A stretch of 64,000 nt of DNA, taken from a phage. The notes beneath the pieces were generated by a model. The model had not been told where the DNA came from and searched no databases. It was given only the letters and a program-made list of their open reading frames with translations. Made by a program: the position numbers and the translations under genes. Location: assembly GCA_017822615.1 (NCBI GenBank), contig GCA_017822615.1_4530.1. One strand, written 5' to 3'. This document shows positions 1 to 64,000 of this stretch, one piece after another; position 1 is the stretch's first letter; the number at the start of each line of letters is the position of its first letter.

Positions 1-296
1 AAAAAAACTTTAAATACTGTGGGCGCGCAAAATTTTTAAAATTTTCCTTGACTTTTGAGTTTTGTTTTGTATCTAACATTTTAAGATAATTTTCCTAAAC
101 TTTAAATTTTGGTTTTCAACTTTCACTTTTGTAAATTCTTAAAAAGTTTAAATAATTTGAGGGATTTTTGAGATAAAAGATAGTGGGAATTTGATATAAC
201 CTTTAATCTTATTGGTAAACCTTCAGGAACCCACTCAGATCGAATCCTAGTGATGCAAACTGAAAAAGACAAGGGTTTGTATAGGACAAAATAACA

Positions 297-332
297 GGCT
301 CTCTACGGTGCTGTAGGAGCCTTATTTCTGTG
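297..332. terminator. hairpin terminator at end of leftward early operon (possibly bidirectional)
   Basis: GGCTCTCTAC-ggtgct-GTAGGAGCC stem-loop (297-321, one bulge) followed by TTATTTCTGTG; lies just past the stop of the 378..920 gene. Confidence 0.45.
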
Positions 333-377
333 CTACAAAGTGACACCTTTGTTCTAAAAATGAAAAAAGTTAAAATA

Positions 378-920
378 TCACAAATATCGTCTTTGCGGTA
401 TTTTGTCTGGGAAAAGTATTTCGATCAGTTTATTATGATATTTGCCTAAAAGATTCTGCCCTTTCCAGGTAGCAGGGTTTAGCACCCCTGGTTCATACAT
501 TCCCATTCCAATACCGTAAACCTTATCGTAAGGACTTGCTTCAACAAACGTTTTGTATTGGTAAAGGTGTAAGTCTGCATACAAATCTGGATTCTGTACA
601 TATTTCAAGCATAAGCCTCGCATAACAATACGCTCACGGTTCTCTTCCCACATATCATTATTAAAACCAGATACCGCTCGACCCATACGTTTGTAGTATG
701 CTTGTTTCCTCTCGTTGTCACGTATAGTTGAGTGATCAAGGATAGCTGCTGCAATCGCATGATCCTTGAACAGCAAAGCCTTACGCCACATCATATATTG
801 CTCAACACAACAGAAAGTCTCATTGTAACCTGGTTCAGTTTCTGTAAAGGGTGCAATATACCAATTACTAAACACATCTTTATGTGAAAAGAAGAATACA
901 TATTCATCAGTTATTCTCAT
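378..920 (-). CDS. NADAR-domain protein (YbiA-like, DUF1768)
   Basis: 180 aa ORF; N-terminal FFFSHKDVFSNWY...PFT and central EQYMMWRKALLF resemble the conserved NADAR/YbiA core by eye; last gene of leftward operon. Confidence 0.6.
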   Translation of the reverse strand: MRITDEYVFFFSHKDVFSNWYIAPFTETEPGYNETFCCVEQYMMWRKALLFKDHAIAAAILDHSTIRDNERKQAYYKRMGRAVSGFNNDMWEENRERIVMRGLCLKYVQNPDLYADLHLYQYKTFVEASPYDKVYGIGMGMYEPGVLNPATWKGQNLLGKYHNKLIEILFPDKIPQRRYL

Positions 921-1132
921 TTTTTCATGCCTTCTAAAACTTTAGCTTGCCCGTCTTGAAAAGCTTTCATCAGAACTATCTTAAGATTGACTTCCAAACG
1001 TTCTTCATCCTCTCTATAACAATCCAACACTGCTTTAAGTTCATCATAGTGGTTCAGAATAGGTTTAAAGATTTCATGATCTGCTAAACGTGCCATAGTT
1101 TCTCCTTTGTTAGTCCATCCACCAGTAGCCAT
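917..1132 (-). CDS. hypothetical protein
   Basis: 71 aa ORF, 4-nt overlap with downstream gene (translational coupling), same strand as operon. Confidence 0.4.
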   Translation of the reverse strand: MATGGWTNKGETMARLADHEIFKPILNHYDELKAVLDCYREDEERLEVNLKIVLMKAFQDGQAKVLEGMKK

Positions 1133-1475
1133 AAACTGCGTCTGCGTCGATGAGTTTGTGTTTGTTGTTCCGCATGTAGTCTAAGATAAGTAGACGTTTA
1201 TTGTATCTGGAGAGATTATGACCCTCTTTTCCGCCATAGTCAAAATATTTTGCAAGATCTTTACACTCAAACAAAATCAGTTCGGGAGTTTCTTCACACT
1301 GGTCTGTCTGGTACACTTGACGAATGATCATGTATACATCGTCGTCTTCCGCTAAATGCTCTACTGGTCCACATCCAGCAGGAACAAATTCATAGTCCCA
1401 TCTGATCAGATGTTTCTCTACTGCTTCAAAGAAGTCCATTCTTTCGTTGCGCATAATTTGAACGTCAACTAACAT
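1110..1475 (-). CDS. hypothetical protein
   Basis: 121 aa ORF in leftward operon; start may lie downstream of the track start. Confidence 0.4.
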   Translation of the reverse strand: MLVDVQIMRNERMDFFEAVEKHLIRWDYEFVPAGCGPVEHLAEDDDVYMIIRQVYQTDQCEETPELILFECKDLAKYFDYGGKEGHNLSRYNKRLLILDYMRNNKHKLIDADAVYGYWWMD

Positions 1476-2929
1476 GTTTCCTCCTCTCTCATTATTCCAC
1501 CTGCTTGGTTGATAGCACTTAAGACGATAGCCAAATCCTCGCGCAGGAAGGTTTCACTATGACCATCTTTCATGTGCAAGCGTTCTACACAGCCAATAGA
1601 CGGTAGAATCTGATCAGTCTTAGACTTTAGCTTACTCTCTAACGCCCTGCAAGCTTGGTAGGACGGCAGATCGAACAATGCTATACGGCGCATAGAGTAA
1701 TTGTTGTTTGCATTCTGCCCTTTGATCCTGATATCACTGTCCTTTGCAATCCCCAACTTGTAAGCTCCCGTGTCTTCTCCGTACTCATCAAGAATAATAT
1801 TGATGTAAAATTCTTGCATATTTCTGTTCTTACAGCCTGGACAACCTTTCCCATTGAGATAATCGGTAGGTGTGATCGTTTGCTCTCCATGCTCCCTACA
1901 TAGATATTTAAACTTGCTGTTATTGCTTACCTTATCAATGAATCCTATAAATTGATCCCCTCGTTCCTGGCAAGCTTTGGTCATACGGTAGGCCCATTGT
2001 TCAGGAGTGTAATGATAATATTTAGAACAACGGCAAGGAAGGCCACCCCTTTTCAAATGACTCATCTTCATCTCAAATTTATTATCGCATAAGCCTTCTT
2101 TACAATAATCATCCTCTGCACATATAGGACATTCTACAATCCAGTAAACCTGACGACCTAATCTATCTACTCTATCGCTACGATAATATTTACGCTCTAC
2201 ATTATCAGGACAAGCTTTTATAAAATCTTCAACATGTTGTTTATCCTCCATTGTATTCCTTTGTTTCGTCATTTCTCTTTGACAACTGTAGCATCCAGTC
2301 CCTTGTTTAGCACTGTTTACAGTGGTAGTGCACCATTGACCATGAACCTTACACTCACAAATCAACTTAGTGCGGGAACCGTTCCACGGTTCCACATAGC
2401 CTCTAACAATCCAGGGTTTTTCTTTATAAGCTTCTTCTACTTCTTCTTTATGTTTCTCCCATGCAATCGATGTTCTTTCTCTGTTTGCTTCTCCCATACA
2501 CTTCCTGCATCCACTCCCGTTTTTCGCAGAAGATATAGAAGTAGATCTCCACTCCCCATGTAAAGCACAACAACAAACCAGTTTAGTATTCCATCCTTTC
2601 CATTCTCCGTGCCATCCTGTAACAGTCCAAAACTTACCTGCCTGATTGTAAGTGGTTTGCACTTCTTCTTTATATTGCTCCCAGGTTTTTGATTTGTTTA
2701 TAGATACTGCTTTACTTATAATCTCCCTACCGCATTCTGGACAACCCCTCCCTAGTTTAGCGGTATTTATGCTTGTTGTTTTCCATTCTCCATGCAGAGC
2801 ACAGATGCATCTAAGTTTAGTTTTATTGCCGTTCCACGGCTCAATATAATCTACAACAGTCCAAGACTTACCTTGATAAGCTTGTTTTATATCTGTTTTA
2901 TATTGTTCCCAAGTGACTATTTTTGGCAC
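1469..2929 (-). CDS. Cys-rich protein with three tandem ~60-aa zinc-ribbon-like repeats
   Basis: 486 aa; three repeats of W-x-YK...EPWNG-x-KTKL-x-C-x-CALHGEW-x-TT/S-I...AK-x-G-x-GC-x-x-C in the N-terminal ~210 aa, then further CxxC pairs (CPICAEDDYC, CPGCKN). Confidence 0.5.
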   Translation of the reverse strand: MPKIVTWEQYKTDIKQAYQGKSWTVVDYIEPWNGNKTKLRCICALHGEWKTTSINTAKLGRGCPECGREIISKAVSINKSKTWEQYKEEVQTTYNQAGKFWTVTGWHGEWKGWNTKLVCCCALHGEWRSTSISSAKNGSGCRKCMGEANRERTSIAWEKHKEEVEEAYKEKPWIVRGYVEPWNGSRTKLICECKVHGQWCTTTVNSAKQGTGCYSCQREMTKQRNTMEDKQHVEDFIKACPDNVERKYYRSDRVDRLGRQVYWIVECPICAEDDYCKEGLCDNKFEMKMSHLKRGGLPCRCSKYYHYTPEQWAYRMTKACQERGDQFIGFIDKVSNNSKFKYLCREHGEQTITPTDYLNGKGCPGCKNRNMQEFYINIILDEYGEDTGAYKLGIAKDSDIRIKGQNANNNYSMRRIALFDLPSYQACRALESKLKSKTDQILPSIGCVERLHMKDGHSETFLREDLAIVLSAINQAGGIMREEETC

Positions 2930-2979
2930 ACCTCCCCCTTTAGCTATTAGTGCGAGCCTACAACAAAAGAATAACTAAA

Positions 2980-3013
2980 ATCCCTCCATAACAAATGCCC
3001 CTTGCGGGGCATC
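2980..3013 (-). terminator. intra-operon hairpin (ATGCCCC-ttgc-GGGGCAT)
   Basis: perfect 7-bp GC-rich stem at 2995-3012, U-rich on the minus-strand RNA downstream (rc of AACAAA); between ATPase gene and repeat-protein gene. Confidence 0.45.
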
Positions 3014-3017
3014 TTTA

Positions 3018-4157
3018 TTAGAACACGCTACCAAGTGTAGTGGAACGTTGTGTTACAGGCTCCAGCACCACTCGCAAAGTGTTTCCTGGTGTAGTGCTCA
3101 TAACCAGAATCTTACCACCTTCAATCAGATCACAAGTTAGACCATCAGCCGTTGCACATAGATCAATATGTGGATCACCATCTTCATCCAGGATAACATA
3201 ACTGTTGGTTTCCATTGCTTCCACTTCATCATCTTTCAAACTTTGTAGATAGATGTTCAGGGAACAAGCACCCGACAAAAACTTAGTAGGGGTGAAGTCG
3301 TGCCAGTTATTGATCCAATTCACCTTCAAGGTTTTGCCATTAGCTACGATAGAAGCCACATTCCATTTAGCATCGTTCCCTAAAGAAATACCCATCATTT
3401 CAAGACATTCTTTAAAAGTCATTTTTGGATAGAAATTCAATTCTTCTACAATGCCTTGAATAACATCGAAAGACAACTCTGTGCTAACATCCCATAAACG
3501 TTGGAAGTTATCTACGTGCTTTTTATTTACCAAGTTCTTATCCAAGTAATCTAACATAGTTTCACTAGACAGTTTATCGTAATTGAAACTGTAGTAGATA
3601 CGACTAGGACGGTTTACAAAATATTCCGAGATATAACCACTATTTTTAGTGAGGATGTAAAGTTTATTCCCACTTCCTGTTCCATCCAACAAGGTCAACA
3701 GTGCTTCCTGATCTTCTTTCTTAGCGTACACTTTATCAAATTCGTCAAATAAAACAACAGCACGATCTGTAATTTTACTCATAAATTCTAAGAAGCCAGC
3801 ATCTGTGTAAGGCTGTGTAACCAAAATGGTTGGAATACCTAAACCTTCTGTGGACATTAGAGACATGCTAATTAGTTTAGCTAACATCGTCTTACCACTG
3901 CCTTTTGTCCCTGTCAGTAACACCCCAGTATTTTTACCTTCTTTACTACGACGAGCAAATGTTTTAATAACATGTGCGGCGCGATCTTTAGTTTCCCCAT
4001 AAAGAGTGTTCGGAAGAGAGAAACTTTCACCACGCACTAAAGAGTAGTTACCGTGCGGATCGCAGTTGACAACCCAAACTCCAGCAGGAAGTTTATTAGC
4101 TTCAACGCCATATTCCTTATTTACAACAGCTACATCTCCAAAAATAGTGTATTTCAT
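3018..4157 (-). CDS. P-loop NTPase (AAA-type ATPase-like)
   Basis: 379 aa; Walker A GTKGSGKT and Walker B-like VVLFDEFD. Confidence 0.55.
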   Translation of the reverse strand: MKYTIFGDVAVVNKEYGVEANKLPAGVWVVNCDPHGNYSLVRGESFSLPNTLYGETKDRAAHVIKTFARRSKEGKNTGVLLTGTKGSGKTMLAKLISMSLMSTEGLGIPTILVTQPYTDAGFLEFMSKITDRAVVLFDEFDKVYAKKEDQEALLTLLDGTGSGNKLYILTKNSGYISEYFVNRPSRIYYSFNYDKLSSETMLDYLDKNLVNKKHVDNFQRLWDVSTELSFDVIQGIVEELNFYPKMTFKECLEMMGISLGNDAKWNVASIVANGKTLKVNWINNWHDFTPTKFLSGACSLNIYLQSLKDDEVEAMETNSYVILDEDGDPHIDLCATADGLTCDLIEGGKILVMSTTPGNTLRVVLEPVTQRSTTLGSVF

Positions 4158-4513
4158 TAGAACGTTTCTCCTTTTAAAATAATTACTGTAAACTTTGCAG
4201 TTTTTTCACTCTTAATATTCTTGACTAATAAGTATTCTCCTCCAGGGGCATCTTTGTATTGTTTAATAGCTACTATTTCATTTTTGCAAGTAGCTATAAT
4301 CGAATAAAAAGGACGTTCCGTGTTATCTTCTTTTCCCGTATATGCCTCAACATCTTTACACTCTTCTAGAACACCATTCCCAGGTGTATAGTAAAACTTG
4401 TTGCCTGTGATCACAACATCTTTACCAATATCTGTTTTAACTGCTACAAATTTTTGAGCGTAAGTGGTGAAGCTTACGGTAGCCAGCAATGTGGCTAAGA
4501 TTAGTTTTTTCAT
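4157..4513 (-). CDS. secreted/periplasmic protein with signal peptide
   Basis: start moved to MKKLILATLLATVSFTTYAQK (cat at 4511-4513) preceded by GGAGG RBS; classical signal peptide. Confidence 0.5.
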   Translation of the reverse strand: MKKLILATLLATVSFTTYAQKFVAVKTDIGKDVVITGNKFYYTPGNGVLEECKDVEAYTGKEDNTERPFYSIIATCKNEIVAIKQYKDAPGGEYLLVKNIKSEKTAKFTVIILKGETF

Positions 4514-4524
4514 AAACTTCCCTC

Positions 4525-4689
4525 CTATTCCCACAACATACAAATCGCAGCGACAAACATATTAGCAATAGCCGCACCAAGAACTATAAACATCGCCAGT
4601 TCAGAACAATATTCACCAACCAAAGGGGATACTATTGCACAGAGTAACCCCAATGTCAAACACAAGTTGATGATGAAGTTTAAAATCAT
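4525..4689 (-). CDS. small hydrophobic membrane protein (54 aa)
   Basis: not in ORF track (<60 aa); MILNFIINLCLTLGLLCAIVSPLVGEYCSELAMFIVLGAAIANMFVAAICMLWE, AAGGAG RBS, fills the gap between flanking genes. Confidence 0.4.
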   Translation of the reverse strand: MILNFIINLCLTLGLLCAIVSPLVGEYCSELAMFIVLGAAIANMFVAAICMLWE

Positions 4690-4698
4690 ATTCTCTCC

Positions 4699-4890
4699 TT
4701 ACAACCAACCTTTTGCCTGATAGCCTTTAGAAAATCCATCTTCCCATTCTTCGAATTCCTTTTTGTGTGTCATTGGACAATATGGATTTACTTTATTAAA
4801 CATACCAAACTTGAACCCTGCGGTATACCCCTTCTTAAAAGCTATTGATTCTAAAGAGATCATATTCTTTCTCCTCTTAGAACTCGACAA
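4699..4890 (-). CDS. hypothetical protein
   Basis: 63 aa ORF in operon. Confidence 0.35.
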   Translation of the reverse strand: MSSSKRRKNMISLESIAFKKGYTAGFKFGMFNKVNPYCPMTHKKEFEEWEDGFSKGYQAKGWL

Positions 4891-5128
4891 TGATTTTGTC
4901 TAAGTGTTCTGCTTCAACTTGGGATAATGTTAACACCTGCACCAAACCTCTGTCAATACCAATTTTAATGACTTGCAAATAATCACCAAAAAGATCTGAT
5001 AAAGAAATAGCATGTTCCGTAACTACAATAACTTCATTACCTTTAGTGTATTCTTTCCACACCCGACTACATTTATAAATGTAATCTTTTTGATCTTCAG
5101 TAATCATTTTAGGTTTGATACTTAACAT
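4877..5128 (-). CDS. hypothetical protein
   Basis: 83 aa ORF, tightly packed in operon. Confidence 0.4.
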   Translation of the reverse strand: MLSIKPKMITEDQKDYIYKCSRVWKEYTKGNEVIVVTEHAISLSDLFGDYLQVIKIGIDRGLVQVLTLSQVEAEHLDKIIVEF

Positions 5129-5493
5129 TACATACTCCCGTATTCTGGTTCAATATTATGTTTACGACAAATGGTATCCCAACGTTCATTACCAAAACTT
5201 CTTCCATGTAGAGCGTTAAATGCGAAATGCTCTGCCAACCACAATACTACATCATCAGGATCTGTGTCAAGAGGAATTCTAAACTCTCGATCATAACGCA
5301 TACGCAGAATAAAATCCTTATCATCTTCAAGGAGATACATGTGACTTTTAGCCCGTGATGCCAAATCAAAGAAAGGAGGCTCATCTTTCCAAACGTGACG
5401 CTCAACTTCAACACCATGATCTACTACCAGAGTAGCGATCACCTCTCTCATTTCTTTACTAAACATATTACCTCCATTAACCAATGAGTTCAA
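5128..5493 (-). CDS. hypothetical protein
   Basis: 121 aa ORF, start/stop overlap with neighbours. Confidence 0.4.
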   Translation of the reverse strand: MNSLVNGGNMFSKEMREVIATLVVDHGVEVERHVWKDEPPFFDLASRAKSHMYLLEDDKDFILRMRYDREFRIPLDTDPDDVVLWLAEHFAFNALHGRSFGNERWDTICRKHNIEPEYGSM

Positions 5494-5665
5494 CTGCTTT
5501 GCAGATGTAGATCCAAACCGGAGTGAGCATAAGAGCTATACCGAATGCACAATTCCACTTAATTCCCATTTCCTCTATTAGAGACATGATTAAGCCAACA
5601 GCACTAATAATCAGATAGATCCCTAAGAAAGCCATTGTGAAGAATTCAGACATATTTAGCTCCAA
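5477..5665 (-). CDS. small membrane protein
   Basis: 62 aa, two hydrophobic segments. Confidence 0.4.
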   Translation of the reverse strand: MELNMSEFFTMAFLGIYLIISAVGLIMSLIEEMGIKWNCAFGIALMLTPVWIYICKAVELIG

Positions 5666-6012
5666 AGATTATCAAAATAACTAGCGAATAAAAGACGGCC
5701 CTCTAACCGTGCCTTCCTTTGATCTTCAGCATACACGATTTCTGGATTACCACTATCAATAAAAGCATTCTCCATCTTTTCTAAAATATTTAACCACTCT
5801 CTTCTACCTGTCTCCTCTTCTTCATCTGTATACGGCGCACTTCTATTTGGATACAAAACACGCATCAGTTTAGTGGGGATCATGACAAACGTGCTATTGT
5901 TTGCCTTCTCACGGAAGGCTTTAATTCCTGCATAGATTACCTTCCCCAAAGCTGCATCCAAATCCATCAGGTCACTTTCTTCTATTTGAATTTCATCGTG
6001 TACAATTTTCAT
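5656..6012 (-). CDS. hypothetical protein
   Basis: 118 aa ORF in operon. Confidence 0.4.
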   Translation of the reverse strand: MKIVHDEIQIEESDLMDLDAALGKVIYAGIKAFREKANNSTFVMIPTKLMRVLYPNRSAPYTDEEEETGRREWLNILEKMENAFIDSGNPEIVYAEDQRKARLEGRLLFASYFDNLWS

Positions 6013-6296
6013 CGTGCCTTCTCCCGATCTGCGTCCAATTTCAACAAGAAGGTTGCATACTCTTCTGAGCCTTGATGCAAGAACATACGATAAGAACTTA
6101 CCAGTTTCTTGGTCGTTGTATAACGTTCCATTTCCCCAACAACACCTCCACCCAGGGTGTAGAGCACAACACCCTCAAACCCAACATGAGTTACTACTTC
6201 AACCAAGTCTGTGTTATCCCAATGGTAGTTAGGTGACACAATAAGATCGCCAACTGCCAGTTTAATGTTTGCTACTTCATTTTGTGAATAATACAT
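6009..6296 (-). CDS. hypothetical protein
   Basis: 95 aa ORF, ATGA overlap with downstream gene. Confidence 0.4.
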   Translation of the reverse strand: MYYSQNEVANIKLAVGDLIVSPNYHWDNTDLVEVVTHVGFEGVVLYTLGGGVVGEMERYTTTKKLVSSYRMFLHQGSEEYATFLLKLDADREKAR

Positions 6297-6308
6297 TTGG
6301 TTCTCCTC

Positions 6309-6602
6309 TCACATTAAGACACGTTTTGTATCGATGGGTGCATTATCAAACATGTTAAGAACATTGTCAAGCAGTTTTACTAATTCATTTGTAATTTGTT
6401 CTTTTGAACGGGAGGAAGTGAGCACTTTGCTTTCACCAACGATATGCATAACTTTTATAGGAGCATCTAAAATAATGTTGTGCTGACGATCCTCTTCAAA
6501 AGAAGCCAACCATTTCTCGTTGTTACCGTGTAAGGCTACAATGACACCAAAACCGTTAATTGTCTCAGAAATATTCTTAGTTGCTAAAGTAATGTTCATC
6601 AT
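6309..6602 (-). CDS. hypothetical protein (first gene of leftward operon)
   Basis: 97 aa ORF directly downstream of the divergent promoter region. Confidence 0.4.
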   Translation of the reverse strand: MMNITLATKNISETINGFGVIVALHGNNEKWLASFEEDRQHNIILDAPIKVMHIVGESKVLTSSRSKEQITNELVKLLDNVLNMFDNAPIDTKRVLM

Positions 6603-6627
6603 CTACCTCTCTTGTTAATGTTCATAT

Positions 6628-6655
6628 ATGATACCTGAAAATAATTTCAGATCAA
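6628..6655 (-). promoter_or_regulatory. sigma70-like promoter for leftward operon
   Basis: on minus strand TTGATC (-35, 6650-6655) N16 TATCAT (-10, 6628-6633). Confidence 0.4.
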
Positions 6656-6658
6656 GTA

Positions 6659-6686
6659 TTGACATGCTTTTTAGTCCTGTTAAGAT
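6659..6686 (+). promoter_or_regulatory. sigma70-like promoter for rightward operon
   Basis: TTGACA (6659-6664) N16 TAAGAT (6681-6686); AGGAG RBS and ATG at 6717 follow. Confidence 0.5.
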
Positions 6687-6716
6687 CAACTCATACAAAA
6701 CAAGAGGAGAAAACAA

Positions 6717-7151
6717 ATGCAAAACATCAAACTGACTTGGACCGAAGCTAAAGAAGCAATGAAGGAAGGTAGACGTGTTGAGCACAGTTATTTTTGCGGT
6801 GGTGAATGGTTTGAGATGCGAGATGGTGTTATTCTCGACGAACAAGGTTATAACATGGAAACTTGGTTCAGAGGGGAAGCTTGGCAGGAAGAGGGTTGGT
6901 CTGTAATTGAAAAAGAAGACAGTAAGGAAGAAGGCGTGTTGTCTAATGTAGAACGCAAGATGAGGGAAACAAAGATACCTGCTTTGGATTTTGTATACCT
7001 GGAAGAACTTGTGGCAGCATCTTTTGTAGCAGGAAATCTTTGGAATACACCTGTTAGCCGACTGGAGAACCAAAATAACCCATCTGCTCGTAATCACAAG
7101 CTTTATAAGGGTAAAGGTCACAACAAATTAAAGAAAGGAAAGAAGAAATGA
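6717..7151 (+). CDS. DUF2829-like protein (family that includes Thoeris anti-defence Tad2)
   Basis: 144 aa; N-terminal LTWTEAKEAMKEGRRVEH and later ETWFRGEAWQEEGWSV resemble the DUF2829 pattern by eye; Lys-rich tail. Confidence 0.4.
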   Translation: MQNIKLTWTEAKEAMKEGRRVEHSYFCGGEWFEMRDGVILDEQGYNMETWFRGEAWQEEGWSVIEKEDSKEEGVLSNVERKMRETKIPALDFVYLEELVAASFVAGNLWNTPVSRLENQNNPSARNHKLYKGKGHNKLKKGKKK

Positions 7152-7294
7152 TCTACAAAAACAAGTTCACTGGTTGTCTCCGTAAATTTATCGATAAGAA
7201 AGGGTATGTTTCTCTTGACAACGGGGTTACATGGACAGAGAATGGCACTTCAGAACAGCTGATCAAAGCTTTGCCTTACTACGAGGAGGTTTAA
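7148..7294 (+). CDS. small hypothetical protein (48 aa)
   Basis: not in track; ATGA overlap with upstream stop and TAAATG junction with the next gene. Confidence 0.3.
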   Translation: MIYKNKFTGCLRKFIDKKGYVSLDNGVTWTENGTSEQLIKALPYYEEV

Positions 7295-7618
7295 ATGTCA
7301 AACAGTTTGTTTAGCGTGTCAATTGCACCACGTGTCAACATCCGTTGTCAGTTTGTTACTTTACCTGGTGTAACGCATATCACATTAGAATACGATCCTC
7401 GCTCACGAGACAACCCAATCACAGGGAAAATTGATTGTGCTTATGGAGACTTTGTTATGGATCACCAAACCCTCTTATGCTGTGTGCAACGCTTACAGGC
7501 AGGATCTTTATACATCTTTAAGAAAACAGTGTTCCAAGAGATTGCTCAAGCAGTTGAAAGCGGTATGGAGACTCTTAACGTTATGATTGAAGCAGCCAAC
7601 CAGAAGGAGGTTTTATGA
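7295..7618 (+). CDS. hypothetical protein
   Basis: 107 aa, GAGGAGG RBS. Confidence 0.45.
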   Translation: MSNSLFSVSIAPRVNIRCQFVTLPGVTHITLEYDPRSRDNPITGKIDCAYGDFVMDHQTLLCCVQRLQAGSLYIFKKTVFQEIAQAVESGMETLNVMIEAANQKEVL

Positions 7619-7872
7619 CACTTTATCACGTAACCACTGAAGGCGATACCGAAGGTCGTACTACGAAAGATTTAGGGTATGTTGAAGCAGATTCCCCTGA
7701 ACACGCAATTAAGTATTTGCATTCCATCGGTAAATATGCGACTTATGAATATACTATCTACAAGGTTGAAGTTAGCCCTATACAAGTGGCAACTCCTATG
7801 GTAGAGTTGAAACATCTTAAGGCAAAAGTAAGACCTGGTATAGTGTCCGATTACAAAGGGGAGGTAAAGTGA
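7615..7872 (+). CDS. hypothetical protein
   Basis: 85 aa, ATGA overlap. Confidence 0.45.
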   Translation: MTLYHVTTEGDTEGRTTKDLGYVEADSPEHAIKYLHSIGKYATYEYTIYKVEVSPIQVATPMVELKHLKAKVRPGIVSDYKGEVK

Positions 7873-8081
7873 GTGGATGGATTAAAGTATCTGGTACCGA
7901 GGATGTTCCTATCGGAGAGTGGCTTGTAATCATGGCAAACGGCAAGAAGGGATTCTGTGAAGTTAACAAAACACGCAATGGCACGATAGCTGTTATCAAT
8001 GGTCATTTTTATTTTGACTTGGCACCTGTGATCGCATACCATGCACTACCAACATATGAAGAGGAGATTAACAATGGCTAA
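7869..8081 (+). CDS. hypothetical protein
   Basis: 70 aa, GTGA overlap with upstream gene. Confidence 0.4.
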   Translation: MSGWIKVSGTEDVPIGEWLVIMANGKKGFCEVNKTRNGTIAVINGHFYFDLAPVIAYHALPTYEEEINNG

Positions 8082-8397
8082 CAAAGAACCACATGTATAC
8101 ACTGCACTGGTAAAGCACTTGAACAAAGAACGTAACAAGATCATTGCAGATTATCGTAAATTTAAACGTAGTAGTCTAAATCGTAAATACATGCCACATG
8201 CAGCTTTTGACGCTACACGTGCAGTGTTTCGTGCAAAGATTGCAGAAATGGATAATCTGCTTAAGCTTGCACGATTATCTATTCAGGCATCCAAAGTAAC
8301 AGGAGTCACTCACTTCTTTGACTTCGATACTAAAGCACTATATGCACCAGAAGCAGGTGAACAATTGATTTATCTACTTACCAAAAATAAGTGTTGA
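8074..8397 (+). CDS. hypothetical protein
   Basis: start moved to ATG 8074 (MANKEPH...) with GAGGAG RBS at 8061-8066. Confidence 0.45.
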   Translation: MANKEPHVYTALVKHLNKERNKIIADYRKFKRSSLNRKYMPHAAFDATRAVFRAKIAEMDNLLKLARLSIQASKVTGVTHFFDFDTKALYAPEAGEQLIYLLTKNKC

Positions 8398-8422
8398 CTT
8401 TTTTCAAAAAATATGCTACCCT
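8394..8422 (+). promoter_or_regulatory. sigma70-like promoter
   Basis: TTGACT (8394-8399) N17 TACCCT (8417-8422), start of a 170-bp non-coding leader. Confidence 0.4.
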
Positions 8423-8566
8423 AACCCCGAAGGGTCGAGCGATAGCGAGTATAGATTATGTAATAGATTAATCTCTATCGTTAGATGTTCGAAGAACAGA
8501 GATTTAAGTACTTGTTCTTATCGGTAGATGATCGTAAGATCAAGAACAATAATAGGAGAGTGTGTT

Positions 8567-8764
8567 ATGTTAGTCAGTGAAATACTACCTGACTCTAATG
8601 GTAATCAGATCACTATTGATTGGTTTCCTGGTACTGGTACACTAGATCTAACTGCTGAATGGTCTGGTGATATTTATGGAGAAGGTGTGTTATCATTGTC
8701 TACAGAACAAATGATCATCCTTCGTGACTTCTTAATTAGTTTAGATCTAGGAGAAAACAAATGA
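8567..8764 (+). CDS. hypothetical protein
   Basis: start moved to ATG 8567 (MLVSEIL...) after AGGAG RBS. Confidence 0.4.
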   Translation: MLVSEILPDSNGNQITIDWFPGTGTLDLTAEWSGDIYGEGVLSLSTEQMIILRDFLISLDLGENK

Positions 8765-9030
8765 GTAAAACTTCTGTTGAGTTTATCGAGAAATCCCCTG
8801 TTCCAAAGTTATACCGTTTATCTGAAATTGAACCTATGTCTGTTTTCTATTACTACAACTCAGAAGTAAATGAACAAGAACGGGACTACTACTTAGCTAC
8901 AGATACAGGTGCAGTTTGCTTAACAGGTTCTCGTGCAGGAGAATACATTGCAAATAGTCGTTTTAATGAAGCAGATTCCTGTTGGGCTAAGGTTGAAACT
9001 AAGATCGTCATCAACATCATCAATCATTAA
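8761..9030 (+). CDS. hypothetical protein
   Basis: 89 aa, ATGA overlap. Confidence 0.45.
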   Translation: MSKTSVEFIEKSPVPKLYRLSEIEPMSVFYYYNSEVNEQERDYYLATDTGAVCLTGSRAGEYIANSRFNEADSCWAKVETKIVINIINH

Positions 9031-9052
9031 GATTAATCTCACAAAGAGTTAC

Positions 9053-9082
9053 TTGACATGTGCAAAGCTCTTTGTGTAGAAT
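9053..9082 (+). promoter_or_regulatory. sigma70-like promoter flanked by 9-bp inverted repeat
   Basis: TTGACA (9053-9058) N18 TAGAAT (9077-9082); CACAAAGAG (9040-9048) and CTCTTTGTG (9068-9076) bracket the -35. Confidence 0.5.
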
Positions 9083-9112
9083 AAAGATTCACTTACTAAG
9101 GAGACTTTATAA

Positions 9113-9310
9113 ATGGCTACAAAGAAACAGAAAATGAAATGTCTTACTCTTACTGAACTGGGTCAAGCTTCCAACTGCGTTACTGTTGGTAAGATTTATT
9201 CTACAGTTCTTGATAAAGACAACAACAGTTTTACTTTCAAAGATGATAACGGAAACCCTCAAGTTGGAATCTACCCTTCCTGTGCTTTTGGTACTTGGGA
9301 AAAAGTGTAA
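9113..9310 (+). CDS. hypothetical protein
   Basis: 65 aa, AAGGAG RBS. Confidence 0.4.
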   Translation: MATKKQKMKCLTLTELGQASNCVTVGKIYSTVLDKDNNSFTFKDDNGNPQVGIYPSCAFGTWEKV

Positions 9311-9353
9311 CTAATTAGAGGGTATACTTGTAAACAAGATTAAGGAGGCATTT

Positions 9354-9527
9354 ATGGGAGATAAACAAAGTAACATCCGTTACGCGCTTTATGGAAGAAT
9401 GGGTGCAGATTGTGAATGGATGCTTCTGTCGCAACGTATACCCTCTTACAAAGAGGCTCTTGAAAAAAGAGACTATTATAAACAAACATGGCGTTTTGTC
9501 ATTTGTAAACACTATTTGGAGGCGTGA
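9354..9527 (+). CDS. small hypothetical protein (57 aa)
   Basis: not in track; AAGGAGG RBS at 9342-9348, ATG 9354, TGATG junction with next gene; replaces minus-strand shadow ORF 9315..9542. Confidence 0.35.
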   Translation: MGDKQSNIRYALYGRMGADCEWMLLSQRIPSYKEALEKRDYYKQTWRFVICKHYLEA

Positions 9528-9835
9528 TGAGTACATTATCATTAGCAGTTATGGTACATCAACAGTATGAAGAAGCTGTGAAAGATTCAGAAAACCCTTC
9601 TACATTGGTGTTTGAAGATCGGACTGGTCTTAAATGGGTAGAATCTTGTGGTGAACTTTACTTTTGGTATCCACAAGGTTGCACAAGTAATTCTAATCTG
9701 TATAGTTATGAATTGGAGTATCGTGCGCCTGTAGACGAAGATGATAATTACATCATGTATTATGTTAATAATGGTTGCGGTGAAATGTTTAATGTAGTAT
9801 TCTCTAAAGCCTTGAAGTCCGACGAGGAGATGTGA
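9527..9835 (+). CDS. hypothetical protein
   Basis: ATG at 9527 preferred over GTG 9524 because of GGAGG spacing. Confidence 0.45.
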   Translation: MSTLSLAVMVHQQYEEAVKDSENPSTLVFEDRTGLKWVESCGELYFWYPQGCTSNSNLYSYELEYRAPVDEDDNYIMYYVNNGCGEMFNVVFSKALKSDEEM

Positions 9836-10194
9836 TGAGAAAAGTGCTGTTTGCCTTGCTGTTATTAGCCTCTACTGGTGTTTTTGCTCGTGACGGCTTT
9901 AAGGTTGGGGCAGATCGCACTAAATTCTTCACATGGTTCGGAGGTGAAGCACTTTACCAAGACGGTAAAGATAAAATAAAATGTAAGTATGTAGAAACAT
10001 TAAAAGGTGTGGATGATTGGGGCGATGCTTATCAAGCAACAGGCTTCTCTTGTAAGAAACACCTTTACATTGTAGTAAAAGAGTTTCAAGATATAAATAA
10101 ACAACTTTTTATTTTAGTAGATCCTAGTAAATTTAATGAACGGGCAGCTTATGAAGTTGACATGTTCTTAGAATACAAGAAGGAGGAAAAATGA
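9832..10194 (+). CDS. secreted protein with signal peptide
   Basis: MMRKVLFALLLLASTGVFA signal peptide. Confidence 0.45.
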   Translation: MMRKVLFALLLLASTGVFARDGFKVGADRTKFFTWFGGEALYQDGKDKIKCKYVETLKGVDDWGDAYQATGFSCKKHLYIVVKEFQDINKQLFILVDPSKFNERAAYEVDMFLEYKKEEK

Positions 10195-10553
10195 GAGAAA
10201 CGATTGTAGATGTTGTTATTAATGGTCAACGTTATGTGCCTGTTGTAGATAAAGCTGAACCAGATGCTTTAGATGTTGTTTTTGAAGACGATGATCTTGG
10301 CACTGTTACTGTGCGTGAATATTTCAGACGACTGCTCTCTACACTTTGGGAAGAAGAAGACAGTTTCAGTGGAAAACGTCCTTTCGGTAATTCTTGTTGG
10401 CAGTTCGATTTGATTATTGGTTTGATCGATGCTGGGTACCTGGAAGGTAAAGTTTATCGTGACGAAGATGGTGGTATAGAAGATACCGACTATGATCGAG
10501 AAGAAGCAGATAAACTAATTCAAGGTCTGATCGCACGTATGTGTTTAGGTTAA
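10191..10553 (+). CDS. acidic hypothetical protein
   Basis: 120 aa, D/E-rich. Confidence 0.45.
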   Translation: MRETIVDVVINGQRYVPVVDKAEPDALDVVFEDDDLGTVTVREYFRRLLSTLWEEEDSFSGKRPFGNSCWQFDLIIGLIDAGYLEGKVYRDEDGGIEDTDYDREEADKLIQGLIARMCLG

Positions 10554-10554
10554 T

Positions 10555-10923
10555 ATGAAGGTATTAAACTTTTACCATTTAGGCAAAACAATCCCAGAAG
10601 GTGCTGTTTATATTGGTAGAGCAATGCCACACATGGGACTAAAAGCCTCCAAGTTTGCAAACCCTTTTAAGTTAAAAGATGATGAACCACGAGGATCAAC
10701 TATACAAAGGTATAAAGAGTGGTTGTGGGAGCAAATTCGTTGTGGTAAGATCACTCTTGAAGATTTATTAGAGCTAGAAGGGAAAGATTTAGTTTGCTTC
10801 TGCTCCCCTCAACCTTGTCATGGAGATGTATTGATAGCAGCCGTGGCTTGGGCTAGAAAAGAGTGGGACAAAAGGCATCCTACTTATGTAGACAATTATT
10901 GGATTTGGGAGGAGAATTTTTGA
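10555..10923 (+). CDS. DUF4326-like protein
   Basis: 122 aa; YIGR...FANPF...Y..WL...L..L.GK.L.C.C.P.PCHGDVL pattern recalled for DUF4326. Confidence 0.4.
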   Translation: MKVLNFYHLGKTIPEGAVYIGRAMPHMGLKASKFANPFKLKDDEPRGSTIQRYKEWLWEQIRCGKITLEDLLELEGKDLVCFCSPQPCHGDVLIAAVAWARKEWDKRHPTYVDNYWIWEENF

Positions 10924-11273
10924 AAAATATTATTGATGTAGATGTGTTTGGTATCACAACACTACAAGACAAACAAGCAACACTGTATTATCATAAAAAA
11001 GAGGACCAAGCTTACATCTACATCGGGGCAGAAAAGTTTGGTGTTGGAGATATGGTTTTAAATGTTGAAGGAGATCTTCCTTTAGAACAAAAGTTGAAAG
11101 TTTTTCGTTTCACAGGAGATGTTAAACTAGACGGCGTTATCGCAATCCTACAAGAAGACCATTATTATATGGTAACTTTCGTTACTCCTGCTTTCTCTGG
11201 CCTTAATGGAGAAGAAGCCCTTAACGATGTTATTATCTTAAAGATTGGTAATGCTCTAAACGATGTAAACTAA
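10920..11273 (+). CDS. hypothetical protein
   Basis: TTG start at 10920 after GGGAGGAG RBS; the track's 10863 start would overlap upstream gene by 60 nt. Confidence 0.35.
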   Translation: MKNIIDVDVFGITTLQDKQATLYYHKKEDQAYIYIGAEKFGVGDMVLNVEGDLPLEQKLKVFRFTGDVKLDGVIAILQEDHYYMVTFVTPAFSGLNGEEALNDVIILKIGNALNDVN

Positions 11274-11283
11274 AGGAGGGAGT

Positions 11284-11793
11284 ATGTTCTTTGATGCAAA
11301 TTCTCTTTTTGTATCTACAGCAGGGCAATCTGCTGTTAATGCAGAATTTGAGGAAAGAGAAGAATGGATTGATAATCACAACTATGATCCAAGTAATTTA
11401 AACTGGTGCAGTTTGGATGTTGGTAATCTTAGTAGAGATAATGCACTTAGAGCATACTACTCTGTATATACTGTTGACAATCTTTATCAATACTATGTGT
11501 TTCGTAGTCTTATTGTTAATCTTAATTTAGCTGGACGTTTAAAGAACAATAAGGCATTCACATTGGGACATTATATTCCCTTCCGTAAAGGTGGTGTGCA
11601 TTTTCCATGTAATTGGATTATTCAAACACGAAAAGAAAACAGTTTAGCAGGAGATACCATGCCAAGATTTAAAGATAAGTGGACATGGGAAAAACAAATG
11701 GGATACATTAATGCACATTTGCCACCTAATCTAAAAGAACCTTATGCCAGCAGAGCTAAGGAAATGATGAGGATTGTCAAGAGTTTTTATTAA
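11284..11793 (+). CDS. hypothetical protein
   Basis: 169 aa, GGAGGGAG RBS. Confidence 0.45.
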   Translation: MFFDANSLFVSTAGQSAVNAEFEEREEWIDNHNYDPSNLNWCSLDVGNLSRDNALRAYYSVYTVDNLYQYYVFRSLIVNLNLAGRLKNNKAFTLGHYIPFRKGGVHFPCNWIIQTRKENSLAGDTMPRFKDKWTWEKQMGYINAHLPPNLKEPYASRAKEMMRIVKSFY

Positions 11794-11807
11794 GAGAGGA
11801 GAAATAC

Positions 11808-13400
11808 GTGTCTACACAGTTGAGTTTTACACCTACCGACGAACAATACGCTATTGAAAGTGGGTATCAAGAAAATCGTTTCGTTACAATTCAAGCTAAA
11901 TCCGGGTCAGGTAAAACGTCAACACTGTATATGTTGGCTAATGGCACAAATGATAGTATTCTATACTTGGCGTTTAACAAAAGTATGGCAGAGGAAGCTC
12001 GACGTAAAATGCCGCCTAATGTTATGTGCCGAACGCTACATTCAATCTGTTACCAGCGTCTTCCACAAAACCTTCGACACAAATTGTCTCGTCCAGAAGG
12101 TCAATATGTTAACGTAGCTGGAACTGGTAGTGAGATTGCCAAAAAATTCAAGATTCAGAATTTGATTGATAAGAATGGTAAAGTGCTACTGACTCGTGCA
12201 ATGATCGGGTTAATGGTAAAACAAACTTTAGCTAAATATGAGTTTTCTGACGATGAACATATTGGACATAAACATTTTCCTAAAGTGCATATGTCAGATC
12301 TTAAACGTAAGAACATCAACGAACAAAAACTTATTAATGAAGTTGTTAAATATGCGAAGCAACTTTGGCGTGAGCGTATTGATCCTAAATCAGAAACCAT
12401 TATGACTCATGACACCTATGTGAAACTCTTTGAATTGAGTAAAGAAGATTTAGGATACGATATTATTTTTGGAGATGAATTCCAGGATGTTAACCCTGCA
12501 TTCCTGTCTATCCTTCGCAATGCTAAATCGGCTAAACGTATTGTTGTTGTGGGTGATGAATTTCAGAGTATTTATCAGTTCCGTGGAAGCCAGAACATGA
12601 TGAAGCAAACGGCTACATATGGGGTTGAGTTGCCTCTGACAGCTTGTTTTCGCTTTGGTCCTAAAGTTGCGGACATTGCCAATGCGATCCTTTCTGATCG
12701 CTCACCTCTGAAGCATCCGCTGGTAGGCAAAGGTTATGATACTGTCACTGGAAGTTTTCATTCTGATGTGGTAGATTATAGTAAACCTTACACCATTATT
12801 TTCCGTAAGAATTTGACCCTGTTGCTCGAAGCTATGGATCGAATCGCTAACGGAGAAGAGATTATTATTAACGTAGATACCAAAGATTTCATTTCTATGG
12901 TTGATAGTGTTAATGCTTTACGTAGAGGTGATTTGGACAAAGTTAAGCATGAGACAGTTCTACCTTACACTTCTTGGGAAGAATTTGTAGAGTGTGCAGA
13001 ATCAGATCCTGATGCAAAACGACTTTTAAACATTGTTGTTTCTGGTAAAGCTAATAATATTGCATACACTTTACGTATGCACCGTAACTCTCCAACGGCT
13101 AAAGTTACTTTAACTACAGCCCACAAATCAAAAGGTTTGGAATGGGATCAGGTTATTGTTGCAAATGACTTCCCTTCTAATTACGATAAGAAGGGTGAGT
13201 GGGTAGGTCTTGAAGAATCAGAACGAAATCTTCTGTATGTTGCACATACACGTTGTATTAAATGTCTGCAATGGAACCGAACTGTTCAAGAGATTTTAGA
13301 CATGCATCGTTTAGGTAAGAGCACGGCTCCTGTATCTGAAGAAGATAAGCTTATAGCTGCCCTTGCTCGTAAGATTAATCAAATCAGAGAGGATCGTTAA
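11808..13400 (+). CDS. SF1 DNA helicase (UvrD/Rep-like)
   Basis: Walker A AKSGSGKTST, motif II FGDEFQD, motif III VVVGDEFQSIYQFRG, C-terminal TAHKSKGLEWDQVIV. Confidence 0.75.
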   Translation: MSTQLSFTPTDEQYAIESGYQENRFVTIQAKSGSGKTSTLYMLANGTNDSILYLAFNKSMAEEARRKMPPNVMCRTLHSICYQRLPQNLRHKLSRPEGQYVNVAGTGSEIAKKFKIQNLIDKNGKVLLTRAMIGLMVKQTLAKYEFSDDEHIGHKHFPKVHMSDLKRKNINEQKLINEVVKYAKQLWRERIDPKSETIMTHDTYVKLFELSKEDLGYDIIFGDEFQDVNPAFLSILRNAKSAKRIVVVGDEFQSIYQFRGSQNMMKQTATYGVELPLTACFRFGPKVADIANAILSDRSPLKHPLVGKGYDTVTGSFHSDVVDYSKPYTIIFRKNLTLLLEAMDRIANGEEIIINVDTKDFISMVDSVNALRRGDLDKVKHETVLPYTSWEEFVECAESDPDAKRLLNIVVSGKANNIAYTLRMHRNSPTAKVTLTTAHKSKGLEWDQVIVANDFPSNYDKKGEWVGLEESERNLLYVAHTRCIKCLQWNRTVQEILDMHRLGKSTAPVSEEDKLIAALARKINQIREDR

Positions 13401-13652
13401 ATGGCAGGGTATCACATAACAGACATTAAGAAACAACCTTATGGCAGCATAGAAAAGATTAAAGAGGAAGTAGAAGAACTTTTTGATGCTGTTGAGCAGG
13501 ATTGCAAAATAATGCAACTTGTTGAATTGTCAGATATTATAGGGGCTGTCGAGGGAGTTTTAGAACAACAGTTCCCAGATATGACTTTACAAGATTTAAT
13601 CATTATGTCCAACATTACTAAACGCGCTTTCCGCACAGGAGGAAGGTCATGA
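13401..13652 (+). CDS. MazG-like NTP pyrophosphohydrolase (small)
   Basis: 83 aa; EKIKEEVEELFDAVEQD resembles the MazG E-x-x-E-x-x-E-x-x-D metal-binding helix. Confidence 0.35.
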   Translation: MAGYHITDIKKQPYGSIEKIKEEVEELFDAVEQDCKIMQLVELSDIIGAVEGVLEQQFPDMTLQDLIIMSNITKRAFRTGGRS

Positions 13653-14206
13653 ACACAGGTGTGATTGCCGAAGCCATCCAGAGTTATGGACGCTTTGCTG
13701 AAATGTTAGATGTTCCTTATTTAGTGGATGCAGATATTTTGGCATTCACACTGCCACCTGGCAAAGAAGATGCTCCTTTGGGGCATCCTAATGGGAAGTT
13801 TTATGTTGCCAGTGCCGAGCAATCATTCTTGCAAATGGAAAAGGATGGCTACGAGTTTATCGCTGGTCATCCCTACATGGCCCTGACACCATGTTACCGC
13901 ACAGAGGAAGTGTTGGATGATTCTCACTTCAACATCTTCTTGAAGCTGGAGTTGATTGAGTTCTATCCCAGCTTTGGTGAAGTGAAAGAGTATGCCGAAG
14001 AAATGCGATACTTCTTCTGGACCTACTACAAAGTCCAAACAAGAATTGTAGAAACAGAAATAGGGCTTGACGTGGAAGACATGAATGGTTTAGAATTAGG
14101 GTCATTCGGAACAAGATTGTCCCCACAAGGTCATCCATATATTTATGCAACAGCCATAGCCGAACCTCGTGCATCTATGGCAATTAACAGGAGGAATCAT
14201 GATTAA
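13649..14206 (+). CDS. hypothetical protein
   Basis: 185 aa. Confidence 0.45.
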   Translation: MNTGVIAEAIQSYGRFAEMLDVPYLVDADILAFTLPPGKEDAPLGHPNGKFYVASAEQSFLQMEKDGYEFIAGHPYMALTPCYRTEEVLDDSHFNIFLKLELIEFYPSFGEVKEYAEEMRYFFWTYYKVQTRIVETEIGLDVEDMNGLELGSFGTRLSPQGHPYIYATAIAEPRASMAINRRNHD

Positions 14207-15584
14207 TAAATTTGCCCGTAAACAGGAAGTTGCTGAAGCAGCACGTCGCGCTGGTGTGTATGACAAATTGTGTGAAGGTATTGTGAAGGTGTATGGCTGG
14301 GAGGGAGAAGATGATCCAACCTGTTCAGGTGATTTTGCAATGAACGATATGACCTTCCCATATATTTCCTACAATGCCTCCACTGGTGAAATAAACGGTG
14401 TAACCAGCACCAGTGTTGATCGTTATCCAGACGCAGAACAAACCACAGGAGGTTACATGTTAGATTTGATTCTTAAGAAATCAGGGTTATTGGGAATCGA
14501 AGACGTTTTCGTAGATGCAGATAGTTTATCATTAGGAGATGTTGTTAAACTACTGGTAGACTTTAGATTTGCAACAGGTAAAAGCTTCTGGAAGCCAGAA
14601 GATGCTGAACGTTTGAAGACAATCGATCCAAGTATGTATGAACTGCCACAATATAAAGATAAACAATTCCGCAAGGTTATCTTCTTTGATCGTCAAGCAG
14701 GCTTAGATGCAATGCATATTGAAGTTGGGGATTTACCACGCCCACACTCTGCTGCTACTGGTGATCGCGGCCTTGTAGAAGTCACGGCTCAAGAATTTAA
14801 AAATATGTTTGCTGCGAAATACGATGAAGCTGCGCCTGTGCCAAGTATTGAGGAGCAAGAGGAAGAACAGTTTGTAGCGGAAGATACTGCATTTGAATAT
14901 CTGCCGAACACAGGTGTTATGCCTTCGGAAGATTTCGTGCAGGTTCGCTTCAACAATGGTCAAACAGATGTTGCTAAGGGAACAGTATTCACTTGGAATA
15001 TCGACAATCTGGAAGAGTGGGCGATTAAAGAATACTTCATTCTCCCGCGCACGGCAAAATACAACTATAATAATGGTGGACACCGCCCTTGTGGTGGTCA
15101 CGTAGAAGTTCTCTTTCGTGACGGAACTACGGATAGTGGATCGGCTACGCATTTCACTTGGGGTCATGTTGGATATGATCGGGATATTGTTGGTTGGCTT
15201 CCAACTAACAACCCTAAACCACGTTACCGTAAGCCTCGTAAGAAGCCTCCGGTAGGTAAGAAGAGTGTCGTTCGTGTCCTCTACACTACGCAACAGACCT
15301 ACACATTTAAAAATGTGGTAGACGTGCAAGTAACCGAGGAGCGAGTTTATATCCAATATGATCGTGAAGTTACAGAGGGTATCAAAGAATCGGTTACTAC
15401 CGAAATTGAAAATAAGCTTGTTATGGCAATCATTGTGGAAGAAAGTAAAGTAGAGAACGGTAAAGCCTATACTGTTCGTGATAGCTTCTTGCGTAATATC
15501 GATGGAACCTGGGATTACAATGGACACGATGGGACCGCTGTGAAGAACGGTAAGATCATGGGAAGACAATTCCTCTCCAAATGA
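14199..15584 (+). CDS. hypothetical protein
   Basis: start moved to ATG 14199 (MINKFARKQ...) after AGGAGG; 461 aa, no recognised motif. Confidence 0.45.
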   Translation: MINKFARKQEVAEAARRAGVYDKLCEGIVKVYGWEGEDDPTCSGDFAMNDMTFPYISYNASTGEINGVTSTSVDRYPDAEQTTGGYMLDLILKKSGLLGIEDVFVDADSLSLGDVVKLLVDFRFATGKSFWKPEDAERLKTIDPSMYELPQYKDKQFRKVIFFDRQAGLDAMHIEVGDLPRPHSAATGDRGLVEVTAQEFKNMFAAKYDEAAPVPSIEEQEEEQFVAEDTAFEYLPNTGVMPSEDFVQVRFNNGQTDVAKGTVFTWNIDNLEEWAIKEYFILPRTAKYNYNNGGHRPCGGHVEVLFRDGTTDSGSATHFTWGHVGYDRDIVGWLPTNNPKPRYRKPRKKPPVGKKSVVRVLYTTQQTYTFKNVVDVQVTEERVYIQYDREVTEGIKESVTTEIENKLVMAIIVEESKVENGKAYTVRDSFLRNIDGTWDYNGHDGTAVKNGKIMGRQFLSK

Positions 15585-15592
15585 TAAAACTT

Positions 15593-15617
15593 AAAGGCGC
15601 ACTTTGCGCCTTTTTTG
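15593..15617 (+). terminator. rho-independent terminator
   Basis: AAAGGCGCA-ctt-TGCGCCTTT then TTTTTT. Confidence 0.6.
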
Positions 15618-15687
15618 ATTTCCCTCAAAGCTTTTTTCGGTTGAAAGAGGTAGAATAATAGTTCTACTCACAAAATAAGGATTAATA

Positions 15688-17502
15688 ATGAAAGATTTGT
15701 ACCAAGATGTTTTTTCTTTTTTAGATCGCACTTCAGAAACATACACTAGAGAGAATGCAAACAAACCTTCCCACCTTGTTAACACGCACAGGGATCTCTT
15801 GGCGGGGATTTTAAGCAAACATATGGCAATGACACAGATACTGCCAAAAAACTTGTCAGAATGGCATACAGAAGGTTTTGGACATATTCACGACTTGGAT
15901 TATCTGCTCTCTCCTCTTACAAACTGTTGTCTTGTTAATTATCAAGATATGTTAGAGAATGGTTTTAAGATCGGTGCTGCACAGATAGAAAAACCAAAAT
16001 CTATTGGAGTAGCTACTACAGTGCTAACTCAAATCATCCAAGCTGTTGCCTCCAGTCAGTATGGAGGTCAGACGTGTGCGCACATTGATAAAGGTCTTAG
16101 TCCTTATGTTGAAGCCAGTTTCCTTAAAAACATGGAGATAACCAAACGTCGCTACGGTTGTTATGCAAGGAAAGAAGCCCTAGAAATGACCGAACAAGAT
16201 GTATATGACGCTATGCAAACTCTTTTGTATCAGGTTAACACTTTAATGAGTGTTAATGGACAATCTCCTTTTATTACAATCAGTATGGGTCTGGATACCT
16301 CTGTTTTTGGCAGAATGATCACAGCTAACTATCTTAAAGTGCATAGTAACGGTCTAGGTAAAGATCATGTAACGCCTGTATTCCCTAAAGTTATTTTCTT
16401 TTTACAAGAAGGTGTTAACATGAAACCTAGTGATCCTAACTACGACCTTAAGCAACAAGCTTTGGCATGTTGTGCTGATCGTATTTATCCAGATTTTATT
16501 TCTGTTCCTTTGAACAAAGAAGTTACGGGATCAGCAGATGGTACCGTTACGAGTATGGGTTGTCGTTCCTTTTTGTCGTACTATGCCACCGAACAAGGAG
16601 AAAAATATGATGGACGATTCAACCTTGGAGTAGTTTCTATCAACTTGCCTCTGATTGCTGCGGAAGCGAGAAGTAAAGGAGAATCTTTCACCGATCTTCT
16701 TAATAAACATATGGAGATAGCCTACGATGCTCACATGCTACGTGTAAACCGTATCAGACATACCAAAGCATCTGAAAACCCTATTCTTTTCATGGAAGGG
16801 GCTTTAGCGCGTTTAAATGCCAACGATGAAATTGGTGCTTTGTTTGAAGGTGGTTATGCTTCTATTAGTATTGGTTATGTAGGTCTTGCCGAAGCTTTGG
16901 AAATCCTTTATCCAGAGGAAAAAGATAAAAAGGAACTAGGTAAAAACATTCTGCAACATATGAAAGATGTGTGTGCTGTGTTTAAAGAACGATCTAAGTT
17001 GGCATTTAGTCTTTATGGAACTCCAGCAGAATCCTTGTGCTATAAATTTGCAACAGCTTTAAATGAAAAATATCCAGGTCTGGTAGAAAGAGACTATCTT
17101 ACTAATTCTTTTCATCAACCTGTATGGTTGGTAACAAATCCTTTTGAAAAATGGGATTATGAAGCAGGTTTTGCACAGATTAGCAATGGTGGTAACATAA
17201 GTTATGTCGAAACACCAAACTTAAAGAATAACTTAGAAGCTTTGGAGACTTTAGTAGACTACGCTTATGAACATATTCACTATTTTGGTATTAATCAGCC
17301 CGTGGATCAATGCTTTAAGTGTGGTTTTCATGGAGAATTTAAGGCAACGGCTAAAGGGTTTGAGTGTCCTAATTGTGGCAACCATGAAGAAGAAACTATT
17401 TCTGTAGTTAGACGTGTATCAGGGTATCTTTCTGCCCCTAATTCACGGCCTTATAACAAAGGTAAAATGCAGGAAGTTTTGCAAAGGGAGAAACATCTTT
17501 GA
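15688..17502 (+). CDS. nrdD: anaerobic ribonucleoside-triphosphate reductase
   Basis: 604 aa; C-terminal Zn ribbon CFKCG...CPNCG followed by glycyl-radical motif RRVSGYL. Confidence 0.85.
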   Translation: MKDLYQDVFSFLDRTSETYTRENANKPSHLVNTHRDLLAGILSKHMAMTQILPKNLSEWHTEGFGHIHDLDYLLSPLTNCCLVNYQDMLENGFKIGAAQIEKPKSIGVATTVLTQIIQAVASSQYGGQTCAHIDKGLSPYVEASFLKNMEITKRRYGCYARKEALEMTEQDVYDAMQTLLYQVNTLMSVNGQSPFITISMGLDTSVFGRMITANYLKVHSNGLGKDHVTPVFPKVIFFLQEGVNMKPSDPNYDLKQQALACCADRIYPDFISVPLNKEVTGSADGTVTSMGCRSFLSYYATEQGEKYDGRFNLGVVSINLPLIAAEARSKGESFTDLLNKHMEIAYDAHMLRVNRIRHTKASENPILFMEGALARLNANDEIGALFEGGYASISIGYVGLAEALEILYPEEKDKKELGKNILQHMKDVCAVFKERSKLAFSLYGTPAESLCYKFATALNEKYPGLVERDYLTNSFHQPVWLVTNPFEKWDYEAGFAQISNGGNISYVETPNLKNNLEALETLVDYAYEHIHYFGINQPVDQCFKCGFHGEFKATAKGFECPNCGNHEEETISVVRRVSGYLSAPNSRPYNKGKMQEVLQREKHL

Positions 17503-17969
17503 ATTTTGCAGGATATGAACCTGTAGATCTTATTAATGGTGAGGGAGTTAGGTGCTCCCTCTGGGTTAGTGGTTGTAGCCACGGTTGTCGTGGCTGTTTT
17601 AACCAGAAAGCCTGGTCTTATTCTTATGGGAAACCGTTCACTAACGAAAATGTAGAGCAAGTTTTAAAAGATTTGTCAAGACCGTTTGTAAAAGGTTTAA
17701 CAATTTTAGGAGGAGAACCATTAGATCCGCAGAATATTTACAATGTTAAAAACCTTATAGAAAAGGTTAGAGACGTTTATGGGTCAAGCAAAGATATAAT
17801 GGTGTATACAGGATATACTTTTGAGGAAGTGCCTTTGTATATTAAAAATCTTGTTGACATTATTGTAGACGGAAAGTATGAAATAAACAATCCAACCACA
17901 AAACCTTTCAGAGGGTCAGATAATCAAAGATTATGGACCAAAACGGCGAGTGGTTGGCAATCAGATTAG
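17499..17969 (+). CDS. nrdG: anaerobic RNR activating enzyme (radical SAM)
   Basis: CSLWVSGCSHGCRGCFN cysteine cluster; ATGA overlap with nrdD. Confidence 0.8.
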   Translation: MNFAGYEPVDLINGEGVRCSLWVSGCSHGCRGCFNQKAWSYSYGKPFTNENVEQVLKDLSRPFVKGLTILGGEPLDPQNIYNVKNLIEKVRDVYGSSKDIMVYTGYTFEEVPLYIKNLVDIIVDGKYEINNPTTKPFRGSDNQRLWTKTASGWQSD

Positions 17970-17982
17970 CGTAGGAGGTTTT

Positions 17983-18174
17983 ATGGTTACATATTTTGCT
18001 GTAGGAGATAGGGTAGGGACGGCAGGAGAACTTTTGAAGAACAGTGATCGGGACGTTAAGGACATTCTTGCAACCCTTGTGGATATTTTACAAAGAAAAG
18101 AGTTGCTTTCTGATCGAGATGTTGCTAAATTACTTGATATCGGAGGAGATGAACTTCAAAGACTTCCATTTTAA
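17983..18174 (+). CDS. hypothetical protein
   Basis: start moved to ATG 17983 after GTAGGAGG RBS. Confidence 0.35.
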   Translation: MVTYFAVGDRVGTAGELLKNSDRDVKDILATLVDILQRKELLSDRDVAKLLDIGGDELQRLPF

Positions 18175-18189
18175 GTGAGGAGATAAGTA

Positions 18190-18795
18190 ATGCAACATAG
18201 TGTAGTAGTCAACATGCCGAATAGTGGGGATAAATCTTTTGGTGTCCCTGCTAAAAAAGTGTGGAAAGCCCATTTTCATCTTACTTTATCTAACGTTAGT
18301 TCTGAAGAGTTGATGAAAGCAGCTAAGATCATTGGTGCCAAATGCACAACAATTGATTTACATCGGGATACAAAGTCTCAACGTGATCGTATGTTAACAA
18401 AGTATCAAAGCGATCTCGACACTACGTTAATGTTGCAATGTGTAGAAAAACTTGAGAACGCAGGTTTCAATGTTGTTCGTTACAAACTGGAACGAATGTT
18501 TAAACATGTTGCCTGTGTTCTTTTCATGGATCTAAGCAAAGAAAATTACGGAGAAGTTCACATTAAAACTTCAGCAAGTGATCCTGAAGTAGAAACAAAC
18601 TTCTTCCGTATTTCTTCTAATGCTGAAGAACTTGATTACCGATTTTACAATGCTCGCTTATATTCCGCAGAAGATAAGTTGCGTTTCAATGAAGCATATG
18701 ATATGCTCTTGAACAGTGGGATACAGATAAAAGGCTACCACATAGAACAAGTTGTGGTAGACAGTAACTTAAATCTTGATGCGTGGTGGGCCTAG
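18190..18795 (+). CDS. hypothetical protein
   Basis: 201 aa, GAGGAG RBS. Confidence 0.45.
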   Translation: MQHSVVVNMPNSGDKSFGVPAKKVWKAHFHLTLSNVSSEELMKAAKIIGAKCTTIDLHRDTKSQRDRMLTKYQSDLDTTLMLQCVEKLENAGFNVVRYKLERMFKHVACVLFMDLSKENYGEVHIKTSASDPEVETNFFRISSNAEELDYRFYNARLYSAEDKLRFNEAYDMLLNSGIQIKGYHIEQVVVDSNLNLDAWWA

Positions 18796-18796
18796 T

Positions 18797-19453
18797 ATGA
18801 CAATAAAACATATTTCTTTTGATGTATGGAATACTCTTATTTCTGCCAATCAAAACTATGCAGATGCACGTACGCACACTATTGCTACATATGGTAGAAT
18901 GTCTGAACGTGCGGCAAAAGAAGCATATAAAGATGCCAAAGAAATTATGGATAATGCTGCACTAAATGGGTGTGCAGAAGGTGTAGCATATGCATGGAAT
19001 ATGTTGGGAAGAAAGATAGGTTTAACCCCTGTAGAATCTGCACAAATGCGTTTTGAGTGTGAGCAATGGTTTCTTAAATTTCCTCCACATATCGCTTTAG
19101 ATTTGCCAGTTTGTTTGCTATACTTGTCTGGTAAATATGATCTTAGTATTAAAAGCAATACTAATTTTATATCTGGGAATATTTTGCGTCGTGCTTGTAT
19201 GTTCGACAGTTGGAATTGTTTTGAATTTATGCATTTTTCAGACGAACATCTGTTATGTAAACCAGATCCTAGATTCTTTGTTAGGACCGCCACATATTCA
19301 AGCATTCCTTTGAAGGCTGAAGAGATTTTACATGTTGGGGACAGCGAAGAATTTGATGGTAAATGTGTTGACATAGGGATTAACTTCTGTCATATTAAGA
19401 ACCCTAACGATTTACTAGAGAAACTTAAAAGAGGAGAAATTGTAAATGCGTAA
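18797..19453 (+). CDS. HAD-superfamily hydrolase (phosphatase/nucleotidase-like)
   Basis: N-terminal FDVWNTL (HAD motif I DxDxT-like) and C-terminal HVGDSEEFD (motif IV). Confidence 0.5.
   Translation: MTIKHISFDVWNTLISANQNYADARTHTIATYGRMSERAAKEAYKDAKEIMDNAALNGCAEGVAYAWNMLGRKIGLTPVESAQMRFECEQWFLKFPPHIALDLPVCLLYLSGKYDLSIKSNTNFISGNILRRACMFDSWNCFEFMHFSDEHLLCKPDPRFFVRTATYSSIPLKAEEILHVGDSEEFDGKCVDIGINFCHIKNPNDLLEKLKRGEIVNA
19368..19396 (+). promoter_or_regulatory. sigma70-like promoter inside 3' end of HAD gene
   Basis: TTGACA (19368-19373) N17 CATATT. Confidence 0.3.
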
Positions 19454-20273
19454 TCAAACTCAAATTTTTGCAAATAAATTTGATGACCTGGAAACTGCTA
19501 CTTTTGATATCAAAGACTATTCAAAATTGAAATTTGGTAGTAACCAAGCTGCGCGTCGTATGGGTAAAGAATTGGCACTTCAGTTTTTTGCTCAAGTGGC
19601 AATGAAACATATTGGGGAACAATTTGTTATCATCCCTTCTCCTTATAACCATGTGCACAATGCTGCAACAATGATGACAGATCATTTTATTAATTACTTT
19701 AATATGTTGCAAGCACAATATGATCAAGGTCGTTCAGCAGAACTGGATATTATTCATCGTAAAGTTAGCTATATCAACGATTATGGTTTCTTGGATAAAG
19801 CTAGTCGTAAGAAACTTATTGATGGGGATACATTCTACTGCAACAAAGAATTCTGGGGTGATAAGAAGCTTGTGTTCATTGATGATGTAAATATCACCGG
19901 AACTCATGAAGACAAACTGATTGAGATTCTTGATGAAAATCAAGTTAAAAATGATGTTTACTTCTTGTATTTTGCAAAATATGAAGGTAATCAAGCAGAT
20001 ACTGAAGCTAAACTGAATTTTAACTACATCAATACACCAGAAGCGTTTGTTAAAATGATTAATGAAGAACGTGATGCACAGTGTCTTGTTCGTCCTATTA
20101 AGTATCTTATGGGCCAAAATCACGAAGACTTCAAAATCATTCTTAGCCAATTGCCACACTACTATGTAGAGCAACTTTTCTTCGGATGTTTGGGAGAAGG
20201 TTACAACCGAATTTCAAAGTATGCTGAAAACTTTGAATTCTTGGATCGTTACACAAAACAACACATTCTGTAA
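19446..20273 (+). CDS. phosphoribosyltransferase (PRTase)-like protein
   Basis: KKLVFIDDVNITGTHED matches the type I PRTase PRPP-binding loop pattern. Confidence 0.5.
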   Translation: MRNQTQIFANKFDDLETATFDIKDYSKLKFGSNQAARRMGKELALQFFAQVAMKHIGEQFVIIPSPYNHVHNAATMMTDHFINYFNMLQAQYDQGRSAELDIIHRKVSYINDYGFLDKASRKKLIDGDTFYCNKEFWGDKKLVFIDDVNITGTHEDKLIEILDENQVKNDVYFLYFAKYEGNQADTEAKLNFNYINTPEAFVKMINEERDAQCLVRPIKYLMGQNHEDFKIILSQLPHYYVEQLFFGCLGEGYNRISKYAENFEFLDRYTKQHIL

Positions 20274-20286
20274 TAAGGAGCTAAAA

Positions 20287-20760
20287 ATGCTTAAAATGAA
20301 AACAGGTAATCTTATTGATGCCGCTAAAGCAGGTGAAGTAACTGTTATTGCTCATTGTTGCAATTGTATGTGTAATATGGGAGCAGGAATTGCTCCGCAA
20401 ATTAAACGAGCATTCCCTTATGCATATGCGGCAGATTTAGACACAATGGCTGGTGATCAAAGTAAGTTAGGTTCTTTTAGTTTAGGGGTGCCAGACGAAC
20501 AATCAGACCCTTTGGTATATAATCTATACGGGCAATACCGTTACGGATACAATGCTAAAGGTCGTCAGTTGGACTATGATGCACTTTACGATGCACTAAT
20601 AGCTATGGCTAATGATTTGCTTCTCCGTGACCAAAAATGTAAGATCGGTTTACCTATGATTGGAGCGGGACATGCCGGAGGTAATTGGGCTATCATCCAA
20701 GTGATGATTGAAGAAACTTTAGTAAAAACAGGTCACGATGTGACTATTTATAAACTTTAA
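20287..20760 (+). CDS. macro-domain protein (ADP-ribose binding/hydrolase)
   Basis: start moved to ATG 20287 after AAGGAG; VIAHCCNCMCNMGAGIAPQI and GLPMIGAGHAGGNW match macro-domain glycine-rich loops. Confidence 0.65.
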   Translation: MLKMKTGNLIDAAKAGEVTVIAHCCNCMCNMGAGIAPQIKRAFPYAYAADLDTMAGDQSKLGSFSLGVPDEQSDPLVYNLYGQYRYGYNAKGRQLDYDALYDALIAMANDLLLRDQKCKIGLPMIGAGHAGGNWAIIQVMIEETLVKTGHDVTIYKL

Positions 20761-20772
20761 GAGGAGATTAGT

Positions 20773-20994
20773 ATGGGTGTTTTTGCAGGTATTGTTGCAG
20801 TGGTAAGCTTTTTTGTTATTGCTTTTATGCTTAGTTTGATTCCAGCTTGGTTACTGTTGCTGGCTTACAACTATGTTGCTGAAGTTATGGGTCATGCAGA
20901 TATCACTGTCCCAGTAACCTTCTGGACCGTGGTTTGTGTTTCGTTTATTTTGGCGGTATTACGAGGAATCTTTTCCTCTCATTCAACAAAATAA
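20773..20994 (+). CDS. small membrane protein
   Basis: 73 aa, two hydrophobic helices. Confidence 0.45.
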   Translation: MGVFAGIVAVVSFFVIAFMLSLIPAWLLLLAYNYVAEVMGHADITVPVTFWTVVCVSFILAVLRGIFSSHSTK

Positions 20995-20997
20995 GTG

Positions 20998-21025
20998 TTG
21001 ACATAGTTCTTAAAAAGAGTAAGAT
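20998..21025 (+). promoter_or_regulatory. sigma70-like promoter upstream of terC
   Basis: TTGACA (20998-21003) N16 TAAGAT (21020-21025); leader contains GCGGGGA-atagt-TCCCCGC hairpin at 21038-21056. Confidence 0.5.
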
Positions 21026-21073
21026 ATATCACATGAAGCGGGGAATAGTTCCCCGCAAAGAGAGGAGAAAAGA

Positions 21074-22048
21074 ATGCAACTCGGTTTCCCAATTATTGAT
21101 GTAGTTGTTTTAGTTGGTATTTTAGCATTGTCTATTGGTATCGATTTCTTTGGTCATAAAGAGAATAAAGAAATTGGAATTAAATCTGCTTTGCTTTGGT
21201 CTGTTTTTTGGATTGCTTTAGCTTTAGGGTATTACGCATTCATTTGGGTAGAACATGGTAAAGAGTTTGCCGCGCTTTTCCTAAGTGGCTATGTGTTGGA
21301 AAAGAGTCTTTCTGTAGATAACCTAATGGTGTTCATGGCAATTTTTGCAAGCTTTGGAATTAAGAGCACACATCTCCAACATAAGATTCTACTTTGGGGG
21401 ATTGCAGGAGCCATTGTCTTCCGAGGTATTTTTGTTGCAGCAGGGACCGCTTTGTTTAACCTTCATTGGTCGGTCCAAGTGTTGTTCGGTTTGATTGTAG
21501 CTTGGTCTGCCGTGGCTATCATCAAAGGTGGTGACGAAGAAGAGGATATTGATTACTCTAAACATTGGGCTGTTCGTTTAGTAGGTAAAGTTATGCCTGT
21601 GCACAATGCACCGGATGGTGAAAAGTTCATCACCATTAAGAATGGTATTAAATATGCAACTCCTGCTCTTCTTTGTGTGTTTGTTATTGAGCTTACAGAT
21701 ATTGTCTTCTCTTTTGATTCAGTTCCGGCTGTGATCGGTGTGACACAAGAACCTCTGCTAGTTTATTCTGCAATGCTGATGGCTGTTCTTGGTTTACGTG
21801 CACTTTTCTTTGTGTTAAGTGTAGCTGTGAAATATCTGGTTCACTTAGAGAAAGCTGTTGCTGTGGTTCTGGTGTTTGTTGGTGCTAAACTTATGTATCA
21901 CCCGTTCGGTGAAACACTTCATGCCAAGTGGTCATTCCTCCCGCATGATATTTCCCCTAACGTAAGTCTGATGATTGTTCTAGGCACATTATCTCTTGGT
22001 GTTATTGCAAGCTTTATCTTCCCTGAAAAAGAAGAAGCTACTGTTTAA
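21074..22048 (+). CDS. terC: TerC-family integral membrane protein
   Basis: 324 aa polytopic membrane protein with the TerC signature EKSLSVDNLMVF. Confidence 0.8.
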   Translation: MQLGFPIIDVVVLVGILALSIGIDFFGHKENKEIGIKSALLWSVFWIALALGYYAFIWVEHGKEFAALFLSGYVLEKSLSVDNLMVFMAIFASFGIKSTHLQHKILLWGIAGAIVFRGIFVAAGTALFNLHWSVQVLFGLIVAWSAVAIIKGGDEEEDIDYSKHWAVRLVGKVMPVHNAPDGEKFITIKNGIKYATPALLCVFVIELTDIVFSFDSVPAVIGVTQEPLLVYSAMLMAVLGLRALFFVLSVAVKYLVHLEKAVAVVLVFVGAKLMYHPFGETLHAKWSFLPHDISPNVSLMIVLGTLSLGVIASFIFPEKEEATV

Positions 22049-22054
22049 TAAATG

Positions 22055-22080
22055 AGCCTCCTTCGGGAGGCTATTTTATA
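22055..22080 (+). terminator. rho-independent terminator
   Basis: AGCCTCC-ttcg-GGAGGCT then ATTTTAT. Confidence 0.6.
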
Positions 22081-22090
22081 GGAGAGACTT

Positions 22091-22441
22091 ATGAGTAATT
22101 TTGATGAAATTCAAGAACTTGTTTGGGATTTATCTGGTGATGTGGATTACGTTTTAGATTATCTTTCAAAAGTTTACCCTGGGGTAAGCGTTATGATCGT
22201 GACCAAAGATCCAATTAATTTGCCTCCTAATGTGGTAGCTTGTTGTGGGAGTGGTTCAGGGGAAGTGGAGCCTGTATCCCGTTGGGAATTAACTAAAGCT
22301 GTTTCAAAACGAAACGGTGAAGTTTTGAATATTGATATCGAGCAAATATGGACTTCTCCAGCAGCTAAATGGAATGATCCGAATGGTTGGGACTTGTTCT
22401 TCTGGGATAATGAAACTGATGATGAGGTATTTTTAAAATGA
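22091..22441 (+). CDS. hypothetical protein
   Basis: 116 aa. Confidence 0.45.
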   Translation: MSNFDEIQELVWDLSGDVDYVLDYLSKVYPGVSVMIVTKDPINLPPNVVACCGSGSGEVEPVSRWELTKAVSKRNGEVLNIDIEQIWTSPAAKWNDPNGWDLFFWDNETDDEVFLK

Positions 22442-22683
22442 AATACTTGTTGGTTGTGTTTGAAAATATTTGTTTTGCAATAGGGTTGTTTGTTGTAATT
22501 TTTGTATTGACAAGCGTAATCAACGGCAGTAAAGTGAGTTTATACCGAGATGGAGAGCAACTTTATTGCTTCTCTGGAGATTTCAAACACAGATGTATTA
22601 ATAGCCAAAACGAGGAAAGCAAATATGAAAAAACTAGCCCTGATTTTAATTGGTTGTATCTTTTTAACAGCTTGCGAGGATGA
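22438..22683 (+). CDS. possible small membrane protein (overlaps lipoprotein gene start)
   Basis: 81 aa, hydrophobic N-terminus; contains an internal promoter-like TTGACA-N17-TAAAGT at 22507-22535. Confidence 0.3.
   Translation: MKYLLVVFENICFAIGLFVVIFVLTSVINGSKVSLYRDGEQLYCFSGDFKHRCINSQNEESKYEKTSPDFNWLYLFNSLRG
22507..22535 (+). promoter_or_regulatory. sigma70-like promoter upstream of lipoprotein gene
   Basis: TTGACA N17 TAAAGT. Confidence 0.35.
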
Positions 22684-23062
22684 AACAAATCCTGCACAAT
22701 ACCAACAACCTCCTCAACAATACGCTCAACAAGGATCTGACGGAGATACAACTATTATCAACAATGGTGGCGGTTCTAGTAGTAGCGGTGTTGGTGAGTT
22801 TGCTACAGGTATGTTGTTAGGGCATATGATGAGTGGCGGTAGTAATCGTAGCAGTGGGGATTATAACGATAACAGAACGATTATTAATAAGCATTATAAT
22901 ACACCTAAACCGAAAACTAATTTTTATAGTAAGCCTAAACAAGAGATAAAAACTTATGAAAAGCCGAGACAAACTTTTAAAACAAATAGTAGCTATACAA
23001 CTCGTAAATCTTACAATAGCCCTTTAAGTAAAAAGAGTTCATCTCGTAGCAAGCGACGTTAA
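22625..23062 (+). CDS. lipoprotein (Q/S/N-rich)
   Basis: start moved to ATG 22625; MKKLALILIGCIFLTAC lipobox; low-complexity C-terminus. Confidence 0.55.
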   Translation: MKKLALILIGCIFLTACEDETNPAQYQQPPQQYAQQGSDGDTTIINNGGGSSSSGVGEFATGMLLGHMMSGGSNRSSGDYNDNRTIINKHYNTPKPKTNFYSKPKQEIKTYEKPRQTFKTNSSYTTRKSYNSPLSKKSSSRSKRR

Positions 23063-23076
23063 TAAGGAGAAAAACA

Positions 23077-23670
23077 ATGACAATTTCTATTCGTACTTCC
23101 ATCGTAGGTGTTAAAAGGTTGCCTAATGCTTTGCAAATCACACGCGCTTTGAGGGATACATTCTCTGCTGTGGACGAGCATAAGATGCTTGATAATCTTT
23201 CAAATTGGCCCTATTTCCATTATTTTAAAAATGAAGATGACGAGTTTATAGACGCTGTTTCTTATGGTTATGATTTCGGTAAGGAGGTTTCTGCTGAAGA
23301 ATTTGTAGCTATGGTGTTCCCAAACGGTTTGCCTACTCGCAGTAAACGTAAAAAAGGACCAAAAAACAAGAAACGTGCTACTAATAAAGCTACCATTTTC
23401 TTTACTGATGGCACACAATATACGATTAAAGATTTTGAAGAGGTATCTTATACAGCAGGTGGGAATCTTTCTTTCTACACCATCAAAAAACAAAACTCTA
23501 CGTTCAGCCATGTTTCTAACATGATTGAAATGTTAGTAGAAGATATTGAAAGCGTAGCTGTGTTAGGTATGCATAAAAGCTTTTTAATTACAAATATTTC
23601 AGATTTCAGTGCACGTTTATCTGGTCCTGATTTTGAAACCACGACCACGCATTTCACTTTTAAGGTGTAA
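23077..23670 (+). CDS. hypothetical protein
   Basis: 197 aa, basic patch SKRKKGPKNKKR. Confidence 0.45.
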   Translation: MTISIRTSIVGVKRLPNALQITRALRDTFSAVDEHKMLDNLSNWPYFHYFKNEDDEFIDAVSYGYDFGKEVSAEEFVAMVFPNGLPTRSKRKKGPKNKKRATNKATIFFTDGTQYTIKDFEEVSYTAGGNLSFYTIKKQNSTFSHVSNMIEMLVEDIESVAVLGMHKSFLITNISDFSARLSGPDFETTTTHFTFKV

Positions 23671-23673
23671 GTT

Positions 23674-24264
23674 ATGTATACCGAGAGAGACTTGCAACTC
23701 TTGTGGTGGGAAGTGATGCAGGAAATAAAAGAAGATTTTCCTGTTTACTACAACATGTTACGTGAAGCAGGATATAAAGCTTGTGTTAGAAACAAAGTGA
23801 ATAACTCTTTCGGTTGGTGCAACTACCGAGATAAAATTGTTGTTGTAAATTGGCACTTGCATAAGAACTCTACAAGAGATATGATCGTGGATACAATGAA
23901 GCACGAAATTGCTCATGCTATTGATGGTTGTATGGGTAAGTTTAGTAGACACGGTGCTCATTGGCAAAAACTGGCAGCAGAGTTAGGGGCTAATCCTAAA
24001 GCCACTTCCAAAGAGCCGTTGAACCACGAATATAAATATGTTCTTGTTCTGGTAGATAGGTTTGCGACAAGATGTGTTAGAGGTTATAATCGTAAACCTA
24101 ATCGCATGTACCCAGGTAAGCAACCTAATATGTGGTTGAAATCAGATAAAGAAGGGACCGAAGGAAAATTATGGTTGTATAAATGGGACGATTGGGTTAA
24201 AGTAGCTAAAGAGTACGGTGTTTCACCATATATAAGAGATGCAGAAGAGGAGAATGAAGAATGA
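23674..24264 (+). CDS. SprT-like zinc metallopeptidase
   Basis: HExxH motif in MKHEIAHAIDGC plus downstream His/Cys. Confidence 0.5.
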   Translation: MYTERDLQLLWWEVMQEIKEDFPVYYNMLREAGYKACVRNKVNNSFGWCNYRDKIVVVNWHLHKNSTRDMIVDTMKHEIAHAIDGCMGKFSRHGAHWQKLAAELGANPKATSKEPLNHEYKYVLVLVDRFATRCVRGYNRKPNRMYPGKQPNMWLKSDKEGTEGKLWLYKWDDWVKVAKEYGVSPYIRDAEEENEE

Positions 24265-25373
24265 CAAGTCCATTTTTAAAAGCAGCTACTGGCGGTCAGA
24301 AGAAGCCTGAAATGAGCGTATTTGCTGCAACAACAGATGCAAGTAAATCTGTATTCGCTCCAAGCGTGTTAGATGCCAGTCCTGTTTATGCACCAGCGGC
24401 ACCGCAAGAAGTTCCAGTTTTGCCTTCTATGACCCGACAAGAGATCGAAGAGATTGGGGCAGAGGCAGGAACAACCTTGCGTTCCTTGAATGCCGAGGTA
24501 TTAAAACATCAACGTAGTAATCAAGGCGATCAGATGAGTGAACGACTCACAGCTTTGATTAAACAGGCAAAACAACTTGATCCAAACTCTATTAAACAAA
24601 GCAAGGGTATTACTAAACTCATTAAAAAAGTTATGGGTATGAAAGAAGATCTGTTTGGGGAGTTTGATAATGTTAATAACCGTATTGAAGAGTTGGTAAA
24701 AAACCTTCAAATGGATATTCGCAAAGAAGAAGATTCCTTGGTATATCTTGAAAAGCTACATCAAGCTATTGGACAATATGCTGCAAGTTTGAACCGAGAT
24801 ATGCAGCTTCTAACAGCAACCTATGAAAAAGAAGAACAAGCTTTGGCTGCTCTTCCAGAAGATGCAGTAGAACAGCGACAAGTGATCCGAGATACTTTGG
24901 ATCTTCTGGAGATTCGTATTGCAGATTTAAAAGCATTGCGCCTACTGTGTGTCCAAATGGGACCGCGTGTACAAGGTATGCAAAAAGTTTCTGCAAGCTT
25001 AATGCGATCTGCGCGTAACATAGTAAATAATGTTATTCCTGCTTACTCTGCTAACTTCTCAATGTATATCGAGAGCTTACGTCAAATGAAAGCAGCAGAG
25101 ACGCAGAATAACGTTCTTGATGAATTTAACCTGGCAATTAAACTGGGTAGCGATCTTGCCACACAGAATCAGATCGAAGCAGCAGCACTGGCTAACCGTC
25201 AAGTGTTGGATATTGAAACTCTGCGTCACGATCAGGAAAACTTGGTTAAGATGTTGGAAGAAACTAACCGCATCAATACGGAAGCCCGTGCTGCTCGTGT
25301 TGATTATATTAATGAAGTTCAATCTTTGGAAGACGGGATGGTAGCTGCTGTGAAACGAGGGCTTGGTAAATGA
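24261..25373 (+). CDS. TelA-like (toxic anion resistance family) coiled-coil protein
   Basis: 370 aa largely helical; size, composition and ter-locus context suggest TelA; assignment by recollection only. Confidence 0.4.
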   Translation: MTSPFLKAATGGQKKPEMSVFAATTDASKSVFAPSVLDASPVYAPAAPQEVPVLPSMTRQEIEEIGAEAGTTLRSLNAEVLKHQRSNQGDQMSERLTALIKQAKQLDPNSIKQSKGITKLIKKVMGMKEDLFGEFDNVNNRIEELVKNLQMDIRKEEDSLVYLEKLHQAIGQYAASLNRDMQLLTATYEKEEQALAALPEDAVEQRQVIRDTLDLLEIRIADLKALRLLCVQMGPRVQGMQKVSASLMRSARNIVNNVIPAYSANFSMYIESLRQMKAAETQNNVLDEFNLAIKLGSDLATQNQIEAAALANRQVLDIETLRHDQENLVKMLEETNRINTEARAARVDYINEVQSLEDGMVAAVKRGLGK

Positions 25374-25570
25374 GAATCCGTATCTATATAATTGATGAGG
25401 ACATTGGTGTCCGTTATGATGACGAAAAACGATTCGCGCCGATGGGAGGCATATATCCCCCAAGTGTTCTAGCAGTTTGTCGTGATTGTTATATTTATGA
25501 AGGTTGTCGTAACTTCCGTAAATTCGAACTCCTTGCAGATATTGACTTCAATGAGGAGGAGGAGGAGTAA
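25370..25570 (+). CDS. hypothetical protein
   Basis: 66 aa, acidic C-terminus. Confidence 0.4.
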   Translation: MRIRIYIIDEDIGVRYDDEKRFAPMGGIYPPSVLAVCRDCYIYEGCRNFRKFELLADIDFNEEEEE

Positions 25571-25743
25571 TGAAAATATTACGAGTGAATATTGAAACTG
25601 CTTGGTGTGGATGCAATGAGGTTGTGGATATCGAAATTGAAGATGATATGTCTCAAGAGGATATAGAAGATCTTGCACACGAAACCTTTCAGGACTATTG
25701 TAATTACGGGTTCCATATTTTAGAGGAGGAAGAGGATGTTTAA
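25570..25743 (+). CDS. small hypothetical protein (57 aa)
   Basis: not in track; TAATG junction upstream and ATG overlap downstream. Confidence 0.35.
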   Translation: MKILRVNIETAWCGCNEVVDIEIEDDMSQEDIEDLAHETFQDYCNYGFHILEEEEDV

Positions 25744-25939
25744 CTACGATAACGACCCTAATATTATCCAGTTAACCCGACAAGAACTGATCACAATCAT
25801 TGAAGATGCTTTTATTGATGGCTGGAATACACAAGACAATGATTGGGGTGGACCCGAAGCTTTTCTGGAACATCATAAAGCTTATGGAGAATTTTGTGAA
25901 ACCACTGTAGCTCTTGATAATCTGAAGGAGGGTTTGTAA
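25736..25939 (+). CDS. hypothetical protein
   Basis: 67 aa. Confidence 0.4.
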   Translation: MFNYDNDPNIIQLTRQELITIIEDAFIDGWNTQDNDWGGPEAFLEHHKAYGEFCETTVALDNLKEGL

Positions 25940-26502
25940 TGGGTTGTTTTAGCTTTTTGTGCAAAGAATCGGGCAAAGCTGCCCTTTCTACTTCTTTCGA
26001 CGGATCACCTTGTTATCTCTTTCTTTTGAAGGACGGTGTTGTTATTGAAGAGATGTATGGCAACTATGATAGTTATGGTTGTGTTTTCTCTGGAAAGGAG
26101 GATGAAAATGGCGTTCGTGAACGGTTCGAATGGGCTATGGATTGGGGTAAGGTTTGTGATTTAATGCATTCCTCGAATCCAAGGGATGGTATCGCTATGG
26201 TGCTGGAAGAGTATTTTACAGGTGAAATCCCTACAGAACAATCTGACGGAGATCCTAACCAAGGTTGGGGTGATGGCGAAGAAGATCCAGATTGTTTTTT
26301 CAGCACAGAAAAGAATAAGTTTAAACGTGTTGACAACCCTTATCACAAAGTGCATAATACTCTCATTGAAACAGAAGATGACAAGATGGAAATTGAAGAA
26401 GATGATCCTCTTGTAACACTTCCTATAAGTGAGTTACAAAAGATCACTAAGGAAGCTTACGATTTGGGCTTCAAAATTGGTAGAGGAGGTATGCGTGTTT
26501 AG
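25939..26502 (+). CDS. acidic hypothetical protein
   Basis: 187 aa. Confidence 0.45.
   Translation: MGCFSFLCKESGKAALSTSFDGSPCYLFLLKDGVVIEEMYGNYDSYGCVFSGKEDENGVRERFEWAMDWGKVCDLMHSSNPRDGIAMVLEEYFTGEIPTEQSDGDPNQGWGDGEEDPDCFFSTEKNKFKRVDNPYHKVHNTLIETEDDKMEIEEDDPLVTLPISELQKITKEAYDLGFKIGRGGMRV
26330..26358 (+). promoter_or_regulatory. sigma70-like promoter (internal to preceding gene)
   Basis: TTGACA (26330-26335) N17 CATAAT (26353-26358). Confidence 0.4.
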
Positions 26503-26773
26503 ATTCAATATTCAAGAAGAAAAAAGTCAGGATTTACCTATTGCTTTCGAAGATCTTGACGTAGGGGCCACATTCATGTATTATGATGCCTATGAAGACG
26601 CAGGGTTGGATACCTACCGTAACTTGGTGTTCATTAAAAATTCCACAAACAGTGCGATTTGTATTAATGGATCACTAGCACAACGAGGCTATACTCATTG
26701 CATCCCACCAGATACAAATATGGTGGAAGTAGATTTAGAAGTTACCAATATTACACTTAAGAAGGAGAAATAA
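26495..26773 (+). CDS. small protein, paralog A of a duplicated family
   Basis: GTG start after GAGGAGG; shares FxIxEEK...DLDVGxTFxY...GLD...EVxLxVTxITLK with 27795..28064. Confidence 0.45.
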   Translation: MFRFNIQEEKSQDLPIAFEDLDVGATFMYYDAYEDAGLDTYRNLVFIKNSTNSAICINGSLAQRGYTHCIPPDTNMVEVDLEVTNITLKKEK

Positions 26774-26774
26774 T

Positions 26775-27569
26775 ATGTCCGAGAAAATCAGCCTGAAAAA
26801 ACGTCAAGAAAACCTTGCTTTCTCTCTGAAAAAGAATAAGAACCTGAATGAAGGTAAGATTGTTCTTCGTGTAGCATGTGCTCTAGATATTTCTGGTAGT
26901 ATGCATGGTCTATATTCTAGTGGGGTAGTGAGTGATTTTGTAGGTAAACTGCTTCCTTTTGGTATGCTGTTCGACGATAATCAACAAATTGATATGTGGG
27001 CCTTCAATACGAGTTCCCAAGAGCTTACTCCAGCAACAGCAGACGTTTACGATGACTATGTTGGTAAATGTATGCGTAATGTTCGTATCGGAGGTGGAAC
27101 AAATTACGCCCCTGTAATGGCAGATATCTACGATGAGTATTTTGGCACTGTTACCAAATATATTACCACTAAACAAGTGGTACAAGAGGAGGCTCCAAAG
27201 AAAGGCTTCTTTAATCGTCTGCTTGGTAAAACTGAAACAGTATCTGTAGAGCGTGAAAAGGTTGTAGCTGTGTCTGAACCAGGTGCTGACGTTACCCCTG
27301 GTGTTGTATTCTTCCAGACGGATGGTGAGAATGGTGATCCTAGTGCTGTTCGTCGTCTTATTGAAGAGAATAAGAATAAACCTATTTATTGGTTCATGGT
27401 TGGCGTTGGTAATGAGAAGTTTGGCTTCCTGAAAGAACTGGCAAATGCTTATGATAATGTTGGTTTTATTGGCATTAAAGATTTAGACTTGACAGATTCA
27501 GAGCTTTATGACAAACTCTTATCTGAAGAGTTCGGAGAGTGGGTTGTTAAAGTAGGTGCTAAAAAATGA
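26775..27569 (+). CDS. vWA-domain protein (TerY-like)
   Basis: MIDAS motif DISGSM with downstream GGTNYAP; N-terminus KISLKK...FSLKK resembles TerD N-terminus. Confidence 0.6.
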   Translation: MSEKISLKKRQENLAFSLKKNKNLNEGKIVLRVACALDISGSMHGLYSSGVVSDFVGKLLPFGMLFDDNQQIDMWAFNTSSQELTPATADVYDDYVGKCMRNVRIGGGTNYAPVMADIYDEYFGTVTKYITTKQVVQEEAPKKGFFNRLLGKTETVSVEREKVVAVSEPGADVTPGVVFFQTDGENGDPSAVRRLIEENKNKPIYWFMVGVGNEKFGFLKELANAYDNVGFIGIKDLDLTDSELYDKLLSEEFGEWVVKVGAKK

Positions 27570-27814
27570 TCGACGAGCTTGCCTCTCAAGTCATAGAAAA
27601 TTATTGGCGCGAGAGAGAAGCTTTCATTATGCGCAGTCTCAAAGAGTATTTCATTGGGACTGTGCGAATGGAAGATATTGTAAGTAGAGTAGAGATTCAT
27701 GTATGGCCTGATTATGAAGAATGGGTTGACAAAGAAAATGAAAATGCTATAATTCTTCGTATATACAAACCGGAGATAACATTAGGAGGAAGAAGTGTTA
27801 AACTTCGAAATTGA
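27566..27814 (+). CDS. hypothetical protein
   Basis: 82 aa, ATGA overlap. Confidence 0.4.
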   Translation: MIDELASQVIENYWREREAFIMRSLKEYFIGTVRMEDIVSRVEIHVWPDYEEWVDKENENAIILRIYKPEITLGGRSVKLRN

Positions 27815-28064
27815 TGAGCAAAAAGTAAATAAACGATGCCTTACCATTAAAGATTTGGATGTAGGAGATACTTTCGTCTATGAAAATGCATTTGACGAAA
27901 ATGGTTTAGACCTTAGTGAAATCATTGTTTATTTAAAAGTAGATGATGGGGAAAATGATTATTCTGCTGTAGAACTAAACCATCATGCACAATTAGTATC
28001 AATCCAAAACACATCTAAGCTTTTGGAAGTAGAATTGACTGTAACTGGTATTACACTTAAATAA
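27795..28064 (+). CDS. small protein, paralog B of a duplicated family
   Basis: GTG start after AGGAGG; see paralog A. Confidence 0.45.
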   Translation: MLNFEIDEQKVNKRCLTIKDLDVGDTFVYENAFDENGLDLSEIIVYLKVDDGENDYSAVELNHHAQLVSIQNTSKLLEVELTVTGITLK

Positions 28065-28079
28065 TAGAGGAGACAAAAG

Positions 28080-28682
28080 ATGACTGATAAAATTTCCCTG
28101 AAAAAAGGTTCTAGCGAAAAAATTTCCCTGAAGAAAGTTGCTCCGGCTCTGAAAGAACTGCGTCTGGAATTCTCTTGGAAATCTGATTCTAAACTGGATC
28201 TGGATGTAAGTGCACTGGTTTGTCGTCACAATGCCGCTGGCAATCCTGAAATGCTGTCTGCACGTCATCTGGTTTGCTATGCTAACAAGTTTGATCCTGA
28301 ACGTTCTACCTTCGCTGGTGACGATGTTCGTGATGGAACTGGCAGCATGGAGCAGATTGATATTACTCTGGCTAAAATCTCTCCTGATGCACAAGAGATT
28401 GCCTTTGTTCTGACCATTGAGGATGATACAGGTCTGAAACGTTTTGGTCATGCTTCTGAAGGTATGCTTAAAATCTTCGACTCCGAGCGCAATGTGGAAA
28501 TTCTGGATTTTGACTTCCTGGCTCCTGAAGTAGCTGGCAACACAATCTGCCACGTGGCTTCCCTGGTTCGTGAAGATGGAGAATGGAAGCTGAAAGCATA
28601 TGGTGTAGGTAAAGCTGGTCTGGATATTTGCGATGTGGTGATGGCCTTCGGTGGTAAAAAAGAATGGTATGAATGTCCATAA
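28080..28682 (+). CDS. terD: TerD-family protein
   Basis: 200 aa aligns end to end with canonical TerD: N-terminal ISLKKG..ISLKK, LDLDVSALV, GDDVRDGTG, DGEWKLKAYGVGKAGL. Confidence 0.85.
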   Translation: MTDKISLKKGSSEKISLKKVAPALKELRLEFSWKSDSKLDLDVSALVCRHNAAGNPEMLSARHLVCYANKFDPERSTFAGDDVRDGTGSMEQIDITLAKISPDAQEIAFVLTIEDDTGLKRFGHASEGMLKIFDSERNVEILDFDFLAPEVAGNTICHVASLVREDGEWKLKAYGVGKAGLDICDVVMAFGGKKEWYECP

Positions 28683-28698
28683 TAATTAACAAATGATT

Positions 28699-28718
28699 TT
28701 GAGGGGGAGAAGTCCCCC
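28699..28718 (+). terminator. GC-rich hairpin after terD (weak terminator)
   Basis: GAGGGGGA-gaag-TCCCCCTC; only TT following. Confidence 0.35.
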
Positions 28719-28781
28719 TCTTGCAATAAAGCCTCTATCGTGTTATACTAGAAGTTCGTTAACTTAAAAAGGAGGCAAAAT

Positions 28782-29588
28782 TTGCTGATAAAAAACTTTG
28801 TAACAGTTGCGTTACTATCCTTAACTGCTTTTACATTTACACCTGTTGTGGCGAAAGCCGAAGCTGCAAACGTAAAAACCGCTAAAGTAGTTCACAAATG
28901 TACAAAGCAATATAATGATAAAATTCTATTAGCTTGTGCAATTTACGCAGAAGGTCGCGGTCTGGGTAAAAAAGGAATGAATGCCGTTGGGAATGTGGTA
29001 ATCAACAGAAGAAATGATGCCTACTTCCCTAACACAGTCAAGGGAGTCTTGTTCCAGAAAGGGCAATTCTCATATGCGAAAACTTTTAACGTGACAGAGA
29101 AAGATAAGTGGCAGGAAGCAAAAGCAATAGCGGAGCGTTTACTTTATTTAGAGAAACATTTTCCTGAATTGCGGTCTGTTTTAGATGTTACTAAAGGTGC
29201 TCTATACTTCAAGAAACGGAATATAAGGACACACTGGGAGCGTGATATGCGTCTTGTTTATCGAGATAAAGTGCATGGTTTCTATCTACCAAAGGGAGTT
29301 AAAATGCAAGAAGATAATACTGTTGTTGTAGCAAGTTACCTGGTTGTCGGTCTTACCGAAGAGGACGTATACTACACCCGTAAACATTTGGAAGCATACG
29401 CTACTTTGTTTATGGAAGATGAAAAGGATGTAGATAAATATAGCATTGATATGATCAACGACAGTATTTATCCTTGTATGGTTCTTAAAGTAGATGCTGT
29501 GCTGTGGGAGCGTTTTGCAAGGACTCATGATGCTGTAGAATGCTCCGCAGTAATGTCTCAAAACAACATTTTAGGGGAGATTCACTGA
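28782..29588 (+). CDS. cell-wall hydrolase (SleB/CwlJ-like) with N-terminal signal/SAR segment
   Basis: TTG start after AAGGAGG; hydrophobic N-terminus then LLACAIYAEGRG...VGNVVINRR...QKGQFSY matching the SleB-type hydrolase core. Confidence 0.5.
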   Translation: MLIKNFVTVALLSLTAFTFTPVVAKAEAANVKTAKVVHKCTKQYNDKILLACAIYAEGRGLGKKGMNAVGNVVINRRNDAYFPNTVKGVLFQKGQFSYAKTFNVTEKDKWQEAKAIAERLLYLEKHFPELRSVLDVTKGALYFKKRNIRTHWERDMRLVYRDKVHGFYLPKGVKMQEDNTVVVASYLVVGLTEEDVYYTRKHLEAYATLFMEDEKDVDKYSIDMINDSIYPCMVLKVDAVLWERFARTHDAVECSAVMSQNNILGEIH

Positions 29589-29818
29589 TGGGAGAAGTCA
29601 TTGAAGTAAATTTTCGCACTAAACAAAAAGTGCAAAAATATGTTGTTATTAAAAACATTTGCGTTGTCTGCTTCAATACTGTAATATACGATTCACGACG
29701 CGGAGAAAACGAAAATGAACCTTACATTGAAATTTCTAAGAACAAAGGTCAATGTATTTGTAAGAACTGTGCAGTAGCTATTAAGGAGGTTGTAAATGAA
29801 AACGCTTGGGACCAATGA
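29588..29818 (+). CDS. small Zn-finger-like protein
   Basis: start moved to ATG 29588 (MGEVIEV...); CVVC...CKNC pairs. Confidence 0.4.
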   Translation: MGEVIEVNFRTKQKVQKYVVIKNICVVCFNTVIYDSRRGENENEPYIEISKNKGQCICKNCAVAIKEVVNENAWDQ

Positions 29819-29987
29819 AACTGGTGAGATCTCTCTTCAAGAAGTGACAAACGACAAGCTGATTAAACTACGGGATGTAGCTCGTGACCATCTCCAAGAA
29901 TCTTTTAAAGAATATATGGAAGCACGAGATCGTGTCATCCAAATCCAACAAGAAATGATTAAACGTGGGATTGTAGCTGACAGTTAA
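29796..29987 (+). CDS. hypothetical protein
   Basis: 63 aa. Confidence 0.35.
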   Translation: MKTLGTNETGEISLQEVTNDKLIKLRDVARDHLQESFKEYMEARDRVIQIQQEMIKRGIVADS

Positions 29988-30003
29988 TATAACGGAGGGG
30001 AGA

Positions 30004-30567
30004 ATGATTTATTATATTACTCCCTATCTGACAGGAAATATCGGCAAGGCTATCAATGAAGCTATTGCCGTTCTTCCAGATGATAGTTGGGTGTGCTTAA
30101 GAGATACCGATACAATGTTCCTCCTGCCTGATCAACCATCTATGCTTGAAGAGCTTATTATGTCAAACCCGCCTTTTGATGTAATAGGTGCAACTTGTAA
30201 CAGGTTAGGTAGTGGTTATCAGCTTTTCTCTAACCAAATTAACGATGATCCAAATATTCTAAACCATATAGAATATGCTAAGATTGCAAGAGAATATCAT
30301 AAAGTGAGTGTTGAAGAAGTTCCTTTCGGAACACCTCTGGCAGGTTTCTTTTTGCTTTTTAGAAAATCATTGTGGAATGAAATTCCTTTCGAAGAAAAAT
30401 CTATCCAATTCGACCTAATTTTCTCTCGCACTTTACATGAAAAAGGAAAAAGGTTAGGATTGATGCGGGGAATGTATCTGTTTCACATTTACAGATTAGG
30501 TCAAACAAATCCTCAACGGTCTATACATCATTTATTACACTGTCACGATCACAGTAAAACTATCTAG
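30004..30567 (+). CDS. putative glycosyltransferase
   Basis: 187 aa with DTD acidic motif; weak. Confidence 0.3.
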   Translation: MIYYITPYLTGNIGKAINEAIAVLPDDSWVCLRDTDTMFLLPDQPSMLEELIMSNPPFDVIGATCNRLGSGYQLFSNQINDDPNILNHIEYAKIAREYHKVSVEEVPFGTPLAGFFLLFRKSLWNEIPFEEKSIQFDLIFSRTLHEKGKRLGLMRGMYLFHIYRLGQTNPQRSIHHLLHCHDHSKTI

Positions 30568-30575
30568 GAGAGAAA

Positions 30576-31259
30576 ATGGAAAATATTAAAATCGGAGTGG
30601 GTGTTATCACTGTAGGTGTCCGTCCACTTAAAGACTATCTTGTAACAGATCCACATGCAGATTTTCGAGTATTCAACGATCCAGATCGTAAAGGTGTAGC
30701 TTACGCCAGGAATGAACTTATGCACCAGTTTTATGAAGAAGGTTATGATTATTGGTTTATTTTTGACGACGATTGCTACCCAATCATGGAGGGATGGGAA
30801 ACATATTTTGTAGATCAAGCTGTCTCTGGAGGATGGGATTTCTTTGGTATGCCGGAGTATTTCAAAGATAAAGTTGTTGGGAGTAAAGGAGAAGTTATTC
30901 TCTGGGAACTTGCAATGTGTCAATTTGCAATGTATTCTCGTGCCGTTGTTGAGAAGATGGGTTATTTCCGCCCTTACACTCACGGCTATGGTTTTGAAGA
31001 TGCTGAATGGGTACACCGTTTGAAAGCTGCTGGTTTGAATCAGGGCATTCAGGCAATACCTTGTCCACTTCGTATCATGGCTTATATCCACCCAGACGAT
31101 GTTTTTGGAAACAATCCTATGCCTTTTGCTAATCTGACAAAAGAAGAGAAAGAAGCTGCTATTGGCATTAACTGGGAAGAATATAAAGCGTCTTTAGAAG
31201 ATATTAAAAATGGGAAAATCCGAATTTCTTATGAGGAGGCACTGGCACATGTCAAATAA
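30576..31259 (+). CDS. glycosyltransferase, GT-A (family 2-like)
   Basis: GVAYARN and FIFDDDCYP (DxD) motifs. Confidence 0.5.
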   Translation: MENIKIGVGVITVGVRPLKDYLVTDPHADFRVFNDPDRKGVAYARNELMHQFYEEGYDYWFIFDDDCYPIMEGWETYFVDQAVSGGWDFFGMPEYFKDKVVGSKGEVILWELAMCQFAMYSRAVVEKMGYFRPYTHGYGFEDAEWVHRLKAAGLNQGIQAIPCPLRIMAYIHPDDVFGNNPMPFANLTKEEKEAAIGINWEEYKASLEDIKNGKIRISYEEALAHVK

Positions 31260-32196
31260 AAAATGGACTAAACTGAAAATTGATGCAAAACCTCACAGTG
31301 GTTGTGATTATCATCGTATTGTTATACCATTTAACAACAATAATTTTCAGCCTAAGAAAGATGTTGTCGTGTTTAACCGTATTCATTCTAAAGGGGCAGA
31401 ATATGTTCTGTCCCTGAAACGTCAAGGTGTTAAGATTGTTGTAGATTTAGATGATTTCTACCAACTTAATCCAGAACATTATTTAGCAAGTTTATATGAG
31501 TCAAACACTCATGCTATTGTAGCTATGGTTAAGCTTGCCGATGTGGTCATTGTGACTACGGAATATTTGGCATATAAGATCCGTCACTTAAATAGGAATG
31601 TTGTTGTGATCCGAAATGCACTTCCTTTTGATAGCGGACAATTCACTTTGTCAAATGATCGTTCATCCGGTACCCCTGTTGTATGGGCTGGCGGTGCTAG
31701 TCACGAACCCGATTTACGACTAGTCTCTAATACTTTCGATGATGAACTTCTTACTATTGCAGGATATGAAGCATCGCAGAGTATCACAGGGCAAGAGTGG
31801 ATTAAGATCCGTAGAAATTTACCAAATGCCAAATATAAAGCTGCTGTAAAAGATTTAGATAATTACATGAGTGTTTACGAAAGTCATGCTATTGCTATAG
31901 CTCCTTTGGTAGATAATGATTTTAATAATTGTAAAAGTAATCTCAAAATCCTTGAAGCTGGGGCAAAAGGTATTCCGATTGTTTGTTCTAAGGTATTACC
32001 TTATTTTAACCCTGTAGATGCTCGCGCTGTTGCTTATGCAGAGAATAAAGCAGAATGGCATTACGAAATTGTTAAGCTTCTTCGAAATCCGAACTATCGG
32101 GAAGATCGCGGCTTGTTCTTAGCGGAACATGTTCGAACACATTATAATCTGGCAGATGCAAACGAATTGCGACGCCAGGTTATTGAAAGTTTGTAG
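31249..32196 (+). CDS. glycosyltransferase (GT-B-like), paralog 1
   Basis: start moved to ATG 31249 after GAGGAGG; C-terminal NCKSNLKILEAGAKGIPIVCS. Confidence 0.5.
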   Translation: MSNKKWTKLKIDAKPHSGCDYHRIVIPFNNNNFQPKKDVVVFNRIHSKGAEYVLSLKRQGVKIVVDLDDFYQLNPEHYLASLYESNTHAIVAMVKLADVVIVTTEYLAYKIRHLNRNVVVIRNALPFDSGQFTLSNDRSSGTPVVWAGGASHEPDLRLVSNTFDDELLTIAGYEASQSITGQEWIKIRRNLPNAKYKAAVKDLDNYMSVYESHAIAIAPLVDNDFNNCKSNLKILEAGAKGIPIVCSKVLPYFNPVDARAVAYAENKAEWHYEIVKLLRNPNYREDRGLFLAEHVRTHYNLADANELRRQVIESL

Positions 32197-32203
32197 GTGA
32201 AGT

Positions 32204-33147
32204 ATGGGACAAATAATTCTTGACAATCGTAACGGAATCAATTATAGTGTCTGCGATTTCCATAGGGTAGTGCTGCCTTACTCAAGGCAGTTCTCTTCAC
32301 AACCTAAACACAACGTTTTCGTTTTTAACGGAGTGCCAACAAAAGGTAAAGAGGGCTTTTAGCCCTTAAAAACCTGGGCTTTAAAATGGTTATGGATTTG
32401 GATGACTCTTTAGTTATTCCAAAAGGACACATGTTAGAAGGTATTTTTGAATCAGGTATTCGTGAACATTTAAAATGGTTTTTAGAGCACAGTGATCTTG
32501 TTACAACTACGACACCTGCCTTGCAAGTTGAACTTTCACAATACAATGATAATGTGCACATAATCCCTAATGGACTTCCTTACGATGAAGGTCAATTTGT
32601 GTTGACCCGTGATCGCTACTCCAAAACTCCATTAGTCTGGGCTGGAAGTGAAACACATAAACAAGATTTGGCTATCTTGCCCGATTTTGGTAAAGATCTT
32701 ACAATATGTGGTTTTCGTAGGGATTCTGAAGTTTTAAGTAGTCGTGAATGGTCTTTAATCAGGGAAAATGTAGCACCAACTTGTGTTTATGAAGGTGTAA
32801 GACCATATGCCAACTACATGGAATCTTACGATGGTCATCAAATCAGTCTTGCACCATTGATCGATAACGTGTTTAATAATGCAAAAAGCAATCTTAAAAT
32901 TCTTGAGGCAGGTGCTAAGGGTTTACCTTTAATCTGCTCTCCTCGTGAGAATTATCATACACAAGAGTTTAAAGATTTGTTATTCTTTGCTGAAACACCT
33001 TCCGAGTGGAAAGATATTACGGAATACTTATTAAGTGCTCCCGATGTTTGCATGGAGAAAGGATTAGCATTAGCTAAGTATGTCAGGACTCATTATCACA
33101 TTGATGTGTTGAATGAGCGTCGTAGACTTTTATTTGAGGAGCTATAA
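32204..33147 (+). pseudogene. glycosyltransferase paralog 2, interrupted by an apparent -1 frameshift in a TTTT run
   Basis: 52-codon N-terminal ORF (32204-32362) aligns with paralog 1 N-terminus then hits TAG; C-terminal ORF from 32386 continues the alignment in the -1 frame; junction at GGC-TTTT-AG (32354-32362). Confidence 0.45.
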
Positions 33148-33425
33148 TGATTAACACTTTTGATTTTGAATACACCACTCGTAACGGGAAAGCCTTGGTC
33201 GTGGAGGTGGATTACTATTATGAAGAACCTAATCCACTTTCTCGTGAAAGCGATTGGGATTACCACGGAGGGCTTTTAATTGACGGTATTCGTTTTTATG
33301 AAGGATCTACAGAAGTTTTTGAAAAAGATTTAAATGTAACTGTAGCAGAAATTGCTTTCCAATTTAGAAAGCACATGGAAGAACTAGAAGCAGAATATAT
33401 GATGGAGACTAACGAACCATTTTAA
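33147..33425 (+). CDS. hypothetical protein
   Basis: 92 aa, ATGA overlap. Confidence 0.45.
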   Translation: MINTFDFEYTTRNGKALVVEVDYYYEEPNPLSRESDWDYHGGLLIDGIRFYEGSTEVFEKDLNVTVAEIAFQFRKHMEELEAEYMMETNEPF

Positions 33426-33437
33426 CAGGAGAACAAA

Positions 33438-35216
33438 GTGTCGCACATTATAACTAAATATGGATTTGATGTTGATCTTAGCAAGGAAGGGCATACAGGT
33501 TGTCCGCGCTGCATGAAAAATGGCAAGGATCGCTCTCGTAATAACCTGATGGTTTATGGATTAGATTCTAATGGAGAGCATAAAGGTGCTAAGTGCTTTG
33601 CGTGTGAATACACTATTCCTAGCGTAGAATGGTTACGAGAAAATGGTGAAGTTTTAGAAGAAGAGGAGGAGATTGTGGGTTCGGAATTTAATAAACAGAT
33701 TCATCGTAAAATTGTTCAAGAAACATCAACCAACCCACGTGGTTATCGAGGCATTAAAGAAAAAGTTTCATCTTTCTATGGTGTTCGTTATGAATACCGT
33801 CAGGAAGGGGATCAGATGGTAGTAGAAAGTTGTTTATATCCAACTACTATCGGTAAAGAATTGGTTGGTTTTAAGCGTCGTATTCATCCTAAAGATTTCA
33901 GTAAACCTATTGGTCAAGTAGGTAAAGATGTAGATCTTTTTGGACAAATTCGTTTTGCAGACCGTTCTCATACTGTGGTAATTACAGGTGGTGAACACGA
34001 TGCTCTGGCAGCTTATCAAATGCTGTCTGAAAACTTGGACAACAAATATGAACTTCCAGCAGTAGTTAGTGGCACAACTGGTGAAACCAGTATGTATAAA
34101 CAAGTTCAGGCACAATACCCTTTCTTTGAAAAATTTAAGAAGATTATTGTTTGCATGGATAATGACAAAGCAGGTAATGAGGCATTTGAAAATATTGTTA
34201 AGGTGCTGCCTCGTAACAAAGTCTACCGTATGCAGATGGATCTTAAGGATGCCAATCAGTATCTGGAAGAAGGTCGTGCAAAAGATTTCGTAAAAGCTTT
34301 TTGGAGTGCTCGTCTATACACCCCAGCAGGTGTTTATGCTTCTAATGTCTTGTATGAAGCTGCATTAGAATGCTTGGAATCCAAGATGATTACCTTGCCT
34401 CCTTTTATGCGTGTTGCTGCAAATATGCTGGGTGGTGGTTTAGTAGAGGAAGAGATTACAGTCATCCTGGCAAAGACCAGTATCGGTAAAACTTTGATGG
34501 TGAACGAGATCACCAAACATATTATTGTTGCGCACCCAGAACATACCCTAGGTATTCTGTCCTTGGAAGCAACTTATAAGAAATATTCTCGTAACCTGTT
34601 GTCCTCGTTCCTGCATATTCCTCTACACAGGAAAACACCGGAAGAGAAATTTCAAATCTTGGAAGAGAATAAAGAAAAAATCCTAGATTTTTACGAAAGA
34701 GAAGATGGATCACCACGTTTTTATGTGTGTGATGATCGTGGAGCAGATGTGGAGTCTATCAAAGAAAAAGTTTTGGAGATGATCATCTATTTTGGAGTAA
34801 CAATTCTTGTTATCGACCCTTATTCTGATTTGCTTTCTGGTATGGATGTTCAAGCCCAGGAAGAGTTAGCAACATGGTTGAAGCGCATCATGAAAGAGTA
34901 TGCTATAACTATTATCGTCATCTCACACGTTAAGAAATCGGCTAATGGTGGCAATGAACACTTAACAGAGGACGATGCAATGGGTAGTAGTTTCTTGGCT
35001 AAAGGTGCTGGTATTACCTTGGCTTTGGAACGAGATAAAGCCGCTGAAGACCCTGTAGAACGCAATACGACTCATTGCTTTATCCTAAAAAACCGTGAGT
35101 TCTCGGAAACTGGTCCGGCAGGGCAGTTTTACTATGACATTAGAACTGCAACTCTGCATGACAAAGAGCAGTATTTCAACAATCCTGCTAATTTGCCTAC
35201 GGATAGCAACTACTAA
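33438..35216 (+). CDS. bifunctional primase-helicase (Zn ribbon + TOPRIM + DnaB-like helicase)
   Basis: GTG start; CPRC...CFAC zinc ribbon, TOPRIM acidic motifs (GGEHD, CMDNDKAGNEA), Walker A AKTSIGKT, Walker B VLVIDPYSD. Confidence 0.8.
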   Translation: MSHIITKYGFDVDLSKEGHTGCPRCMKNGKDRSRNNLMVYGLDSNGEHKGAKCFACEYTIPSVEWLRENGEVLEEEEEIVGSEFNKQIHRKIVQETSTNPRGYRGIKEKVSSFYGVRYEYRQEGDQMVVESCLYPTTIGKELVGFKRRIHPKDFSKPIGQVGKDVDLFGQIRFADRSHTVVITGGEHDALAAYQMLSENLDNKYELPAVVSGTTGETSMYKQVQAQYPFFEKFKKIIVCMDNDKAGNEAFENIVKVLPRNKVYRMQMDLKDANQYLEEGRAKDFVKAFWSARLYTPAGVYASNVLYEAALECLESKMITLPPFMRVAANMLGGGLVEEEITVILAKTSIGKTLMVNEITKHIIVAHPEHTLGILSLEATYKKYSRNLLSSFLHIPLHRKTPEEKFQILEENKEKILDFYEREDGSPRFYVCDDRGADVESIKEKVLEMIIYFGVTILVIDPYSDLLSGMDVQAQEELATWLKRIMKEYAITIIVISHVKKSANGGNEHLTEDDAMGSSFLAKGAGITLALERDKAAEDPVERNTTHCFILKNREFSETGPAGQFYYDIRTATLHDKEQYFNNPANLPTDSNY

Positions 35217-35236
35217 GGGCTTCGGCCCTTTTATTA
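35216..35236 (+). terminator. short hairpin terminator
   Basis: AGGGC-ttcg-GCCCT then TTTATT. Confidence 0.45.
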
Positions 35237-35246
35237 AAAATACCTG

Positions 35247-35275
35247 TTGACAACTTTGCGGAAGGGACTTATACT
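35247..35275 (+). promoter_or_regulatory. sigma70-like promoter
   Basis: TTGACA N17 TATACT. Confidence 0.5.
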
Positions 35276-35308
35276 TGTCTCATCAACCAAACAAGAGGAG
35301 AAGTAAAA

Positions 35309-35740
35309 ATGCGTATGACAATCGATCTGAATGCAAAAGTTAAAGCTGCTGGTGCTCTGGGTGCTGGTGTTATTAAACACAAACAAGCGTTGGCATTTGC
35401 CATCCCACACATGATTGTTGAGGATCATCCTGAAGAGTTTGCTGTAAAAGTTGTTGAGAACAATGTCTCTGTTATTGAACATATCCCAACTGGACGTTCT
35501 TACCGTGTTGTTTCTTCTAAAGGTTTCCGTTTCGATGTAAGCCCTTCTTTCACAAAAGGTGCTGGTCGTAGTAAAGTGGGTATTCTTTCTTACAAATATT
35601 ATATCGATAAAGTTGCAGATGGTGTTGCATTCTGTCGTGTAAGTGAAGGTAAAGTAGATATCATCTTTAAAAATACCAAAAACATGGTTATTTCTGACGA
35701 TGGTAAAGTTGACCTCACTATTGAGTTCGCTAACAACTAA
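35309..35740 (+). CDS. hypothetical protein
   Basis: 143 aa, AGGAG RBS. Confidence 0.45.
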   Translation: MRMTIDLNAKVKAAGALGAGVIKHKQALAFAIPHMIVEDHPEEFAVKVVENNVSVIEHIPTGRSYRVVSSKGFRFDVSPSFTKGAGRSKVGILSYKYYIDKVADGVAFCRVSEGKVDIIFKNTKNMVISDDGKVDLTIEFANN

Positions 35741-35749
35741 GGAGGACTA

Positions 35750-36544
35750 TTGAGCAAGTTGAACACACTTGATCAATATTACACTAACCCCGCTTATGCG
35801 GGGTTCTTATGTGATAAGATCAAAGAAATTTTTGGAGAGGAAGCTAACTACGTAGAACCATCTGCGGGAGAAGGAGCTTTCTCTTCTTGTTTTAAAAACA
35901 TAACTTCTTTTGATATTGACCCTAAGTTTGAAGATTGTATTGAGGCAGATTTTTTAGCTCAATCTGTTGAGTCTGTTGGTAGTGTAACTGCTTTTGTCGG
36001 TAATCCTCCGTTTGGAAAAAATGCTAGTCTTGCCATTAAGTTCTTTAACCATTGTGCTGAAATGTTGGATAACGAAGGTGGTATTTGTTTTATCTTGCCT
36101 CGCACATTTCAAAAAATCTTTTTTGCACACAAACTAAATCCCCACATGCATCTTCTTTACGAAGAAGAATGTCCAAAAGGATCTTTTATTCTTCATGGAG
36201 AACCTTGGGATGTTCCTTGTGTATTCCAGATATGGATTAAACGCAACGAGAAGCGTTCTCCCGTTGTTTTAGGAGAGAATCGACTATTCGTATTAGGTAA
36301 CAGTAAAGACTACGATATAGCCGTTAGGAGAGCGGGAGCAAGTGCAGGTAAAGTGTTATCAGAAGAAGATTCTTTATCTGAAGCATCTACCTATTTTTTA
36401 AAAGCCTTGACTTCTGATCTTAAAACGCGTATCATTGAGGCTTACCCGTTACTTAAAGCTGAAGCTAGTAAAACTGCGGGAGTAAGAAGTTTAAGTTTAA
36501 AAGAACTTCAGTGGGTTCTGGAGAACATTAGAAAGGAGGAATAG
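35750..36544 (+). CDS. N6-adenine DNA methyltransferase (orphan)
   Basis: TTG start; SAM-binding EPSAGEGAF and catalytic NPPFG motif; no adjacent nuclease. Confidence 0.65.
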   Translation: MSKLNTLDQYYTNPAYAGFLCDKIKEIFGEEANYVEPSAGEGAFSSCFKNITSFDIDPKFEDCIEADFLAQSVESVGSVTAFVGNPPFGKNASLAIKFFNHCAEMLDNEGGICFILPRTFQKIFFAHKLNPHMHLLYEEECPKGSFILHGEPWDVPCVFQIWIKRNEKRSPVVLGENRLFVLGNSKDYDIAVRRAGASAGKVLSEEDSLSEASTYFLKALTSDLKTRIIEAYPLLKAEASKTAGVRSLSLKELQWVLENIRKEE

Positions 36545-39141
36545 TGAGTAAGTTTACATGGGATATTGAAGCAAACGGATTGTTGAATAATGACACTATT
36601 GATTATTTAGCTAGTCCTTATCGTCTCAAAGACACATTTCAAATGCACTGTATTGTCTTAGAGAACCATGAAACAGGAGAAATAGTAGCTTTCCACGATG
36701 GCCCTAAATACATCTTTGATGGGCGTCCTTATGAAGAGTCAGATGGTAAATACACATATGTTCTTAAAGAGTATGTGGCGCAAGATTACACGCATTTTCA
36801 ACTAAAAGATTTCCCAGACTTTATTAATCATGAAGGTTATTTTAAAGACAAGCCTGAATATCTGGTTGAAATGGCTGTGGCTCACAACGGTATCAACTAC
36901 GACTGGTTGGCTACAAAACTGTTTTATGGATTAGATTACAGTGTTAAATATAATACGTGGGGCAAAAATAAGGTAAAACTTATTGACTCCTTGATTTTGA
37001 GTAAAGTGTTAAACCCAGATCGAAAGATTGAGGGCAAATCAGGACATAGCTTGGCAGCACTTTCTCGAAAAGCAGGTGGTGATGTAAAAATAGATTTCCG
37101 TAAAGAGATTCCAGAAGAAGATCGATTTAAGACTTTTGCTGCGGATATGCTTTATTACTGTATCTATGACAACAAAGCCAATACTAGCGTATATAACTAC
37201 CTTATGGAAGAATGGGGTGATTATGATAAATGGGAAGGTCCATTTGAACTTGAACAACGTGTAGCAGACATTATCACACGCCAAGAACACCGTGGGTTTG
37301 CTTTTAACATGAAGCAAGCAGAAGAGAACCTTGCTTTTTTGGATGCAGAAATGGAGCGTCTTCGTTTACTCGTTGAGCCTATTTTGCCACCTAAACCAGC
37401 AACAAAAGGCTATCTTAAGGCTTTTATTCCACCTAAGTTGCAAATTAAAAAGAACTTAGAGCCAACTAACCATATGATCAATTTTGCTAAGAAACATGAT
37501 GGTCATTTGGAAGAGAGGGATGGCGATTGGTGGTTAGTTATGTTGGGGAAAGAGTGGAAACTGCCAGTTGCAGCAGATGAACCTCTATGTGATCCTAACA
37601 TCCCTGCAACATTGAACGATACAACCCATATTAAAAACTGGCTTGTAGGATTAGGTTGGGTACCGTCTGAATATAAAGATAAAGACTTAACTCTTAAATC
37701 TGGCACCAAGATTAAAAAGAGCGAGGAAGAACTTCAGAAAGGTATTCGAGCTTACGTTGAGCAAACTCTATCTTCTAATTTTTGTCAGGATCGTTGTGAT
37801 CATCTGGAGTGCACACCGGAAACCTTGGAAAGGAAGATTCAAGAGCGTATAGCAAAAGGTAAAGGTCGCGGTCTTAAAGTATTGACTAACCCATGTTTTA
37901 CCAAAGGTCAGGAAAAAGAAATCTGTCCTAACCTGCAAGCTTTGGGTGAGAAATTTCCTTATGCTACTCAGATTGTAGAATACTTAACGTATAAGCATCG
38001 TAGGAACTCTATTTTAGGTGGCGGTGCTGATTGGGAAGAAGATGAAGAAGATCAAGAATACGATAAAGGTTTCTTAGCCGCAGTAAGGGCGGATGGGCGT
38101 ATTCCTACACCAGCCGCTACATGTGATGCTGCAACCTCTCGTATGAAGCATAGGTCTGTAGCCAATATCCCTCGTGTCACATCTTTGTTTGGATGGGAGA
38201 TGCGTAACTTGTTTGGTGTAGAAGTTCCTAAATACTTCCAGATCGGTTATGACTTCGACTCTTTGGAAGCAAAGATTGAGTCGCATTATTGTTGGCGCTA
38301 CGAACCGGAGCCTCATGAATACTGTAACGCTCTCTTGTTAGAGAAGCCTAACGATGTTCATACCATGATGGCAAAACGTATTACAGATACTATTGGGCGT
38401 AAGTTTGAACGTAGTCCGGCGAAATCTGTTAAATACGGGATCACTTATGGTGCACAAGCAGACAAGGTTGCTAAAACAATTGGTAGCGATAAATACACAG
38501 GGCAACTGGTGTTCGATGCTTTCTGGGAAGCTGCATTCCCACTGGCGCGTCTTAAAGAACGTTTAAACGATTTCTGGGTTAAGACTGGTAAACAGTATGT
38601 TTTGGGTATTGACGGTCGTAAGGTTCCTACTCGTTCTGCTCACGCGATTCTTAACTCTCTGTTCCAAAGTGGTGGGGTTATCTGTGCTAAACGTGCAATG
38701 GTTATTTATGACGACATGATCGAAGAAGAAGGGCTAAGTGTTGACTTCTTTAAAGATGACTGGAAGAATAAAGACTTCGTGCAACAAATGATTGCATATC
38801 ACGATGAAGCCCAGCTTGAAGTTTCTCGTAACCTTGTAGAATTCAAATGGTTTTCACCTGAATCATTAGGTTGGAAGAAAGTAGACGATCCTGAAGAACA
38901 AAAGAAAATTGATAAAGAATGCCTTGCTAAAGTTGAAGAATGGAAGCATAATAAGGAAAAAGAGACAGGGCAAATTTGGGCTAACATTCATGAATCTCCC
39001 AAAGGTGGATGGTTTACAGCCTATAGTCGGGCAGGTGAACTTGCTGCTTTAGCTGTTACTAAGGCTGGAGAATTTTACAATCTTAATGTTCAGCTTACTG
39101 CCGGATATGATGTGGGTAACTCCTGGGCGTCCTGTCACTAG
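36544..39141 (+). CDS. DNA polymerase, family A, with 3'-5' exonuclease domain
   Basis: GTG start; Exo I WDIEANGL; polymerase motif B KSVKYGITYGA and motif C YHDEAQLEV. Confidence 0.85.
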   Translation: MSKFTWDIEANGLLNNDTIDYLASPYRLKDTFQMHCIVLENHETGEIVAFHDGPKYIFDGRPYEESDGKYTYVLKEYVAQDYTHFQLKDFPDFINHEGYFKDKPEYLVEMAVAHNGINYDWLATKLFYGLDYSVKYNTWGKNKVKLIDSLILSKVLNPDRKIEGKSGHSLAALSRKAGGDVKIDFRKEIPEEDRFKTFAADMLYYCIYDNKANTSVYNYLMEEWGDYDKWEGPFELEQRVADIITRQEHRGFAFNMKQAEENLAFLDAEMERLRLLVEPILPPKPATKGYLKAFIPPKLQIKKNLEPTNHMINFAKKHDGHLEERDGDWWLVMLGKEWKLPVAADEPLCDPNIPATLNDTTHIKNWLVGLGWVPSEYKDKDLTLKSGTKIKKSEEELQKGIRAYVEQTLSSNFCQDRCDHLECTPETLERKIQERIAKGKGRGLKVLTNPCFTKGQEKEICPNLQALGEKFPYATQIVEYLTYKHRRNSILGGGADWEEDEEDQEYDKGFLAAVRADGRIPTPAATCDAATSRMKHRSVANIPRVTSLFGWEMRNLFGVEVPKYFQIGYDFDSLEAKIESHYCWRYEPEPHEYCNALLLEKPNDVHTMMAKRITDTIGRKFERSPAKSVKYGITYGAQADKVAKTIGSDKYTGQLVFDAFWEAAFPLARLKERLNDFWVKTGKQYVLGIDGRKVPTRSAHAILNSLFQSGGVICAKRAMVIYDDMIEEEGLSVDFFKDDWKNKDFVQQMIAYHDEAQLEVSRNLVEFKWFSPESLGWKKVDDPEEQKKIDKECLAKVEEWKHNKEKETGQIWANIHESPKGGWFTAYSRAGELAALAVTKAGEFYNLNVQLTAGYDVGNSWASCH

Positions 39142-39158
39142 TTAACTCATTGTTTTAT

Positions 39159-39180
39159 AAGGGGCTTCTGCCCCTTTATA
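39159..39180 (+). terminator. rho-independent terminator
   Basis: AAGGGGC-ttct-GCCCCTT then TATA. Confidence 0.5.
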
Positions 39181-39189
39181 GGAGGAGAT

Positions 39190-39381
39190 ATGCATTACGA
39201 TTTAGATTGTCTTGGTATGCCTTACCTACCAGATGAATTTGAAGGTGAAGAAGAACGTGAATGGGACGATGGGGATATCCGTTGTTGGTCTTGTGGTAAA
39301 GATATGTCCTATGAACAACATATGCACAATGATGGTTTCTGCATACATTGTTATAATGAAATTGATCTGGAGGAAGATTAA
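39190..39381 (+). CDS. small C4 zinc-finger protein
   Basis: 63 aa; CWSCGK...CIHCY. Confidence 0.45.
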   Translation: MHYDLDCLGMPYLPDEFEGEEEREWDDGDIRCWSCGKDMSYEQHMHNDGFCIHCYNEIDLEED

Positions 39382-39548
39382 TGGGAAATGGTATCATGAT
39401 TTGCTATAAAATTGTGCATATTGTCGGAGACGAAGTTATCACTCGGTATTTTATGATAGAGTCTCAAACCGATGAGGTTTACAATGACTGGCTTGAAAAA
39501 GGTGGATACGATTTTGTATCTAAAGAAACTTTCCGTTTAGAAGTATAA
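39381..39548 (+). CDS. small hypothetical protein (55 aa)
   Basis: not in track; TAATG junction with upstream stop. Confidence 0.3.
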   Translation: MGNGIMICYKIVHIVGDEVITRYFMIESQTDEVYNDWLEKGGYDFVSKETFRLEV

Positions 39549-39558
39549 GGAGAAAACA

Positions 39559-39777
39559 ATGCGTAAATTAGTGAGCTTTAATGTTTCAATTCTTGTTGAT
39601 GAACAAAATGAAGATGTTATTAAAGGTCTTGCAAATAAGATTGCAGGCGGAATGACGGAAGCTGAAGTGTGGGAAGAATGTGCTCGACTTTATGAGGAAG
39701 GTGTTATTGAGGTCTTGGGGGATGAGATTAATATGGACGATGTTGTAAAAGTAACTGTGGAGCGTATCCATGACTAA
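39559..39777 (+). CDS. hypothetical protein
   Basis: 72 aa, AAGGAG RBS. Confidence 0.45.
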   Translation: MRKLVSFNVSILVDEQNEDVIKGLANKIAGGMTEAEVWEECARLYEEGVIEVLGDEINMDDVVKVTVERIHD

Positions 39778-40363
39778 ATCAAAACAAATCAATATTGCCA
39801 AAGAAATTCTTACCGTATTAAAGATTGCTGATCCTAATTCTGTCTTGGCTGGCGGCGCTGTTCGTGATTGGCGTATTCTTGATATTGCTGGACGTGATCT
39901 GGATTTTTACACGTCTCTTCCTGCACATCGATCAGAAGAGCAAATACAAGAATTGATTGCATCTGCTTTGATGGGAACTAATGTTCGTAAATTAGGAAAC
40001 AAAGAAGCTTCGGATAACTACGAGGGTGTTACTGGTCTTAAACACGTTTTTGAGTTTGAACGTGATGGTCAGCTTTGCAACCTTATGATTATGGAACCAA
40101 GCGTAATGACAACCTTTCTAAATGAGTTTGATCTGTCCATCTGCCAGGCTGCATTTGATGGGAAGGATTGTTATTACTCTAAAGATTTTGAAACAACTTT
40201 GGAAACAGGGATCTGCTTCTTGCACAAAGATGTTAGAGAAGATGCCAAACACGTTATTAAAATTGCTACACGTTTCCCATATCTTCGTTTTGTGAAAGAG
40301 GTTAAGGTTCCACGTCCACCTCAAGTAGATACCAGATTGGAAGAAGATGATATTCCTTGGTAA
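39770..40363 (+). CDS. hypothetical protein with acidic SSB-like C-terminal tip (EEDDIPW)
   Basis: 197 aa, last residues LEEDDIPW. Confidence 0.45.
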   Translation: MTKSKQINIAKEILTVLKIADPNSVLAGGAVRDWRILDIAGRDLDFYTSLPAHRSEEQIQELIASALMGTNVRKLGNKEASDNYEGVTGLKHVFEFERDGQLCNLMIMEPSVMTTFLNEFDLSICQAAFDGKDCYYSKDFETTLETGICFLHKDVREDAKHVIKIATRFPYLRFVKEVKVPRPPQVDTRLEEDDIPW

Positions 40364-40370
40364 TTAAAGC

Positions 40371-40400
40371 TTGACAATATTAAACATTTTATGATAGGAT
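40371..40400 (+). promoter_or_regulatory. sigma70-like promoter
   Basis: TTGACA N18 TAGGAT. Confidence 0.4.
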
Positions 40401-40408
40401 AGCATTCA

Positions 40409-40801
40409 ATGACTGAACGTTCTAAGATAGCTGTTGAAACTGTTTATGGAAACTACACCAGTTTGACACTAGTTGAGAAAAATGTTGTAGGTCTTGACAA
40501 CTCTTTTTATTTTCAAATTTTGGTTATTCAAGGTGGAAACAAGAAGCTAACTGCTCGTGTCGAAACATCTGAAATAATTGAAACCACTGTTACAAACAAA
40601 GAATTCATTTCACTGCAAGATACAATCCGAAACGTTATAGACGAAGAAGGCAAAGCTGCCACAATTAAACTCGGAGGTTTCCCAGTGCAAATAGTTCATT
40701 TTCCTAATGGTGAAATTGGAGTTGGAATAGGTAAAGGTAAATACCTGTTAGAGCAAGATGATATGGAAAGACTCCGCTCTTTCTGTGCAAAATTAATGTA
40801 A
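40409..40801 (+). CDS. hypothetical protein
   Basis: 130 aa. Confidence 0.45.
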   Translation: MTERSKIAVETVYGNYTSLTLVEKNVVGLDNSFYFQILVIQGGNKKLTARVETSEIIETTVTNKEFISLQDTIRNVIDEEGKAATIKLGGFPVQIVHFPNGEIGVGIGKGKYLLEQDDMERLRSFCAKLM

Positions 40802-40817
40802 TGTAGAGGAGATAATA

Positions 40818-41705
40818 ATGTCCGTAATTAATACTGAAACTGATCGTAAAGGCAAAACCGTAACTTATGCAACTGGTATCGTAGACTACGTTAAACTGGA
40901 TAAATTCGCTGAACCTAAAACTTTTCATTGGGAAGGAAAAACGATTGTTTCAACTCACCGAGCCTCTCTTGTTCTGAAAGAGAAAGGTGCTAAACCAGAT
41001 GAGAAAGGTGTTTGGATTTCTCTTGGTGACATTGAACTGAAAGAAGGTTATGAAAACCTGCAAGTCAAAGAAGGTGATAATTGGATCACTATTGAAAAAG
41101 GTGTAGAAGTAAGTATTGATATTGATCGCGTTGATAATAAAGGCGGTAAAACTTACTACAATACTAAAAAATCTCGTATTACAGTATTGTCTACCGATGG
41201 TGTTCAGAAGTCTAACAAATCTTCTGGCAATAAAGGTTCCAACGATGCTGCTCCTAAGCAGTCCTATAAAAAACGTGATACTGTAGGTCTGGAAACTGGT
41301 CACGCAGTAAATGGTGCACTGGAACTGATTCGTAATGGTGTTAAAGGTGATGCTTTCGATATCGCTGGGGTTGTTCAATCTGCAACTGTCACGCTGAAAT
41401 CGGAAATTGCTGAATCTCGTGGCGTTGATATTAATGATTATGATCTTGGGGCATCTGTTGGTCACGCTATTCTCAATGCTTGTAAAGACCATACCATTAA
41501 GACTGTATCTGTAGAAGATCTGATTGACTCTGCTCGTAAAGTTCTAGCTCTGTCTGATAAAGTTGCTGCTGCCATTCGTGGTTCCGCAGAACAACCTAAG
41601 AAAGAAGAGAAGAAAGAAGTTAAGAAACCTGAACCACAACCAGAACCAACTCCAAGCAATCAAGAAGAACCTCCAATGGACTTCGATGATGATATTCCGT
41701 TCTGA
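40818..41705 (+). CDS. ssb: single-stranded DNA-binding protein with E. coli SSB-type C-terminal tip
   Basis: 295 aa; flexible G/S/K-rich linker and terminal PPMDFDDDIPF, which matches the C-terminus of E. coli SSB as I recall it; the N-terminal domain does not resemble E. coli SSB. Confidence 0.6.
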   Translation: MSVINTETDRKGKTVTYATGIVDYVKLDKFAEPKTFHWEGKTIVSTHRASLVLKEKGAKPDEKGVWISLGDIELKEGYENLQVKEGDNWITIEKGVEVSIDIDRVDNKGGKTYYNTKKSRITVLSTDGVQKSNKSSGNKGSNDAAPKQSYKKRDTVGLETGHAVNGALELIRNGVKGDAFDIAGVVQSATVTLKSEIAESRGVDINDYDLGASVGHAILNACKDHTIKTVSVEDLIDSARKVLALSDKVAAAIRGSAEQPKKEEKKEVKKPEPQPEPTPSNQEEPPMDFDDDIPF

Positions 41706-41730
41706 TCTTATTGATTTATAAAGAGTTTTT

Positions 41731-41768
41731 ATAAAAGAAAAGGGAACCTTTGCGGGTTCCCTTTTTAT
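41731..41768. terminator. bidirectional terminator at convergent junction
   Basis: GGGAACC-tttgcg-GGTTCCC flanked by A-run upstream and TTTTTATT downstream; between stop of ssb (+) and stop of 41768..44443 (-). Confidence 0.65.
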
Positions 41769-44443
41769 TAGTCGTAATATTTCAAACCTGTAATGAACTT
41801 CGATCCCCAATCCGCACTTGCGGCGGTGAACGTCAACATCCAAGTTGTAGCTGTACCAGTGAAGACCTCTCGTTGCACAGTACCATCAGTGTGGTAAATG
41901 TCCACGCCAGTATGTCCATTCTTAGGAATAGTGAAGGTAACAGCACTGGTAGTGTCTCGTGCATAAGAACAAACAAATGGTGTCCCAGCCCAAACTGGAT
42001 TTGTCATATCACCCATCTCAAGCTGTGGAACCCAAGCAATAAGACCTGCCGTACCATCTCCTGCGAAAGTGTCTGATCCACTTGCATTCAAAGCTATAAT
42101 CTCATAGGTTATAGATGCTTGTTTGGCAACTGTCACTTTGTGTAGAATTACACGATACCAACCATTCCCCATATCGATTATGTTTGCATCTGCACCTGTA
42201 AATGTTCCAGCTACAAGATCATAAGTCCCTTCGTTAATCTCATCTCCTGAAGTCAATTTGAGTTTCACTTTAGTGATCCCGTCTGGCTTCAAGAATACGG
42301 ATGCCGCCCAGTGCTTACCTGCTGTAATATCAGAAGCTGTATTCACTGCTGATAAAATATGTTGTCCTGAAGTTGTAGAAGGTGTTAACTTGTAAGTGTT
42401 AGCTGTAGTTCCAACCGGAGAGTTGATTGTTGATGCCGTGACTGTCAAGTTCGTCTTCAACCACGGGGAAGCTGTTGTCAAGTTATTGTTGATAAAGATA
42501 TGTGTACGGTTGGCTGCTACAACACGTCTACCTTGTGGAGTTGTACCAACATATTCTAAAGGTGCTACGGGAGCAGAACTCTCTGTAGGTACAAGGATAT
42601 CTCCAGAAGCCCTGGCATAACGGTTACTCCTGTTGACCTTTACATCCGCCGGAATAGTTTCTTGCGTCAAATCATAATCCATCACAATCACCACAGCATT
42701 CACTGTGAGATAAGAACTATCTTCGGCAGTTACCACACCTTGATAAGTTGCTCTACAACCGATACGACAACCTCCATCAGCAACCGCTGTAATAACGCCT
42801 GTAACGGGGTCAACTGTTGCTACCGTAGGGTCATTAGAGAAATACTCAACAACCATACCAGGTAAGCTTGCTGCTCCTGTTGGCGTTATTTCTGCTACCA
42901 TTGTTTGTGTTGTTCCTACATCCATCGCAGATAAGCTAGGGGTGTAAACACTCAATGTTGAAGCATATCCTCCAGAGGTATCTGATAAAGTTGTTCCTTC
43001 AGCGTTTAAGGCTGTCATACCTGCATCAAAACCACCTTCTGCATGGAAAGTCATTAAACCAGTAGATGATATTGTCATGTTTGCAGGGGCAGAAGAAGTG
43101 TATTTAATATTGAAAAGTTTGCCTCCTTCTGGGCTAACAGAATGTGTCAACTGTTTAGTTCCACCTACAATACAAATTCCTAAAGAATCTGTAGTTAAGC
43201 CTGTTGCCAGAATATCGCCCGTAATCACGGAGCTTGCTATTGGTGTGAATTTATTATAGTTTAGACCACTATTGAACAGATACGAGGCTTTCCCATCTTT
43301 CCAAATACCGGAATAATACATATCTCCATTATAAACGAAAAAGGTTCCTTGATAACCTAATTGGTTAGTAACATCCATATTCAGCGTATGAACGCTTGTG
43401 AGCTTGTTTATATCCCAAGAACCCACTCCTTCAGGTTTAACTGGTTTTCCCACTTGGAGTGGATCTCCGCTCGCAGAATCATACCCCAAACCTAAGTTTG
43501 CAGTGTAGTTCTTACCAATAGCCCACAAGGAATTATTGATCCCAACGAAAAAAGAGTGGCGGCTTGGTGGAAACTTCCATGTTGAGAAACCTGCTGCAAA
43601 GGTATCCAGTTTAGTGTAGGTTGTTTCTGTATTAGATCTAACATATAAGTAGTTTACTGTACCCGTGCCACCGGAGGTATCTCCTACAACTATTGTCTGG
43701 GAAACTGTATTGATGTAATCTTTGACATACACTGTTTCAGTAGTGGATATTGTGGCATTGACAAAAGCTGTTGTTGTGTTATTATTACCTGCTAAACCTT
43801 TACTAGCTCCACAAACACGCAAGGTTCCCACATTGTTGACATAAGAGCATTGGTTGTAACCTGCATCAAAAGCAACTGCTGCGCTTGTTATCTGACGAGG
43901 AGTAGAAACTTCGTTAGTAGTGCTTGCACCTAAACTACCTACTGTGTTTTGACCCGATCCATAAAGAACACCACTATTCATTAACCAGAGAGTATTGTTA
44001 TACCCTCCTTTAACCTCTTTAAGATTGGCTAAAGAAATAGTCCCTGTTATTACAGATGGAAAGCTGGTCCAGGTAGTTACACATGCATCCGTACCACCTG
44101 CTGCTATAGATCCTACCAACCCTGCTGTCAATCCTGAATATTGCCATCCCCCACTGTTAGTTTTAATAACAAAACAACGATCTGCGGTAAACACATCCGC
44201 TACTACAGTAGAAGCTAAGTGGAAATTATTGAATCGTGCACTACGAGTTCCATCTGCAATCTCACCAAAGAGGTTTGCGCCTTGAGTAAACAATCTACCA
44301 TCATTAAGCAAAATTGCTAAACTGCTGTTAGAATTACCAGCGTTATCTGGGTAATCTAAAGTGATTACTTTTTTAACAATACCTGCTGGCAGAGGAACGA
44401 CACCAGTGCTGGTCATAATAGTAAATATTGGAATTGGAAACAT
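41768..44443 (-). CDS. tail fibre-like structural protein
   Basis: 891 aa, G/S/T/N-rich, distal end of structural operon. Confidence 0.45.
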   Translation of the reverse strand: MFPIPIFTIMTSTGVVPLPAGIVKKVITLDYPDNAGNSNSSLAILLNDGRLFTQGANLFGEIADGTRSARFNNFHLASTVVADVFTADRCFVIKTNSGGWQYSGLTAGLVGSIAAGGTDACVTTWTSFPSVITGTISLANLKEVKGGYNNTLWLMNSGVLYGSGQNTVGSLGASTTNEVSTPRQITSAAVAFDAGYNQCSYVNNVGTLRVCGASKGLAGNNNTTTAFVNATISTTETVYVKDYINTVSQTIVVGDTSGGTGTVNYLYVRSNTETTYTKLDTFAAGFSTWKFPPSRHSFFVGINNSLWAIGKNYTANLGLGYDSASGDPLQVGKPVKPEGVGSWDINKLTSVHTLNMDVTNQLGYQGTFFVYNGDMYYSGIWKDGKASYLFNSGLNYNKFTPIASSVITGDILATGLTTDSLGICIVGGTKQLTHSVSPEGGKLFNIKYTSSAPANMTISSTGLMTFHAEGGFDAGMTALNAEGTTLSDTSGGYASTLSVYTPSLSAMDVGTTQTMVAEITPTGAASLPGMVVEYFSNDPTVATVDPVTGVITAVADGGCRIGCRATYQGVVTAEDSSYLTVNAVVIVMDYDLTQETIPADVKVNRSNRYARASGDILVPTESSAPVAPLEYVGTTPQGRRVVAANRTHIFINNNLTTASPWLKTNLTVTASTINSPVGTTANTYKLTPSTTSGQHILSAVNTASDITAGKHWAASVFLKPDGITKVKLKLTSGDEINEGTYDLVAGTFTGADANIIDMGNGWYRVILHKVTVAKQASITYEIIALNASGSDTFAGDGTAGLIAWVPQLEMGDMTNPVWAGTPFVCSYARDTTSAVTFTIPKNGHTGVDIYHTDGTVQREVFTGTATTWMLTFTAASADWGSKFITGLKYYD

Positions 44444-44452
44444 TTAAACCCT

Positions 44453-44481
44453 CCATAAAAAGAAAGCCCCTTTCGGGGCTT
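44453..44481 (-). terminator. hairpin terminator/attenuator between tail fibre genes
   Basis: AAGCCCC-tttc-GGGGCTT with U-run on minus-strand RNA (rc of CCATAAAAAGAA). Confidence 0.5.
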
Positions 44482-44484
44482 CTG

Positions 44485-46509
44485 TTATCGTGTTACAACA
44501 ACCATGTCCACGATATCACCCACACCAGGATACGTTAATTGCAAAATTGTTACTGCGTTAGCAGTAGTTGCTATTTCTGTATCATTTAGTGCTCCATAAG
44601 ACGCATCTAGTGTAACCGTGTGTCCCGTTGTATCTTGAATCAAATAAATCATTGCTGAAAACGCTTTAGGTTTTGTAGAGCCAGTGACACCAGGCCATGC
44701 TCCAACTGTCAGAGCGTCAGTTACTGTAACAAAATACATATTGGAAGTTCCAGAAGGAGTCCAAGATGCTCCAGAGTTGGCAGTAGTTGTTTCAAGTTCC
44801 ATGAAACCTGCTGTAACTCTAGTTGGTGTTATAGCTTCCGTAGGATCTGATCCTGATATTTCGATCCAATTTCCATCAGACCTACCATACGTCAAGCCGT
44901 CTTGAGGGGCTTCTGGTATACTAGGAAGAGTGCCTATAAGCGTCCACGTAGAAGAATCTGTTTTCTTAAACACTGCTCCAGTGGTAGTATTGAAGGCGTA
45001 ATCATTGATAACACCGTCTCCTGCGACTGGATTAGTTGTTGCTACAAACCACTGTGCGCCGTCCTTACCGTTGGTCCCATCAGTACCGTTGGTTCCGTTT
45101 GTTCCAGGATCACCCTTATCTCCTTTATCCCCTTTTTCACCTTTGTCGCCTTTAATACTTCCCATGTCAACAAAAGATGCGGAATTGGTGTCTTGATCGT
45201 AGGTATAGATGTAAAGATTACTAGTGTCTTCAGTTAAGTAAGCATCACCATAGTTATTGTAAACAGGGAGAGCTTCACTGTTCGGAACATGACCTTTAGC
45301 TGTAATTGATGTTCCTCCAAGACTGCCAACATTCATCCATTCCGTAGCATCTTGGACCCAAACATATAAATCATTATTAATTTTATATGCGTCACCTACT
45401 TCTCCAGTCGGAGGAAGTTCAGCTTCGCTGTTCAGAACCCCGATAATCTCTAAGCCTGATCCTGTTGCACCCACTGGTCCTTGTGGACCTAGTTCACCTT
45501 GTGGACCTCGCTCTCCTTGATCACCCTTGTCTCCTTTTGGACCTTTAAGTGAGGCAATAAAATCTACTTCTGTCCCTTCATTACCAGCATCCAGCCAACT
45601 TTGATATGCAGATTTCCCTTCATCTCCATCTGTTCCATCTAGACCGTCTTTTCCTGCCTCGCCTTGTGGACCTTGAGGACCAACAATATTACCCATGTTG
45701 ACCCAAGCTGTCCCATTAGAGACATAAAGATTACCATTGATAGAATAAGCTTGGCTTACGTTTTCAGAGGTAGGTTGTGGTAAGTTACTTGTAGAAGGCA
45801 AATCTCCACGATAATCAAAACCGTTGGCGTTAACACCAGGTGCTCCCTGTGGCCCTGTAGGACCAACATCGCCTTTATCACCTTTTATAGAGGTAAGGAA
45901 ATCATAAACAGATCCTGTATTACCATCTGCCAACCATACCTCGTAAGCTGATTTACCTTCTGGCCCAAGAGAAGAAATAAGTTTCCAAACAGAACCATCC
46001 CAAGCGTAGATTACATCACCTACGATATAACCATCCCCTGCAACGTTACCTGTGGATGGTAGTTCACTAGTACTTGCTAATGATCCTTTAATATTAAGTT
46101 GAGCACCAGTATCCCCTTTCAAAGAGGCAAGCCACTGTGCTTCTGTTCCAACAAAACCATTATCAAGTGCGATCTGATAAGCCGATTTACCAGCTTCAGG
46201 TATTGTTTCCGACAGATCATCAATTTGTTGCTGCATTGCCGTAAACTTGGCATTGATAATTGCTATATCATCAGCGGTCCCAACACTTTGCCATGCAAGG
46301 GAAGAAATACCACCTGTGGTGGCTGGCGTAGAGTTTGCTGGAACCACTTTAGGAAAAGTTCCTTTCCATTGGTAATAATTCCCTTCTGCTGCTAACAGCA
46401 AAACTTCACGGGAATTACGTAATGTAAAACCTGCCTCAAAGCTGCGACGTTTTCGATAAGTAGCTTCTACCAGATCGGCTATCGCACTATTAGGTCTTGT
46501 TAAATTCAT
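44485..46509 (-). CDS. tail fibre protein with collagen-like Gly-X-Y repeats
   Basis: 674 aa; GDKGDVGPTGPQGAPG, GPQGPQGEAGKDGLDGTDG, KGPKGDKGDQGERGPQGELGPQGPVGATG, KGDKGEKGDKGDKGDPGTNGTNGTDG; three repeats of GKSAYQ/E..W...G....DF..S.KG. Confidence 0.6.
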   Translation of the reverse strand: MNLTRPNSAIADLVEATYRKRRSFEAGFTLRNSREVLLLAAEGNYYQWKGTFPKVVPANSTPATTGGISSLAWQSVGTADDIAIINAKFTAMQQQIDDLSETIPEAGKSAYQIALDNGFVGTEAQWLASLKGDTGAQLNIKGSLASTSELPSTGNVAGDGYIVGDVIYAWDGSVWKLISSLGPEGKSAYEVWLADGNTGSVYDFLTSIKGDKGDVGPTGPQGAPGVNANGFDYRGDLPSTSNLPQPTSENVSQAYSINGNLYVSNGTAWVNMGNIVGPQGPQGEAGKDGLDGTDGDEGKSAYQSWLDAGNEGTEVDFIASLKGPKGDKGDQGERGPQGELGPQGPVGATGSGLEIIGVLNSEAELPPTGEVGDAYKINNDLYVWVQDATEWMNVGSLGGTSITAKGHVPNSEALPVYNNYGDAYLTEDTSNLYIYTYDQDTNSASFVDMGSIKGDKGEKGDKGDKGDPGTNGTNGTDGTNGKDGAQWFVATTNPVAGDGVINDYAFNTTTGAVFKKTDSSTWTLIGTLPSIPEAPQDGLTYGRSDGNWIEISGSDPTEAITPTRVTAGFMELETTTANSGASWTPSGTSNMYFVTVTDALTVGAWPGVTGSTKPKAFSAMIYLIQDTTGHTVTLDASYGALNDTEIATTANAVTILQLTYPGVGDIVDMVVVTR

Positions 46510-46571
46510 TTATCTCTCCTATCATTAGACCATTCTATTGGAAGAAGAGGGGGAATCCCCCCTCTATTCCA

Positions 46572-49500
46572 TTAGGTTGTTGGCACATCTACTACTGGCG
46601 TTGGGCGAATAACCGCAGTATTACCTACAGAAACATTACTGGAATCATTAGGTATGGTTTTAATTCTAACTCCAGCACTTGTAGGCGTTACAATTGGATC
46701 TGCAATGTCTATTTTAACTGGGTTAGTCCACGTATCATTATCTTGATAAGGTGCACGAGTAATAACTGTGTCCAAATCTGCTCCACCTACGCCAGCACCA
46801 GGAATACGGATACGTGTCCCTGCTGACAGAGGGTAATGATACAACCAAGAAGCATTTGTTGCTGTCCCGTTAGGAGTCAAGTTCTGTGTCAGGAAGGTAT
46901 CTCCTGCCTGTGTAGCTCGAATACCGAAAGCTGGGATATCTGGAATATATGCCCCACTTGTTGTTACAAGGAAGAACGTATTATCCGCTTTGACTATCAT
47001 ATCACCTTTGTCAAACTCTTTCCCTGTTGGGAAATGCATTCCATCAATGTTTCGACTAGGATTAGGCTCTAAGTAATAAACTTTGCCCGTTGTCCCTACA
47101 ATAGCTCCAATACCACCTGCGATATTGGTATACATATTAGCTTCAACATTACAGTTGACACGATGAATATCCGAGTAACGGCAACGGCTCCACTGTGGAC
47201 GACCAGTAACCATCGTCTTGCCATCTGGGTAACAGTTTACGTTAACCATTTCAAGAACAGATTTTTCTCTACGGAAGAATCCATCATAAAATGTCCCTGG
47301 ACCAGATTCAGGTTGACCAACACAATCGAAGATATTACAGGTGATGTTAGACATTGAAAGCCAAGAAGCTATACCGAACAACTGCAATGCAGCGCAACGA
47401 ATATTTTCAAAGCTAACTCTGTTTTCATAACCTGGCCCAGCGGAAACTCCCGCAAAAACACGCCCAGTTTTGGTGTGAATGTTACGAACAGAATAGTTAA
47501 AGCATGGATTTGAAGGTCTGCCCTGTGCCGGAACTACCGGATTACCCTCTTCGTCCAGAACTGCGTTAGTTCCCCACTCCAAGTAAATCATACGGATATT
47601 ACTTGCAAGTGTGCTACCGTCTGTTTTAGGCTCTCCATAAACACCATCAATCGTAAAGTCTTTACTTCCATACATTACAACTGCGCCAGTTGCCAAACCT
47701 GTCCCAACAGATACGGTTTGATCTGGATCGCCATGAATGTTTTCGATAGAAATATTACGACCAACTTCTACGTGGACAATCTGACGGCAACGTTTTGCAA
47801 AAACGTTACGAATTGTAATGTTCTTACAATATTGATCATCAGGGATTCCGTAACCATATGGTCCTTTACCAGCTACACCGATACCGATACCCCAGTTCGA
47901 CAGAGGAATAGGAGCATTAGTTCCATCGATATTAGACAGGTAAATATTCTCAATCACACAACCATCGTCATAATGTTTATTGATGACGTTCAGTTCTATT
48001 GCATCACCTTGCATGTCCATGAAGGTAAGGTTACGGAAGACACCACGTGTTACTGGTTCCCCTGTTCCTTGTTGAAGGATGCCGTATAACCCATTTTTAA
48101 AAGTACAATTATCAATTTCAAAAGTACCTGATATTGGGTTGCCTTGGAATACCAAGCTACCAACTTGACCCGCGCGAGGAGCACCGTCCCACAAACAATC
48201 GAACATGCGCACAGCACCACCCCAATACATAACACGAGAGTTACGGAAAGTTGTGCCTTCTACTGTAGCATTTTGCACACGATAGTCGCGTTGACCACGG
48301 AACACACCCCCACGCAAAGTGATACCTTGAATATCAAAAGAGCTTGTCGTGAAAGTCATATCGCAACCGTAAGCATCGAGAATCTTGCTTTTCGAAGCTT
48401 TTGCTGCTAACAGTGCCGCTTGGAAAGCTGCTTCTGGTGTGGTATATGCTGTTGTGTTGTTAGCAAATTCTGACAAGTAGACAACATCGAATAAATCGTT
48501 GTATGTTCCACCACGAGGGGTTAACAGTCCTTCTGTATTGGTCAGAACCCATGCATTTGGACCTAATCCACCGCTTGTCTCCAATGTATCGGAGGCCAAA
48601 ATACTTTTTGGTAAACTTCCAGCCCAACGATAACGACCAGCGCCACGTCCAATCGTCTGATTTTTAGCTGTCAGAGTTACATTATTACCAAAGCTTGTAG
48701 GCAAATGAACAAACTGTCCACGCTCAACAGCCAGTGCAGAAAGGTCTACAGATCCTCCAGAATAAGTCATTACTCCAGAAACAGACAAGGATGTTAAAGT
48801 GCCTGTAATGTTAGGAGGTAATGTGTAGGAAGACTGCGCTACCGGATCATACAGAGCTTTAATCCCTGTTAACGATTGACCTGCTGTTGCGTAAGCCACC
48901 TCATCATCTAACAAACCATACTTACGAGCAATAGTTTGCAGAGGGACTTTATCCATGCTTTCTGTTAGTTCTTCCGTTTTTGTTTCTAAACTAACAAGAC
49001 GGTTCTCTAGATTAGGATCTGTATCTGCTGAAGCTACGATTTTGCCAATATAAGCAAAAAGTTTGTTTGGCAGTCCTGTTGCAGGATCGTGTCCCAAAGG
49101 TTCAGATAAGATGATCTTACTATCTTCTATACGGAAAGCTTCCCCCAGAACCTGAATAACACCATTGATCGTAACAATAGCACTATCAAAGATGTAAGGA
49201 GGACTAATTACTGTTTCATAACCAGTTGCACCAGAATATACCCAAGGGGTGACTTCTGTTGCCAATTGTTCTGTCTTCAGTCCCCACAATACCCAGTTGT
49301 TATCTCCTACTGGAGTCCCTTGCATAGGGATTGGGTTAACCAATGTAGCGTTAGGGGCATAGTAATAACCGCTCAATACTCCATTCTGGAAATAACGAAG
49401 TTGGTTAAAAACTGTTTCGTTTGTGCCTTGCGCCCAATCCAATGGGCTTTTAAAGAAAAAGTTGTCAACAAGGGCTTTTCTCAGGGTTGGTATCAACCCT

Positions 49501-49625
49501 GATTCTGTTTCAATACTCTCTGTAGCACTTCCATTAATAACATCATGGAGTTGGTTAGATGAGAAAATAACCAGGTCTACGCCCTGTTCGAGAGACGTTG
49601 CTGGATATGTTGGGAATGTTGCCAT
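46572..49625 (-). CDS. tail fibre/tailspike with beta-helix-like (pectate-lyase-type) central region
   Basis: 1017 aa; repeated short segments such as NITIRNV...ISIENIHG...FTIDGVYG typical of right-handed beta-helix. Confidence 0.5.
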   Translation of the reverse strand: MATFPTYPATSLEQGVDLVIFSSNQLHDVINGSATESIETESGLIPTLRKALVDNFFFKSPLDWAQGTNETVFNQLRYFQNGVLSGYYYAPNATLVNPIPMQGTPVGDNNWVLWGLKTEQLATEVTPWVYSGATGYETVISPPYIFDSAIVTINGVIQVLGEAFRIEDSKIILSEPLGHDPATGLPNKLFAYIGKIVASADTDPNLENRLVSLETKTEELTESMDKVPLQTIARKYGLLDDEVAYATAGQSLTGIKALYDPVAQSSYTLPPNITGTLTSLSVSGVMTYSGGSVDLSALAVERGQFVHLPTSFGNNVTLTAKNQTIGRGAGRYRWAGSLPKSILASDTLETSGGLGPNAWVLTNTEGLLTPRGGTYNDLFDVVYLSEFANNTTAYTTPEAAFQAALLAAKASKSKILDAYGCDMTFTTSSFDIQGITLRGGVFRGQRDYRVQNATVEGTTFRNSRVMYWGGAVRMFDCLWDGAPRAGQVGSLVFQGNPISGTFEIDNCTFKNGLYGILQQGTGEPVTRGVFRNLTFMDMQGDAIELNVINKHYDDGCVIENIYLSNIDGTNAPIPLSNWGIGIGVAGKGPYGYGIPDDQYCKNITIRNVFAKRCRQIVHVEVGRNISIENIHGDPDQTVSVGTGLATGAVVMYGSKDFTIDGVYGEPKTDGSTLASNIRMIYLEWGTNAVLDEEGNPVVPAQGRPSNPCFNYSVRNIHTKTGRVFAGVSAGPGYENRVSFENIRCAALQLFGIASWLSMSNITCNIFDCVGQPESGPGTFYDGFFRREKSVLEMVNVNCYPDGKTMVTGRPQWSRCRYSDIHRVNCNVEANMYTNIAGGIGAIVGTTGKVYYLEPNPSRNIDGMHFPTGKEFDKGDMIVKADNTFFLVTTSGAYIPDIPAFGIRATQAGDTFLTQNLTPNGTATNASWLYHYPLSAGTRIRIPGAGVGGADLDTVITRAPYQDNDTWTNPVKIDIADPIVTPTSAGVRIKTIPNDSSNVSVGNTAVIRPTPVVDVPTT

Positions 49626-49628
49626 TAA

Positions 49629-49964
49629 TTACCCCTTATTCTGTGTACGTTTAACTATGTCATCTAGCATCATTTGGATAGTCGCATTCTTGAGGTCCAT
49701 AATCTTTTCAATTTTTTGCTCAAGGGTGTTATTATTTGCCATTAATGTAGAGTTAATTTGATTTAGCATCTGGGTAAGTTCGGCTTTAGTTGCATAAGTT
49801 GATTCAACAAAGACCAACTTCTTCTCTAGCTCTCGACTTTTCTCCTCCATTTCCTCAAGATCAGAGCCGAATTTATCCATTTTTTGTTTGAAAAAGAACC
49901 AGATGACTCCGATTAAAGGGATTATTGCATCCTTTGCAAGTCCCCATGCTTCTTGAAATTCCAT
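49629..49964 (-). CDS. small membrane-anchored coiled-coil protein
   Basis: 111 aa; N-terminal hydrophobic segment then coiled-coil heptads. Confidence 0.4.
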   Translation of the reverse strand: MEFQEAWGLAKDAIIPLIGVIWFFFKQKMDKFGSDLEEMEEKSRELEKKLVFVESTYATKAELTQMLNQINSTLMANNNTLEQKIEKIMDLKNATIQMMLDDIVKRTQNKG

Positions 49965-49973
49965 AGTGATCCC

Positions 49974-50519
49974 TTATTCTGTCGGTAATGTAGGCCAATC
50001 TATAGCGTAAGGATAGTCTTTTTGAAGCGGAACACGATTTAGTTTAACTACATAAACTTGAAGATTTTTAAGATAAGCTAATTCGTCTTCAGTAGCCATT
50101 TCTAAATCTTTAGCATACTGTAAAGGTGTTATAAGTGCTACCGCTGTTTCTTGTAAAGAGCGAATTTTTGCACTAGCTTGTGTCATCAACTCTTCACGGG
50201 AATACTCTTTATCCTTAAGAGTTAAGGTTTCTAAATCCAGAACCTTGTTCCTAATATCCTCAAAAGTATCTATATTAAAGTCTACTTGTGCTATAGAAAG
50301 ATCTTCAGGGCAAAGCAGTGTAGGATCAGTATTCCAAAACACAATACGATTTTGATCATCAAAAACGACTTTCATTTTATCGTTATTGAATTCTGTGCTA
50401 CGTAAATCATACCAATCGTAACCTTGATCGCAACGAAGAAAAAGAATGTTCTCTGCTTCTACCAATTCTTTTAGTTCAGGGTCTTCAGGAATATATTTTT
50501 TAAAGTTTGTAAATATCAT
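49974..50519 (-). CDS. hypothetical protein (possible tail fibre assembly factor)
   Basis: 181 aa immediately downstream of a fibre gene; by position only. Confidence 0.35.
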   Translation of the reverse strand: MIFTNFKKYIPEDPELKELVEAENILFLRCDQGYDWYDLRSTEFNNDKMKVVFDDQNRIVFWNTDPTLLCPEDLSIAQVDFNIDTFEDIRNKVLDLETLTLKDKEYSREELMTQASAKIRSLQETAVALITPLQYAKDLEMATEDELAYLKNLQVYVVKLNRVPLQKDYPYAIDWPTLPTE

Positions 50520-51581
50520 TTAGCCTCCAATATCGTACCAGTTTCCGTTAACGTTGCGCTGGAGGCGTTTGAAGTAAACCCCACCGATGTTATCCGCAGA
50601 GCTACGTCCTGTTTCCTGTACGATAATACCAGAAAGAACATAACCAGAAGAACAGATATAAGTCCAAGAAACCTCGTTCCCTGGTGGATAATACACACCT
50701 TGGCTAGTATAACGAATATCTCTTACAAAGGTTCCGTTAGCATAGTTGTAGTTATTTGTAATCTGACTTTGATGATTACTTTCTACATTGTTTATACGAG
50801 AAGAGAGGTTGTTGTTAACATTATTCAAGTTGTTTTGAACAGTGTTAATATTCGTCTGCAATGTGTTCTGAAGGGAAGTCAAACGAGAGTTCAGATAATC
50901 TAAACGAACTAAAGCATTTCCGTTAGAAGTATCTTGTCCACTGTTTGATCTTGGATTATCTATTAGAACATAACCTGCGTCATATAAACGAATACCTGCC
51001 GATACACTACCTGTGCTAGGATTTCTACGATAGATGTAAAGCTGACCTCCGCTTTGATACTCGGCAGAAATCTCACCATTTGTTTGTCCTGCAAAGTTTT
51101 TGAAGAACAGTGTTGCAGGATCTGTTGTGGAAGTACCGTTAACATAAACATCGCCACCATAAATAGCACCACCCGCATCACGTTTTACCAGCACGTTTGG
51201 TGTTACTGTTGAACTAGTGGCATCTGTAATGTTTGCCGACAAGTGATTATGACTGTTATCTTGAACTTGGATAGATAAAGTAACTTCTTTGTTACCGTTC
51301 CAAGTAGCCTCACCAGTAGCATCACCTGCCATTGTAATCTTAGTTCCCACTAAAGGCAAGTAGGTATTAGGTAAAGTTGGAAGAAAGTCATCCACCAAAT
51401 AGCGAATCCATAAACCGATATTATTAAGAATCCAGTTCATTTCTTCGCAAGTCATGATTTGACCATAATCCATACCAACTGTGCGGATGGTTTCTTTAGG
51501 TCTAATTTTGTTTGTGTTTAAAGTTCCTGGGAGCGTTACAGTTTGTGTAGCCCAGTCAGGATAATATATTGGCTTCGCCAT
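50520..51581 (-). CDS. tail fibre protein
   Basis: 353 aa, N/T/S/G-rich with NLNNVNNNLSSRINNVESN repeat. Confidence 0.45.
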   Translation of the reverse strand: MAKPIYYPDWATQTVTLPGTLNTNKIRPKETIRTVGMDYGQIMTCEEMNWILNNIGLWIRYLVDDFLPTLPNTYLPLVGTKITMAGDATGEATWNGNKEVTLSIQVQDNSHNHLSANITDATSSTVTPNVLVKRDAGGAIYGGDVYVNGTSTTDPATLFFKNFAGQTNGEISAEYQSGGQLYIYRRNPSTGSVSAGIRLYDAGYVLIDNPRSNSGQDTSNGNALVRLDYLNSRLTSLQNTLQTNINTVQNNLNNVNNNLSSRINNVESNHQSQITNNYNYANGTFVRDIRYTSQGVYYPPGNEVSWTYICSSGYVLSGIIVQETGRSSADNIGGVYFKRLQRNVNGNWYDIGG

Positions 51582-51590
51582 TTAAACTCC

Positions 51591-52220
51591 TTAATCTATT
51601 TGCTTGAGAAGCGTACACATGCGTCCTGTTTCATCCCCAGTAGATTCCATGTACAGGGAACCTAAACCACCAATACCATGAGGCGGTTTGGTAGCATAAT
51701 AAGAACTAAAACCAAAAGCTGATCCTGCTTTTGCTCCAAGACGGTAGCTACTAATAATAGGGAAAACACTTAGCAACTGCTCTAAAGCTTGATCAGATTG
51801 AAGACACAGGTTGTAGAAAAACACATCAAAGGTTTTATTCAAACCTACGTAAGTATTAAGCGTTTCACGCTCTGTTCCTGTGAAACGGGCGAAGATATCA
51901 ATTATGTCACCACGAGTCCCCGATGAGGCTACGCGGTAAGCCCTGATTTTTAATATTGTTCTATACTCTTCATCATCAGAGCCATTACGTTCGATCCCCA
52001 TTTCTTCCCCTAGAATATCTAGGTATTTGCCTGTGGCTGTAGAGATCAAGCGGTGTTTAGCAAGATAGATCATTGCCTGATCTATCTTTTGCTTTTCACT
52101 GGATACGATGTAGAGGAGCTTGACAATGTTAGGAGAAGATTTAAAATCTTCAATCAGAAGGTTTTTAACGTCTTCATTGATACTGGCCCAAGTTGTTACA
52201 TGGTCAACACTCACTGCCAT
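51591..52220 (-). CDS. baseplate protein (gpI/XkdU-like)
   Basis: 209 aa; position after J-like gene and weak pattern similarity. Confidence 0.4.
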   Translation of the reverse strand: MAVSVDHVTTWASINEDVKNLLIEDFKSSPNIVKLLYIVSSEKQKIDQAMIYLAKHRLISTATGKYLDILGEEMGIERNGSDDEEYRTILKIRAYRVASSGTRGDIIDIFARFTGTERETLNTYVGLNKTFDVFFYNLCLQSDQALEQLLSVFPIISSYRLGAKAGSAFGFSSYYATKPPHGIGGLGSLYMESTGDETGRMCTLLKQID

Positions 52221-52222
52221 TT

Positions 52223-53710
52223 TTACACTCCATACTCGTAAGAAATGTTATCAAGGTCAAAAGAAGGGACAACATTATAAGCAGGAACTATATTATTCTC
52301 TGTATATTTACTGTCATCCTCAGTATTAAGTTTAACATAAACACGAAGAGAAGTCAAGCGTCCAAAAGCAAGTGCTGCATAAATAACACCTTTGATTTGA
52401 TCGTTCGTTACTGAAGAACCTAATTCAAAGTAAGCTTGCAGGTTTTGTAAAGCTTCTACGATGTTTTGTTTTTCTGTTCCACTTAAAGTTGTTCCGTTGA
52501 CAGTTTGATAAACAAGTTTTACAGAATACATAGCAGAAGCACCAGGAGAGAAGCGAATAATTTCTTGTCCTCCATCTTCTGTTGTAACTGTTATGTTAGT
52601 TGTTCCGTGTGTCAAAGTGTTGATTGGTTTGGTTTTATAAATAACATTTGCAATTTCTTCTGCACTGCCACCATAAACTATAGTCTGGAAAGTCATAGCT
52701 GGAGCGTGTTCTTGATCATGTAACGTAGGGTTATCATAAATCTTCACCTTAGTAACACCATCTGTAAGCAACAGAGCTTTCACAATAGCTGCTCGTGTCC
52801 CTGCGTTAGCTTCATCAACGTTGTCATTGAAACGAGAGCGGAATTCTGCGTCTGTCTCAACATCTCGACCAGGAGAAAATGAATAGAAGTTACCACTGTC
52901 AAGATAACCTGTAAAGGTAGAAGATATCCCTGTAATAGACTCCACACCAACAGGATTGTATCCTTTCTCTGCTGCAACTACCGGAATCTCACTCCATTTG
53001 GTTCCAACCGGAACACTAGCATAAAATTTAATAGGAGTTACCAGCCCCACTGGAGTATCACTGGTTAAAGAAGTAAAACCAATTGATAAGTTACCTGAAT
53101 CAGAAAATACAAGACTACGATCAGCTTCTGTTAAATTTGCCTTGATAAAAGTTTCAAGATCGGTTATAAATGTAGAAGAACCAGGTGCAAGTGTTTTACT
53201 GTTTAGTCCTCCATCGACCGCACTTTGTGCATAAAAAGTAATATTTGGAACACCTGTAGCAGTTGCATTAGCACGAGAGATTTGATAAGCTGCAATCTTA
53301 GCATTCAACATAGTTGGTGTGCTAACATAGTAGTTCATATCACTATCAGAGTTGAAATAAATATCTGTGCCTAGCTCATAAGTCCAAGCTGCTTTGTTAT
53401 TACTCTTAACATATGCATAACCTGTACTTGCTGCTGCACCTGCTCGATAGAAACCGCGTTTAGAAAAGATTTCATCAAGATAAATACCTTCTGCACCATC
53501 CAGTGTTTGAGTATTATAAACACCTTGCATACCTTCCCACAATGTGTAATCTGTGTATGCAATTATTCTAAACAGTTGTCCGATCACAGTATCTTCCGAA
53601 GTGGCTGCATCTGCACCAAATGTGTTTTTTACTGCTGTCATGTAGTTGTTTAAAACATCGTCAAAAGTCGGGATTACAAATCCCGCATCTGTCAAACCAT
53701 ATTCGTCCAT
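52223..53710 (-). CDS. baseplate wedge protein (gpJ-like)
   Basis: 495 aa; N-terminal PTFDDVLNNY...GQLFRIIAYTDYTLWEGMQGVYN pattern resembles Baseplate_J family. Confidence 0.45.
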   Translation of the reverse strand: MDEYGLTDAGFVIPTFDDVLNNYMTAVKNTFGADAATSEDTVIGQLFRIIAYTDYTLWEGMQGVYNTQTLDGAEGIYLDEIFSKRGFYRAGAAASTGYAYVKSNNKAAWTYELGTDIYFNSDSDMNYYVSTPTMLNAKIAAYQISRANATATGVPNITFYAQSAVDGGLNSKTLAPGSSTFITDLETFIKANLTEADRSLVFSDSGNLSIGFTSLTSDTPVGLVTPIKFYASVPVGTKWSEIPVVAAEKGYNPVGVESITGISSTFTGYLDSGNFYSFSPGRDVETDAEFRSRFNDNVDEANAGTRAAIVKALLLTDGVTKVKIYDNPTLHDQEHAPAMTFQTIVYGGSAEEIANVIYKTKPINTLTHGTTNITVTTEDGGQEIIRFSPGASAMYSVKLVYQTVNGTTLSGTEKQNIVEALQNLQAYFELGSSVTNDQIKGVIYAALAFGRLTSLRVYVKLNTEDDSKYTENNIVPAYNVVPSFDLDNISYEYGV

Positions 53711-53952
53711 TAGTCATCCTCTTTGGTAGATTGTGATCTGCCCCAGCGTAAATCAATAAGATTTTTCATGAGGCGAGAAGGAGTTATCATGAAAACAAAA
53801 GCCCAACCCATCCATTCAGGAATTTCTTTTTCTATTCCTAAAAAGATAAACATGCCTGTCATAACCGACATGCCTACAGCGTTCCAGACTTTCGTAGAAC
53901 TGACTTTATTATCAGGATATGTACAGAACATACCTATTAAAAATTTTCTCAT
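53710..53952 (-). CDS. small membrane protein
   Basis: 80 aa, two TM segments. Confidence 0.4.
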   Translation of the reverse strand: MRKFLIGMFCTYPDNKVSSTKVWNAVGMSVMTGMFIFLGIEKEIPEWMGWAFVFMITPSRLMKNLIDLRWGRSQSTKEDD

Positions 53953-54098
53953 AGTGCGTTCTCATTACTTTTTAAATCACGATATGCAGCTAATTCCCCA
54001 AGGTCTACAGAACCCGCTGAATGCACAAGTACAGCAGCACTAAGACTAATGGCAGTAGTACCTGGGGCAATACCGCCTTGGGAGAACATTTCGTTCAT
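53949..54098 (-). CDS. small hypothetical protein (49 aa)
   Basis: not in track; AGAGG RBS, ATGA overlap with downstream gene. Confidence 0.3.
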   Translation of the reverse strand: MNEMFSQGGIAPGTTAISLSAAVLVHSAGSVDLGELAAYRDLKSNENAL

Positions 54099-54148
54099 AA
54101 GTACCTCTTTGTTTTTCTAAGAAACCCCCTCCGAAGAGGGGTTTGTTA

Positions 54149-56131
54149 TTAAGATCCTGAAGACTTAACCCATGTAAAGGTGTCTCCACGATAAATAACT
54201 TCGTATCCGAGAGTAGTGTCGAAATACTTTTGCCATGCGTAAGGCTGGCTAGGTCTATTGGCTGTAGTACCGCCTTCGTTTAGCCCGTAACTGAAGCGTC
54301 CGGTGCCGTTTGCGCTAAAGAACTCACCTCGCACGGTATCGATACTCCAAGTATTTAATAGCTTCTTGCAAATCATCTTACCTGTGGCAGTGCTACGCAC
54401 TTCAGTAGTACGCGCCTCCAACATATCAGTAAAGATGAAATTCATCTGATTGCCTGATGTGTTGTAGCAGGTAAATTGCATTTCATCTGTACCATAACCA
54501 GCCTGAATAGTTACGGCAATAGGCCTGGTTGCATTGGTATTACGCACCTCATTACACCAGCGCGAGTTAGTAACTGTACCTGATGCAGTGAACTCCTGGT
54601 ATATCTTAGAGTTCGTGCGAATGCCTGCTGCTGCCGGGTTATGAATCTCAGGGTAAGTAAACTTACTACGGTCATACGTTATGTTGTTGAAAGTATAATT
54701 GCCGACATCTCCCGATATATTGTTTGTAATGGCAATAGGGTGAGTAAGCGTAGTACTACGGTTAATGATGTTTAGGTTATCAATTGTGATACCACCTGCA
54801 GTACCCCCTGCATAGTTATTGTAAATACCAATAGCTACACCATACGGGGAACTGGTATCACCTACCTGGTTACAGTTCAAACTTGTCATATTACGGATAT
54901 GGAACTTACAATCATCTCGCCACTTAACAGTTTGCAGTTCCTGATTCTTACTGTTACGCCCATAAACGGAATCAATAGTAATATTGCCGGACACGCCCCC
55001 GTCACCACGGATTTCTATACAACGTTGGCATCCAATAGATGATACGGACCCTACGGTAACGTTTATAGGTTGTGATACACCAGTAAGTTGGTGTACTGCA
55101 AACAGGAGTGCAGGCCCAGCGTTATTAACACCTCGTACAGAACCTATTACTAAATCAATGATAAATTCAGAAGATACGTCAGGCTCCACGTCAATAGTAG
55201 CCCACGGACCTGCCGAAGCTCCTTGAATACTAACTCCTACACTATCTTCGATATATAAACCACGGCATGAGATAACACTTATACCTTGTCTACGAGAACG
55301 GGTGTATACACCAGTACCGGTAATTGCACCTCCGTACTGTTGGTCGTCGTTAACGAACCAAAGGATACTATCGCCCCAACAATAACTGATGTTTGGTGAA
55401 TCAATCACAAGGTTGCTACTGTTGAAGTTGCGAATACCATAACCCCATTCACCTGTAGTCCCTGTATGTGTTTCAACATCACCAACAATAACAGGGTTAA
55501 TTATTTTTGAGTTATGAGCATAGTAAGCGTCTATGATGACATATCGCCCTGATTCTACTGCATCCATTTTTAAAGACGCACCAGCAGAAAATTCGATGTC
55601 TATATTTTGGCGGGTCATTCTCAGCCCCATAGGATATGTTTCACTCCTGACAGGGTCCAAAGTATCCACGAGAACAATTCTATGCTCTCCTGGCGGAATG
55701 GTTACTTTATTAGGGGTCAATTCATATGCGGTTTTCAGAAGAGGCATGATGTCGTCTCCGCTTTTTACAGCCCCCCAATTTCTTAAATCGTCGATATCAA
55801 ATCCATTAAGTAATCCAACGCACTGCCACGAGTCGTCAGGGGAGGAACCGGCACCTACAGTTATAGTGCCGTATTTGGGTGTGTAATAATAACCGTTTGT
55901 TGTGTTTTTTAGAGCTGATACACCCTCAGTTGCGCTTCCTCCTGATAAGAAAGATCCTTCAGACTTAACTAATTGGAGTGGTTTTAGTGTATTATTAGCC
56001 CAGCTTCCAACCGTGTCAGTAAGAAAGTTGGAAACTGTGCTTTTAACAGTCTTATCAGGTTGGTCTAAAACCAGGTAATCAGAACCATTAACTTTTGATG
56101 TTTCGGGTAAATTAGTAATTGTAGTTGACAT
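54149..56131 (-). CDS. tailspike-like protein with beta-helix signatures
   Basis: 660 aa; IDLVIGSVRGVNN...INVTVGSVSSIG...ITIDSVYGRN repeats. Confidence 0.5.
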   Translation of the reverse strand: MSTTITNLPETSKVNGSDYLVLDQPDKTVKSTVSNFLTDTVGSWANNTLKPLQLVKSEGSFLSGGSATEGVSALKNTTNGYYYTPKYGTITVGAGSSPDDSWQCVGLLNGFDIDDLRNWGAVKSGDDIMPLLKTAYELTPNKVTIPPGEHRIVLVDTLDPVRSETYPMGLRMTRQNIDIEFSAGASLKMDAVESGRYVIIDAYYAHNSKIINPVIVGDVETHTGTTGEWGYGIRNFNSSNLVIDSPNISYCWGDSILWFVNDDQQYGGAITGTGVYTRSRRQGISVISCRGLYIEDSVGVSIQGASAGPWATIDVEPDVSSEFIIDLVIGSVRGVNNAGPALLFAVHQLTGVSQPINVTVGSVSSIGCQRCIEIRGDGGVSGNITIDSVYGRNSKNQELQTVKWRDDCKFHIRNMTSLNCNQVGDTSSPYGVAIGIYNNYAGGTAGGITIDNLNIINRSTTLTHPIAITNNISGDVGNYTFNNITYDRSKFTYPEIHNPAAAGIRTNSKIYQEFTASGTVTNSRWCNEVRNTNATRPIAVTIQAGYGTDEMQFTCYNTSGNQMNFIFTDMLEARTTEVRSTATGKMICKKLLNTWSIDTVRGEFFSANGTGRFSYGLNEGGTTANRPSQPYAWQKYFDTTLGYEVIYRGDTFTWVKSSGS

Positions 56132-56139
56132 TTTTACTC

Positions 56140-58293
56140 CTATATATAAAATTTTTGTGTTGTTACCAAATCTTCTCCAGATTTAGTAGCTAATGTAATT
56201 CCACTTATGGTAGCAATCTCAACATTTGCTTGTTTAAGAGTGATATCTTGCAAATAACAATTCAAAGGCACATTACCCATATAGAAAACTTGGGATTGAG
56301 AATTAACTACCGTGATGGAATCATGCATTATTTGAGGATAGGCCCATATATATTGTGTAAGCCCATTGAACTTATTGGCGTTCAACACTATATTACCTAT
56401 AATCATCTTCCAAAGATATGTGCGGTAGTTTGATTTAGGATCAAAGCCATACAAAGGTGCAAGAGTAGCATCTGGAACAAAACCTGAAAGGTAGTGAATA
56501 TCAGAATATTCAAAACCTAATTTTTCATGTGGTATAGTAATTGCATCAAATGCTTTCATCATCTTACCTTCCAGAAGCCAGTCATAACACTCTGAACAGT
56601 AAAAATCAAAAGCTTCAGGAATGTAGTAATCAGACGGGAAGTTAACTTTCTCCATCAAACCGTTGCCGATAATTGATGGCAAGAACGGAAGCAATGTTAC
56701 CTTGGCTCCTGGGTAAGTTGCTCTAGTATCTGTTGCAAACTTTGTAACTCTTAATCCTAGTTTACGAGACAAAAATGCATAATATTCGTCAAACGGCGTT
56801 CCTGTTTTATAATTATCTATTGTTCCTGCATCTTGTGCAAATAAACCTGTTTCTGTGTTGAATGCCAGTTTGGTAGTGTAATCATATATGCAAGGCATTT
56901 TACTTGCTGTATTATACCACCACCAAGGCTCACCAATTTGAATGACAACTGGAATATTATTAGCTTGCGAAATAGATGCTATTTTATTAATAACATTTTG
57001 CAAATATTCCATACCTTCGTCAATAGTTGGAGACAACACATAACTAGGAGGTTCATACCCTGTTGCTGCAAGAGCATCGTTCCAATCATGCTGGACCCAT
57101 TCTACAGGACAAACTGTGCTCATCAATTCAAAACTTAAAGAGTTCATTATTGTGTAGCCCTTCTCGTTTGCTATAGAATGGAAGCTGTTAAGCCAAGCTT
57201 CTGTAGCCGGATTCAGGAAAACAGATTTATTTAAAGCCCAAGATGTTCCATTCCATGAGAACTCATAATAGTGAGACATTCCGTTATAATGGTTAATCAT
57301 CCCACGATAACCTAGTGCATATGTATTATAAATAACTCTCTCTGGAGTCAGGTTATACATATCATCATAAGATGTGCACATGCGAATATCATGTTCAGGC
57401 TGGACAAGGTTGCTGACTTTCATCATACTGTAACCAGAGGTAGGTTCAAGAAGAGTGAAAGTAAACCAAGCCTCTTGACTGTCAATAGGTACAACCTCTT
57501 CTATTTCTTCATACCTTGCTGTAATCAAAGAGAAGAAAATATTATCTACAGCACTCATATCCAAAGGAATATCATTATTAGGGCCAGAAAAGATATTACC
57601 AAAATCTAACTTGATTGTAGCTGTTTTACCATCTTCTGAAATATCTGAAGCGTAGAATCCTAAACTGACATAATGAACACTTTTATCCAGGAGAGTTACA
57701 GTCAAAGTCGGCACCAAAGGTTCTTCTTTAAAACCTGGCATGTTTTGACTAATTTCCATTTTAAACCAAAGTTTCTCTGAACTTAAATCTGTGTGGGGTA
57801 AATACCCAACACCTTTATGGTCATATTTGTCAACTGTGCTCCAGATAACCCCTGCCAAACCTGCTGTTGTTCTGTTTACAAATCTTGCAGTAAAAGAGTC
57901 TCCATGAGATACAATAGAACAACTTTCCGTTGCTTGAGAATCTATTGTCCAATACATAGGAGAGAACATTTTAACGTCTTTTGTAGTCCAAGTTATTGGA
58001 GTAGTATTTTCTTGGATAGTAGTTATAATACAATTGATGGTTGTTTCAACCATCATGTTATTTTGACTAATCCCTGAAACTTGGAGGGAGAAGTTAAGAT
58101 CTATTGAGTTCTTTGGTCGTTCAAATACTTCAACCACAATGGTAGCAGAATCAGCATCATCAGGGAACACAAGTGTTCCCGATTTTGCAATATAATCTCT
58201 ACCAGCGACTGCTGTTCCATCAACAGTCGTGTAGTTAAATGAACTCGCATTTACTCTCTTGTCTCGCGTGACAGTAAATATAGCTTGTTTCAT
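56140..58293 (-). CDS. large structural/tail-associated protein
   Basis: 717 aa, aromatic-rich, within structural operon. Confidence 0.4.
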   Translation of the reverse strand: MKQAIFTVTRDKRVNASSFNYTTVDGTAVAGRDYIAKSGTLVFPDDADSATIVVEVFERPKNSIDLNFSLQVSGISQNNMMVETTINCIITTIQENTTPITWTTKDVKMFSPMYWTIDSQATESCSIVSHGDSFTARFVNRTTAGLAGVIWSTVDKYDHKGVGYLPHTDLSSEKLWFKMEISQNMPGFKEEPLVPTLTVTLLDKSVHYVSLGFYASDISEDGKTATIKLDFGNIFSGPNNDIPLDMSAVDNIFFSLITARYEEIEEVVPIDSQEAWFTFTLLEPTSGYSMMKVSNLVQPEHDIRMCTSYDDMYNLTPERVIYNTYALGYRGMINHYNGMSHYYEFSWNGTSWALNKSVFLNPATEAWLNSFHSIANEKGYTIMNSLSFELMSTVCPVEWVQHDWNDALAATGYEPPSYVLSPTIDEGMEYLQNVINKIASISQANNIPVVIQIGEPWWWYNTASKMPCIYDYTTKLAFNTETGLFAQDAGTIDNYKTGTPFDEYYAFLSRKLGLRVTKFATDTRATYPGAKVTLLPFLPSIIGNGLMEKVNFPSDYYIPEAFDFYCSECYDWLLEGKMMKAFDAITIPHEKLGFEYSDIHYLSGFVPDATLAPLYGFDPKSNYRTYLWKMIIGNIVLNANKFNGLTQYIWAYPQIMHDSITVVNSQSQVFYMGNVPLNCYLQDITLKQANVEIATISGITLATKSGEDLVTTQKFYI

Positions 58294-58301
58294 TTTACCC
58301 C

Positions 58302-61178
58302 TTACTCGGTAACGTCCACACTAATGTTTGCCATTGTCAAAACAGTAAGTGCAGGAATATTGCTCGAATCCAAAACAGGTAATGCATTTTGGGGATTAAG
58401 TTTTTTGTATAAGGCATACAACCCAAAACCACGTAACAACTCTCCGGCGTGGAAGCCAAAGAAGACTCCGTTATCACTGTCTGGTCTAGGAGCAGCACTC
58501 CAACAACCATTCATAACGTGATTAGGACCAAGAACAATATAATTTTCCTGAATAAGTTCAAAACAGCGATCTGCTACTATTTTAATGTTAGGAATTTCTG
58601 AATCATATCCAGCCATCCCCATTATAGCACATCCCGCCATAAAGAGCGCAGACATGTGACTTGTAAAGTCATCTACAGGCGCAGCCACTTCTCCGTTGGG
58701 ATAAAATATTGTTGGTGTTCTTCCTTCGTTGTTATCTTGGAACCACTTCAGATAATTGATCCAGTTTTTACAAACTGTTAAAAGTTTTGCAGGAACTTCT
58801 GCTCCTCGTTGCTTCAGTTCGTATACTGTATGACACGCACAGAAGAATGCTCGTGCTTCATAACCATCCCAAGCTTTATCGTTCCAATGATACATTGTGA
58901 ACTCATTCTTGTTTCCATATTTATGAGCATCCCAACGATCCCAAACATAAGCTTGTGCCATTGGCCCAGGCATCACAGGGGCAAACTTATTATAAAACCA
59001 CATTTGTGAATCATATAAAAAGTCTATACTGTTGTTCATACGAACCCAGTCAATATCTCTCCCTTTAAAACAATATAAGGATGGGTATTGATAACCTGGG
59101 TAAGGAATACCACGCCAACCATCATACAATGCTGTGTTAGGATCACTAATATTGGAAAATGGAATGATTCCTGGAGTATAATTCAAACTATCAAGTTTGT
59201 AGTCCAGTATCGTACAATCTCCAAGTTTTGCTGTATAAGGCTTTTCAGACGAAACTGTAACCCTGAAGTACATTGTGTAGTCATCGCCAGTGGCTGAAGA
59301 ATACAAAGATGGGATATCGTTAACGCAATAAAAGTCGATTGCCCCTGTCAAACCATTTGCAGGTTCAGAATCCAATGCAATGTTAATCTGATCAACAGTA
59401 GTCAGGTTTATTGACGAAGGTTTTGTCTCTGTGTCATTGTGATTAGGTTGCCAAGTACTTAATTTGAAATCAGCAGGACTTAAAGCTTTAGTAACCCATG
59501 CAGAATTTGTTTTTTCTAACATGGCCCACCATCTCCAACCTGCGGAATCCGTAATAGTGATGTTAAAATCATCTGCGTATGAACGATACGTAATAGATTT
59601 TAAATTGGTTGTTTTAGTTGGTGTTAACCAAAACCCAATAGTAAAACCACCATCTGAATCCATATTAGCAGAAACTATCTGATCACTATTTGTCCCAGCA
59701 ATACCAGTTGCATATTTATATTGTATCACAGTATTGCTTCCCCAGTCAACAATGATTCTAGGTTCAGCAATAATATATACACCACCTCCAGGAGGTTCAG
59801 TGCGCATAAAACTGGATAAAGGTATATCCATCTTAGTCATATTAGCTGCACCAAGAGGTAAGCCACAACGATATGTCACTGTGTCTGTTTCACTCTTAGT
59901 CTTGCTTAATTCTAACTCTGGACGGAAAAGAACACCTTCCCCTGCATCATCTACGCCTTGAAACTCAATACGCAGTTTTGAATTCTGATCCACTCTGAAC
60001 CAAACTGCTTGTTGTTCTAGAGTTGTTTGTGCTGCAACATCTTGGCGAATTACTGTGTATCCTAACTCGTCACGAGAATATTTAGGTATTGCTGTAGATG
60101 GGTATGAGTAATCATACGAGATACCATCTGTAAAAGGAATTATTGCTGTCGTAGATCTACGGAAGAATTTATCAAACATATCGATGTTTGAGTAGTCTTG
60201 ACACAACAATAAAGAAGATTGCCAGCAAAGCCAGTATTTTCTCTCTCCTGTGATTTGATACATCAAGTAGTTTGCATCACACCACCACGTTTCAGCATCG
60301 GAAGCATTATCTTGATAACCTAACTCTACCGGAACGTTTACAGGACGGTTATGCCACATCTCATTACGCTTAAGCAGATATCCACCGTGTTCTACAGGAT
60401 TGCATGTAGCGTAGTTGAATTTATAGTCCCCGTTCACAGAAGCATTTTTAAGTTGCACTGTTCCATATTCTGCGAAGCTGTGCCCTGTAGATAAAATGTT
60501 ACCGTCCCAATCAACTTTACGTCCTAGACGATCTATAATCCATTCAACGTCCCACTGATCTCCATATTCTTTCCAGTTGGTTGAACCATCTGGGTTAGTT
60601 GCATAAACTGTTGCGTTAACGGAGTTCCAACCAAGATTGCCATTGAAAGCAAACCAAGCTTTATCTAAGTATTCCCCCCAATGCGGTGCACCTTTAGGAA
60701 TAACAGTCCTTCCGTTAATCCAAGTCATCATGCTACCTTTGAACCCGCCGTGCGTAGGATACCCATCATCTGTGAGAGGGTAATGTGCTAAACGTGGTTC
60801 TTTACCATTGATGATCCAGTTGGGACGATATTTAGCTGGAGGATCAGGAATAGGTTGGCCCCCGAAGAAGTGATCTATATAGGCTTGCCAATACTTCTCG
60901 GCAGATTCAAGATATTTTTTATCCCCTGTAGCCAAATATGCATAAGCAAAACCAGTGATAAGCACAGATTGACCTTCGGTAGTAGCGTCACCGTTTGGTT
61001 GCCCTTCCTGCGCTGTCCAGTTAATAAAGTGTCTGTTGTTCGCCAATACGTTTTGTGGGTTGATAATGTAATGCTGAACCGTAGGATCTATGGTAAGCCC
61101 AGTATTTCTTTCCAAAAACTGAACCAACCCTTCAATCAACTGAAACGTGTTGTCAATATTGTGCTTAACTCTTGACAT
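58302..61178 (-). CDS. large tail-associated protein, Trp/Tyr-rich (possible carbohydrate-active domain)
   Basis: 958 aa with many W/Y and acidic residues; no motif assigned. Confidence 0.35.
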   Translation of the reverse strand: MSRVKHNIDNTFQLIEGLVQFLERNTGLTIDPTVQHYIINPQNVLANNRHFINWTAQEGQPNGDATTEGQSVLITGFAYAYLATGDKKYLESAEKYWQAYIDHFFGGQPIPDPPAKYRPNWIINGKEPRLAHYPLTDDGYPTHGGFKGSMMTWINGRTVIPKGAPHWGEYLDKAWFAFNGNLGWNSVNATVYATNPDGSTNWKEYGDQWDVEWIIDRLGRKVDWDGNILSTGHSFAEYGTVQLKNASVNGDYKFNYATCNPVEHGGYLLKRNEMWHNRPVNVPVELGYQDNASDAETWWCDANYLMYQITGERKYWLCWQSSLLLCQDYSNIDMFDKFFRRSTTAIIPFTDGISYDYSYPSTAIPKYSRDELGYTVIRQDVAAQTTLEQQAVWFRVDQNSKLRIEFQGVDDAGEGVLFRPELELSKTKSETDTVTYRCGLPLGAANMTKMDIPLSSFMRTEPPGGGVYIIAEPRIIVDWGSNTVIQYKYATGIAGTNSDQIVSANMDSDGGFTIGFWLTPTKTTNLKSITYRSYADDFNITITDSAGWRWWAMLEKTNSAWVTKALSPADFKLSTWQPNHNDTETKPSSINLTTVDQINIALDSEPANGLTGAIDFYCVNDIPSLYSSATGDDYTMYFRVTVSSEKPYTAKLGDCTILDYKLDSLNYTPGIIPFSNISDPNTALYDGWRGIPYPGYQYPSLYCFKGRDIDWVRMNNSIDFLYDSQMWFYNKFAPVMPGPMAQAYVWDRWDAHKYGNKNEFTMYHWNDKAWDGYEARAFFCACHTVYELKQRGAEVPAKLLTVCKNWINYLKWFQDNNEGRTPTIFYPNGEVAAPVDDFTSHMSALFMAGCAIMGMAGYDSEIPNIKIVADRCFELIQENYIVLGPNHVMNGCWSAAPRPDSDNGVFFGFHAGELLRGFGLYALYKKLNPQNALPVLDSSNIPALTVLTMANISVDVTE

Positions 61179-61651
61179 TAAATAACTCCTGCTAAAACTA
61201 AGCTACCTGTCCAAGTTGCTCCATTATCATAACTGATAAACTCAAAAGTGTCTGTTGCACCTTGACGATAACTCAAAACTGGGGAACGACCAAAACTCCA
61301 TTTTACAGAAGAAGGCCATACGACTTTATTTGCACCACTTCCTTGACGCAAAGCTAAAGTAAAGTTTAAAACTGCATTTGTTGCTACTGGAATATTAGTA
61401 AAACTAATTGTGCACGTTGCAGAAGATAAAGTTGCTGAAAAATATTCTGCCGAACTAATATCTAATGCTAGGGTGCTAGTTACTGTTCCCCGTGCATTCA
61501 GACGGTTTCTAGTTACCCCTGCACCACTCAACAGCACTTTCAAAGAAGTTTTCTTTGTTATTCCAGCCTGATCTGTTACAAAGAAATCTGTATCAGACAC
61601 AGAGGTTGTTTGGGTAAGATCAGAAACTTTGATCGTAGTTAAATCTGCCAT
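61178..61651 (-). CDS. structural protein
   Basis: 157 aa, S/T-rich beta-type composition. Confidence 0.4.
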   Translation of the reverse strand: MADLTTIKVSDLTQTTSVSDTDFFVTDQAGITKKTSLKVLLSGAGVTRNRLNARGTVTSTLALDISSAEYFSATLSSATCTISFTNIPVATNAVLNFTLALRQGSGANKVVWPSSVKWSFGRSPVLSYRQGATDTFEFISYDNGATWTGSLVLAGVI

Positions 61652-62277
61652 TACTCTTCTACTCCTGTCATAGCTGTTATACCGAAATTATTGTTTGTAG
61701 CTAATGCATCACCTTTTTCGTTAACCATGATTCTTTCCACTGCTGACTCTGTAGACCATTCATTCCACCAAGTAGAGTAGGTATCACGTGGCAAACCAAC
61801 AAAGTTGATAAAGCGATAAAGTCTATTCGAATTCTCAACAATACTGTAAGCTTCGCAAGTGATCGCTGCATTGTCTTCACCAGCTTCAGGGTAAATAAAC
61901 TCTTCAGAAGGTTGAGTATTGAATATAGATGTTACTGTATCTGCTCCAACTGTGACCATAACTGTCATTGAGTAATAACGTTGATCCATGTCATACGCAG
62001 ATTTATAACTGTTTATTGTATCAATGTAAACGTTTTTGGCAATCTCTGCTAAAAATATTCTGTCTACAATATCTTTCTTTCTGGCAACACCAATAATCTC
62101 TTGTAAGTAAGGAACACCGAAGTTAGTATTTAAAAACCACTCCCCACGATACGTGTTCAGAGTTATCCCAAGAGTTTGTGCTGCAATTTCTGTTCTGGTT
62201 GTAGTGAGGACCAAATCCCCATCATCCATGATGAGGTCGTTGTTTGGTCCAAGCTTTAAGTCAAAAGGGATTCCCAT
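61651..62277 (-). CDS. baseplate protein (gpW/XkdS-like?)
   Basis: 208 aa; position after spike gene. Confidence 0.35.
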   Translation of the reverse strand: MGIPFDLKLGPNNDLIMDDGDLVLTTTRTEIAAQTLGITLNTYRGEWFLNTNFGVPYLQEIIGVARKKDIVDRIFLAEIAKNVYIDTINSYKSAYDMDQRYYSMTVMVTVGADTVTSIFNTQPSEEFIYPEAGEDNAAITCEAYSIVENSNRLYRFINFVGLPRDTYSTWWNEWSTESAVERIMVNEKGDALATNNNFGITAMTGVEE

Positions 62278-62278
62278 G

Positions 62279-63013
62279 TTAGGCTCCTGTTGGTTTTAAG
62301 GACTCGGCACTTGAGCTACCGCTCTGAATGTTACGAACCGTGTGCGTGTGAGTATGGAATCCGATGCCATTACCATCTGTCATCAAACCGTTCTGATCTA
62401 TTTTAAGACCATTGATATCTGCCACGCCGCCTTTGAAAGTTAAATTACCACCTTTTAGATCCAAAGTCCCTGTGCCATCTGTAATAGTAATACCAGAGGT
62501 AGTAATATCTATTTTCATCCCTTGACTATTCCATATTGAAATATTACCTGTAGGGTCGAAAGAAGCGTACGTGTTTTTGTTGTTAGAAATAACTACCTTT
62601 TCAGAATCTACAGCTTCTGTTGAATCTGTTCCTGTAGCTATTTTGGGAATAAAACAAATAGGGTATAATCCACAAGGCTGCATAAAAGTGGATGATGAAG
62701 AGGTTTCTCCACTAGTTTGCAGTGCATTAGAAGGATCTCTTTCAGAAAATATAACAGTTCCTAAATCGCCAGCTTTAATAGGGAATGAGATTCTTCCTGT
62801 CCCACCACCATTAACCATAAAAGGAACATCTTCAAAAGTAGGGTAATCTATTTCATCTTCGCTAGATCGTGTGTTTTTAACAATAGATTCTAAGGTGACA
62901 GTCTTAGCACCATAATTAACGCCAGTCACACGGACTGGCAGGGCTGTATGGACTTCTGCTAATTGTTCTGTCATTAAGCCACGCATTGCTGTGACAAAAT
63001 TTAATGCATCCAT
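62279..63013 (-). CDS. baseplate central spike-like protein with HTHTHT metal-binding motif
   Basis: 244 aa; C-terminal GIGFHTHTHTV resembles HxH apex motifs of gpV-type spikes. Confidence 0.4.
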   Translation of the reverse strand: MDALNFVTAMRGLMTEQLAEVHTALPVRVTGVNYGAKTVTLESIVKNTRSSEDEIDYPTFEDVPFMVNGGGTGRISFPIKAGDLGTVIFSERDPSNALQTSGETSSSSTFMQPCGLYPICFIPKIATGTDSTEAVDSEKVVISNNKNTYASFDPTGNISIWNSQGMKIDITTSGITITDGTGTLDLKGGNLTFKGGVADINGLKIDQNGLMTDGNGIGFHTHTHTVRNIQSGSSSAESLKPTGA

Positions 63014-64000
63014 TATTTCTCCTTAGTCATTATTTCAGACACGGATACACACTCCACTTCAGTAACCCACTCTTTACCCTCTTTATCACCATTGTGAGAA
63101 ACAGAAACAACTTTAAATGGACCATCATAATCTCGGCTTTTTAACCAGATTGTTTTTTCTGGTAATATTGCACCATTCATTTGACATTTGAATTTAACAC
63201 CATCTGTAGGTTTCTTTGCCTTCTTAGAGGACTTGGTAACTTTTTTAGTAGGTTTTATATCGTTGTGGAATGGTTCTGGACTTCCTATCAGACCAGTTTC
63301 AGGGCTAATATAGGCGCTACGTGCACTAGACATTTGTGAACGAGGCGTGACATAAACAGATCCATCTTGTATTGACACATTGTGATCAATACTTTTACAA
63401 ATATGTTCTAGGTAATGTGAAGTGTTTCCACACATAGCTGTTGCTGAAGATAAGGTTTGATCATTATCTACGTGTATATTACCTTCTGTAGTTCCTAAAT
63501 CCTTTACCAAATCTGTCACAACACGTTTTATTTTAGTTCCTTTTGGATAACTGCGACTTGTTCTTGCTTCTGCAATGTTAATACCGCCATCTAAACAGTG
63601 TAAAGTGGTTTTCCTGTCTACCGAGTCAAAAGTATCACTAACCCACTGGATAGTTCCTTTGAAGATCATAACCAACTCTTCACCTTCGTATCCTACCGCT
63701 AAAGCAACAGCCAAGTTATTTCGGATACCACGGTTTATATAGTTAACAGTATCATCCGAAAGGTTATAAACTACAATCTCTGCTTGGTTAGGATCTTTGT
63801 TATTATCTTTCTTAATACTGAAGGTTATTTGATGGTCTTGCAACAAATACAAATTAGAAGAGGATTTTTCTGTTGTCCCTAACTTGGTATCCAAATCTAC
63901 TGTAGATTTAAATGCCGAGTTCTTAGTTCTCTTCTGTATTGTGTTTGTGGCAGAACCAATTAATAATTTGTATGCCCTGTTTAAATTAGGGGCAGGAGCT
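63013..64000 (-). CDS. structural protein, 5' end beyond window
   Basis: reading frame stays open upstream of the track's TTG start through position 64000; gene is truncated by the window edge. Confidence 0.45.
   Translation of the reverse strand, partial: APAPNLNRAYKLLIGSATNTIQKRTKNSAFKSTVDLDTKLGTTEKSSSNLYLLQDHQITFSIKKDNNKDPNQAEIVVYNLSDDTVNYINRGIRNNLAVALAVGYEGEELVMIFKGTIQWVSDTFDSVDRKTTLHCLDGGINIAEARTSRSYPKGTKIKRVVTDLVKDLGTTEGNIHVDNDQTLSSATAMCGNTSHYLEHICKSIDHNVSIQDGSVYVTPRSQMSSARSAYISPETGLIGSPEPFHNDIKPTKKVTKSSKKAKKPTDGVKFKCQMNGAILPEKTIWLKSRDYDGPFKVVSVSHNGDKEGKEWVTEVECVSVSEIMTKEK

Follow-up and report, generated by a model that had tools for sequence, protein, structure and literature searches.

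A NADAR-domain protein of phAPEC8-like coliphages is a predicted AdfN-type glycohydrolase for guanine-linked ADP-ribose in DNA

The question raised by this locus is what use a coliphage might make of a NADAR-domain protein, which ADP-ribosylated substrate such a protein would process, and against which host defence. The gene lies close to the left edge of the 64,000-nucleotide stretch of phage DNA analysed here (contig GCA_017822615.1_4530.1; the whole stretch is referred to below as the window), the first 3 kb of which are 99.8–99.9% identical to phAPEC8-like coliphages, e.g., ESCO37 and Schickermooser (Phapecoctavirus, Stephanstirmvirinae). In the ORF listing of the window the reading frame (Table 1) begins with an ATG that overlaps with the stop codon of the preceding ORF (ATGA at 917–920) and is preceded by the ribosome-binding site AGAAGG. 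Its product matches Pfam PF08719 with E = 3.4e-35 and 122.1 bits (cutoff 35.1) over profile positions 3–154 of 163, NCBIfam TIGR02464 (‘riboflavin biosynthesis intermediates N-glycosidase’) with 3.8e-33 and 114.9 bits (cutoff 73.7), PHROG 1017 with 3.8e-51, and PADLOC PDC-M42C with 3.6e-35 and 119.5 bits, the last match being as strong as that to Pfam NADAR. The protein consists of a single Pfam domain, and the core fold starts at the N-terminus, residue 11 aligning with profile position 3. Matches of this strength are far beyond chance; the gene is genuine and is also conserved in phages, with 71 Phapecoctavirus records at 80–100% amino-acid identity. PDC-M42C is the PADLOC model for one part of a candidate anti-phage system, and the NCBIfam model ‘NADAR family anti-phage protein’ also matched the protein, weakly; the two models indicate that NADARs of a similar type also occur within candidate bacterial defence systems.

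Table 1. Coordinates of the NADAR gene and of the neighbouring features in the window.
Feature	Coordinates	Strand	Evidence
Intrinsic-terminator-like hairpin, 10 bp with one bulge (296–322), followed by GUUAUUUUGU (286–295)	286..322	-	RNA fold
NADAR-domain protein, predicted DNA guanine-ADP-ribose glycohydrolase (AdfN-type), 180 aa	378..920	-	ORF, Pfam, AF2, Foldseek, residue mapping
Small ORF, 59 aa from ATG at 1096 (mechanical ORF to 1132), stop overlaps NADAR start	917..1096	-	PHROG 22330 (residues 13–71); gp171 in Schickermooser
121-aa ORF, Phapecoctavirus-specific, nearly invariant in the genus	1110..1475	-	PHROG 24465
CapR-repeat protein, 486 aa, with five zinc-finger DNA-binding repeats, resembling homing endonucleases	1469..2929	-	Pfam CapR 1.4e-28 (5 stretches); PHROG 681 ‘endonuclease’
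GC-rich palindromic hairpin ATGCCCCnnnnGGGGCAT, between the ATPase and CapR-repeat genes	2995..3012	.	Scan; ARNold terminator annotation in Schickermooser
AAA-type ATPase, 379 aa, synteny anchor	3018..4157	-	Pfam AAA; PHROG 2376

The AlphaFold2 model of the protein, built with 68 homologues, has a pLDDT of 95.3 and a pTM of 0.89, and the last four residues alone are disordered. Foldseek searches against the PDB gave two significant matches, both of them NADAR folds: 8BAU (E = 1.6e-9, TM 0.78), the Phytophthora nicotianae NADAR (PnNADAR) with bound ADP-ribose, and 2B3W (E = 1.2e-6, TM 0.69–0.74), E. coli YbiA. Schuller et al. (PMC11543638) listed 13 PnNADAR residues that touch ADP-ribose. Ten of these are identical in the phage protein: E43, K50, K75, G78, R79, V81, W89, R93, E125 and D130 of PnNADAR correspond to E40, K47, K77, G80, R81, V83, W91, R95, E127 and D132, respectively, and the remaining three are conservative replacements (Y84 by F86, D86 by N88, and W133 by Y135). 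Across the 68 homologues E40, K47, G80, W91, E127 and D132 are invariant. A loop specific to Stephanstirmvirinae (residues 63–71) precedes the helix that carries K77 and R81. An earlier reading of this DNA, made from the sequence alone, had proposed a 180-aa protein with a NADAR core and had asked for a Pfam match as a check; the ORF proved to be exact, the PF08719 match is the one given above, and the catalytic residues E40, K47, K77, R81, E127 and D132 are all intact in the alignment to PnNADAR. Thus neither of the two observations that would have spoken against that proposal, a missing NADAR profile match or a loss of catalytic residues, was made.

The NADAR superfamily has been split into general NADARs, YbiA-type proteins, DarG1 antitoxins and T4-like phage NADARs, and the residue equivalent to E125 of PnNADAR is diagnostic, being Glu in the general and YbiA families, Asp in DarG1, and His in T4 gp30.3 (PMC11543638; PMC12945103). 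In the phage protein this residue is Glu (E127), and it aligns with a His of gp30.3. The pairwise identity amounts to 31% with PnNADAR, 30% with YbiA, and 20% with gp30.3, and the profile of the protein’s own clade scored 123 bits against PnNADAR and 62.9 bits against YbiA; the same clade-profile search did not retrieve 8BAT (G. lovleyi DarG1) even at E ≤ 1. A single-sequence search with the phage protein at E ≤ 0.01 found 8BAU but not 2B3W. Since Glu127, the profile scores, the identities, and the lack of the DarG1 N-terminal extension all point the same way, the protein is, as judged from these sequence features, a general, Glu-type NADAR and not one of the DarG1, T4 gp30.3 or YbiA type.

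The general NADARs considered here (PnNADAR 8BAU, S. coelicolor SCO5665 and the E. coli sigma-70-operon NADAR) have Glu at the E125 site in common with the phage protein, which is likewise devoid of an N-terminal extension and keeps the ADP-ribose contact residues. PnNADAR is the best PDB match both by sequence (E = 1.2e-12; 9.9e-35 with the clade profile) and by fold (TM 0.78), although the identity is only about 31% (26% over the structural alignment) and the protein studied here is phage-encoded and has the clade-specific loop 63–71. Activity on C-ADPr has been reported for some general-family NADARs (PMC12945103).

The other three assignments were considered and rejected. DarG1 proteins (E. 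coli C7, G. lovleyi 8BAT) belong to the same superfamily, and the cell outcome obtained with AdfN(Bas60), the phage NADAR discussed below, is alike, i.e., a reversal of DarT1 toxicity; however, an adjacent DarT1, the N-terminal extension, and the catalytic Asp (D171 of E. coli C7), in place of which there is Glu, are all missing here, and PADLOC gave PDC-M42C alone, with no DarG/DarT match. No ART/DarT match was found by Pfam and PADLOC among the neighbours of the NADAR gene, and such a lack of an adjacent toxin partner fits an orphan antitoxin-like gene. AdfN(T4), i.e., gp30.3, is also a phage-encoded orphan, is used against DarTG1, and shares the E and K of the E-x6-K motif (E36/K43 in gp30.3, E40/K47 in our protein), but the His of gp30.3 in the position of Glu127 and the 20% identity speak against a T4-like identity. 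Moreover, AdfN(T4) needs the T-even infection context while AdfN(Bas60) does not (PMC11825919). E. coli YbiA has the fold (Foldseek E = 1.2e-6), the conserved Glu, and the TIGR02464 match in common with the phage protein, but lacks its loop 139–151, is 30% identical to it, and is encoded in another genomic context, described for ybiA as a LexA-controlled dinG operon (PMC11125620). The YbiA-type identity was discarded on the clade-profile scores (62.9 bits vs. 123 bits for PnNADAR) and on the absence of a riboflavin context or RibA/RibD fusion. In a 99.8%-identical relative, no riboflavin genes are annotated across the 64 kb that match the window, and none is fused to the NADAR protein.

The label ‘GTP cyclohydrolase II’, borne by the gene in many GenBank records, is wrong, as Pfam shows no such domain but NADAR alone; this name and its like were carried over from the annotation of RibA-fusion proteins (COG3236). 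Other GenBank labels on the gene are ‘N-glycosidase YbiA’, ‘swarming motility protein’, ‘DNA methyltransferase’ and ‘hypothetical protein’.

The closest functional information comes from a sister genus. Tblastn searches of phage genomes revealed NADAR homologues in 719 records, including a group of about 57% identity in phi92-like phages, among them the BASEL phages PaulScherrer, EmilieFrey and JohannJBalmer. Bas60–Bas62 are the phi92-like isolates of the BASEL paper, EmilieFrey being Bas61, and the genes of PaulScherrer bear bas60_ locus tags. The NADAR of Bas60–62 was named AdfN(Bas60) by Johannesman et al. 2025 (PMC11825919). Their evidence comes from ectopic expression: DarT1 was neutralised by AdfN(Bas60) in E. 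coli cells free of phage, and the three unrelated phages RB69, T5 and Bas25 again reached their full titre on hosts with DarTG1, whereas T5 gained no protection from the thymine-specific DarTG2. The window and Bas60 (positions 1–148,900 of 150,425) were both scanned, as six-frame ORFs, with a pair of NADAR HMMs; YbiA, gp30.3 and PnNADAR were included in one of the two. One NADAR ORF was found per sequence, bas60_0111 and the ORF at 378–920, respectively, and no second NADAR, even one as divergent as gp30.3 or YbiA, was detected in the window or in Bas60 1–148,900; bas60_0111 is therefore the published AdfN(Bas60).

Over 172 aa, our NADAR protein and bas60_0111 (QXV83846.1; PaulScherrer, Justusliebigvirus) share 57% identity, and the order of genes is common to both phages: an AAA ATPase (64% identical to bas60_0109), a CapR-repeat protein (35% to bas60_0110), and then NADAR. 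The identity, the common gene order and the single NADAR ORF in either sequence establish orthology with AdfN(Bas60) of the sister genus. Both proteins, of 183 aa in Bas60 and 180 aa here, have the clade-specific insertion before the K77/R81 helix and all the catalytic residues. They differ in a 7-residue insertion at positions 28–36 of AdfN(Bas60), missing in our protein, and Bas60 is devoid of the two small ORFs that separate the CapR-repeat and NADAR genes in the window.

By analogy with this orthologue, we consider it likely that the gene encodes an AdfN-type orphan ADP-ribosylglycohydrolase that clears DarT1-type guanine ADP-ribose from phage DNA and so lets the phage escape DarTG1. The enzyme would bind the ADP-ribose put on guanine N2 of phage DNA by a DarT1-type toxin of the host. 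The pyrophosphate would be held by K47, K77, R81, W91, R95, D132 and Y135, with F86 stacking on the adenine, and the distal ribose would be held by E40 and E127. Hydrolysis of the N-glycosidic bond would then release ADP-ribose and restore the unmodified guanine, and replication and transcription could go on in DarTG1-carrying hosts. We infer the same activity and role for the protein in its own phage, as well as its early production.

The sequence-only reading had suggested counter-defence against ADP-ribosylating toxins such as DarT. The counter-defence part is upheld by the experiments on the 57%-identical, syntenic AdfN(Bas60) (PMC11825919), whereas DarT in general has to be narrowed to DarT1: AdfN(Bas60) counters DarTG1 and not DarTG2, so the expected target is guanine N2 (DarT1) and not thymine (DarT2). 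In vitro, other NADARs (PMC11125620, PMC11543638) and likewise AdfN(T4) (PMC11825919) have been demonstrated to strip ADP-ribose from guanine in DNA. Both T4 gp30.3 and YbiA show activity in vitro but do not protect uninfected cells against DarT1 (PMC11125620), so that at 57% identity the substrate or context specificity could differ. Our literature search found no experiment on any Phapecoctavirus NADAR.

The Glu at position 127 bears directly on the choice of substrate. The general and YbiA families, which have Glu in this place, cleave G-ADPr as well as C-ADPr in DNA and RNA, while the enzymes with Asp (DarG1) or His (T4) are confined to G-ADPr (PMC12945103). The main substrate might accordingly be another ADP-ribosylated nucleic acid, i.e., G-ADPr or C-ADPr on RNA or DNA, produced by pierisin/ScARP-like, YarT-like, or undescribed defence or competitor toxins, with the reversal of DarT1 as a side activity. 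Such a reading is in line with the clade-profile result, in which PnNADAR is retrieved and the DarG1 structure is not, with the nearest bacterial homologues being orphan genes that have no DarT alongside, and with a PDC-M42C match equal in strength to that of Pfam NADAR. We nevertheless hold it to be rather unlikely, as the in vivo data for the Bas60 clade concern DarT1/DarTG1 only (PMC11825919), and the cited literature names no E. coli defence that ADP-ribosylates cytosine or RNA; it would, besides, extend the AdfN-type explanation instead of excluding it. On a further reading, itself unlikely, the protein may erase base-linked ADP-ribose with a broad spectrum and so protect beyond DarTG1, undescribed E. 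coli defences included, with its specificity tuned by the variable segment 34–90. This suggestion derives from the Glu-type active site and from the location of the Stephanstirmvirinae loop 63–71 inside that segment.

A housekeeping function, namely that of a YbiA-type N-glycosidase destroying reactive intermediates of the riboflavin pathway, appears extremely improbable. The TIGR02464 score above its cutoff, the conservation of the Glu typical of YbiA, 2B3W as the second structural match, and several GenBank records naming the product ‘N-glycosidase YbiA’ or ‘GTP cyclohydrolase II’ could be quoted in its favour. Against these stand the identities (30% to E. coli YbiA vs. 57% to AdfN(Bas60)) and the clade-profile scores already given, the lack of an adjacent or fused riboflavin gene and of a GTP cyclohydrolase II domain, and the grouping of AdfN(Bas60) with non-YbiA bacterial NADARs in the AdfN paper (PMC11825919). 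The protein might also degrade soluble immune signals derived from ADP-ribose or the products of NAD+ breakdown, alongside other phage NAD+/ADPr genes; a role of this kind was suggested for phage NADARs generally by Iyer et al. in 2022 (PMC9503650), and a Macro-domain protein is encoded in the window (20221–20760), as are a sirtuin, NAMPT and PRPP synthetase in Bas60. The proposal of a soluble substrate, however, is older than the biochemistry, and all NADARs assayed since then act on base-linked ADP-ribose (PMC11125620, PMC12945103). As the NADAR gene adjoins no NAD+ salvage, Macro or sirtuin gene, and no soluble substrate is known for NADARs of this clade, we regard this possibility as very unlikely, and the removal of DarT1-type guanine ADP-ribose remains the preferred reading.

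The alleles of the gene within Phapecoctavirus differ in a patterned way. Compared with the ESCO5 allele, the nucleotide and amino-acid identities are 88% and 90%, with a dS of 0.46 and a dN/dS of 0.15, the latter value indicating purifying selection. About 16 of the 18 amino-acid changes fall within residues 34–90, the segment that holds the loop 63–71, and the catalytic residues are unchanged. In the same comparison the 121-aa ORF is 100% identical as a protein and 99.5% identical in nucleotides, and the NADAR gene with its 88% therefore forms a local island of divergence between genomes that are otherwise nearly identical. The dS value points to an imported allele rather than to positive selection. 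The CapR-repeat gene of ESCO5 is swapped for an unalignable 402-aa version (844–2052 of the compared segment), with flanks that are 95–99% identical, and the site of this gene looks, from the alignment, like a recombination boundary. Repeats of the CapR type commonly serve as DNA-binding modules in T5orf172 homing endonucleases, often located at boundaries of genetic exchange (PMC10448857), which fits the ESCO5 pattern around the NADAR gene. The CapR-repeat gene itself resembles one for a T5orf172-type homing endonuclease, with no nuclease domain above the Pfam cutoff in its product.

More distant relatives were found in bacteria. The homologues from Burkholderia (B. pseudomallei group) are about 42% identical and adjoin a Gp3-like (PF18897) gene, the other ORFs around them being mostly without Pfam domains; these copies may lie in a prophage region, in which case some of the ‘bacterial’ relatives in the clade would themselves be phage-borne. 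The Kofleriaceae homologue is a lone chromosomal gene. Both the Burkholderia and Kofleriaceae copies are without a toxin partner, and the bacterial context thus gave no clue to a different target.

The NADAR gene is the last of four ORFs in a compact block that runs from 2929 down to 378 (the CapR-repeat, 121-aa, 59-aa and NADAR ORFs). The hairpin that follows it (Table 1) lies 56 nt downstream of the stop codon and has a folding energy of -23.3 kcal/mol (z = -4.59; none of 200 shuffled sequences was as stable); a simple terminator scan missed it because of the bulge. The leftward genes begin at a divergent intergenic region at about 6600–6716, with sigma-70-like sites on both strands. In complete close relatives more than 25 further leftward genes lie beyond a 574-bp intergenic gap after the NADAR gene, which means that this gene does not end the leftward gene array. 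Hence, where the sequence-only reading placed the gene at the end of the early leftward operon, it is right in that the gene closes a compact block with a terminator hairpin after it, and goes too far in that leftward genes continue beyond. By its position, the NADAR gene probably closes the block at a terminator, and the hairpin at 2995..3012 is possibly a partial terminator upstream of the block. No convincing sigma-70 promoter for the four-gene block was recognized between that hairpin and the start codon of the CapR-repeat gene, and sigma-70-like matches overall are not enriched (44 vs. 35.8 ± 6.5 in shuffled sequences). An Rfam search of window positions 1–3100 at E ≤ 1 gave no RNA element in the intergenic region or over the NADAR gene, no tRNA or tmRNA genes are present in the window, and the literature search found no Phapecoctavirus transcriptome.

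The 121-aa ORF has at least 99% identity in 65 records and weak (~30%) relatives in some Klebsiella phages, and the distribution search confined the 59-aa ORF to Phapecoctavirus. Neither of the two has a domain match. A functional link between these small ORFs and NADAR was considered and dropped: they are restricted to Phapecoctavirus, missing in Bas60 and without domains, and nothing ties them to the NADAR gene.

Relatives already carry the DUF1768/NADAR annotation for this domain, and the action of phage NADARs against DarTG1 was described in 2025, with the orthologous clade among those tested. Only the Phapecoctavirus version itself is new, along with the combination of a Glu-type site and a variable segment that invites a study of specificity. 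The value of the assignment is practical and not conceptual, and it raises no question beyond those of the 2023–2026 NADAR papers. It allows the gene, which dozens of therapeutic-candidate coliphage genomes list as ‘hypothetical protein’ or, incorrectly, as ‘GTP cyclohydrolase II’, to be named with confidence as an AdfN-type DNA ADP-ribosylglycohydrolase, and it leads to the prediction that phAPEC8-like phages would resist DarTG1-carrying E. coli. The alleles that are 57% and about 90% identical also constitute a second natural sequence series for the mapping of NADAR specificity residues.

Elsewhere in the window, the Macro-domain protein (20221–20760, plus strand) matches Pfam Macro with 22.8 bits, just over the cutoff of 22, and would be a second potential ADP-ribose-processing enzyme of the phage, encoded far from the NADAR gene. 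Its gene directly follows those for a ComF-like PRTase_3 protein (19446–20273, plus strand) and a HAD-hydrolase-like protein (18776–19453, plus strand; Pfam Hydrolase 19.5 bits, under the cutoff of 26.4), within a TerD/TelA/TerC cluster. Bas60 has the same Macro/PRTase_3/HAD trio, and its sirtuin, NAMPT and PRPP synthetase genes lie elsewhere in the genome. The 574-bp region downstream of the NADAR gene contains a 72-nt direct repeat in two copies, 82% identical and 138 nt apart, the second of which occupies window positions 88–159. The repeat-bearing intergenic stretch covers 1–21, 38–71 and 88–159 of the window and 8831–9159 in the compared relative. Just beyond the left edge of the window, four copies of the 19-nt motif ATGAnAATCATTnTCATTT are arranged with a spacing of exactly 29 nt, and by eye this motif resembles a Fur box or iterons.

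Follow-up and report, generated by a model that had tools for sequence, protein, structure and literature searches.

RESULTS

The Endonuclease Gene Forms a Sharply Bounded Cassette

The window, a 64,000-nucleotide stretch of phage DNA, originates from a Phapecoctavirus (a phAPEC8-like E. coli myophage). Over bases 1-6000, nucleotide identity is 99.9% with phages ESCO37, REC, and Ro121lw and 99.8% with ESCO13. The locus described here contains the following features.

1110..1475, minus strand: downstream flanking gene, 121 aa, matching no family; begins inside the 3' end of the endonuclease gene
1469..2929, minus strand: endonuclease coding sequence, 486 aa, GTG start, TAG stop at 1469-1471; matches PHROG 681 'endonuclease' with E = 8.8e-84
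1473..1486, minus strand: last codons of the endonuclease gene, GAGGAGGAAACATG, holding the ribosome-binding site and the ATG of the downstream 121-aa gene
1486..3012, no strand assigned: variable cassette, comprising the endonuclease gene and its upstream spacer; nucleotide homology to phages with other alleles stops at both points
2995..3012, no strand assigned: terminator-like hairpin with the palindrome ATGCCCC-GCAA-GGGGCAT, at the edge of the cassette and closely following the ATPase stop codon
3018..4157, minus strand: upstream flanking gene, encoding an AAA-type ATPase of 379 aa (Pfam AAA, E = 8.7e-7), conserved with 97.5-99.4% nucleotide identity across alleles

The 486-aa open reading frame at 1469-2929, reported in an earlier note made from the DNA letters, is present on the minus strand with its GTG start just 3' of AAAGGGGGAGGT, and the same coding sequence appears as gp171 in the RefSeq record of ESCO13, where it is labelled 'endonuclease'. 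Many GenBank records label the gene 'hypothetical protein'. We found no Phapecoctavirus literature on it, NCBIfam holds no family for the protein, and a tblastn search returned no paralogues elsewhere in the 64-kb window. We detected no sigma-70-like promoter in the 88-nt spacer upstream of the gene, only the terminator-like hairpin. A hairpin is located at the ATPase end in every allele, in one of two sequence types, and the annotation of phage ASO2A lists it as a rho-independent terminator.

Comparison with four other phapecoctaviruses by blastn gave sharp breakpoints at ~1485 and ~3013. The flanks are 96-99% identical, whereas the cassette cannot be aligned with other alleles at the DNA level. 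The end of the endonuclease gene is conserved as GAGGAGGAAACATGTTAG in all five of the Phapecoctavirus alleles with near-identical flanks, and phage phiWec179 has the variant end CAGGAGGAAAATTATG.

The Protein Contains Five CapR-type Zinc Modules

We divided the protein into the following segments, all encoded on the minus strand.

2696..2929, minus strand: repeat R1 (aa 1-78), CapR-type zinc module; putative ligands C41/C43/H46 and C63/C66; Pfam CapR E = 7.5e-6, 26.5 bits when scanned alone
2468..2695, minus strand: repeat R2 (aa 79-154); putative ligands C119-C121/H124 and C141/C144; Pfam CapR E = 1.6e-4, 22.2 bits when scanned alone
2240..2467, minus strand: repeat R3 (aa 155-230); putative ligands C191/C193/H196 and C213/C216; Pfam CapR E = 1.1e-4, 22.8 bits when scanned alone
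2012..2239, minus strand: module M4 (aa 231-306), canonical CapR arrangement C267xxC270 ... C299xC301; Pfam CapR E = 1.7e-10, 41.4 bits when scanned alone
1820..2011, minus strand: module M5 (aa 307-370), C344xxH347 ... C363xxC366; Pfam CapR E = 1.4e-9, 38.4 bits when scanned alone
1472..1819, minus strand: C-terminal predicted nuclease domain (aa 371-486) with a GIY-YIG fold, T5orf172-like; invariant residues Y375, K391, G393, R401, E431, D455, G456, E459, and T460

The earlier note had described three tandem repeats of ~60 aa. Three such repeats are indeed found, but their period is 76-78 aa, made up of a ~60-aa core and a helical linker. Pairwise BLOSUM62 local scores among R1-R3 are 186-219, compared with means of ~29 (sd ~5.6) for shuffled sequences, corresponding to z = 27-35 (z = 28-35 for R1 against R2 and R3). 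The motifs quoted at the time can be located as W-E-Q/K-Y/H-K, EPWNG/GEWKG-x-x-TKL-x-C-x-C-x-x-HG-E/Q-W, and G-C-x-x-C. The 'further CxxC pairs' that were said to follow the repeats are real; however, they belong to two further modules of this kind that have diverged, M4 and M5, the latter scoring z = 10 against R1 in the shuffle comparison. At the level of sequence, the protein carries five modules, three close tandem repeats and two diverged copies. Nucleotide identity among R1-R3 is only 56-60%, and we thus regard them as old rather than recent duplications.

The putative metal ligands follow two patterns. R1-R3 and M5 have the variant arrangement C(xC)xxH ... CxxC with 15-19 aa between the knuckles, and in M4 28 aa separate the two pairs. 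All four cysteines of M4 are invariant in 26 relatives, as are the ligand residues of M5 and the putative ligands C193, C213, and C216 of R3, which is the one N-terminal repeat common to all alleles.

Structure prediction, which the earlier note had proposed, yielded a full-length model with pLDDT 82 and pTM 0.41, in which separately folded modules are strung on low-confidence linkers (at aa 69-79 and 149-154). Each modelled module folds as alpha-beta-beta-beta-knuckle-alpha. A Foldseek comparison of the full-length model with the PDB returned nothing with E < 1e-3, PDB sequence searches with the protein and with family profiles gave nothing significant, and in these searches no solved structure was significantly similar to the zinc module. 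A likeness of the repeats to tandem dsRNA-binding domains stayed below significance (Foldseek E = 1e-3, probability 0.57, TM 0.08-0.14), and the Pfam DSRM_2 match of the protein (E = 0.068) is likewise non-significant. Weak matches to the bL31 zinc-ribbon ribosomal protein in the PDB search (E = 0.012) were taken as a coincidence of cysteine knuckles.

The family of the repeats, which had gone unrecognized in the earlier note, can be identified. The Pfam CapR homology domain PF21817 matches the whole protein with 99.3 bits (E = 1.4e-28) in five stretches. Scanned singly, R1, M4, and M5 exceed the gathering score of 24.2 bits, with R2 and R3 just under it. CapR, from the Vibrio cholerae satellite PLE, represses the capsid operon. 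In phage ICP1, the T5orf172-type putative homing endonucleases have an N-terminal region that binds DNA, to which CapR is homologous and from which it derives (PMC8096241). CapR has a CxxC and a CxC pair about 24-26 aa apart, and Cys-to-Ser mutants have established that it does not bind DNA, in vivo or in EMSA, unless both pairs are intact (PMC8096241). Among T5orf172 homing endonuclease genes, 87% have CapR, DUF723, or DUF4379-like zinc fingers, often several in a row like 'beads on a string', and the number of these repeats changes through recombination among them, for example in ICP1 gp174 (Barth et al. 2023, PMC10448857). The architecture that the earlier note pointed out had therefore already been described, and the repeats are of a zinc-ribbon type known from homing endonucleases (CapR, T5orf172), an identity that the note itself had named as counting against its reading. 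By analogy with CapR, DNA binding is the best-supported, putative role of the repeats.

The C-terminal Domain Has a GIY-YIG Fold

The C-terminal domain is non-repetitive, as previously noted, with z near 0 against every module. What had been overlooked is that it represents a predicted nuclease domain of the GIY-YIG fold. An AlphaFold2 model calculated from a 13-sequence alignment (pLDDT 90, pTM 0.83) has the GIY-YIG alpha/beta fold, with a three-stranded sheet flanked by helices. The match to Pfam T5orf172 (PF10544) reaches 13.7 bits (E = 0.092, profile positions 3-86 of 101), which is less than the 20-bit gathering score. T5orf172 is nevertheless the best Pfam match in 12 of 13 relatives, always under the cut-off (best E = 0.0019); its sister family MUG113 matches four of the 13, and in a wider set of 55 relatives T5orf172 is found at E <= 0.01 in five. 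ICP1 gp165, a published member of the family, reaches only 18 bits and misses the PF10544 cut-off too, so that a score of this kind is typical of the branch.

All of the invariant residues listed above are retained in 55 diverse relatives. They include the Tyr/Arg/Glu set of GIY-YIG catalysis, with Tyr-375 in the first motif, Arg-401 in helix 1, and Glu-431 in helix 2. In place of the second-motif tyrosine, the protein has K391-x-G393, a substitution shared with gp165 and the ICP1 nuclease Odn (K-V-G). Arg-401 and Glu-431 align, via gp165, with Arg-148 and Glu-180 of Odn, which cleaves DNA in vitro and whose E180A mutation abolishes cleavage (PMC8263062). A direct comparison of the C-terminal profile with Odn (hhalign) gave no signal, and our mapping of the catalytic residues onto Odn is therefore transitive, via gp165.

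A search of 1.84 billion proteins with the C-terminal profile returned 790 cluster representatives. Among the 150 of these 790 that were listed, nearly all carry the domain at the C terminus, in proteins of ~100-530 aa, and 53 of 55 sampled holders of the domain also contain CapR. The domain forms a subfamily of its own, with the motifs Y-I-N, K-[LF]-G-I, R-x3-Q-N, and DG-x-[ST]-ET. The presence of a GIY-YIG-fold domain indicates that the 486-aa protein is most likely an enzyme, a predicted nuclease, rather than just a binder. The earlier suggestion of a multivalent nucleic-acid- or protein-binding protein is supported for nucleic acid by the CapR domains, but falls short in leaving out the nuclease-fold domain.

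Relatives of the protein were detected by tblastn in 342 phage records (134 from Vibrio, 122 from Escherichia, 25 from Klebsiella, 14 from Aeromonas, and others). They include ICP1 ORF165/gp165 (29% identity over aa 182-479 in BLASTP, E = 3e-30), which has been named a CapR/T5orf172 putative homing endonuclease (YP_004251107; Netter et al. 2021, PMC8096241; Barth et al. 2023, PMC10448857).

Alleles Differ in the Number of N-terminal Repeats

The segment 700-3900 of the window matches 71 phage records, 23 of which carry the allele described here. Most of the remaining records match only the flanks (~50% coverage); three of the phiWec179 type reach 74%, and four cover less than half of the query (24-43%). 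Other alleles encode proteins of 332 aa in tuntematon, 394 aa in phAPEC8, 400 aa in Ro121c4YLVW, and 402 aa in ESCO5. These four share 57-71% identity with each other and 33-40% with the window protein. M4, M5, and the nuclease domain are common to all alleles, and the number of N-terminal repeats is one, two, or, in the window, three. The C-terminal half of phiWec179 corresponds to that of this allele (81% nucleotide identity) and is joined to a single, different N-terminal repeat, a mosaic that indicates domain shuffling.

We found no clean, endonuclease-free 'empty site': the six phapecoctaviruses with a differing allele that were examined in detail all carry a diverged allele, and in the other flank-only matches the size of the slot fits an allele with one or two repeats. 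The only record without the cassette is that of EP57, in which 1488-3027 is missing and the flanking ORFs are fused. We did not accept it as a clean empty site because the ATPase stop codon is deleted as well; the record looks poorly assembled and may represent an artefact. Two SNPs (3033 and 3077) that seemed to be allele-linked among five genomes no longer were when 12 genomes were compared, and no flank SNP is linked to allele type across these 12. A direct trace of co-conversion or of a change in target-site immunity is consequently absent.

DISCUSSION

Our analysis places the protein in the ICP1 gp165-type family: it consists of five CapR-type zinc-knuckle modules followed by a GIY-YIG-fold domain with the Tyr/Arg/Glu catalytic set, and its gene lies in a sharply bounded, highly polymorphic cassette. 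The failure of the earlier note to recognize a family is resolved by Pfam PF21817, by the 'endonuclease' labels of PHROG 681 and RefSeq, and by the architecture published in PMC10448857. We consider it probable (roughly 0.8) that the Phapecoctavirus carries here a CapR/T5orf172-family gene of the homing-endonuclease type, free-standing and with homing as its putative activity.

In the mechanism we envisage, each module would coordinate one zinc ion using a C-x-C-x2-H or C-x2-C knuckle together with a C-x2-C or C-x-C knuckle, and the array of modules would read a long, asymmetric DNA site. The tethered nuclease domain may then cut near the bound site. As suggested by the arrangement of the locus, the enzyme would in mixed infections cleave genomes that have another allele, or none, at this position, and repair off the donor genome would copy the cassette (1486-3012) into the cut genome. 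The number and sequence of the N-terminal modules, one to three, could set target specificity. More speculatively, the alleles at the locus might form a natural series built on one endonuclease scaffold, to which one, two, or three CapR modules have been added. Alleles with different targets would then cut each other's genomes and compete in mixed infections, amounting to marker exclusion or gene drive between phages; we think this extension of the model a long shot.

An alternative explanation is that the gene is a domesticated derivative kept because it is useful, either as a site-specific DNA-binding regulator resembling CapR or as an Odn-like nuclease directed against competitors such as phages and satellites. 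That each of the differing-allele phapecoctaviruses examined in detail carries an allele, that slot sizes elsewhere fit one, and that no clean empty site was seen would all be in line with this idea. In addition, the downstream gene has its ribosome-binding site and start codon within the endonuclease gene, an arrangement that points to a long stay at the locus and to incorporation into the operon. There is precedent as well, as CapR and Odn have both been domesticated from this family (PMC8096241; PMC8263062), and I-TevI also acts as a repressor (PMC10448857). However, amino acid identities of 33-40% between alleles within near-identical flanks, together with the sharp breakpoints, are what would be expected of turnover by cleavage and repair, and such divergence is hard to square with the ordinary vertical descent of a housekeeping gene. 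The invariant catalytic residues argue against a pure binder or repressor, whereas a competitor-directed nuclease is harder to dismiss and overlaps with the homing endonuclease explanation. We therefore regard domestication as unlikely, although it fares best among the alternatives.

Far less probable is the multivalent early protein of the earlier note, understood as a zinc-ribbon scaffold devoid of enzymatic activity that would bind nucleic acid or host proteins. Five zinc modules with flexible linkers between them would suit such a scaffold, as would a C-terminal domain that scores under the Pfam cut-off for any nuclease family and the weak fold likeness of the repeats to tandem dsRNA-binding domains. 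This likeness is below any significance threshold, however, and a GIY-YIG fold with invariant Tyr/Arg/Glu residues and the clear homology to named endonucleases both speak for an enzyme. An HNH endonuclease, suggested by a match to phrog_559 'HNH endonuclease' (E = 6.2e-25), can be dismissed because this match is limited to the zinc modules (aa 8-248), which are common to endonucleases of different catalytic types; moreover, the protein has no Pfam HNH match, and its C-terminal fold is that of GIY-YIG.

Having arrived at a putative homing endonuclease, we can now name the protein as a CapR-domain, T5orf172/GIY-YIG-like member of this class. Its gene probably represents an ordinary selfish-gene cassette and opens no new protein class. 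Phapecoctaviruses are therapeutic and biocontrol candidates, and the endonuclease locus is a recombination hot spot in them. The allelic series with one, two, and three repeats shows cleanly, in nature, how the number of repeats can vary in the DNA-binding arm of such an enzyme, as has been proposed for ICP1 (PMC10448857); it illustrates published ideas neatly, without going beyond what they lead one to expect. Should the CapR modules each recognize a short DNA word on their own, the series could reflect a modular, potentially programmable recognition code distinct from those of C2H2 fingers and TALEs. As no solved structure matched the module in our searches, the structure of a DNA-bound CapR module would be the most useful new datum.

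We compared the protein to known systems. ICP1 gp165 and its kin likewise have several N-terminal CapR-type zinc modules and a T5orf172/GIY-YIG-like C terminus, and gp165 and the window protein both just miss the Pfam T5orf172 cut-off. The variation of repeat number by recombination in ICP1 gp174 (PMC10448857) resembles the alleles with one, two, and three repeats described here. In contrast to the ICP1 family, the window protein comes from another lineage, a Phapecoctavirus of E. coli, the knuckles of R1-R3 are ordered C-x-C-x2-H ... C-x2-C rather than CxxC ... CxC, and the C-terminal domain forms a separate subfamily. The PLE repressor CapR, the founder of PF21817, shares the zinc-knuckle module, with C267xxC270 and C299xC301 of M4 separated by 28 aa, compared with CxxC and CxC separated by 24 to 26 aa in CapR. 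It is, however, a stand-alone repressor of 15.5 kDa without a nuclease domain, whereas the window protein combines five modules with a predicted nuclease domain. ICP1 Odn (gp88), the biochemically characterized T5orf172 nuclease (PMC8263062), has a catalytic domain of the same T5orf172 type, yet direct similarity to the window protein is undetectable. The domain order is reversed in I-TevI and the T4 GIY-YIG homing endonucleases: the nuclease of I-TevI is N-terminal, its linker contains one small zinc finger, and a helix-turn-helix serves for binding, unlike in the window protein, where in addition the tyrosine of YIG is replaced by the K-x-G motif. Similarity between the two is undetectable at the sequence level. 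The structure-specific GIY-YIG nucleases SLX1 and HIGLE (10-13% identity) are related by fold only, and SLX1 differs further in being eukaryotic, in having the partner SLX4, and in carrying a RING/PHD finger.

The endonuclease gene end and the next gene

The endonuclease alleles of Phapecoctavirus are diverged elsewhere in their sequence, and yet they have the C-terminus ...EETC in common. They share this end because the terminal part of the endonuclease gene holds the Shine-Dalgarno sequence and the ATG start codon of the next gene, which encodes a 121-aa protein (window 1473..1486, minus strand; GAGGAGGAAACATG). On the other side of the cassette, we found three bases (A, T and C) at window 3033 among 12 phages that are near-identical otherwise. 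This position falls close to the ATPase gene's 3' end, with the stop codon 15 nt away, and its base showed no association with the endonuclease allele in the 12 phages.

The cassette is absent from one record only, that of Escherichia phage EP57 (OR544956):

Cassette-less locus of EP57
L003 (the EP57 record) 1626..3131: window 1488-3027 deleted

Here, the ATPase ORF and the 121-aa ORF are fused in frame into a 501-aa CDS. Because the EP57 genome is only 130 kb in size and contains numerous very short CDS, the loss of the cassette may represent an assembly artefact rather than a natural empty site.

A metagenomic protein of 669 aa (P0002) consists of two complete endonucleases of the CapR/GIY-YIG-like family joined head-to-tail and in frame, with zinc modules and a GIY-YIG-like domain present in both halves. 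This fusion implies that two alleles can lie in tandem at such a locus.

In the region around the endonuclease gene, E. coli phapecoctaviruses share 93-99% identity with phages that were submitted under host names other than Escherichia:

Examples of phages with non-Escherichia names
MG065650: 'Campylobacter phage B15'
OP562383: 'Acinetobacter phage ABPW7'
OR584014: 'Pseudomonas phage PsgM04F'
MH252123: 'Klebsiella phage ZCKP1'

Contamination, or a host range of unusual breadth, could account for these host names.

Other features of the window

The GC skew changes sign at ~6 kb and ~42 kb, and these changes coincide with coding-strand switches of the large ORFs (window ~6000 and ~42000). No tRNA genes were found within the 64-kb window. 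The 180-aa protein encoded at window 378..920 (minus strand) matches Pfam PF08719 (NADAR; E = 3.4e-35) and is a NADAR-domain protein. The name 'GTP cyclohydrolase II', given to it in several GenBank records, is probably a mis-annotation.

Comparison of the repeats with dsRNA-binding domains

The endonuclease repeats (aa 1-230; the first, R1, at window 2696..2929) have an alpha-beta-beta-beta-(Zn knuckle)-alpha topology. The top Foldseek matches, all non-significant, are the tandem dsRNA-binding-domain proteins TARBP2, Loqs, R2D2 and NF90, and Pfam DSRM_2 gives E = 0.068 for the endonuclease. It is possible, but unproven, that CapR modules contain a core resembling that of the dsRNA-binding domain.

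What the first reader, a model, noticed from the sequence alone, without database searches (positions are those of the whole stretch)
6717..7151. First gene of the rightward operon resembles DUF2829 (Tad2-type sponge family)
The N-terminal LTWTEAKEAMKEGRRVEH and the later WFRGEAWQEEGWSV segment fit the DUF2829 pattern as I recall it; this family includes the Thoeris anti-defence protein Tad2. Its position directly after a strong promoter fits an immediate-early anti-defence role.
Basis: inference. Interest (0 to 1): 0.55.

Follow-up and report, generated by a model that had tools for sequence, protein, structure and literature searches.

The report
Compact Tad2-fold early phage protein
The first gene of this phage's rightward operon starts with a shrunken, very divergent version of the Tad2 "immune-signal sponge" fold, but it lacks Tad2's ligand-binding motifs and carries an extra highly basic tail, so it probably belongs to an uncharacterised sister family rather than being a true Tad2.

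The parts
6642..6665 (+). Perfectly conserved intergenic block containing the -35 hexamer TTGACA (6659-6664) and its upstream flank
   Evidence: Identical in window and phage Nernie while flanking intergenic DNA and coding sequence diverge; -35 called by the promoter scan.
6678..6686 (+). Extended -10 element: TG (6678-6679), T, TAAGAT (6681-6686)
   Evidence: Promoter scan: 10/12 match, 16-nt spacer, TG before the second hexamer. A TG-n-TAATCT element sits at the same position in Nernie.
6703..6709 (+). Ribosome-binding site AGAGGAG, 7 nt upstream of the ATG
   Evidence: Read from the sequence; conserved in Nernie.
6717..7151 (+). CDS, 144 aa plus stop. The stop TGA (7149-7151) overlaps the ATG (7148-7150) of the next ORF (ATGA), which suggests translational coupling.
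   Evidence: phrog_22208 matches full length at 1.2e-99. 21 orthologs.
6729..6911 (+). Residues 5-65: compact Tad2-fold module (alpha1 8-16, beta 20-23, beta 32-35, D36-G37 turn, beta 38-40, short helix 55-58, beta 61-64)
6912..6986 (+). Residues 66-90: acidic linker of variable length with a predicted helix 73-84 (low confidence)
   Evidence: Indel-rich columns in alignment A1; pLDDT 61-68.
6987..7076 (+). Residues 91-120: conserved C-terminal segment (LE.LVAASF..G..W.TPVSR), predicted helix 92-104, restricted to phAPEC8-like phages
   Evidence: Invariant columns in A1. tblastn of the C-terminal half finds only phAPEC8-like phages (71 records).
7077..7148 (+). Residues 121-144: invariant polybasic tail NPSARNHKLYKGKGHNKLKKGKKK (net charge +10)
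   Evidence: Invariant in 20 orthologs. The same KG(K/R)GHN(K/R)LxK(R/G)KKK tail occurs in divergent clusters P0030, P0032, P0042 and P0051. Charge.

Best explanation
The gene encodes a two-part phage protein that is probably made early. Residues ~5-65 form a compact, highly diverged member of the Tad2 (DUF2829) fold superfamily. It keeps Tad2's alpha1-beta1-beta2-beta3-(beta4)-alpha3-beta5 scaffold, but a two-residue turn replaces the long beta2-beta3 loop with helix alpha2. It belongs to a distinct, uncharacterised family of ~60-70-aa proteins found in virulent enterobacterial phages. I infer that the module works as Tad2 does in outline: a small oligomerising unit whose conserved loop residues (H23, Y25, F26, E30, E42, G44, Y45, W56, W61) form a binding site at positions equivalent to the Tad2 pocket. 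I infer that it sequesters or blocks a host factor early in infection, most plausibly a small immune or stress signal other than gcADPR, because the gcADPR-contacting motifs are replaced. In the phAPEC8 lineage this module is fused through an acidic linker to a lineage-specific segment that ends in an invariant polybasic tail. That tail probably tethers the protein to a polyanion (nucleic acid, ribosome or membrane) or to a partner protein. What is shown: the ORF, the architecture, the family, the remote homology, the fold, the loss of the motifs, and the conserved promoter block. What is inferred: oligomerisation, ligand binding, anti-defence role, expression timing and tail function. Rough confidence by step: Tad2-like fold and remote homology ~0.85; some early counter-defence or host-takeover role ~0.6; sponge-type sequestration of a small molecule ~0.35.
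Against: There is no Pfam, NCBIfam or PDB sequence hit for the protein itself. The confident hhalign core is only 19 columns, and global mode gives 35% probability. Foldseek E-values are 0.4-1.3. The structure is predicted, not solved. The Tad2 ligand motifs are absent: R-x-GWNGKG becomes H-x-YF-t-x-d-E, and SQTD has no equivalent. Helix alpha2, which forms the Tad2 dimer interface, is missing, so the tetramer and its inter-protomer pockets may not form. The module family is acidic (mean net charge -3.9; -6 here), whereas sponge pockets are reported to be almost always strongly positive; whole-domain charge is only a crude proxy for pocket charge. About 43% of family representatives carry extra domains, and at the same locus Nernie pairs the module with an unrelated C-terminal domain. 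That pattern would also suit an adaptor or targeting module. No expression or functional data exist.
Confidence: 0.4

Rival explanations
1. It is a bona fide Tad2: a homotetrameric sponge that sequesters 1''-3' gcADPR (or His-ADPR / N7-cADPR) and inhibits Thoeris.
For: Tad2 fold. Aromatic residues sit at positions aligned with SPO1 W25 (F26) and W73 (W50) in the relaxed hhalign alignment. Tad2-family members bind very different signals. Early-gene position.
Against: The PF11195 threshold is not met. N26, S76, T78 and D79 equivalents are absent, and the GWNGKG loop, invariant in 118 DUF2829 proteins, is replaced. The alpha2 dimer-interface loop is missing. The W50/W73 correspondence comes from the low-confidence part of the alignment, and W50 is only 23% conserved in the wider family.
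Confidence: 0.1
2. The Tad2-like module is a protein-binding or targeting domain rather than a small-molecule sponge. In this reading the phAPEC8 protein acts through its C-terminal part: the polybasic tail binds DNA, RNA, ribosomes or membrane and blocks a host process or defence protein stoichiometrically.
For: The tail is invariant across orthologs, and the same tail occurs in divergent clusters with different middle regions. Other lineages end in other basic tails or SEC-C zinc motifs. The C-terminal domain is swapped at the same locus in Nernie. The module is acidic and the tail is +10. A DUF2829 protein was reported as the anti-CRISPR AcrIIA7 with no ligand mechanism known. Other Thoeris inhibitors, Tad3-Tad8, act by direct protein binding.
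Against: 57% of family representatives are the bare ~65-aa module with no tail, so the module must be functional on its own. The conserved residues cluster in pocket-equivalent loops. No partner or nucleic-acid-binding domain was detected.
Confidence: 0.3
3. The similarity to Tad2 is convergence of a small alpha+beta fold plus a common helix motif, and the family is evolutionarily unrelated to DUF2829.
For: The confident profile-profile core is only 19 columns, and global probability is 35%. All Pfam hits are below the gathering score. A narrow local DUF2829 HMM finds no family member. Foldseek E-values are above 0.1.
Confidence: 0.1
4. The module is a Tudor/Agenet/SH3-like barrel (a reader domain), like the Phage_tudor protein encoded next door.
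For: The module profile hits giant eukaryote-type proteins in 16 and 5 stretches, and these are Tudor_5/Agenet repeat proteins. The leftward neighbour 6009..6296 is Pfam Phage_tudor.
Confidence: 0.04
5. It is a tRNA methyltransferase, as annotated for the identical ortholog in LR597654.1.
For: The product name in one GenBank record.
Against: No methyltransferase family appears in Pfam, NCBIfam or PHROGs. There is no SAM-binding motif, and a 144-aa protein with a 60-aa Tad2-like module is too small. All other listed records say 'hypothetical protein'.
Confidence: 0.01

Closest known systems
Tad2 / DUF2829 (Pfam PF11195 'Tad2-like'): SPO1 gp34.65 (PDB 8SME/8SMF/8SMG), ModTad2 (9EIB), SptTad2 (8WJD)
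   Different: The module is ~60 aa rather than 85-105 aa, and the beta2-beta3 loop with helix alpha2 (the Tad2 dimer interface) is missing. The GWNGKG and SQTD ligand motifs are replaced. It scores below the Pfam threshold, or for this protein is not detected at all. It is acidic. Here it is fused to an 80-aa extension with a polybasic tail. Oligomeric state and ligand are unknown.
HgmTad2 / AcrIIA7 (PDB 8KBI, 9KZR)
   Different: HgmTad2 has the canonical GWNGKG and SQTD motifs and the central insertion; the window protein has neither.
phrog_3474 / unnamed ~65-aa family (e.g. T5-like saus132 gp011, 4MG gp253, JD18 gp048, Erwinia phage Fougasse gp70)
   Same: This is the family to which the N-terminal module actually belongs: phrog_3474 at 2e-30, 40% identity to saus132 gp011, and the signature EA..M..G.kV.H.YF...E...M..G.I..E.GY...FW....W..GW.I.
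   Different: Most members are the bare module (78 of 136 representatives). The window protein belongs to a branch with a C-terminal extension and tail, and it diverges at several consensus positions (W8, C27, G28-G29). No member has a known function.
Fused sponge proteins (Tad2-Acb4, Tad2-Sequestin fusions)
   Same: They set a precedent for a Tad2-type module joined to a second, exchangeable module in one phage protein. This compares with the C-terminal domain swap seen between the window phage and Nernie.
   Different: The C-terminal parts here match no known sponge family (Acb4 PF13876 or Sequestin PF21825) in Pfam scans of 139 members.

Membership tests
Pfam PF11195 (DUF2829 / Tad2-like) | Sequence scores at or above the Pfam gathering threshold (25 bits) | tested here: not met
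   No hit at E<=10 for the window protein or its 19 aligned orthologs. Standalone relatives reach only 14.8-20.8 bits.
Pfam PF11195 (DUF2829 / Tad2-like) | Profile-profile homology (the literature criterion is HHpred probability >0.9 to PF11195) | tested here: inconclusive
   Local hhalign against an alignment of 118 genuine PF11195 proteins gives 91.7%, E 7.8e-7, with clean controls. However, the confident core is 19 columns and global mode gives 35%. It was not run against the actual Pfam/PDB70 HHpred databases.
Tad2 fold | [quoted passage not shown] | tested here: met
Tad2 fold | Extended beta2-beta3 loop with helix alpha2 (homodimer interface) | tested here: not met
   The model has a D36-G37 hairpin turn between strands 32-35 and 38-40. 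The hhalign alignment has a 24-column gap at this point.
Tad2 sponge (functional) | beta1-beta2 loop motif G-W-N-G-K-G (SPO1 W25, N26 contact gcADPR) | tested here: not met
   The motif is invariant in 118 DUF2829 proteins. It is replaced by S-Y-F-C-G-G-E here and by x-Y-F-t-x-d-E in the family. Only the aromatic character (F26, 94% conserved) is kept.
Tad2 sponge (functional) | W-x-A-S-Q-T-D motif (SPO1 W73, S76, T78, D79) | tested here: not met
   W50 aligns with W73 in the low-confidence part of the alignment but is only 23% conserved in the family. S, Q, T and D have no conserved equivalents.
Tad2 sponge (functional) | Homotetramer with inter-protomer pockets | not testable with these tools
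A tandem-duplicated member, P0048, hints at self-association.
Tad2 sponge (functional) | Binds gcADPR or another immune nucleotide and inhibits Thoeris, CBASS or Pycsar | not testable with these tools
   This requires binding and plaque assays.
phrog_3474-type mini-Tad2-like family (unnamed) | ~60-aa module with signature A11, G18, H23, F26, E30, E42, G44, W61 | tested here: met
   The window protein has all eight residues. phrog_3474 matches at 2.1e-30 over residues 4-65. The family HMM finds it at 2.6e-26 as the only copy in the window.
Tudor/Agenet | Five-stranded barrel that superposes on Tudor domains, or matches Pfam Tudor families | tested here: not met
tRNA methyltransferase (label in LR597654.1) | Any methyltransferase domain or SAM-binding motif | tested here: not met
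   Pfam, NCBIfam and PHROGs give none.

The most novel reading that the evidence does not exclude
The ~60-aa module defines a new, minimal branch of the Tad2-fold superfamily that sequesters a host signal not yet known to be targeted by phages, or uses a new oligomeric pocket built from His, Glu and aromatic residues. It would be used as an immediate- or pre-early weapon by many virulent enterobacterial phages (phAPEC8-like, T4-like, T5-like, FelixO1-like, Vequintavirus-like). In the phAPEC8 lineage an invariant polybasic tail would additionally localise the sponge to nucleic acid or ribosomes, a mode not described for any sponge.
Probability: 0.25. Interest if true: 0.8.

Novelty: new variant of a known kind. 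Interest (0 to 1): 0.55.

Why it matters
Tad2-type sponges are a main way phages neutralise nucleotide-based immunity, and their ligand range keeps growing (gcADPR, His-ADPR, N7-cADPR, cUMP/cCMP, CDNs). This analysis identifies an uncharacterised sister family that standard annotation cannot see: it scores below the Pfam threshold and is always named 'hypothetical'. It is nonetheless present in about 1% of cultured phage genomes (485 of 50,697 records), including model and therapeutic phage groups and the pre-early region of T5-like phages. Because the canonical ligand motifs are replaced by a different conserved set of residues, testing it could reveal a new ligand specificity or a non-sponge use of the Tad2 fold. 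The experiments are cheap: a 65-aa protein, E. coli hosts and existing defence-system panels. It also corrects a misleading 'tRNA methyltransferase' annotation.

Tried and rejected
1. Direct Pfam, NCBIfam and PDB sequence searches with the protein and with its ortholog profile returned nothing.
2. A word-indexed homolog search with the N-module alone found only one fragment.
3. The first AF2 model, built from the shallow ortholog MSA, was too poor for a firm call (pLDDT 62.7; Foldseek Tad2 hits at probability 0.6-0.8). It was superseded by the deep-MSA model.
4. Tudor/Agenet reading: it was prompted by giant repeat proteins in the HMMER hit list and rejected by the fold searches.
5. Atd1, listed as a Phapecoctavirus anti-TIR gene, turned out to be a MazG-like pyrophosphatase and is unrelated.
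6. TadIV-1 (T4 vs.3) is a helical dimer and is unrelated.
7. Phage T5 itself: none of its annotated pre-early proteins matches the module. The module is present only in the Epseptimavirus-type T5 relatives examined.
8. A narrow local DUF2829 HMM found no mini-family members, which illustrates how weak the sequence signal is.
9. The conserved promoter block is not a repeated motif in the window.
10. A back-translated tail motif scanned against IMG/VR found only one phAPEC8-like ortholog plus one chance hit, so the tail is not a mobile motif on other proteins at that stringency.
11. Supplementary tables of the Tad2 papers: none are held for the 2025 paper, and family motif strings are absent from the held text of the 2023 paper. 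This is uninformative about whether the family was ever screened.
12. Neighbouring genes gave no recognisable anti-defence domains, only DUFs, a Phage_tudor protein and an AAA ATPase.

Full report
**Observation.** The window is a phAPEC8-like Phapecoctavirus; bases 5600-9100 are 99.9% identical to Escherichia phage ESCO13. ORF 6717..7151 (+, ATG, 144 aa) exists as described and contains LTWTEAKEAMKEGRRVEH (residues 6-23) and WFRGEAWQEEGWSV (residues 50-63). All substantial ORFs from 378 to 6602 are on the minus strand, and those from 6717 onward are on the plus strand, so this is the first gene of the rightward block. The same layout is annotated in phAPEC8_ev052.

The 114-bp intergenic region holds TTGACA (6659-6664), a 16-nt spacer ending in TG, TAAGAT (6681-6686), and an AGAGGAG ribosome-binding site. 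Such sites are not enriched in the region overall (14 found against 9.7 +/- 3.7 expected). However, the block 6642-6665 with the -35 is perfectly conserved in phage Nernie, whose ortholog is only ~65% identical in protein. A TG-extended -10 and the RBS sit at the same positions there. The stop codon overlaps the next ORF's ATG (ATGA at 7148-7151).

**Direct family test.** Pfam gives no family at E<=10 for the protein or for any of 20 aligned orthologs. NCBIfam gives nothing. Searches of PDB sequences with the protein and with the ortholog profile find no Tad2. PHROGs gives phrog_22208 over the full length (1e-99), phrog_3474 (a 64-position profile) over residues 4-65 (2e-30), and a weak phrog_2709 match; all three are of unknown function.

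**Anatomy.** Twenty-one orthologs, all from phAPEC8-like phages, show three parts:
- a conserved N-terminal module (~1-65);
- an acidic linker of variable length (66-90);
- a conserved C-terminal segment ending in an invariant tail, PSARNHKLYKGKGHNKLKKGKKK.

The module has net charge -6 and the last 24 residues have +10.

**The module's real family.** An exhaustive HMMER search with the module profile found 352 cluster representatives at E<=1e-3. Most are standalone proteins of 60-70 aa with the signature EA..M..G.kV.H.YF...E...M..G.I..E.GY...FW....W..GW.I. Of 136 representatives, 78 are the bare module, 40 have C-terminal extensions and 16 have N-terminal extensions.

tblastn finds the module in 485 cultured phage records. 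Klebsiella (169), Escherichia (134) and Salmonella (75) phages dominate. The records span phAPEC8-like, Vequintavirinae, T4-like, FelixO1-like and T5-like phages, and the gene is 'hypothetical' wherever it is annotated.

**Link to DUF2829.** Three independent lines converge.
1. *Pfam, transitively.* 52 of 139 family members give weak PF11195 'Tad2-like' hits (best E 2.9e-4), and the next most frequent family hits 8 members. Of ten standalone members, nine score 14.8-20.8 bits against a cutoff of 25. All alignments are anchored at profile position 1, and two span positions 1-72 and 1-71 of 73.
2. *Profile-profile.* hhalign of the 133-sequence module alignment against 118 genuine PF11195 proteins (obtained) gives probability 91.7%, E 7.8e-7 and score 34.7. 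Thirty column-shuffled templates reach at most 14.9, and the reversed template reaches 12.8. The confident core is 19 columns (helix alpha1 plus strand beta1). The relaxed alignment is collinear over residues 6-64 against 1-84, and global mode gives 35%.

I conclude with about 0.85 confidence that the module is a remote, compact relative of the Tad2 fold.

**Differences from Tad2.** SPO1 Tad2 consists of alpha1, beta1-beta5 and two loop helices. It dimerises through alpha2 and beta2, tetramerises through alpha1, and binds gcADPR between protomers using W25, N26, W73, S76, T78 and D79.
- In the window protein a two-residue D36-G37 turn replaces the beta2-beta3 loop with alpha2. The hhalign alignment has a 24-column gap at that point.
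- Across 118 DUF2829 proteins, R-x-G-W-N-G-K-G and W-x-A-S-Q-T-D are essentially invariant. The mini-family instead has H(90%)-x-Y-F(94%)-t-x-d-E(98%) and no SQTD. Only scaffold positions are shared (A11/A6, G18/G13, V21/V16, W61/W81), plus aromatic character at F26.
- The mini-family is acidic, with mean net charge -3.9 and 92% of members negative. Sponge pockets are described as almost always strongly positive. Whole-domain charge is only a crude proxy for pocket charge.

The family's own most conserved residues (H23, Y25, F26, E30, E42, G44, Y45, W56) lie in the loops that form the pocket in Tad2. This suggests a binding site in the same place with different chemistry. That is an inference.

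**Context bearing on function.**
- In the T5-like phage saus132 the homolog gp011 (40% identity, E 5e-15) lies inside the left terminal repeat with dmp, A1, A2 and the Ung-dependent nicking endonuclease. This is first-step-transfer, pre-early DNA. T5 itself lacks the module.
- In 4MG and JD18 the module sits in runs of small accessory ORFs.
- In Nernie it holds the same first-gene position but is fused to an unrelated 118-aa C-terminal domain with no basic tail.
- The exact KG(K/R)GHN(K/R)LxK(R/G)KKK tail recurs in four divergent clusters with different middle regions. Other lineages end in other basic tails or in SEC-C zinc motifs.
- The window holds one copy of the module and no canonical DUF2829.
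- Neighbouring genes are DUFs, a Phage_tudor protein and an AAA ATPase, which is uninformative.

**Mechanism.** My best reading (overall confidence ~0.4) is an early counter-defence or host-takeover protein. Its Tad2-like module would self-associate and bind a ligand other than gcADPR, and the phAPEC8-specific tail would tether it to a polyanion or a partner. The rivals are:
- a canonical Thoeris sponge (~0.1), disfavoured by the missing motifs and the missing dimer loop;
- a non-sponge protein-binding or targeting module acting through the tail (~0.3);
- convergence without homology (~0.1);
- a Tudor-like reader (~0.04), prompted by hits to Tudor-repeat giants but rejected by the fold searches;
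- a tRNA methyltransferase (~0.01), which is an unsupported label in LR597654.1.

**Literature.** Tad2-family members bind gcADPR, His-ADPR, N7-cADPR, cUMP/cCMP and CDNs using two distinct pockets. Published family definitions rely on PF11195. Atd1, the known Phapecoctavirus anti-TIR gene, is a MazG-like enzyme, and TadIV-1 is a helical dimer. Neither is related to this gene. I found no paper that describes this short family. The library lacks most subscription-journal content and most supplementary tables, so this is absence of evidence only.

**Verdict.** The Tad2-like fold is real. Membership of DUF2829 as defined is not met, and the Thoeris-sponge function is unsupported. The gene is best filed as a new variant of a known kind: a minimal Tad2-fold family with replaced ligand motifs, here carrying a polybasic-tailed extension. 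Interest is moderate (0.55). The family is widespread, invisible to standard annotation and cheap to test, but its function remains inferred.

Noticed in passing
window 7077-7148 (residues 121-144): An invariant polybasic C-terminal tail, NPSARNHKLYKGKGHNKLKKGKKK (+10). The same KG(K/R)GHN(K/R)LxK(R/G)KKK ending occurs in divergent clusters P0030, P0032, P0042 and P0051, whose middle regions differ. Other family members end in other basic tails or in SEC-C zinc motifs (P0097, P0149). Its function is unexplained.
   Followed up: partly
L004 (Escherichia phage Nernie PP925835.1) 2501-3052: At the same first-gene position behind the same conserved promoter block, Nernie encodes the same N-module (65% identity) fused to an unrelated 118-aa C-terminal domain with no basic tail. 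This is a C-terminal domain swap at a fixed locus.
   Followed up: partly
L002 (Escherichia phage saus132 NC_047884.1) 7432-7629: The standalone 65-aa homolog (gp011) lies inside the left terminal repeat, the first-step-transfer pre-early region, of this T5-like Epseptimavirus, next to dmp, A1, A2 and the T5.015-type nicking endonuclease. It is therefore present twice per genome. Phage T5 itself lacks it.
   Followed up: yes
L001 (LR597654.1, phAPEC8_ev052) 5118-5552: The identical ortholog is annotated 'tRNA methyltransferase'. No methyltransferase domain is detectable in Pfam, NCBIfam or PHROGs, so this is probably an annotation error.
   Followed up: yes
window 6009-6296 (-), 6309-6602 (-), 7295-7618 (+), 10555-10923 (+): Neighbouring small genes match recently defined Pfam families: Phage_tudor PF24144 (3e-26), DUF7325 (5e-24), DUF7247 (1e-46) and DUF4326 (1e-21). 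All are of unknown function and lie in the same divergent early-looking region.
   Followed up: no
proteins P0024 (2489 aa), P0078 (2611 aa), P0055 (1169 aa): The module profile hits giant eukaryote-type proteins in 16, 5 and 6 stretches. P0024 and P0078 are Tudor_5/Agenet/SGF29-Tudor multi-repeat proteins. The centre of the module (G.kV.H.YF..dEw..m.dG.I) weakly resembles Tudor strands, but the fold searches do not support a Tudor assignment.
   Followed up: yes
protein P0048 (175 aa, metagenomic): This member contains two tandem copies of the module, which would fit a module that functions as a dimer or higher oligomer.
   Followed up: no
window 9053-9082 (+) and 8398-8527: A second, better sigma70-like site (TTGACA, 18 nt, TAGAAT; 11/12) lies just upstream of ORF 9113..9310. 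There is also an unusually long (130-bp) non-coding gap after ORF 8041..8397, with a minus-strand terminator-like hairpin at 8435-8418. The rightward block may be more than one transcription unit.
   Followed up: no
window 6615-7121 (-): A 168-aa antisense ORF overlaps almost the whole gene. It has a GTG start and a low-complexity, hydrophobic translation, and it is not annotated in any related phage record. It is most likely spurious.
   Followed up: no

What the first reader, a model, noticed from the sequence alone, without database searches (positions are those of the whole stretch)
9040..9082. Promoter bracketed by a perfect 9-bp inverted repeat
CACAAAGAG (9040-9048) and CTCTTTGTG (9068-9076) flank the -35 TTGACA of a near-consensus promoter (TTGACA-N18-TAGAAT). 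The arrangement looks like an operator for a dimeric regulator, or a hairpin that terminates upstream transcription while overlapping the promoter.
Basis: seen in the sequence. Interest (0 to 1): 0.35.

Follow-up and report, generated by a model that had tools for sequence, protein, structure and literature searches.

The report
Phage promoter wrapped in a hairpin
A strong early promoter of an E. coli phage sits inside a hairpin-forming repeat, most likely a combined "end the upstream message, restart here" signal of a kind already known from T4-like phages, not a repressor binding site.

Summary
The window is Escherichia phage ESCO13 (Phapecoctavirus), reverse strand. CACAAAGAG (9040-9048) and CTCTTTGTG (9068-9076) flank the -35 of TTGACA-N18-TAGAAT, in the 82-nt gap between ESCO13_00243 and _00242.

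- **The repeat alone is not significant.** Perfect 9-bp inverted repeats occur at chance frequency (14 seen, 11.4 expected). The 9th pair exists only in the ESCO13 subgroup. The repeat has no second copy in the 150-kb genome.
- **The operator reading is not supported.** The half-sites are 28 bp apart, so out of helical phase. Substitutions are one-sided. A sister clade keeps the promoter and gene but lacks the repeat.
- **The hairpin reading has moderate support.**
  - The repeat is the core of a 21-pair sense-strand RNA hairpin (-16.3 kcal/mol, z -3.25).
  - All five transitions at paired positions keep pairing, as G·U or C-G (P about 0.05).
  - The sister clade has a different hairpin over the same promoter.
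  - A second ESCO13 promoter has the same geometry with unrelated arms. Its stem shows compensatory changes in 5 of 11 pairs across several phage groups.
  - Intergenic gaps in this genome are generally structured.

This matches the PeSL promoter/stem-loop composites described for T4-type phages. Termination is not shown, and there is no U-tract. Interest is low to moderate: a new member of a known kind.

The parts
8761..9030 (+). Upstream gene ESCO13_00243 (89 aa, PHROG 24836, function unknown). Its read-through mRNA would carry the hairpin at its 3' end.
   Evidence: Annotation; family search. In the phiWec179 clade its place is taken by a 178-aa gene whose C-terminal half shows only a weak BLASTP match (23% identity over 77 residues, E = 0.002).
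9033..9084 (+). Extended imperfect hairpin of 21 pairs predicted for sense-strand RNA. The -35 hexamer lies in and next to the terminal loop, and the -10 hexamer lies in the outer helix.
   Evidence: Fold of 9031-9090: -16.3 kcal/mol, z -3.25, 0 of 200 shuffles as stable. Pair counts on six haplotypes: 92% of cells paired, against 33-57% when the partners are slid. All haplotypes keep a hairpin of -10.7 to -16.3 kcal/mol.
9040..9048 (+). Left arm CACAAAGAG, at about -49 to -41 relative to the predicted start.
   Evidence: C9040 is specific to the ESCO13 subgroup (others have G). C9042 is T in the KKP3954 type.
9053..9058 (+). -35 hexamer TTGACA.
   Evidence: Invariant in the eight phAPEC8-clade sequences aligned (identity classes of the 65 records).
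9068..9076 (+). Right arm CTCTTTGTG. It fills the 3' half of the 18-nt spacer and abuts the -10 hexamer.
   Evidence: C9068 is T in UP17, giving G·U with G9048.
9077..9082 (+). -10 hexamer TAGAAT.
   Evidence: Invariant in all clades, including phiWec179, phiWec188 and PsgM04F.
9087..9091 (+). Predicted transcription start, inferred as 5-9 nt after the -10. Transcripts from this promoter therefore lack the hairpin.
   Evidence: Inference from standard sigma-70 promoter geometry; not measured.
9099..9104 (+). Shine-Dalgarno AGGAGA of ESCO13_00242.
   Evidence: Annotated ribosome-binding site in KX552041.2.
9113..9310 (+). Downstream gene ESCO13_00242 (65 aa, PHROG 27862, function unknown). It is the first gene served by the promoter; replication genes follow on the same strand.
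   Evidence: The protein was found only in 71 phage records, the classified ones all Phapecoctavirus, and is at least 99% identical in 62 of them.

Best explanation
The element is a composite promoter/stem-loop of the PeSL type.

**Proposed mechanism**
- Host sigma-70 RNA polymerase starts at TTGACA-N18-TAGAAT, near 9087-9091, and transcribes ESCO13_00242 and the genes that follow on the same strand.
- Polymerases arriving from upstream promoters (about 6659 and about 8390) transcribe through 9033-9084. That RNA folds into a 21-pair hairpin.
- The hairpin stem is built from the only positions the promoter leaves free: the bases just upstream of the -35 and the spacer. The -35 hexamer sits in the loop.
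- The hairpin is inferred to define, attenuate or stabilise the 3' end of the upstream message, by pausing or termination or as a processing or exonuclease barrier. The promoter then restarts transcription for the downstream genes.

**Shown versus inferred**
- Shown: the sequence anatomy, conservation of the promoter, the structure-compatible substitution pattern, and real covariation in an analogous element of the same genome.
- Inferred: that the hairpin forms in vivo, and what it does to the transcript.
For: 1. The promoter is an 11 of 12 match, is intergenic, and has a Shine-Dalgarno and ATG downstream. Its hexamers are invariant in the eight phAPEC8-clade sequences aligned, and the -10 is kept in the divergent clade.
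2. Hairpin fold: -16.3 kcal/mol, z -3.25. The whole gap 9031-9112 is in the lowest 3% of same-length genome segments. Of 34 intergenic gaps, 13 are in the lowest 5%, so gaps in this phage are generally structured.
3. Seven substitutions fall between 9033 and 9084 among six haplotypes.
   - Five hit positions that are paired in the common haplotype, and all five keep the pair in sense RNA: 9042 C to U, 9063 C to U, 9065 A to G and 9068 C to U give G·U, and 9049 U to C turns U·G into C-G.
   - Two changes specific to ESCO13 (9033, 9040) add pairs.
   - The chance of five pair-keeping transitions is (20/36)^5 = 0.05.
   - On the antisense strand these changes would be A·C mismatches.
4. The phiWec179 clade lacks this repeat. 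It has a different 13-pair hairpin (GAGGTTGTATTCT-GAT-AGAATGCAATCTC) over the -10 of the same promoter: -14.8 kcal/mol, z -3.04.
5. A second ESCO13 promoter (record 141490-141527, outside the window) has the same geometry with unrelated arms: CTTATACTA-TTGACAATGAGTGA-TAGTATAAG-CATAAT.
   - Relatives occur in Justusliebigvirus, Vequintavirinae, Asteriusvirus and an Erwinia phage.
   - They show compensatory changes in 5 of 11 pairs, 98.7% of cells paired, and 0 of 500 shuffles reaching the covariation score. All wobble pairs are G·U on the sense strand.
6. The gene module upstream differs between clades, and similarity resumes at TAATCT inside the element. PeSLs are described as such junctions.
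7. Precedent: in phages RB49 and phi1 the stem-loop can lie between the -35 and -10 or overlap either box. Stems contain G-T pairs, and one tested stem-loop reduced lacZ about as much as rrnB T1 (PMC2839356; PMC4122927).
Against: - There is no two-sided compensatory change at this site. Diversity is low: six haplotypes at 95% identity or more.
- The substitution test is marginal: P 0.05, or 0.16 if unpaired positions are counted.
- With the index case removed, only 1 of 123 other promoter-like sites has a bracket of 9 bp or more. That is 0.16 expected, P about 0.15.
- The hairpin energy is not exceptional in absolute terms: top 3%, with 103 comparable places in the window.
- The core stem has only 3 G-C pairs in 9, no U-tract follows, and the terminator scan does not list it. 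Termination is therefore doubtful, and a stability or processing role is only guessed.
- The antisense strand folds almost as well (-15.5 kcal/mol, z -2.99).
- The element is a single copy. It does not belong to the repeated cassette family of this genome.
Confidence: 0.55

Rival explanations
1. Fortuitous palindrome. The promoter is real, but the repeat is a chance or hitch-hiking feature of an A+T-rich intergenic spacer and has no function of its own.
For: - 9-bp inverted repeats occur at chance frequency, and the ancestral repeat is only 8 bp.
- Half-site counts are at chance level.
- There are 103 comparably stable 60-nt folds in the window.
- The repeat is absent from the phiWec179 clade, which keeps the promoter and gene.
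- The arms are no more conserved than the rest of the gap.
- After removing the index case, promoter-bracketing repeats are not significantly enriched.
Against: - All five transitions at paired positions preserve pairing in the sense strand.
- The sister clade has an independent hairpin at the same promoter.
- An analogous element in the same genome shows strong covariation.
- Intergenic gaps in this genome are systematically structured.
- A rough combination of the three independent lines gives P of about 0.03 (own estimate, by Fisher's method).
Confidence: 0.3
2. Operator. A dimeric phage or host DNA-binding protein recognises the two 9-bp arms and blocks RNA polymerase, for example to shut the promoter off later in infection.
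For: The site has perfect dyad symmetry placed over polymerase contact regions, with arms at about -49 to -41 and -21 to -13. Many phage proteins nearby have no known function.
Against: - There is only one copy in the 150-kb genome.
- The arms are 28 bp centre to centre, not an integral number of helical turns.
- Substitutions are one-sided and of the G·U-preserving type.
- The repeat is missing where the promoter and gene are conserved.
- The analogous second promoter has quite different arm sequences that covary, which is a signature of structure and not of sequence recognition.
- No helix-turn-helix or other DNA-binding domain was found in nine neighbouring proteins.
Confidence: 0.08
3. DNA-level structure. 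The repeat extrudes as a cruciform, or forms a hairpin in single-stranded DNA. It would then modulate promoter availability with supercoiling, or serve as a recombination hot spot for swapping gene modules.
For: - The DNA fold is -9.1 kcal/mol, z -2.98.
- The element sits at a mosaic junction.
- PeSLs were proposed as recombination sites (PMC2839356).
Against: A 19-nt loop and an A+T-rich 9-bp stem make extrusion unfavourable (established knowledge of cruciforms, not tested here). The sense-strand bias of the wobble pairs argues for RNA. No breakpoints were mapped inside the stem.
Confidence: 0.05

Closest known systems
PeSL (promoter-early stem-loop) composite promoter/terminator cassettes of T4-type phages RB49, phi1, PST and nt-1 (Arbiol et al. 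2010, PMC2839356; Comeau et al. 2014, PMC4122927)
   Same: [quoted passage not shown]
- A near-consensus sigma-70 early promoter, with a Shine-Dalgarno at the 3' end.
- A stem-loop superimposed on the promoter; published subclasses include overlap with the -35 and placement between the -35 and -10.
- G-T (G·U) pairs tolerated in the stems.
- Location at a point where gene modules differ between relatives.
   Different: - The host phage is a Phapecoctavirus (Stephanstirmvirinae), not a T4-type phage.
- This copy is unique in sequence, not one of a repeated family of about 100 bp.
- The stem is A+T-rich, not G(n)-loop-C(n).
- The loop is long (19 nt, partly paired internally).
- Terminator activity is untested and no U-tract is present.
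The second promoter-embedded hairpin of ESCO13 (record 141490-141527, outside the window) and its relatives in Justusliebigvirus, Vequintavirinae, Asteriusvirus and Erwinia phage Hallingskeid
   Same: Same geometry: a 9-bp left arm just upstream of TTGACA, a right arm in the spacer abutting the -10, and an outer A-U helix that includes the -10. Wobble pairs are on the sense strand only.
   Different: - The arm sequences are unrelated.
- The spacer is 17 nt and the loop 14 nt.
- It is widely distributed and strongly covarying.
- The window's element is confined to 65 Phapecoctavirus records and shows only one-sided changes.
Classical promoter-overlapping operators (such as lac O1, lambda OR and LexA boxes; from established knowledge)
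   Same: Dyad symmetry overlapping the RNA polymerase binding site.
   Different: Known operators are compact, with half-sites about one helical turn apart or in phase. They usually recur or are conserved together with their regulator. Here the arms are 28 bp apart, unique, and lost in a clade that keeps the promoter.
Rho-independent (intrinsic) terminators, such as 15593-15613 and about 22056-22072 in this window
   Same: A hairpin just downstream of a stop codon on the transcribed strand.
   Different: There is no G+C-rich stem, no short loop and no U-tract. The site is not reported by the terminator scan.

Membership tests
PeSL (promoter-early stem-loop) composite elements | [quoted passage not shown] | tested here: met
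   The gap is 9031-9112, with the stop codon ending at 9030, the Shine-Dalgarno at 9099-9104 and the ATG at 9113.
PeSL (promoter-early stem-loop) composite elements | Strong sigma-70-like early promoter (near TTGACA-N17-TATAAT) | tested here: met
   TTGACA-N18-TAGAAT matches 11 of 12 positions. It is conserved in the relatives aligned. Promoter activity itself was not measured.
PeSL (promoter-early stem-loop) composite elements | Stable stem-loop placed within or next to the promoter (five published positions, including overlap with the -35 or between the boxes) | tested here: met
   The 21-pair hairpin at 9033-9084 has the -35 in its loop: -16.3 kcal/mol, z -3.25. The published positions are from PMC2839356.
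PeSL (promoter-early stem-loop) composite elements | Member of a repeated, sequence-conserved family (about 100 bp) scattered through plastic regions of the genome | tested here: not met
   No second copy of the arms or the repeat exists in the window or the genome. The genome's repeated cassette (promoter plus a G+C-rich stem-loop after the -10) has a different sequence.
PeSL (promoter-early stem-loop) composite elements | Association with insertion, deletion or replacement of neighbouring genes between close relatives | tested here: met
   The upstream module is 65 aa + 89 aa in ESCO13, 65 aa + 178 aa in phiWec188 and 178 aa alone in phiWec179. DNA similarity resumes at TAATCT inside the element.
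PeSL (promoter-early stem-loop) composite elements | The stem-loop attenuates or terminates transcription coming from upstream | not testable with these tools
   This needs a reporter assay or RNA 3'-end mapping. The sequence lacks a U-tract, and the terminator scan is negative.
PeSL (promoter-early stem-loop) composite elements | Described host group: T4-type myoviruses | tested here: not met
   The window is Phapecoctavirus ESCO13, subfamily Stephanstirmvirinae. No paper in the library links PeSLs with rV5, phi92 or phAPEC8.
Protein operator (dimeric repressor site) | Dyad-symmetric half-sites | tested here: met
   Perfect 9-bp inverted repeat.
Protein operator (dimeric repressor site) | Half-sites compact or in helical phase | tested here: not met
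   The arm centres are 9044 and 9072, 28 bp apart, which is about 2.7 turns (read from the sequence).
Protein operator (dimeric repressor site) | Recurrence at other regulated sites, or conservation of both half-sites wherever the promoter is conserved | tested here: not met
   Unique in the genome. Changes are one-sided. Absent from the phiWec179 clade.
Protein operator (dimeric repressor site) | A cognate DNA-binding protein | tested here: inconclusive
   No Pfam DNA-binding domain was found in nine neighbouring proteins, and all their PHROG families have unknown function. The rest of the genome was not screened.
Intrinsic (Rho-independent) terminator | G+C-rich stem with a short loop, followed directly by a U-tract | tested here: not met
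   The core stem has 3 G-C pairs in 9 and the loop is 19 nt. The stem is followed by UAGAAUAAAGAUUC. The site is not listed.

The most novel reading that the evidence does not exclude
Hairpins that place the -35 hexamer in their loop and use the promoter spacer as their 3' arm may be a distinct, selected design in large virulent coliphages. That would cover this site plus the covarying family shared by Stephanstirmvirinae, Vequintavirinae and Asteriusvirus. In this reading the same 50 nt acts twice. As RNA it ends or processes the upstream message. As DNA its ability to extrude or to be melted tunes the promoter, so that read-through and re-initiation are mechanistically coupled and not merely juxtaposed.
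Probability: 0.1. Interest if true: 0.6.

Novelty: new member of a known kind. Interest (0 to 1): 0.3.

Why it matters
- **Transcription units.** If the hairpin is functional, phapecoctaviruses, which are widely used as candidate therapeutic coliphages, would organise early transcription with the same overlapping stop/restart modules as T4-like phages. That would help define transcription units in genomes where about 90% of early genes have no known function.
- **Gene swapping.** It would also help explain how gene modules are exchanged at these junctions.
- **Methods.** A perfect inverted repeat around a promoter is not evidence for an operator. The direction of wobble-preserving substitutions and comparison with sister clades separate RNA structure from protein recognition.

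Tried and rejected
- **More copies of the repeat.** Exact and one-mismatch half-site searches in the window and the rebuilt genome found nothing beyond chance.
- **Rfam.** The whole window at gathering threshold and 8300-9400 at E up to 1 gave no match.
- **More natural variants.**
  - Two scans of viral contigs found nothing.
  - One metagenome scan returned two contigs with already known haplotypes.
  - A BLAST of the 76-nt core grouped all 65 GenBank records into four identity classes. Five haplotypes were read, and the 41-record class was sampled but not read record by record.
- **More distant homologues of the downstream gene.** It occurs only in 71 phage records, the classified ones all Phapecoctavirus.
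- **A regulator next door.** Pfam and PHROGs give no DNA-binding domain.
- **General enrichment of bracketing stems at promoter-like sites.** The mean stem length is the same as background (4.2 against 4.0). Only the two 9-bp cases stand out, and after removing the index case this is not significant.
- **The 11-bp long-range repeat 9075-9085 / 9195-9205.** The complement is not present in phiWec179, so it is probably chance.
- **The palindrome AGATTAATCT as a shared operator.** It has two intergenic copies, but the 9030 copy is specific to ESCO13 and the 8465 copy is altered in phAPEC8.
- **Literature.** No transcriptome or start-site study of Stephanstirmvirinae or Vequintavirinae was found in the library. 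The rV5 paper lists only predicted promoters and terminators.

Full report
**Identity and context.** Window 8000-10500 is 100% identical to Escherichia phage ESCO13 (KX552041.2, genus Phapecoctavirus, subfamily Stephanstirmvirinae), read as the reverse complement, with window x = record 138248 - x. The finding lies in the 82-nt gap 9031-9112 between two small genes of unknown function, ESCO13_00243 (8761-9030) and ESCO13_00242 (9113-9310). These belong to a long rightward gene string that starts at 6717 and continues on the same strand into genes annotated as helicase, ribonucleotide reductase, primase/helicase and DNA polymerase.

**Observation.**
- The promoter TTGACA (9053-9058) - 18 nt - TAGAAT (9077-9082) is the best + strand match in the first 20 kb, at 11 of 12 positions.
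- The left arm is 9040-9048. The right arm, 9068-9076, fills the 3' half of the spacer and touches the -10.

**Is the repeat more than chance?** Taken alone, no.
- Perfect 9-bp inverted repeats with loops of 3-30 nt occur 14 times in the window, against 11.4 +/- 4.4 in shuffles.
- The half-site has no other meaningful copy in the window or in the rebuilt 149,813-bp genome. The two further exact 9-mers are isolated, and the one inspected lies in a ribosome-binding region. One-mismatch counts are at chance level.
- A 60-nt fold of -16.3 kcal/mol is in the top 3% of windows, but 103 other places do as well.
- In 49 of the 65 related records position 9040 appears to be G, so the shared repeat is 8 bp. 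This was read in the sampled sequences and inferred from identity class for the rest.
- What is rare is the placement. Only 0.13-0.18% of genome positions have a hexamer bracketed by such a repeat.

**What the relatives show.** The 65 GenBank records that contain the element fall into four identity classes, from which five haplotypes were read.
- Both hexamers are invariant in the sequences aligned.
- Seven substitutions fall inside 9033-9084, all at positions that are paired in the predicted fold.
  - 9042 C to U, 9063 C to U, 9065 A to G and 9068 C to U each turn a Watson-Crick pair into G·U.
  - 9049 U to C turns U·G into C-G.
  - The ESCO13-specific 9033 U and 9040 C add two pairs.
  - None breaks a pair in the sense strand. 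On the antisense strand, or for a symmetric protein site, each would be a defect.
- Taking the common haplotype as ancestor, 20 of 36 possible transitions at paired positions preserve pairing, so five out of five has P = 0.05.
- Every haplotype keeps a hairpin of -10.7 to -16.3 kcal/mol. In the KKP3954 type, a destabilising change (+1.9) and a stabilising change (-2.4) occur together.
- There is no two-sided compensatory change, so this is suggestive and not proof.

**The sister clade.** The phiWec179, phiWec188 and PsgM04F clade has a downstream gene that is 80-82% identical in protein.
- It keeps TAGAAT, a -35-like TTGATC and the upstream TAATCT, but not the repeat.
- Instead it has a different 13-pair hairpin, GAGGTTGTATTCT-GAT-AGAATGCAATCTC, lying over the -10: -14.8 kcal/mol, z -3.04.
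- Its upstream gene is also different: 178 aa, with only a weak match (23% identity, E = 0.002) between its C-terminal half and the 89-aa gene. The element is therefore a mosaic junction.

**A second case in the same genome.** A genome-wide scan of 124 promoter-like sites found exactly one other site with a perfect 9-bp bracket: record 141490-141527, CTTATACTA-TTGACAATGAGTGA-TAGTATAAG-CATAAT. It is outside the window.
- The geometry is the same, with the right arm abutting the -10. The arm sequences are unrelated.
- This element is shared with Justusliebigvirus, a Vequintavirinae phage (A73), the jumbo Asteriusvirus phages PBECO4 and G17, and Erwinia phage Hallingskeid.
- In seven distinct sequences, 5 of 11 pairs show compensatory changes and 98.7% of cells are paired.
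  - None of 500 shuffles reaches the covariation score.
  - Slid controls give 17-56% pairing with 0-1 compensatory pairs.
- One pair shows the full path A-U, then G·U, then G-C (ESCO13, alia, KKE7M). All wobble pairs are G·U on the sense strand.
- A hairpin that holds the -35 in its loop is therefore a real, selected structure in these phages.
- Caveat: with the index case removed, one further hit among 123 sites is not itself significant (0.16 expected, P about 0.15).

**Genome habit.** Of 34 intergenic gaps examined, 13 have a fold energy in the lowest 5% of same-length random genome segments and 19 are in the lowest 10%. The gap 9031-9112 is at 3%. Other gaps on this strand hold canonical terminators (15593-15613, about 22056-22072), a G+C-rich hairpin directly abutting a -35 (28683-28782), or a promoter followed by a G+C-rich stem-loop (20995-21073).

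**Interpretation.** The operator reading fails four tests: recurrence, helical phasing (28 bp centre to centre), symmetric conservation, and presence wherever the promoter is kept. No DNA-binding protein is recognisable next door. The canonical terminator reading also fails, because the stem is A+T-rich, the loop is long and there is no U-tract.

The evidence fits a sense-strand RNA stem-loop that exists only in transcripts arriving from upstream. The predicted start at about 9087-9091 lies 3' of the hairpin, which is superimposed on a promoter that restarts transcription. This arrangement is published as the PeSL (promoter-early stem-loop) of T4-type phages.
- The stem-loop may lie between the boxes or overlap the -35 or the -10.
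- G-T pairs are seen in the stems.
- One tested stem-loop reduced lacZ expression about as much as rrnB T1.
- The elements mark points of gene-module exchange (PMC2839356; PMC4122927).

I therefore file the finding as PeSL-like in how it works. It is not a member of the published family in the strict sense, because it is a single copy of unique sequence in a phage that is not T4-type. What the hairpin does to the RNA (attenuation, processing or 3'-end protection) is inference.

**Probabilities.**

| Reading | Probability |
|---|---|
| Functional promoter/stem-loop composite | 0.55 |
| Real promoter with a fortuitous palindrome | 0.30 |
| Operator | 0.08 |
| DNA-level structure | 0.05 |

**Novelty and interest.** This is a new member of a known kind. 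No paper in the searchable library links PeSLs with rV5-, phi92- or phAPEC8-like phages, and no transcript map exists for them. A specialist would not be surprised. The more interesting by-product is the covarying '-35 in the loop' family shared by unrelated large coliphages.

Noticed in passing
ESCO13 record 141490-141527 (L012 41490-41527; outside the window); relatives in L016-L020 and L027-L031: A second sigma-70 promoter has its -35 in the loop of a 9-11-bp hairpin (CTTATACTA / TAGTATAAG) whose right arm abuts the -10. It is shared by Phapecoctavirus, Justusliebigvirus, Vequintavirinae (A73), Asteriusvirus jumbo phages (PBECO4, G17) and Erwinia phage Hallingskeid. Compensatory changes occur in 5 of 11 pairs. 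It looks like a mobile regulatory cassette crossing phage groups.
   Followed up: yes
window 20995-21073; also ESCO13 record 139.3-149.8 kb (L012 39331-49317), outside the window: A repeated cassette precedes some 20-25 small early genes: TTGACA-N17-TAAGAT/TAAACT followed directly by a G+C-rich stem-loop (consensus about CACATAGGGCGGSAA..TTSCCGCTC), then a Shine-Dalgarno and ATG. There is one copy in the window. A loose pattern finds 21 + 7 matches genome-wide. This is the genome's own PeSL-like family and is apparently undescribed for this genus.
   Followed up: partly
window 8398-8566: A 169-nt non-coding leader upstream of ESCO13_00244 is essentially invariant in the phAPEC8 clade over the 110 nt aligned (8461-8570). 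By eye it is much better conserved towards the phiWec179 clade than the 74% DNA identity of the neighbouring gene.
- It contains three ATCG(T/G)(T/A)AGAT repeats.
- It has GTTCTT/AAGAAC stems forming a predicted three-way junction.
- A CUCU segment (8473-8476) pairs with the AGAG of the Shine-Dalgarno, with one compensatory change.
- A possible promoter, TTGACT-N17-TACCCT, overlaps the stop codon of ESCO13_00245.
- There is no Rfam match.
It may be a translational control leader.
   Followed up: partly
window 8465-8474 and 9030-9039: The 10-bp palindrome AGATTAATCT occurs exactly twice in the window, both times in adjacent intergenic gaps, and three times in the genome (about 0.4 expected). 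The 9030 copy is perfect only in the ESCO13 subgroup, and phAPEC8 has AAATTAATCT at 8465. It is probably not a conserved site.
   Followed up: partly
window 9075-9085 and 9195-9205: An 11-bp perfect inverted repeat links the -10 region (TGTAGAATAAA) with the coding sequence of ESCO13_00242 (TTTATTCTACA). The complement is not present at the matching place in phiWec179, so it is probably chance.
   Followed up: partly
window 9081-9110: In the longer fold a second small hairpin (AUAAAG...CUUUAU) encloses the Shine-Dalgarno of ESCO13_00242. It could form only in read-through RNA, not in transcripts started at the internal promoter. The C/U polymorphism at 9105 keeps the pair as C-G or U·G. This is speculative.
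   Followed up: no
window 28683-28782, 15585-15687 and 35221-35312: Other composite gaps on the same strand:
- 28683-28782: a G+C-rich hairpin (GAGGGGGAGAAGTCCCCCTC) directly abutting a -35 TTGCAA.
- 15585-15687: a bidirectional terminator (15593-15613), followed by GTAGAATAA inside a small GTAGAA/TTCTAC hairpin.
- 35221-35312: a promoter TTGACA-N17-TATACT bracketed by a 7-pair stem (CCCTTTT / GGAAGGG).

   Followed up: no
GenBank records matched: Records named Campylobacter phage B15, Acinetobacter phage vB_AbaM_ABPW7, Pseudomonas phage PsgM04F and Klebsiella phage ZCKP1 are 95-97% identical to E. coli phapecoctaviruses over this region (about 74% for PsgM04F, over the downstream gene only). 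Their host labels deserve caution.
   Followed up: no
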